A DNA stretch of 7,748 bases, taken from the IMG/VR virus record IMGVR_UViG_2537561709_000008; one strand, 5' to 3'. Origin of the DNA: a virus. Taxonomy: Duplodnaviria; Heunggongvirae; Uroviricota; Caudoviricetes. Positions 1 to 7,748 of this stretch are shown here, one piece after another (the first letter of the stretch is position 1; every line of letters starts with the position of its first letter). A program made the translations under genes and the position numbers. Under the pieces are notes generated by a model. The model was not told the DNA's origin. It saw nothing but the letters and a program-made list of their open reading frames with translations, and did not search any database.

Positions 1-168
1 CCGCTCATGCTGGCGAACCCAGACACGCAGAGTCTCCGGCGTACAGCCAATCTTTGGGGCAATGGAACAAATTGCCGCCCACTGTGAGTCATATTCATCC
101 TGACTTTCCAGAACCATACGAATCGCCCGCTGACGGACTTCGGGGGAAAAACGAGTATTTTTAGTCAT
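1..168 (-). CDS. IS3-family transposase OrfA, N-terminal 56 codons (partial, runs off window edge)
   Basis: ATG at 168-166 preceded by GAGG Shine-Dalgarno (about 178-175); translation [56 protein letters not shown] is a typical IS3-family OrfA helix-turn-helix N-terminus. Not in the ORF track because no stop lies inside the window. Confidence 0.8.
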
Positions 169-197
169 CCTGTTTACCTCTTTCTCAGGGAGTTTAG

Positions 198-222
198 TCT
201 CCAGGATTTCCGGGGCGGTTCA
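198..222 (-). repeat. Terminal inverted repeat of the IS3-family element (approximate extent)
   Basis: Element terminus TGAACCGCCCCGG... at 222 reading on the minus strand; IR length is assumed from the family, the partner IR is outside the window. Confidence 0.45.
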
Positions 223-247
223 GATGTTGAGTGGCCAGTCGCCCCAC

Positions 248-288
248 AATAAAAAGAAAAAGCCATCGACAGAAATATCGATGGCTTT
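248..288 (-). terminator. Rho-independent terminator downstream of the acetyltransferase gene
   Basis: Perfect 11-bp stem (259-269 pairs with 278-288: AAAGCCATCGA / TCGATGGCTTT), 8-nt loop, followed on the minus strand by TTCTTTTTATT (258-248). Lies 8 nt after the stop codon at 298-296. Confidence 0.6.
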
Positions 289-295
289 ATGTACT

Positions 296-868
296 CTATT
301 TATACAATACAACACCACTCTTTTTAGTTATATATGTGCAGTTTGATGGTATATCTTTATTTATAAAAGACATTGCACCTATTTTTACATTATCCCCAAT
401 TTTACGTGATAATCCAATGATGCAACAATTAGCTCCGATATCAACGTTACTACCAATTTTTACTCTTGAACTAGGCATATCACCATCTATCTGTCCAATG
501 GTAGTATTCTGTCGTAATACCAGATTTTCACCCGCATCAACAGCAAAATGAACAACAATTCCAGCATGATGGGGAATTGTCAACCCTTTTCCAATATTTG
601 CGCCCAATCCTATTTCACAACCAAACTTGTTAATTATTTTACTGTTTAACTTTTTGGCTGCTTTCTTATGTAATTTATTACCATTAATATACATTTCGTT
701 AGCCAACCGCCACCAGAAAAGGAAATTCCGGTTACGCTGCTTTTTCTCTCTTAAAAGCCTCCAGATATCCATACGTTTCCGCCGAATTACTTCATGTTTC
801 CAGAAGTTTTTTAAATTAGTAGAGTTTCCAAATAAAACAAAGTGAATTGCCATTAAGTAAGATAGCAC
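296..868 (-). CDS. Hexapeptide-repeat (left-handed beta-helix) acyltransferase, serine acetyltransferase (CysE/WcaB-like) family; putative polysaccharide O-acetyltransferase
   Basis: ORF 296..901 in the track. Start placed at GTG 868-866 because AAGGAG (880-875) sits 6 nt upstream; ATG 853 is the alternative. Helical N-terminal region then KFGCEIGLGANIGKGLTIPHHAGIVV and repeated [LIV]G-x-x hexapeptides (KIGSNVDIGANCCIIG, KIGDNVKIGAMSFI), resembling the CysE core DIHPAAKIGRGIMLDHATGIVVGE. Strongly AT-rich relative to the flanking tail genes. Confidence 0.65.
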   Translation of the reverse strand: MLSYLMAIHFVLFGNSTNLKNFWKHEVIRRKRMDIWRLLREKKQRNRNFLFWWRLANEMYINGNKLHKKAAKKLNSKIINKFGCEIGLGANIGKGLTIPHHAGIVVHFAVDAGENLVLRQNTTIGQIDGDMPSSRVKIGSNVDIGANCCIIGLSRKIGDNVKIGAMSFINKDIPSNCTYITKKSGVVLYK

Positions 869-919
869 GATAATCTCCTTAATTATTATTTCAGACCACA
901 CATGTTATAAGGTTAAGAG

Positions 920-948
920 ATTATAAAATCCTGTTATTTGTTATTCAA
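920..948 (-). promoter_or_regulatory. Sigma70-type promoter for the acetyltransferase gene
   Basis: On the minus strand: -35 TTGAAT (948-943), 17-nt spacer, consensus -10 TATAAT (925-920), about 45 nt upstream of the SD/GTG start. Sequence-only prediction. Confidence 0.45.
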
Positions 949-982
949 AAACAATTTTCTGAGAAGGACATACAACAGCAAG

Positions 983-1014
983 TCGCCAGTCACCTTCATC
1001 AGGAAATTGGCGAC
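983..1014 (-). terminator. Possible weak stem-loop just downstream of gpU
   Basis: GTCGCCA (983-989) pairs with TGGCGAC (1008-1014), but the loop is long (about 16-18 nt) and the downstream minus-strand tract TTGCTGTTGTATG is only moderately U-rich. Low confidence. Confidence 0.2.
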
Positions 1015-1024
1015 ATACGTTAAA

Positions 1025-1519
1025 TCAGAGCAGCCCCTTAACTGAGCTGGCCGCGCTATTAAGGGATGATGTCACCTTATCTTTGAAGCCGGACAGCATA
1101 TCGCTGAACGATGAGGATTGCAGGCGCTCCCGCAAATCCTCATCACAGCGTTCAAGAGTCAGTGAAAATTCTATCTTTTTCGCCTTACCGTAGCGATCAA
1201 ACTCGGAGCGGGTCGTATTCGTTCCGGTCAGGACATACATGCCGTAAATCTGCCCGACGCCATCAATCAAAGGCCAAGGACGTCCTGTATATGCCTGCGT
1301 GGTCAACAACGACAGCGACACTTCGCCACCAGTAATCTCAGGATAAAGAACACCAGAAAGAACGATGCGATCATCACCTGCACCGATATACTGCCAGCTT
1401 GCTGAACGGTTAACGCGTTCATTTTTCACATGTCGCCAGCTTTTGTTTTGCTGTAACTGCTGATGCGGCAACGTGCGCAGCTCAAAAACAAACATGCCGT
1501 AGATCATCATCATGGCCAT
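1025..1519 (-). CDS. U: P2-type tail protein gpU
   Basis: 164-aa ORF immediately after the tape measure gene; N-terminus MAMMMIYGMFVFELRTLP...NERVNRSASWQYIGAGDDRIVLSGVLYPEITGG resembles what I recall of P2 gpU. Position and orientation fit the FI-FII-E-T-U order. Confidence 0.8.
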   Translation of the reverse strand: MAMMMIYGMFVFELRTLPHQQLQQNKSWRHVKNERVNRSASWQYIGAGDDRIVLSGVLYPEITGGEVSLSLLTTQAYTGRPWPLIDGVGQIYGMYVLTGTNTTRSEFDRYGKAKKIEFSLTLERCDEDLRERLQSSSFSDMLSGFKDKVTSSLNSAASSVKGLL

Positions 1520-1525
1520 GACTCC

Positions 1526-2362
1526 TCAATCTTTATCGTAAAAACTGCCACGCCTGGCACGGGCGCGCCGTTCCATTTCTGCCCTGACCATTTCGCCGAC
1601 CAGTTTCGCCAGTTCGCGGGGATTCTGCGTAACAACGTTATGCAGATGAACATGAATTTCACCGCCAAATCCGGAGGCAACAGGCTCCCGGTTACGGGAA
1701 GTTGCAGGAACTGATGCCACTGGCGATCGTATGGCCTCCACCACCGGGCGGGAGCTGGCCGCAACAACAGGGACCAGCGCCGGAGGCAGCGGAGCCGGGA
1801 CCACGGGTGTGATATTAATTGCGGGGGCAGGCTTACTGACCTGCGCAATCTTCCGCTCCTGCCACTCCCCACGAACAGCAAGTGCGCGGGGCAGGTTCTT
1901 AAAGACAATATCGCCGGGGCCAATGCGTTTTTTTGTCTCATCAACCAGCTTACCTGTGTTATCAGCAATTTTGCTGAGTCTGCGTAGCGTGCCGGTATTG
2001 CTGTCTGTGAGAGGTTTGTTGTCTTTGGGTTTATCATCTCCGGTGCCATTGCTATTTCCCGCAGACTTCGGCGGATTGATTTTCGCAATGTCTCCCTGAA
2101 ACAGAGCAACCTTGTCCTGAAGAATGGCCGCACGTTGTGCGTCTTCGATTTTCTTGCGCGCCCTTTCCGCTTCATCCGGAAGCACACCGAGTTTTTCAAG
2201 TATCCACGCCAGCGTATCCAGCAACATTTTTGCAGGCGTCAGAACAAGCTGTAACGCACCACCAAGAACGTTACCGAATACCTCGCCAGCACTGGTACAT
2301 TTATCCAGCGTTTCCTTGCTGGACTCCATCGGTGACAGCAGCGATTTAAACCAGTTAAACAC
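1526..2362 (-). CDS. T: Tail tape measure protein, C-terminal segment, in the -1 frame relative to the N-terminal segment
   Basis: Frame is open from the stop at 2389-2387; the track starts it at GTG 2362. Translation FNWFKSLLSPMESSKETLDK...LQDKVALFQGD...Pro/Ala/Val-rich tract...RRGSFYDKD looks like a real tape-measure C-terminus and ends 6 nt before the U start. Confidence 0.7.
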   Translation of the reverse strand: MFNWFKSLLSPMESSKETLDKCTSAGEVFGNVLGGALQLVLTPAKMLLDTLAWILEKLGVLPDEAERARKKIEDAQRAAILQDKVALFQGDIAKINPPKSAGNSNGTGDDKPKDNKPLTDSNTGTLRRLSKIADNTGKLVDETKKRIGPGDIVFKNLPRALAVRGEWQERKIAQVSKPAPAINITPVVPAPLPPALVPVVAASSRPVVEAIRSPVASVPATSRNREPVASGFGGEIHVHLHNVVTQNPRELAKLVGEMVRAEMERRARARRGSFYDKD

Positions 2363-4365
2363 CTGGCTGAACCGCTTCCGATTACGTCAAAAACAGGGCC
2401 AAACCGTTCAAAGGTGTCGCGCAACGGGGTCAGCCTTTCCATAATCCCGCTGAACACCCCGGCAAAGAAAGCCCTGATAGGATCCCAGTATTTCCAGATA
2501 AGAACGGCAGCTCCGGCAAGCGCAGCCACGATAAGACCAACCGGACTGAACAACGCCCCGATAACGCCTCCCAGTAAAGAAACGGAACCCGTCACCATTC
2601 CCCATAGCGCAGGTAACACCCTGACGACATTCATTGACCGGGTAAGAATGTCAAAACCAAGACGCAGGGTGGCCAGCTTCCCGTAAAGCACCCCAATAAC
2701 CAGCGACAACGAGCCAATCGTTGCAGTCATTGCCAGCAACGCACCGCCTGCTATCAGTAGCTGGCGCGTCAGTACCGGATGGGCCTGCGCCAGCGAGGTG
2801 ATTTTTTCAAGCACCCGCGTGAGCCACTGCGTGACAGAACGCAGCGGACCGTCAACCAGATCACTGATGCGAATACGAAGACCTTCCCATGCGCTGTCGA
2901 GATTTTTCAGGTCCCCATCAAGATTATCAGCCATTACTTTTGCGACGCGATCGGCCTCTCCCCTTGCCCCCTGCAATTCTCTGGTCAGTTTTTGCAGCTC
3001 TCCTGAACCAGCCGCCGCAACAAGCGTCTGCAAACCAACGAACGCCTCTTCTCCGGCGATGTCCTTGAAGAAGGAGACCTGGTCCACCTGTCCGTATTTT
3101 TGTGTCGCCTTATAGAGATCAAGCAGCACATCCTCCATCGGGCGCATTTTGCCTCTGGCGTCAGCAACTGACACCCCCAGCTCTTTCAGTGCATCAGCCG
3201 CAGCTTTTGGCGGTGATGCAAGGCGGGACAGACTTGCGCGCATGGCCGTGCCAGCATCGCTTCCGCGAAGACCATTATTGGCAAGCATCCCGGCCATGGC
3301 CGCCGCTTCTTCAAGACTGATACCAAGTTTTGCGGCAACCGGACCGGTATACTTCATGGTTTCGCCCAGCGCGCGTAAATCAGTATTGGTCCGGGTAAAT
3401 GCTGCTGTCAGCGTATCGCCCACCCGGTCCATTTGATCGGCTGTCAGGTTGAACTGTGTGAGGATATTGGAGCCTATATCAGCCGTCTCGCCGAGTTCGA
3501 CGCCACCTGCCAGCGCCATATTAAGAACACCGGGCAATGCGGCCTGAATGGCCTGCGGAGTAAAACCAGCCATTGCCAGAAAGCTCTGCCCACTGGCGGC
3601 ATCACTCGCAGTAAACTGTGTTTCAGCAAGTTTTAACGCCTGCTCACGCAGCGCCTTAAACTGCGGGCTGTTTTTGTCGATTCGCGTCAGTGCCTGAACG
3701 CGGGACATCTCTTTGCCGAACCCGATCGCAGGCTGCAAAAAACGCCCGGCAGCATAGCCGCCCGCCGCTGCCGCACCAATTGCCAGCGCACCACCTGTTT
3801 TCAGTTTTCCCGCGGTTTCCTGCGCGTGCGAATACCGCTCACGCGCCTGCGTTACACGCGCAAGCGCCTGCCGTTCGCGTTCAAGCTGGTTGTTGTATTG
3901 TTCGGTGCGTCTGATGGCCTGCTGAATGGTGTTATCGCTGCCTGTCAGGGAAATGCCGTGGCGTTTCAGCTCTCCGCCAAGTTCCCTCATTTTCTGAATT
4001 TCCCGTGTGCGCGATTCATTCAGGCGTTCAAGCCGGGTGCTTAACTGCTGCATCAGCTTTTGTTGTTTTTCGCTGAGCACTGTACCCGTGCGTTGTAACT
4101 GATTAAGGGCGTTAAGCTGGCGTCGTGCTTTCACGATGCCAGCATCCGCTTTACTGACAGCGTCGCGGGCGCGCTCAAATGATCGCGCCTGACGCTCGAG
4201 ATTTTTGATCGCCCCCTGCGTTCGCTGGATGGAGTCACCAAACTGCCCCATCAGGCGGCGTGCGTTTTCGGCAGGTCGGGTCAGCCTGTCAACGGCGCTG
4301 AAAGCGACCCGGATATCAAGAGTCTTCATTGTCTGCATTCCCGCTGCGAAGTGCCGCCCGCTCAC
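2239..4365 (-). CDS. T: Tail tape measure protein, N-terminal segment (about 665 credible codons plus about 40 out-of-frame codons before the stop at 2241-2239)
   Basis: Long ORF after E/E' with coiled-coil-like, Ala/Gly-rich and hydrophobic C-proximal character typical of tape measure proteins. True start is uncertain: GTG 4365, ATG 4338 or ATG 4329. The tail ...NRCCHRWSPARKRWINVPVLARYSVTFLVVRYSLF is low-complexity junk, consistent with a frame change near 2370. Confidence 0.75.
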   Translation of the reverse strand: MSGRHFAAGMQTMKTLDIRVAFSAVDRLTRPAENARRLMGQFGDSIQRTQGAIKNLERQARSFERARDAVSKADAGIVKARRQLNALNQLQRTGTVLSEKQQKLMQQLSTRLERLNESRTREIQKMRELGGELKRHGISLTGSDNTIQQAIRRTEQYNNQLERERQALARVTQARERYSHAQETAGKLKTGGALAIGAAAAGGYAAGRFLQPAIGFGKEMSRVQALTRIDKNSPQFKALREQALKLAETQFTASDAASGQSFLAMAGFTPQAIQAALPGVLNMALAGGVELGETADIGSNILTQFNLTADQMDRVGDTLTAAFTRTNTDLRALGETMKYTGPVAAKLGISLEEAAAMAGMLANNGLRGSDAGTAMRASLSRLASPPKAAADALKELGVSVADARGKMRPMEDVLLDLYKATQKYGQVDQVSFFKDIAGEEAFVGLQTLVAAAGSGELQKLTRELQGARGEADRVAKVMADNLDGDLKNLDSAWEGLRIRISDLVDGPLRSVTQWLTRVLEKITSLAQAHPVLTRQLLIAGGALLAMTATIGSLSLVIGVLYGKLATLRLGFDILTRSMNVVRVLPALWGMVTGSVSLLGGVIGALFSPVGLIVAALAGAAVLIWKYWDPIRAFFAGVFSGIMERLTPLRDTFERFGPVFDVIGSGSARCLTGLNRCCHRWSPARKRWINVPVLARYSVTFLVVRYSLF

Positions 4366-4845
4366 GCCAGCTAACCACTTCGCCGGGCGTCATCATGAAG
4401 ATTTCGGCGGGCGACCAGTTAAAAATAACGGCAATATCTGCCACAAAGTCTTCTATGTGCTCAAAGCACACAACCGTGATCAGGCTTCCGTCGCCTGTTC
4501 GTTCTTCCCGCCAGAGTCCGCACCGCTCAAAAAATTTACGGCAACCACACATAACTGAATAAAGTCACGGGATGCCATTTTTTTGATCGTCACTTCATCC
4601 AGTCGCGGTGATGTCACGCGTGACAGCAGCGTAAACATGGATTCCGCTTTCAGATTCAGCACATCAGACAGCGACAAATCTCGCAGAGATCCAGCCTGCT
4701 CAATAGCCCCGGTGATCTCCACATACGTGATTTTTTCGCCGCCTCGCTCAATTGGTTGGGTAAGTTTTACACCACGCTCACTGGTTTCTTTCACAGTGTC
4801 AGTAACTACCGTGTTTTCGGTATCGATGTTTTTCGTCTCTTTCAT
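4316..4845 (-). CDS. E': gpE+E' fusion made by -1 programmed ribosomal frameshifting (about 176 aa)
   Basis: The ORF ending at 4316 (track 4316..4552) is in the -1 frame relative to E and is open from the TGA at 4567-4565. After the slip it reads ERCGLWREERTGDGSLITVV... and overlaps the start of T, as in P2. Confidence 0.65.
4480..4845 (-). CDS. E: Tail assembly chaperone gpE (zero-frame product)
   Basis: 121-aa ORF between FII and T with AAGGAG SD (about 4857-4852) upstream of ATG 4845; contains the slippery heptamer near its 3' end, as in the P2 E/E' pair. Confidence 0.85.
   Translation of the reverse strand: MKETKNIDTENTVVTDTVKETSERGVKLTQPIERGGEKITYVEITGAIEQAGSLRDLSLSDVLNLKAESMFTLLSRVTSPRLDEVTIKKMASRDFIQLCVVAVNFLSGADSGGKNEQATEA
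4528..4534 (-). other. -1 frameshift slippery heptamer T_TTT_TTG for E/E'
   Basis: Minus strand reads AAT TTT TTG in the E frame (N-F-L), so 4534-4528 is T TTT TTG. This is the same heptamer I recall being reported for P2 E/E' (from memory). Confidence 0.6.
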
Positions 4846-4899
4846 CAGGAAACTCCTTTCAGTCAGAGGCGACGCACTGCGCCGCCTGCATATTACTTA

Positions 4900-5412
4900 T
4901 CAGCCAAGCCCAAGCGCGGAACGGATGCGATCGGGCACAATGTCCTTGCCGTCCTTCCGGTAAATGAAGTTCAGCAGGTCAATCTCCCACAACGGGCGAT
5001 CGTTAACACTCAGCTTGTAGTAGGTGTTTTTAATGGCGTAAGTGTGTGATGTGGCTTCGCCCTGTTTGGCTTCCCCCATATCAATTTCCGTCACACGTCC
5101 GCGCATTTCGACTTCATACAGGTCGCTTTCATCATCGGTGTAGTATTCCCCCGCAAAACGCAGTAGCGTGCCGTCAATCGTGCCGCCATACTTCAGGAAC
5201 AGCTCACGAACTGCGCCCCCCATGACAAAGCTCGCATCAAGCGCGGAGTCGTCCAGGCCGAGGTCAATACTTACCGCACCCATCATGCCACCACCCCGGT
5301 AGCTGTCGGTTTTGCGCGTCAGTTTAGGCAGGGTGACGGACGTCACCTTACCCACTTCGTTTTCACCATCCACAAACAGCGTAAAAAAGCGAAGATGTTT
5401 TGGTACAGCCAT
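4900..5412 (-). CDS. FII: Major tail tube protein (P2 FII-like)
   Basis: 170-aa ORF directly after the sheath gene; its ATG (5412-5410) overlaps the FI stop (5414-5412) as TGATG, suggesting translational coupling. Size, position and sequence character fit the P2 FII tube protein. Confidence 0.85.
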   Translation of the reverse strand: MAVPKHLRFFTLFVDGENEVGKVTSVTLPKLTRKTDSYRGGGMMGAVSIDLGLDDSALDASFVMGGAVRELFLKYGGTIDGTLLRFAGEYYTDDESDLYEVEMRGRVTEIDMGEAKQGEATSHTYAIKNTYYKLSVNDRPLWEIDLLNFIYRKDGKDIVPDRIRSALGLG

Positions 5413-6596
5413 CAGGCACCTCCCAGCACCGCAAATGCGGGACCAAAGAATTCATCAGTAAACGACTGGTAAAGCTCCATGTCTTCCAGCGGAGGAACGG
5501 GCGTATATTTGTAGCGAATACGCACACGCCCCTGACGTAAATTCGTGGTGCTGTTATCCTCGATGTCATACCAGCACTCCGCGCCAATCAGTTTCCCGGC
5601 AGTAACCAGTGAATCCAGTTTTGCCCTGATGGCACTGATAACATCCTTCACGTTCGCAGGTGTCAGTGGACTGTCGATGGTTTCAAACTGCGCTTCCGCA
5701 ATTGAATCAGCCAGCACCTGTGCGGTTCGGGTATACACCTCAAAGATGTAGGCGTTCGTTTCCGGTGTGCGGTTGCCCCAGAAGCGGAACCCGTTGCGAC
5801 GAATAATGGTCGTGATTTCTTTGTTGTTGAGGCTGTTGGCATCACTGTCTTCGGCCTGCAACGACCAGAACACATGCCTCGACATCCCAAGCACATTTTT
5901 AACCGGAACGTTGGACAGCGATTTGTGCCAGCCCTGCTCATGGTCAATGTACGCACGAAGGCCGCACGCATAAGCAGGCGCGGGGAACGTTTCGTTTTTG
6001 CCACTTTTCAGGTTGTAGGCGATGAAGTCAGGCCATAAGAGCATCACCTCACGTTCGTTGAATTTCTGGCGGTAGGTAATCGCCTCAGCCATCGTGTTAC
6101 AACCATGACATGTGGCATACACAAACGCGCGCAGTTTACCCGCAATCACGCACAGGGATTTTGTTACCGCCTCCGTGTCCAGCTCCGGCGCGGCCAGAAT
6201 ACGCGGACGGTATCCGATGCTTTCATCCTGCTCTGCAACAAGCAGCGCATACATCCCCGTATAGCTGCCGTCAGATTCAGAACCACCGATAACCAGTTGA
6301 TCCTGCGTCTTACCGCCTTCTTCTTTGTGTTCAGCCACGCGAACGACGATCACTTTTGTGCTCACCTGGTCTGCGATAGCCTTAAGCGCACGATAAAGCG
6401 TCCCCGTAGTCCCGCATTTTCCCAGCACGTCATTGACGCGGGTCAGCAGTGTGGGCTTGTTCAGCGGGAACAGCTCCGCGTCCGCATCATCTGCCGTTGC
6501 CACGATACCGATAACACTGGAATCAACATCATTAATCGCTGTTACCAGGTCGGTACTTTCCGTAACACGGGCACCATGAAAACGAGTTTCACTCAT
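5412..6596 (-). CDS. FI: Tail sheath protein (P2 FI-like)
   Basis: 394-aa ORF; motifs such as FPLNKP, GTLYRALKAIADQ, KLRAFVYA, ITYRQKF, REVMLLWPDF, GLRAYIDHEQGWHKSLSNV, RFWGNRT, YTRTAQVLADS and YKYTPVPPLE correspond to what I recall of P2 gpFI. AAGGGG SD upstream of ATG 6596. Confidence 0.9.
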   Translation of the reverse strand: MSETRFHGARVTESTDLVTAINDVDSSVIGIVATADDADAELFPLNKPTLLTRVNDVLGKCGTTGTLYRALKAIADQVSTKVIVVRVAEHKEEGGKTQDQLVIGGSESDGSYTGMYALLVAEQDESIGYRPRILAAPELDTEAVTKSLCVIAGKLRAFVYATCHGCNTMAEAITYRQKFNEREVMLLWPDFIAYNLKSGKNETFPAPAYACGLRAYIDHEQGWHKSLSNVPVKNVLGMSRHVFWSLQAEDSDANSLNNKEITTIIRRNGFRFWGNRTPETNAYIFEVYTRTAQVLADSIAEAQFETIDSPLTPANVKDVISAIRAKLDSLVTAGKLIGAECWYDIEDNSTTNLRQGRVRIRYKYTPVPPLEDMELYQSFTDEFFGPAFAVLGGA

Positions 6597-6753
6597 AGCT
6601 TCAGCCCCTTGTATCCGTTAAATGATTCGGCAACAATCATCACCCACCACGCGCGTAATCTCACCCCTGCGCCGTTCTCCCGCCACGGCGACAACAAAAA
6701 GCAGTAACCCCCTCCGCACGCACATGCGACCATGCCGCACAGGGAGGGAACAG

Positions 6754-7020
6754 ATGACCGACACCACCATGCAATTGCTCAGTCAGGGCACAGACCACGT
6801 GAAAGTGCCGGATTTTGATATTCTCGCGGAGGGTAAAACGCTGTCAGGCGTGGCAGAGCGCCTGATGAGCCTGTCACTGACCGACAACCGGGGATTTGAG
6901 GCGGACCAGCTCACCATCACGCTGGATGATGCAGATGGTCAGTTGCAGCTACCGCCACGGGGCGCGCGCCTGACGGTTCTCATTGGCTGGAAAGGAGAAC
7001 CGCTGACAGAAAAAGGCACT
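6754..7020 (+). pseudogene. D: Phage late-control/tail protein gpD, 5' fragment (89 codons) truncated by IS30 insertion
   Basis: GGAGGG SD (6743-6748) then ATG 6754; translation MTDTTMQLLSQGTDHVKVPDFD...SLSLTDNRGFEADQLTITLDDADGQLQLPPRGARLTVLIGWKGEPLTEKGT matches the conserved gpD N-terminus (SLTDNRGFEADQL...). Homology stops at 7020; the reading frame continues 18 codons into the IS30 end (to 7077). Confidence 0.8.
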
Positions 7021-7046
7021 TGTAGATTCAATCTGTCAATGCAACA
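7021..7046. repeat. IS30 terminal inverted repeat (approximate extent)
   Basis: Terminal sequence TGTAGATTCAATCTGTCAATGCAACA; a 26-bp extent is assumed from the element family, the partner IR is outside the window. Confidence 0.5.
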
Positions 7047-7748
7047 CCCCTTTCAATTATCTCTTTCGGTGTTTTGAACTTCAGTGTCTTTCTCGGTCTG
7101 TTGTTTAGCTGAGCAGCAACCAGATCTAGTTCATGTTGAGTATATTGGGCAAGACATGTCTTTTTAGGAAAGTACTGCCGAATTAGCCCATTTGTGTTCT
7201 CATTTGTTCCCCGCTGCCAAGGACTCTGAGGATCGCAGAAGTAAACTTTAACGCCGGTGCTGACAGTAAATTCTAGATGTCTGGCCAGTTCCATTCCTCT
7301 GTCCCATGTCAGTGATTTTCTGAGTTCTGACGGTAAACTCAGGAATTTGTCGGTAAGAGCCTGATTTACTGAGACAGAATCTTTGCCCCTGAGTCTGAGG
7401 ATGATCGTATAACGTGATTTTCGGTCTACAAGTGTGGCTATATGAGAGTTTTTTGTACCTGAGACTAAATCGCCCTCCCAATGCCCTAGAGAGCGTCTGT
7501 TATCGATATTTCGGGAACGTTCGTGAATTGGTGTTCCGTTCACTATGTTAATCGTACCTCTTTCGCCTTTGCGGGTATGACGCCTGCCATGGCGAAGGCT
7601 ATGCGACCGTCGCAGATGCTGTATATTCAGGTGGTGTAGCGCTTCACGGCTACGAAAGTACAGCGTTTTATAAATTGTCTCAGGTGATATTCGCAGCGTT
7701 TTTTGACGTGGTTTTGTTCGCCTTAACCATCCTGATATTTGCTCTGGA
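7028..7748 (-). CDS. IS30 transposase, C-terminal about 239 codons (partial; 5' end outside window)
   Basis: Minus-strand frame is open from the window edge: ...PEQISGWLRRTKPRQKTLRISPETIYKTLYFRSREALHHLNIQHLRRSHSLRHGRRHTRKGERGTINIVNGTPIHERSRNIDNRRSLGHWEGDLVSGTKNSHIATLVDRKSRYT...FKTPKEIIERGVALTD, stop TGA at 7030-7028. The track lists only 7028..7543 because it begins at the first GTG. Confidence 0.9.
   Translation of the reverse strand, partial: PEQISGWLRRTKPRQKTLRISPETIYKTLYFRSREALHHLNIQHLRRSHSLRHGRRHTRKGERGTINIVNGTPIHERSRNIDNRRSLGHWEGDLVSGTKNSHIATLVDRKSRYTIILRLRGKDSVSVNQALTDKFLSLPSELRKSLTWDRGMELARHLEFTVSTGVKVYFCDPQSPWQRGTNENTNGLIRQYFPKKTCLAQYTQHELDLVAAQLNNRPRKTLKFKTPKEIIERGVALTD

Follow-up and report, generated by a model that had tools for sequence, protein, structure and literature searches.

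A candidate lysogenic-conversion acetyltransferase gene beside the tail-fibre module of a defective P88-like prophage of Escherichia coli

The window analysed here, a stretch of 7,748 nucleotides (IMG/VR record IMGVR_UViG_2537561709_000008), is part of a P88-like prophage (P2 family) of E. coli that has become defective. In its backbone it shares 94–98% identity with P88-group phages and with the O26 11368 prophage. The tail gene gpU (1025–1519, minus strand; Pfam Phage_P2_GpU, 1.5e-38) is the last of the FI-FII-E-T-U operon, is called by PGAP at the equivalent of 1025–1513, and is the upstream neighbour of an acetyltransferase gene on the same strand. Positions 1–222 (minus strand) lie outside that gene's cassette and mark the decay of the prophage: they hold one end of an IS3-family element (IS629/IS1203), including the first part of its orfA, with the terminal sequence TGAACCGCCCCGG... 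starting at 222 on that strand. O157 genomes contain this IS sequence under the annotation 'IS3-like element IS1203 family transposase'. The insertion has cut the tail-fibre assembly gene (tfa), leaving its last nine codons and stop (DVEWPVAPQ*) at 223–252 on the plus strand; window position 223 aligns with position 12001 of L001, where tfa ends at 12030, and all cross-genome homology to the acetyltransferase cassette begins at 223. The exact junction of IS629 and terminator seen in the window was found as one piece in none of the genomes in the collection, and in O157 strains the IS lies about 500 bp further into tfa. Besides the replacement of tfa by IS629, the prophage has an IS30 interrupting D and a 1-nt deletion in the tape-measure gene.

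The original prediction considered the position immediately after gpU, 'where D normally lies', to be unusual. This part of it did not hold, as the arrangement is the native one in P88 and the genus Xuanwuvirus, where the FI-FII-E-T-U block is divergent from D. The P88-like order is H-tfa, then a slot, then U-T-E-FII-FI on the opposite strand, followed by D, and the gap between U and tfa is a variable slot. Inversion of the FI-U block as a secondary event, which would have put the acetyltransferase gene in the Z/fun position of P2, was rejected because the same gene order is native to P88, phiSM and intact O26 prophages. The anti-phage hotspot of P2 is reportedly the old/tin locus. That hotspot was also rejected as the site of the gene, since the paper describing it (Rousset et al.) makes no mention of acetyltransferases and the slot here lies between tfa and U.

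The acetyltransferase cassette occupies 948–249 on the minus strand, and the promoter-like site, Shine–Dalgarno sequence, GTG start, open reading frame and terminator could all be located there, as originally predicted. The gene (296–868, minus strand) runs from GTG at 868–866 to TAG at 298–296 and would encode a hexapeptide acetyltransferase of 190 residues with the serine acetyltransferase (SAT) fold. It is preceded by AAGGAG at 875–880 (minus strand), 6 nt 5' of the start codon. The listing of open reading frames contains a second in-frame GTG upstream, at 901, which has no Shine–Dalgarno sequence. The start at 868 is supported by homologues that have ATG at this codon and keep the same initial residues (for example, MLCYLIAIHF in phage JL22), and both the Shine–Dalgarno sequence and the GTG are kept in three independent genomic contexts (O26, 13E0780 and P0007). 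Upstream of the promoter, a spacer specific to the cassette (949–1018, minus strand) separates it from gpU and forms the right-hand boundary of the insertion. With a GC content of 34.0% in the coding sequence compared to 48–65% in the tail genes and 50–60% in the flanks, the sharp AT-richness noted at the outset is evident; in E. coli, H-NS typically targets AT-rich islands of this kind. The cassette is not flanked by direct or inverted repeats, so that neither transposition nor site-specific insertion is indicated, and Rfam had no match anywhere in the whole window.

The signals at the two ends of the cassette differ in how far they stand out from chance. The putative sigma70-like promoter (920–948, minus strand) consists of TTGAAT at 948–943, a 17-nt spacer and TATAAT at 925–920, and its hexamers match 10 of the 12 consensus positions, a figure that comes from comparison with the consensus. 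Four promoter-like sites were observed in 1–1600 compared with 3.4 expected, so that such a match is not above chance, being expected in DNA with 31–37% GC. The hexamers are identical in the O26 prophage and in prophages with the P0007 allele, and weaker in strain 13E0780 (TTAAAT/TACACT). Terminator-like sites, on the other hand, are enriched (8 compared with 1.4 expected). The intrinsic terminator (249–288, minus strand) has a 13-bp stem at 288–259, followed by the T-tract TTCTTTTTAT; as RNA, the hairpin has a dG of −20.9 kcal/mol (z = −6.45), which was matched by none of 200 shuffles. The hairpin sits between the stop of the acetyltransferase gene (296) and the convergent stop of tfa (250–252), and is therefore a bidirectional terminator shared by the two genes. 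A clean terminator belonging to the cassette itself had been predicted; its strength stands and its privacy does not.

The gene is present in 530 of 5,426 complete E. coli genomes. In about 900 further E. coli genomes gpU is 94–96% identical and the acetyltransferase gene is absent, homology ending at window positions 1018–1020, 5–7 nt beyond the U stop. Presence and absence are thus polymorphic among P88-like prophages that are otherwise 94–97% identical; P88, Ecol_542 and M15 lack the gene, with sharp homology breaks, and it is found again in P1-like phage-plasmids and in a third kind of myovirus. An identical gene lies in the P2-like prophage of O157:H7 that adjoins leuZ-cysT-glyW. These data agree with the proposed horizontal acquisition and, together with the deviating base composition, identify the gene as a genuine moron. 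As regards the promoter and terminator of its own that a moron may have, consensus elements are present, with the promoter match at the chance level and the terminator common to tfa. The gene is under purifying selection, with dN/dS of 0.07–0.18 across alleles 70–97% identical, and many O157:H7 genomes carry it with 100% sequence identity. One paper lists it only as an STEC-associated signature, and the JL22 paper states its role as unknown. Evidence of expression was sought in an O157 proteome supplement, under the EDL933 locus tags Z2983–Z2987 and under the misspelt EDL933 annotation 'acetlyltransferase', and nothing usable emerged.

The protein is named 'serine O-acetyltransferase' in RefSeq (WP_000954203.1), and the PHROG group to which it belongs (2154) is annotated 'unknown function'. 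The family assignment made originally, to SAT-like hexapeptide acyltransferases, was upheld by profile searches, by sequence comparison with known structures and by a structural model. The best NCBIfam match is EpsC (2e-21; 76 bits, below the cut-off of 150), followed by CysE (5e-17) and WcaB (1e-14), the latter at 54.4 bits against a cut-off of 194.65 in TIGR04016 and 55.8 against 196 in PRK10191. Full-length NCBIfam and PDB matches to left-handed β-helix (LbH) enzymes are significant. In Pfam, only Hexapep families matched (Hexapep at 24.4 bits, below its gathering score of 27, and Hexapep_2 at 17.7), and there was no match to SATase_N. The best PDB match by phmmer is the CysE of N. gonorrhoeae (1.5e-12), SAT matches exceeding MAT/LacA matches by approximately 5 orders of magnitude (maltose acetyltransferase, 4.5e-7). 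An AlphaFold model built from an alignment of 108 sequences (pLDDT 96.3, pTM 0.90) has short strands about every 6–12 residues from residue 85 to 180, that is, the left-handed β-helix that had been anticipated, and the best 50 Foldseek matches in the PDB are all serine acetyltransferases (best E 1e-8, probability 1.00, TM 0.70–0.76). An earlier run with 43 sequences had given a poor β-helix (pLDDT ~55) and no significant Foldseek match. On this model, the protein is a SAT-fold hexapeptide acetyltransferase. Within its family the motifs FLFWWRLANEM and RQNTTIG are nearly invariant, and the loop at 126–135 is hypervariable, being the most variable part.

The genes that accompany homologues elsewhere bear on the probable acceptor. 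In Leminorella grimontii, a 48%-identical homologue ends a waa core operon (GT4-WaaP-GT4-GT8-WaaY-x-homologue) and is convergent with the WaaL ligase gene. A Xenorhabdus prophage carries a GT25 LPS glycosyltransferase gene 58 nt after the homologue, and in a Morganella prophage the homologue adjoins a GT9 gene. The order in Pseudomonas is LPS kinase ... GT2-homologue ... UDP-sugar dehydrogenase, and the Intestinirhabdus homologue adjoins ugd/arn genes. In the P88-like prophage of E. coli M15, the slot between tfa and U holds a gene of the GT9 heptosyltransferase family in place of the acetyltransferase. The recurrent neighbours are of the LPS-core type (WaaY, WaaP, WaaL, GT8, GT9, GT25); many other homologues stand alone, either on plasmids or amid housekeeping genes of unrelated function, and have no glycan genes in their vicinity. 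As read from gene neighbourhood, which is the only source of this assignment, the acceptor is probably LPS. The polysaccharide acetylation suggested originally is a better reading than acetylation of serine and gains support from these LPS loci. O-acetylation is not known as an established modification of the E. coli R-core.

These observations lead us to propose that the gene is a stand-alone moron whose product O-acetylates an envelope glycan, most likely LPS, with lysogenic conversion or superinfection exclusion as the outcome; we give this reading about an even chance. The product would be a soluble, acetyl-CoA-dependent O-acetyltransferase with a short helical N-terminal domain and a left-handed β-helix. 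A lysogen may transcribe the gene from its own sigma70 promoter, and the enzyme would then work on the cytoplasmic side of the inner membrane, O-acetylating a sugar in an envelope glycan that is still being assembled, most likely the LPS core oligosaccharide or a lipid-linked O-unit. As a result, the LPS would be exported with an additional acetyl group. This group could alter surface antigenicity and mask the receptor of phages with the co-travelling fibre tip, and either lysogenic conversion or superinfection exclusion might follow.

The database name suggests a different role, in which a true serine O-acetyltransferase would act as an auxiliary metabolic gene, producing O-acetylserine and boosting cysteine synthesis or CysB signalling free of cysteine feedback. 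RefSeq and phage records use this name, the closest matches in sequence and structure are all CysE enzymes, and the catalytic acid–histidine pair is kept, D143 and H158 of CysE (a sequence checked against 1t3d) aligning with E85 and H100. H100, the expected catalytic histidine, is conserved in at least 90% of the 108 homologues. Asp157, Arg192 and His193 of CysE, which we take to be the residues binding the amino-acid substrate in the E. coli and H. influenzae SAT structures, are however replaced by Pro99, Ser134 and Arg135, the last two in the hypervariable loop. The scores against the CysE models, 62.4 bits compared with a curated cut-off of 210.65 for TIGR01172 and 36.6 compared with 397 for PRK11132, are likewise far too low. 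Because of these scores and the loss of the serine-binding residues the protein, judged by its sequence, is not CysE. It also ends in ...GVVLYK instead of the CysK-binding tail with its terminal Ile, and homologues occur in waa/LPS clusters or beside LPS glycosyltransferases and never adjoin cys genes in the loci examined. We therefore consider serine acetylation very improbable.

An acceptor other than LPS, such as colanic acid, enterobacterial common antigen, capsule, a peptidoglycan precursor or a small molecule (a xenobiotic or a signalling nucleotide), appears somewhat unlikely. Its benefit would be unrelated to the linked fibre and could lie in immune evasion, biofilm formation, or anti-phage or anti-defence activity. 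The similarity to WcaB is consistent with such an acceptor, as are the UDP-glucose dehydrogenase neighbours in Halomonas and Intestinirhabdus, which also fit exopolysaccharide; and the fact that the gene forms a cassette by itself in many genera, as well as on plasmids (the EPEC EAF plasmid and a Pseudomonas plasmid), suggests that the acceptor is widely available. However, the WcaB models score far below their cut-offs, no wca, wec or kps neighbours were found in any locus examined whereas LPS-core-type enzymes recur, and PADLOC matched 0 defence families. It is also conceivable, and in our view distinctly unlikely, that the gene is a silent passenger in this genome, a remnant silenced by H-NS within a decaying prophage, where it would have arrived by hitch-hiking with the fibre module and would have no effect on the host. 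The defects of the prophage and its AT-rich DNA would fit, and the searchable part of an O157 proteome supplement contains no peptide of the protein. Against this notion, the cassette keeps an intact open reading frame, Shine–Dalgarno sequence, terminator and pair of promoter hexamers amid the decay of adjacent genes, and the IS that landed 30 nt from the terminator did not damage it. Both the identity across O157:H7 genomes and the family-wide dN/dS also count against silence.

The proposed modification of the envelope, most likely of LPS, has a further aspect in the linkage of the gene to the tail-fibre module. The O157 P88-like prophage, the P1-like JL22 and the third myovirus have the C-terminus of the tail fibre, tfa and the acetyltransferase in common at 86–98% identity, so that among these three kinds of phage the acetyltransferase travels with the tail-fibre tip and its assembly gene. 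When IMG/VR loci are binned by falling identity, 42 of 42, 14 of 14, 6 of 8 and 3 of 9 of them have a convergent tfa that starts no more than 150 nt from the acetyltransferase stop, among them pairs with 45% identity in the acetyltransferase and 37% in tfa. Insertion at a site where it is tolerated, with hitch-hiking on a module prone to recombination, could account for the adjacency in place of functional coupling. A more far-reaching idea, tentative and rather unlikely in our estimate, is that fibre tip, tfa and acetyltransferase form one portable 'bind-and-mask' cassette, in which the enzyme would acetylate the LPS core and the LPS core would be the receptor of the tip. Such a cassette would move by recombination among unrelated myoviruses (P88/P2-like phages, P1-like phage-plasmids and others), and a phage gaining a new host range would therefore also gain the matching superinfection-exclusion function. 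Other cargo in the slot (GT9, GT25, a methyltransferase) might then be alternative ways to mask the same receptor.

On present sequence evidence, we regard the gene as a real but fairly ordinary candidate for lysogenic conversion. If LPS is indeed acetylated, about one in ten complete E. coli genomes, essentially including the classic O157:H7, O26 and O111 STEC lineages, would carry an unrecognised prophage-driven LPS modification, which could affect phage typing, phage therapy or biocontrol of STEC, serology and innate recognition. With hits in O157, O26 and O111, the LPS core type concerned may be R3. The widespread database name, which wrongly implies cysteine metabolism, would be corrected, and PHROG 2154 would gain a function. 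The tight and deeply conserved pairing with tfa could also serve as a model for the co-migration of receptor binding and receptor masking between phage families.

Several known systems resemble the present one in part. The gene for NeuO adjoins the receptor-binding (tailspike) gene of phage CUS-3; NeuO is a member of the NodL/LacA/maltose-acetyltransferase branch, and heptanucleotide repeats make it phase-variable. The present protein is nearest the SAT/EpsC/WcaB branch, and no NeuO-like phase-variable repeat tract was found in 150–1100. The two systems share a prophage-borne, soluble hexapeptide-repeat O-acetyltransferase, predicted here as an LbH protein, encoded near a receptor-binding gene, and NeuO, from prophage CUS-3 of E. 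coli K1, modifies polysialic acid, a surface polysaccharide of the lysogen (PMC3046976). CysE (TIGR01172; PDB 1t3d, 6wye/7ra4) has the same fold, the same helix-to-β-helix junction and the equivalent acid–histidine pair, and acetyl-CoA use is presumed common to both. By comparison with the E. coli enzyme of 273 residues, however, the N-terminus is about 80 residues shorter (the alignment begins at CysE residue 122), the C-terminal tail is missing, the substrate-binding residues are not conserved, the score is less than one third of the curated cut-off, and the genomic context is phage and LPS instead of cysteine metabolism. Short SAT-like enzymes of the WcaB/EpsC type are of similar length and have the same HH-G-I-V motif region, and judged by their names and gene clusters they use sugar rather than serine acceptors. 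The present protein scores below their cut-offs (76 compared with 150, and 54–56 compared with ~195), has near-invariant motifs of its own, and is encoded in a mobile single-gene cassette in a prophage and not in a polysaccharide cluster. P88/Xuanwuvirus (Peduoviridae) and prophage CP-933T of E. coli O157:H7 share the backbone and gene order of the window, with the slot in P88 lacking an acetyltransferase and occupied by a DNA invertase and an invertible alternative fibre segment. The role proposed here, prophage-encoded LPS O-acetylation that alters antigenicity and phage receptors, is that of the serotype-converting phage acetylases Sf6 Oac and the Salmonella OafA/GtrC type. Acetylases of the Oac/OafA type are integral-membrane Acyl_transf_3 enzymes that belong to another family and act at or after export, whereas the Pfam search found no Acyl_transf_3 domain in the present protein, which is modelled as a soluble helical and LbH protein.

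The acetyltransferase gene lies on the minus strand of the window as an open frame of 190 codons (GTG 868-866 to TAG 298-296). It is preceded by a Shine-Dalgarno (SD) sequence, AAGGAG at 880-875, six bases 5' of the GTG, and by a sigma70-like promoter with a -35 hexamer TTGAAT at 948-943, a 17-nt spacer and a -10 hexamer TATAAT at 925-920. A hairpin terminator with a 13-bp perfect stem occupies 288-259 on the minus strand, followed by TTCTTTTTAT; the folding energy of the hairpin as RNA is -20.9 kcal/mol, with z = -6.45 relative to shuffled sequences. GTG 868 is taken as the right start because three contexts retain both the SD and the GTG, and because in alleles with ATG at this codon the next residues are conserved. 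The GC content of the coding sequence is 34.0%, compared to 48-65% in the surrounding tail genes. The promoter hexamers, SD, GTG, hairpin and AT-richness of the original prediction are thus all present as described. The notion that the gene has a promoter and terminator of its own needs qualifying. The promoter matches 10 of 12 positions, which is no better than chance in DNA so AT-rich (4 sigma70-like sites were observed in window 1-1600 and 3.4 were expected). Comparison with related prophages places the last nine codons and stop of the tail-fibre assembly gene tfa at 223-252, convergent with the acetyltransferase gene, which makes the hairpin a bidirectional terminator common to both genes, not one private to the acetyltransferase gene.

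The position immediately after gpU, where D was said normally to lie, had been considered unusual. Window 223-7021 aligns in one piece, at 94% identity, to an intact O26:H11 prophage (E. coli 11368), and across the FI/D junction its identity to phage P88 and other Xuanwuvirus members is 96-98%. In all of these, FI-FII-E-T-U lie on the strand opposite to H-tfa and D is divergent from FI. This order is native to P88-type phages, so D is not to be expected after U. The slot between tfa and U is variable among sister prophages: in P88 and strain Ecol_542 it holds an alternative fibre segment, which is invertible, with a DNA invertase; E. coli M15 has a GT9 heptosyltransferase-family gene there (L025 4744-5922); and in some prophages the acetyltransferase shares it with a tfa remnant and a class-I methyltransferase gene (6937-7605 in L006, the prophage with the P0007 allele).

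Three kinds of myovirus have one block in common at 86-98% identity, made up of the C-terminal part of the tail fibre, tfa, the hairpin and the acetyltransferase gene. They are the P88-like prophage of O157, JL22 (a P1-like phage-plasmid) and a third myovirus prophage type near yfhH. Relatives of the acetyltransferase are encoded on 277 viral contigs in IMG/VR. Among the loci with enough downstream sequence, a convergent tfa starting no more than 150 nt from the acetyltransferase stop was found in 42 of 42 loci with at least 95% identity to the window acetyltransferase, 14 of 14 at 80-95%, 6 of 8 at 60-80%, and 3 of 9 below 60%. The arrangement is kept even at 45% acetyltransferase and 37% tfa identity and is therefore old; the pairing is either functionally maintained or reflects a strongly preferred niche. 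The O157-type prophage also has, between H and tfa, a 300-aa macro-domain gene (Pfam Macro, 8e-19; ADP-ribose-binding/deacetylase-like) at 10541-11443 in L001 (O157:H7 PV15-279) and 7468-8370 in L005, an insertion that the fibre modules of O26, JL22 and 13E0780 lack.

The acetyltransferase gene is present in 530 of 5,426 complete E. coli genomes, and in 495 genomes it adjoins gpU as in the window. About 900 further genomes have a gpU that is 94-96% identical and lack the acetyltransferase gene; their homology stops at window 1018-1020, just beyond the U stop. No flanking repeats were found around the cassette. Pairwise dN/dS values of 0.07-0.18, for alleles with 70% to 97.5% nucleotide identity, show a real gene under purifying selection. 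That it is a cassette, and the horizontally acquired moron proposed, is supported by the 34.0% GC content and by presence or absence beside near-identical gpU. The P0007 allele (L006 6001-6573, compared with window 296-868) is a mosaic, with its first ~25 and last ~35 residues and its promoter/SD region identical to the window allele, while its central catalytic and acceptor-loop region resembles P0030, a 57%-identical allele adjoining hok/copA. This pattern indicates intragenic recombination swapping what is probably the specificity region, and points to recombination as a means of spread. Many O157:H7 strains have an allele with 100% identity, O26 and O111 one with about 97%, and carriers in E. 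coli belong mostly to O157:H7, O26 and O111 STEC/EPEC lineages. These lineages presumably share the R3 LPS core type, and an association of the gene with LPS core type is possible. The family also has a non-phage location, as a 50%-identical homologue lies on an EPEC plasmid 3' of a type-IV-pilus (bfp-like) operon, amid IS66 (L020-L022 7001-7594).

The nearest NCBIfam models are EpsC (2e-21), CysE (5e-17) and WcaB (1e-14), all far under their curated cut-offs, and the sole Pfam match, Hexapep, is sub-threshold. By sequence, the proteins of solved structure closest to it are serine acetyltransferases (SATs), led by N. gonorrhoeae CysE (1.5e-12). An AlphaFold model from 43 homologues had a poor beta-helix region; with 108 homologues the model reached pLDDT 96.3 and pTM 0.90, and its top 50 Foldseek matches in the PDB were all SATs (probability 1.00, TM 0.70-0.76, best E 1e-8). 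The predicted architecture is that of a SAT, with five helices followed by a left-handed beta-helix, and these searches agree with the SAT-family hexapeptide acyltransferase originally proposed. Such kinship might suggest a true CysE function, which we consider very unlikely. In an alignment to E. coli CysE, whose sequence agrees with PDB 1t3d over its full 273 residues, the catalytic pair Asp143/His158 is retained as Glu85/His100, so that the expected catalytic His is present along with the beta-helix. CysE Asp157, Arg192 and His193, which hold the amino-acid substrate in the published E. coli and H. influenzae SAT structures, are replaced by Pro99, Ser134 and Arg135, and the loop concerned varies more within the family than any other part. 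Unlike CysE, the acetyltransferase has neither the first ~120 residues nor the C-terminal tail. Taken together, the alignment argues for an active-looking enzyme of the SAT branch that is not a CysE orthologue. The family has near-invariant motifs of its own (FLFWWRLANEM and RQNTTIG); PHROGs assigns it to family 2154, "unknown function", and PADLOC returned no defence-system match.

The acceptor is suggested by gene neighbourhoods outside this prophage, where LPS-type genes recur. In Leminorella grimontii a 48%-identical 190-aa homologue ends the series GT4 - WaaP-family kinase - GT4 - GT8 - WaaY - (258 aa) - homologue and faces an O-antigen ligase gene. A GT25 "LPS biosynthesis" glycosyltransferase gene lies 58 nt 3' of the homologue in a Xenorhabdus prophage, the homologue in a Morganella prophage adjoins a GT9 gene beside baseplate genes, one Pseudomonas species has the homologue between GT2 and UDP-sugar dehydrogenase/oxidoreductase genes, 3' of an LPS kinase gene, and in Intestinirhabdus ugd/arn genes abut it; the GT9 gene in the E. 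coli M15 slot was counted among such neighbourhoods. They favour the glycan target of the original prediction and point to LPS. However, many homologues are solitary or plasmid-borne, with uninformative neighbours. The mechanism is feasible, since LPS core and Und-PP-linked O-units are accessible to a soluble acetyl-CoA enzyme on the cytoplasmic side of the inner membrane. Judged from the neighbourhoods, there is about an even chance that the enzyme O-acetylates LPS and would thereby convert the lysogen surface, while another glycan or a small molecule as acceptor seems rather unlikely. If LPS is acetylated, this could mask the receptor of the co-travelling fibre tip, an attractive but less certain idea that we regard as doubtful. 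Directly 5' of the homologue in Leminorella and Halomonas lies a gene of ~260 aa whose match to MptE-like (DUF115) is weak (L030 5132-5908, L039 5001-5783), which may be a conserved partner.

A literature search by locus tags found no expression record of the acetyltransferase gene, and the protein is not in the searchable part of the O157 proteome supplement, where other CP-933T proteins are listed. According to the JL22 paper it is unknown why the gene is there. A survey of C. rodentium prophages counts a "serine acetyltransferase" among fitness cargo but did not test it, a k-mer study flagged the gene as a STEC signature, and a 2026 Klebsiella study, in which 5-30% of prophages per K-locus had predicted acetyltransferases, proposed prophage-driven sugar acetylation. 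This kind of element is therefore already recognised. Prophage-borne hexapeptide O-acetyltransferase morons are likewise known, NeuO being the closest characterised analogue. What is most useful here is the correction of the predicted function, together with the linkage of fibre, tfa and acetyltransferase.

The window prophage itself is decayed. An IS629/IS1203 (IS3-family) end with the start of orfA (1-222, minus strand) lies directly against the final 30 nt of tfa, so that this gene is almost wholly lost. The IS of O157:H7 genomes is located about 500 bp deeper inside tfa, suggesting that the window strain has undergone an IS-adjacent deletion. The tape-measure gene T (1526-4365, minus strand) has a 1-nt deletion at ~2371-2372 relative to the intact O26 11368 prophage that splits it into two overlapping ORFs of 708 aa and 278 aa; T is a pseudogene here, or the deletion is a sequencing error. 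Late gene D, whose 5' part is present at ~6754-7021 (plus strand), diverges from FI in the native P88-like manner. It is interrupted, because homology to the intact prophage ends at 7021 and gives way to an IS30-family transposase gene (7028-7543, minus strand).

Follow-up and report, generated by a model that had tools for sequence, protein, structure and literature searches.

Intact tape measure genes are described in functional phages of the Peduoviridae, phage 500465-2 (YP_009949284.1, Gemsvirus) and the P88-type Xuanwuvirus phages. In these phages the gene is a single open reading frame (ORF) within the gene order sheath-tube-E-E'-T-U. The locus studied here has the same gene order, and its tape measure gene is collinear with theirs over the whole gene at 89-96% DNA identity, but its coding region is divided between two ORFs. 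The same gene is already annotated in Escherichia coli O157:H7. In strain Sakai, where the annotation at the locus reads "prophage Sp13, P2-like phage", RefSeq lists it as the pseudogene ECs_2640; in EDL933, where the element is CP-933T, it is EDL933_RS14220, "phage tail tape measure protein, frameshifted". Both are identical to the gene studied here, with the same lesion, coordinates and neighbors. Sp13 is without most morphogenetic genes (Asadulghani et al. 2009, PMC2669165). Its head and baseplate genes are gone from Sakai.

The literature on ECs2640, ECs2641 and CP-933T held no paper on the lesion, only general statements that Sp13 is morphogenetically defective. The lesion is already recorded in public annotation, and the gene is an ordinary pseudogene. 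Comparison with intact relatives leads us to conclude that the ORF pair almost certainly represents the halves of a single Sp13/CP-933T tape measure gene, broken by a genuine, vertically inherited GA>T mutation, and that the resulting pseudogene is best read as a product of secondary decay.

Results

Organization of the locus

The window, meaning the whole stretch of 7,748 nucleotides that was analyzed, matches the Sp13 regions of O157:H7 genomes over positions 223..7748 at 99.96-100% identity. Judged by sequence, it belongs to Sp13/CP-933T, a P2-like prophage (Peduoviridae) that is defective in E. coli O157:H7. The idea that the window was cut unchanged from Sakai or EDL933 was rejected, as it has an IS629/IS1203 end at 1-222 and a 3-nt indel in IS30. 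The strain of the window departs from Sakai in these two respects only: IS629 adjoins position 223 at the left edge, and IS30 has this indel. Neither difference affects the tape measure gene.

Within the tail cluster the tape measure gene stands where expected, with the frameshifted E/E' chaperone pair immediately before it and gpU/gpD following. Coordinates of all features are collected in Table 1.

Table 1. Features of the tape measure locus, in window coordinates, with the evidence for each.
Feature	Position	Strand	Basis
IS629/IS1203 end, adjoining tail fiber assembly gene remnant	1..222	.	100% identical to IS1203 copy in NCCP 13892
gpU-like tail protein gene, intact, immediately downstream of T	1025..1519	-	PF06995, 1.5e-38; annotation
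Tape measure gene (P2 gene T equivalent), 2804 nt, frameshifted pseudogene	1526..4329	-	annotation; collinearity with 2808-nt gene of phage 500465-2; profile matches
C-terminal 281 codons and native stop, -1 frame relative to start	1526..2370	-	ORF list, alignment, codon coordinates
Premature TGA stop of upstream frame; predicted product 696 aa	2239..2241	-	codon coordinates
43 out-of-frame codons (SARCLTGLNRCCHRWSPARKRWINVPVLARYSVTFLVVRYSLF) after lesion, upstream frame	2242..2370	-	ORF translation and codon coordinates
T_TTA_AAT heptamer, X_XXY_YYZ register with upstream frame	2344..2350	-	21 nt 3' of lesion; judged incidental
Lesion	2371..2373	-	alignments with PV15-279, 493/89, LSU61, DEC5B and phage 500465-2; codon coordinates
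Junction of older in-frame 3-nt deletion (GCT; LKLGSETQ to LKLAETQ)	3627..3628	-	alignments
E' frame, overlapping T start codon	to 4316 (stop)	-	PF06528 Phage_P2_GpE match
E	4845..4480	-	gene order; GpE family CDS in annotation
T_TTT_TTG slippery site of conserved E/E' tail-chaperone -1 frameshift, just upstream of T	4528..4534	-	sequence
Tube gene	5412..4900	-	gene order
Sheath gene	6596..5412	-	gene order
Late control/tail gene D, 5' fragment (89 codons), cut by IS30	6754..7021	+	annotation, DEC5B comparison
IS30 copy, partly in window, interrupting gene D	7022..7748	-	divergence from uninterrupted DEC5B begins at about 7022

Reading frames of the tape measure gene

Two minus-strand ORFs represent the gene, 2239..4365 (708 aa) and 1526..2362 (278 aa). 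An earlier note on this DNA had described them as overlapping, with the downstream ORF in the -1 frame, and had placed the join at 2370-2373. Both statements are borne out. The overlap is 124 nt, and (4365-2362) mod 3 = 2. Native protein sequence breaks off at ...FERFGPVFDVIGSG and picks up again at ...SQVFNWFKSLLS, with codon 653 (GGT, window 2373..2371) as the last native codon. The downstream ORF is the C-terminal segment read from an incidental GTG. The real start of the gene is ATG 4329 (MKTLDIRV...), as in all annotated homologs, while the GTG at 4365 lies inside the overlapping E' frame. From this ATG and the homolog alignment, an intact protein would have 934 aa for the window allele, compared to 935 aa in relatives, so that the continuous protein of about 945 aa proposed in that note is too long.

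The restored protein scores 282.6 bits to TIGR01760 (tape_meas_TP901; cut-off 28.8, aa 190-536, 3.9e-84) and 185.6 bits to PF10145 (PhageMin_Tail; cut-off 33.2, aa 228-426, 1.3e-54). The C-terminal segment, 1526..2370, has no family match of its own in the profile search. The predicted product consists of 653 native residues followed by 43 out-of-frame residues and a stop, with 281 C-terminal residues lost. Because the frame is lost past codon 653 and then meets the stop at 2241..2239, the gene is classed as a pseudogene of the TIGR01760/PF10145 tape measure family and not as a functional member.

Intact relatives

Homologs collinear with the gene over its full length occur in 13 phage records (100% of the query covered, 89-96% identity) and in some 1367 E. 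coli records. A single ORF is the state of the gene in over 1000 related phages and prophages; the break is thereby defined by homology and is no product of chance. Phage 500465-2 has one 2808-nt CDS, separated from the window sequence by 107 substitutions and only two indels; the sole frame-breaking difference falls at 2371-2374.

Five basal O157/O55:H7 genomes with the Sp13 prophage were examined (493/89, LSU61, PV15-279, F3113 and DEC5B). All five read GGGATC at the lesion site, and the neighboring proteins WP_000954203.1 and WP_000979955.1 are identical in all of them. In O157 493/89 (WP_000853407.1), LSU61 (WP_000853406.1) and O55:H7 DEC5B (WP_000853409.1), the prophage and its flanking genes are as in the window, and the DNA differs at 0-5 positions besides two indels. 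Unlike the window, these three have both GGGATC and a GCT codon, and their gene is uninterrupted, a 2808-nt CDS that forms a single ORF of 935 aa. In PV15-279 and F3113 the site also reads GGGATC, but the 5' end of the gene has been removed by IS1203. Over their aligned lengths, these two differ from the window only at the lesion, at one base, 3836 (beside the IS1203 junction), and, for F3113, by a C>T at 1861. The window has the in-frame GCT deletion in common with the O157:H7 strains PV15-279 and F3113, whereas 493/89, LSU61 and O55:H7 DEC5B do not have it.

Nature of the lesion

The ancestral sequence GGAAGC GGG ATC AGC (G-S-G-I-S) corresponds to GGAAGCGGTTCAGC in the window. On the coding strand, a T at 2371 replaces the ancestral GA (GGG ATC to GGT TC), which on the plus strand means A2371 in place of TC. 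Codon 653, GGG in the ancestor, has become GGT, and TCA follows it directly. The net effect is -1 nt, with destruction of a GATC site. A single-nucleotide frameshift near 2370-2373, with Phe as the residue lost, had been proposed from the window itself. Its position and the net one-nucleotide loss hold. The mutation is a GA>T delins, however, in which no base simply dropped out of a run, and the ancestral GGG ATC shows the lost residue to be Ile.

A first alignment with phage 500465-2 suggested plain loss of one G from GGG, which was refined to the delins. The delins is preferred because the adjacent A>T falls on the same branch and because neither one-step intermediate exists, GGGTTC and GGATC being found in 0 of 5426 genomes. 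A templated origin, by quasi-palindrome or direct-repeat template switching, was rejected, the matches being compatible with chance. No inverted repeat spanning the lesion was found. The derived sequence has its best direct match, the 7-nt GTTCAGC, 83 nt upstream, which is no improvement on the ancestral sequence, matching the same place at 8 nt.

A candidate recoding site

The break had been called too far from a slippery site to be programmed. The distance argument does not hold literally, as an in-register T_TTA_AAT lies inside the overlap; the heptamer is nonetheless without sign of function. A -1 ribosomal slip at this site (2350..2344) would rejoin the frames and yield a near-full-length protein with 7 residues altered, SARCLTG in place of ISQVFNW. 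The heptamer is canonical X_XXY_YYZ in the right register, within a 148-nt stretch open in both frames, and an SD-like AGGTG, read from the sequence, stands 9 nt upstream. Three X_XXY_YYZ heptamers occur in the 696 codons, however, and about 0.2 would be expected in the 49-codon overlap, so the single occurrence there is compatible with chance. The 80 nt downstream of the heptamer fold with an MFE of -22.9 kcal/mol, against a mean of -21.05 for shuffled sequences (z = -0.59). No stimulatory RNA structure stands out above shuffles in this 80-nt fold, and there is no Rfam match. In E. coli, AAU in the A site is a poor shifter.

The history of the site also counts against recoding. Ancestral alleles have the same heptamer bases, out of register in a single-frame gene, and therefore the heptamer did not evolve for recoding. 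No close or distant homolog examined has a two-frame organization at the lesion site, and the prophage is without the other tail parts that a recoded product would need. Programmed recoding at T_TTA_AAT is not supported, because the heptamer is compatible with chance and lacks a structure, and because relatives use one frame; we consider it very improbable. A weaker form of the idea, equally hard to credit, is that low-level -1 slippage at U_UUA_AAU makes the "pseudogene" leaky, producing a near-full-length protein that differs at 7 residues. Were this so, the remaining Sp13 tail proteins (sheath, tube, E/E' and U are intact) might assemble something when other elements complement them.

One gene or two

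The two ORFs might instead be separately functional genes of a naturally split tape measure, one for an N-terminal 653-residue fragment and one for a C-terminal protein starting from GTG 2362. Both ORFs are long and open, an AGGTG precedes GTG 2362, and the tape measure of phage 520873 is annotated in two pieces. That split, however, lies about 800 nt further upstream and is the only one seen among homologs; no relative is split at the lesion site. No homolog terminates around the 2239 stop and leaves the remainder to a second gene, and the earlier reading of one gene stands. The lesion is the sole difference between the split allele and its intact ancestor, and so there has been no adaptation after the split. 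Against the two-gene reading also are the downstream segment, without independent family identity, and the disrupted state of the rest of the tail module. We assign this reading a very small likelihood.

Mutation or sequencing error

The earlier note had left open whether the break is an inactivating mutation or a sequencing error. The first is upheld and the second is not. The 61-mer that spans the lesion recurs without mismatch in 264 complete-genome records, and 13 of 13 sampled exact-match rows look like O157:H7 isolates. That the real genome is one base longer and the gene intact, a sequencing or assembly error suggested by the short runs adjoining the lesion (GG and TT, coding strand), is rejected as practically negligible because those 264 identical records, from many laboratories, stand beside intact orthologs, basal relatives among them; RefSeq, too, annotates the gene as frameshifted in independently sequenced strains, and the GA>T delins is, relative to the ancestral allele, something other than a change in homopolymer length, with runs of no more than 3 nt. 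As this case shows, a frameshift can lie beside a short run without being a homopolymer artifact of sequencing.

Discussion

The reading best fitted to these results is a single tape measure gene inactivated by mutation in the O157:H7 lineage. Replacement of GA by T in the ancestral minus-strand sequence, giving ...GGAAGCGGTTCAGC..., would through its net one-base loss carry the ribosome out of frame after Gly653. It would then read 43 wrong residues and stop at 2241..2239, leaving the 281 C-terminal residues unmade. The mutation seems to have arisen once, on the branch to typical O157:H7. It appears to postdate the in-frame loss of GCT from this gene and probably also the interruption of the essential tail gene D by IS30. 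The order of IS30 in D first and the T frameshift second is the probable one, as suggested by the five basal genomes and parsimony rather than by a whole-genome tree. Because the tail module was probably already dead from IS30 in gene D, the frameshift is read as secondary decay. The lesion would have abolished function in its own gene and would have been neutral in a tail module already non-functional.

The lesion in itself matters little: it adds a further decay mutation to a prophage whose defectiveness was known before. It does make a clean lineage marker, in that GGTTC distinguishes 264 genomes with the lesion, typical O157:H7 like Sakai and EDL933, from the five basal genomes that were examined. 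Combined with the GCT deletion and with the events involving IS30 and IS629, the lesion lets the decay of Sp13 be set out as an ordered succession of steps.

A two-frame arrangement in the tail cluster is itself familiar, from the programmed -1 frameshifts of P2 E/E+E' and lambda G/GT, and to this extent the T gene of the window resembles them. The window keeps the real chaperone frameshift site, T_TTT_TTG at 4534..4528. The break in T is a different matter: it is found 2.15 kb further downstream, relatives do not have it, and no stimulatory element accompanies it. On comparative grounds, the break in T is a mutation and not a conserved recoding signal of the kind found in E/E'.

The split tape measure gene

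Two minus-strand open reading frames cover the tape measure gene (gene T, the equivalent of P2 gene T), overlapping by 124 nt, with the downstream one in the -1 frame relative to the upstream one ((4365-2362) mod 3 = 2). In the upstream frame the protein runs ...FERFGPVFDVIGSG and continues as SARCLTGLNRCCHRW...SLF*; the downstream frame gives ...SQVFNWFKSLLSPMESS... These readings, together with the mechanical ORF list, therefore bear out the split described in an earlier note on this DNA, including the join point. The start assumed there, GTG 4365, is the choice of the ORF finder and sits within the overlapping E' frame. The annotated gene instead runs from ATG 4329 (MKTLDIRV...) to 1526, a length of 2804 nt, and the intact protein has 934-935 rather than about 945 residues. 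The predicted product comprises 653 native and 43 out-of-frame residues, ends at TGA 2241..2239, and lacks 281 C-terminal residues.

Features of the window discussed in the text
Feature	Position	Strand	Remark
IS629/IS1203 end	1-222		100% identical to intact copy elsewhere in NCCP 13892
Downstream ORF	2362..1526	minus	278 aa; mechanical ORF list
1-nt gap in gene T	~2374	minus	alignment with phage 500465-2
In-frame 3-nt gap in gene T	3627/3628	minus	alignment with phage 500465-2
Upstream ORF	4365..2239	minus	708 aa; mechanical ORF list
T_TTT_TTG slippery heptamer, E/E+E' programmed -1 frameshift	4534..4528	minus	canonical, intact

Nature of the lesion

Alignment of the window gene with that of phage 500465-2 shows two indels only. 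At the break, Sp13 prophages (P2-like, of E. coli O157:H7) in other strains and more distant prophages all agree on TTGACGTAATCGGAAGCGGGATCAGCCAGG, where the window has TTGACGTAATCGGAAGCGGTTCAGCCAGG. The lesion is therefore a replacement of GA by T on the coding strand (GGG ATC to GGT TC), appearing on the plus strand as A2371 in place of a former TC; it is a delins, not the homopolymer-type loss proposed earlier. Codon 653 encodes Gly before and after the change. The residue lost is Ile, as the ancestral protein reads ...DVIGSGISQVFNWF..., and not the Phe of the previously restored ...GSGFSQ... The lesion also destroys a GATC site, a Dam site held in the ancestral GGGATC (window 2369-2374).

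No inverted repeat able to template GA>T was found to span the lesion. Among direct repeats, the derived sequence matches over at most 7 nt, no better than the ancestral sequence does. The simplest assumption is one complex error of replication.

Distribution of the alleles

The exact lesion-spanning 61-mer is found in 264 complete-genome records; the 13 exact-match rows sampled all look like O157:H7 isolates. The conceivable single-step intermediates, GGGTTC and GGATC in the lesion context, occur in none of the 5426 genomes searched. With the ancestral allele placed in the Sp13 background, a 151-nt query matches four O157 genomes exactly (PV15-279, 493/89, F3113 and LSU61) and, with one difference, O55:H7 DEC5B among others. 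The Sp13 prophages of 493/89, LSU61 and DEC5B have an intact 2808-nt tape measure CDS, and share the same acetyltransferase (WP_000954203.1), gpU (WP_000979955.1), E' and tube proteins.

Multiple alignment orders these alleles in a series. Both GCT and GGGATC are present in DEC5B, 493/89 and LSU61; PV15-279 and F3113 keep GGGATC after loss of GCT; in the window, Sakai and EDL933 the GCT loss is joined by GGTTC. The GCT deletion, at 3627/3628, changes ...LKLGSETQ... to ...LKLAETQ... and is a lineage marker older than the frameshift. With this series, the intact orthologues and the 61-mer distribution, a sequencing artefact, the alternative first offered beside mutation, is thus in practice ruled out. 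Typical O157:H7 genomes share the lesion as an inherited mutation, which supports the earlier note's main reading of one gene with a genuine inactivating frameshift at 2370-2373 in an IS-ridden prophage.

In PV15-279 and F3113 the 5' 491 nt of gene T were removed separately by an IS1203-associated deletion. F3113 has an extra C>T, at the equivalent of window 1861, that makes an internal stop in the remaining gene; this is independent further decay in a strain without the GA>T lesion.

The possibility of programmed recoding in gene T

The canonical E/E+E' slippery site lies 2.15 kb upstream of the T break, and the E' frame ends at 4316, overlapping the T start codon. Recoding had been dismissed as too far from a slippery site, but an incidental slippery-type heptamer does lie near the lesion: T_TTA_AAT (2350..2344), the only in-register X_XXY_YYZ heptamer in the 148-nt stretch open in both T frames. 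Slipping by -1 at this point would reunite the frames with seven residues changed. That this recoding takes place is very improbable. Three such heptamers are spread over the 696 codons of the upstream frame, a rate at which chance alone would put about 0.2 in the overlap; the 80 nt 3' of the heptamer give a fold no more stable than that of shuffled sequence (z = -0.59), Rfam has no match within the window, and in the ancestral alleles, which have one frame, these bases fall out of register.

Decay of the surrounding tail module

Gene D is essential for P2-type tails. It is split by an IS30 inserted behind codon 89 in the window, Sakai, EDL933 and 493/89, and part of this element is still present in PV15-279 and F3113. 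Since 493/89 combines the interrupted D with an intact T, parsimony indicates that the tail module was probably already inactive when the T frameshift arose. In Sakai and EDL933 the baseplate and head region is additionally replaced by IS629/IS1203. According to Asadulghani et al. 2009 (PMC2669165), Sp13 is without most morphogenetic genes and is reported to undergo excision, replication and packaging all the same, presumably via proteins of other prophages. Neutral secondary decay is the best reading of the T frameshift.

The window IS30 (~7000-7500) matches the NCCP 13892 copy exactly; its length differs by 3 nt from those in Sakai and EDL933. No IS30 is present in LSU61 gene D (LSU61 ~10700-10730, equivalent to window ~7010-7020); a small delins there, GAAAAAGGCACTT to GAAACTACACTT (net -1 nt), frameshifts D within about 10 nt of the IS30 position of other O157 strains, and may represent either an independent lesion or an IS30-loss footprint. 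Gene D of O55:H7 DEC5B is open in one frame, though its annotation covers the 3' part only.

At 222/223 the IS629/IS1203 end directly joins the 3' part that is left of the tail fibre assembly gene; in Sakai, EDL933 and NCCP 13892 roughly 500 nt more of this gene separate the IS remnant from the window-223 point. The window occurs as one contiguous match in none of the complete genomes examined. The source strain has therefore undergone an additional IS629 event.

Comparison with known prophages and phages

Many E. coli O157:H7 chromosomes match the 3.1 kb surrounding gene T at 100% identity. The neighbourhood is a P2-type tail cluster of sheath, tube, E, E' (PF06528), T, gpU (PF06995) and a D fragment, and the restored T protein matches PF10145 (1.3e-54) and TIGR01760 (3.9e-84). 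Between the tail fibre assembly gene and gpU lies a hexapeptide-repeat acyltransferase gene (window 296-868, minus; WP_000954203.1, annotated as serine O-acetyltransferase/LbetaH domain protein), kept in all Sp13-type prophages examined, which looks like a moron (cargo) gene.

Escherichia phage 520873 (NC_049344.1, 627-3433) has a tape measure annotated as two CDSs, broken about 1.15 kb into the gene at a site different from the window's; its split may reflect either a sequencing error in that record or a genuine mutation. Related isolated Peduoviridae phages (500465-2, P88, PhiR44_2 and others) encode the tape measure in a single CDS of 2808 nt (935 aa). In Sakai the locus lies within "prophage Sp13, P2-like phage", with gene T annotated as pseudogene ECs_2640, and the EDL933 annotation reads "phage tail tape measure protein, frameshifted". 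The window gene is this already known ECs_2640/CP-933T tape measure pseudogene.
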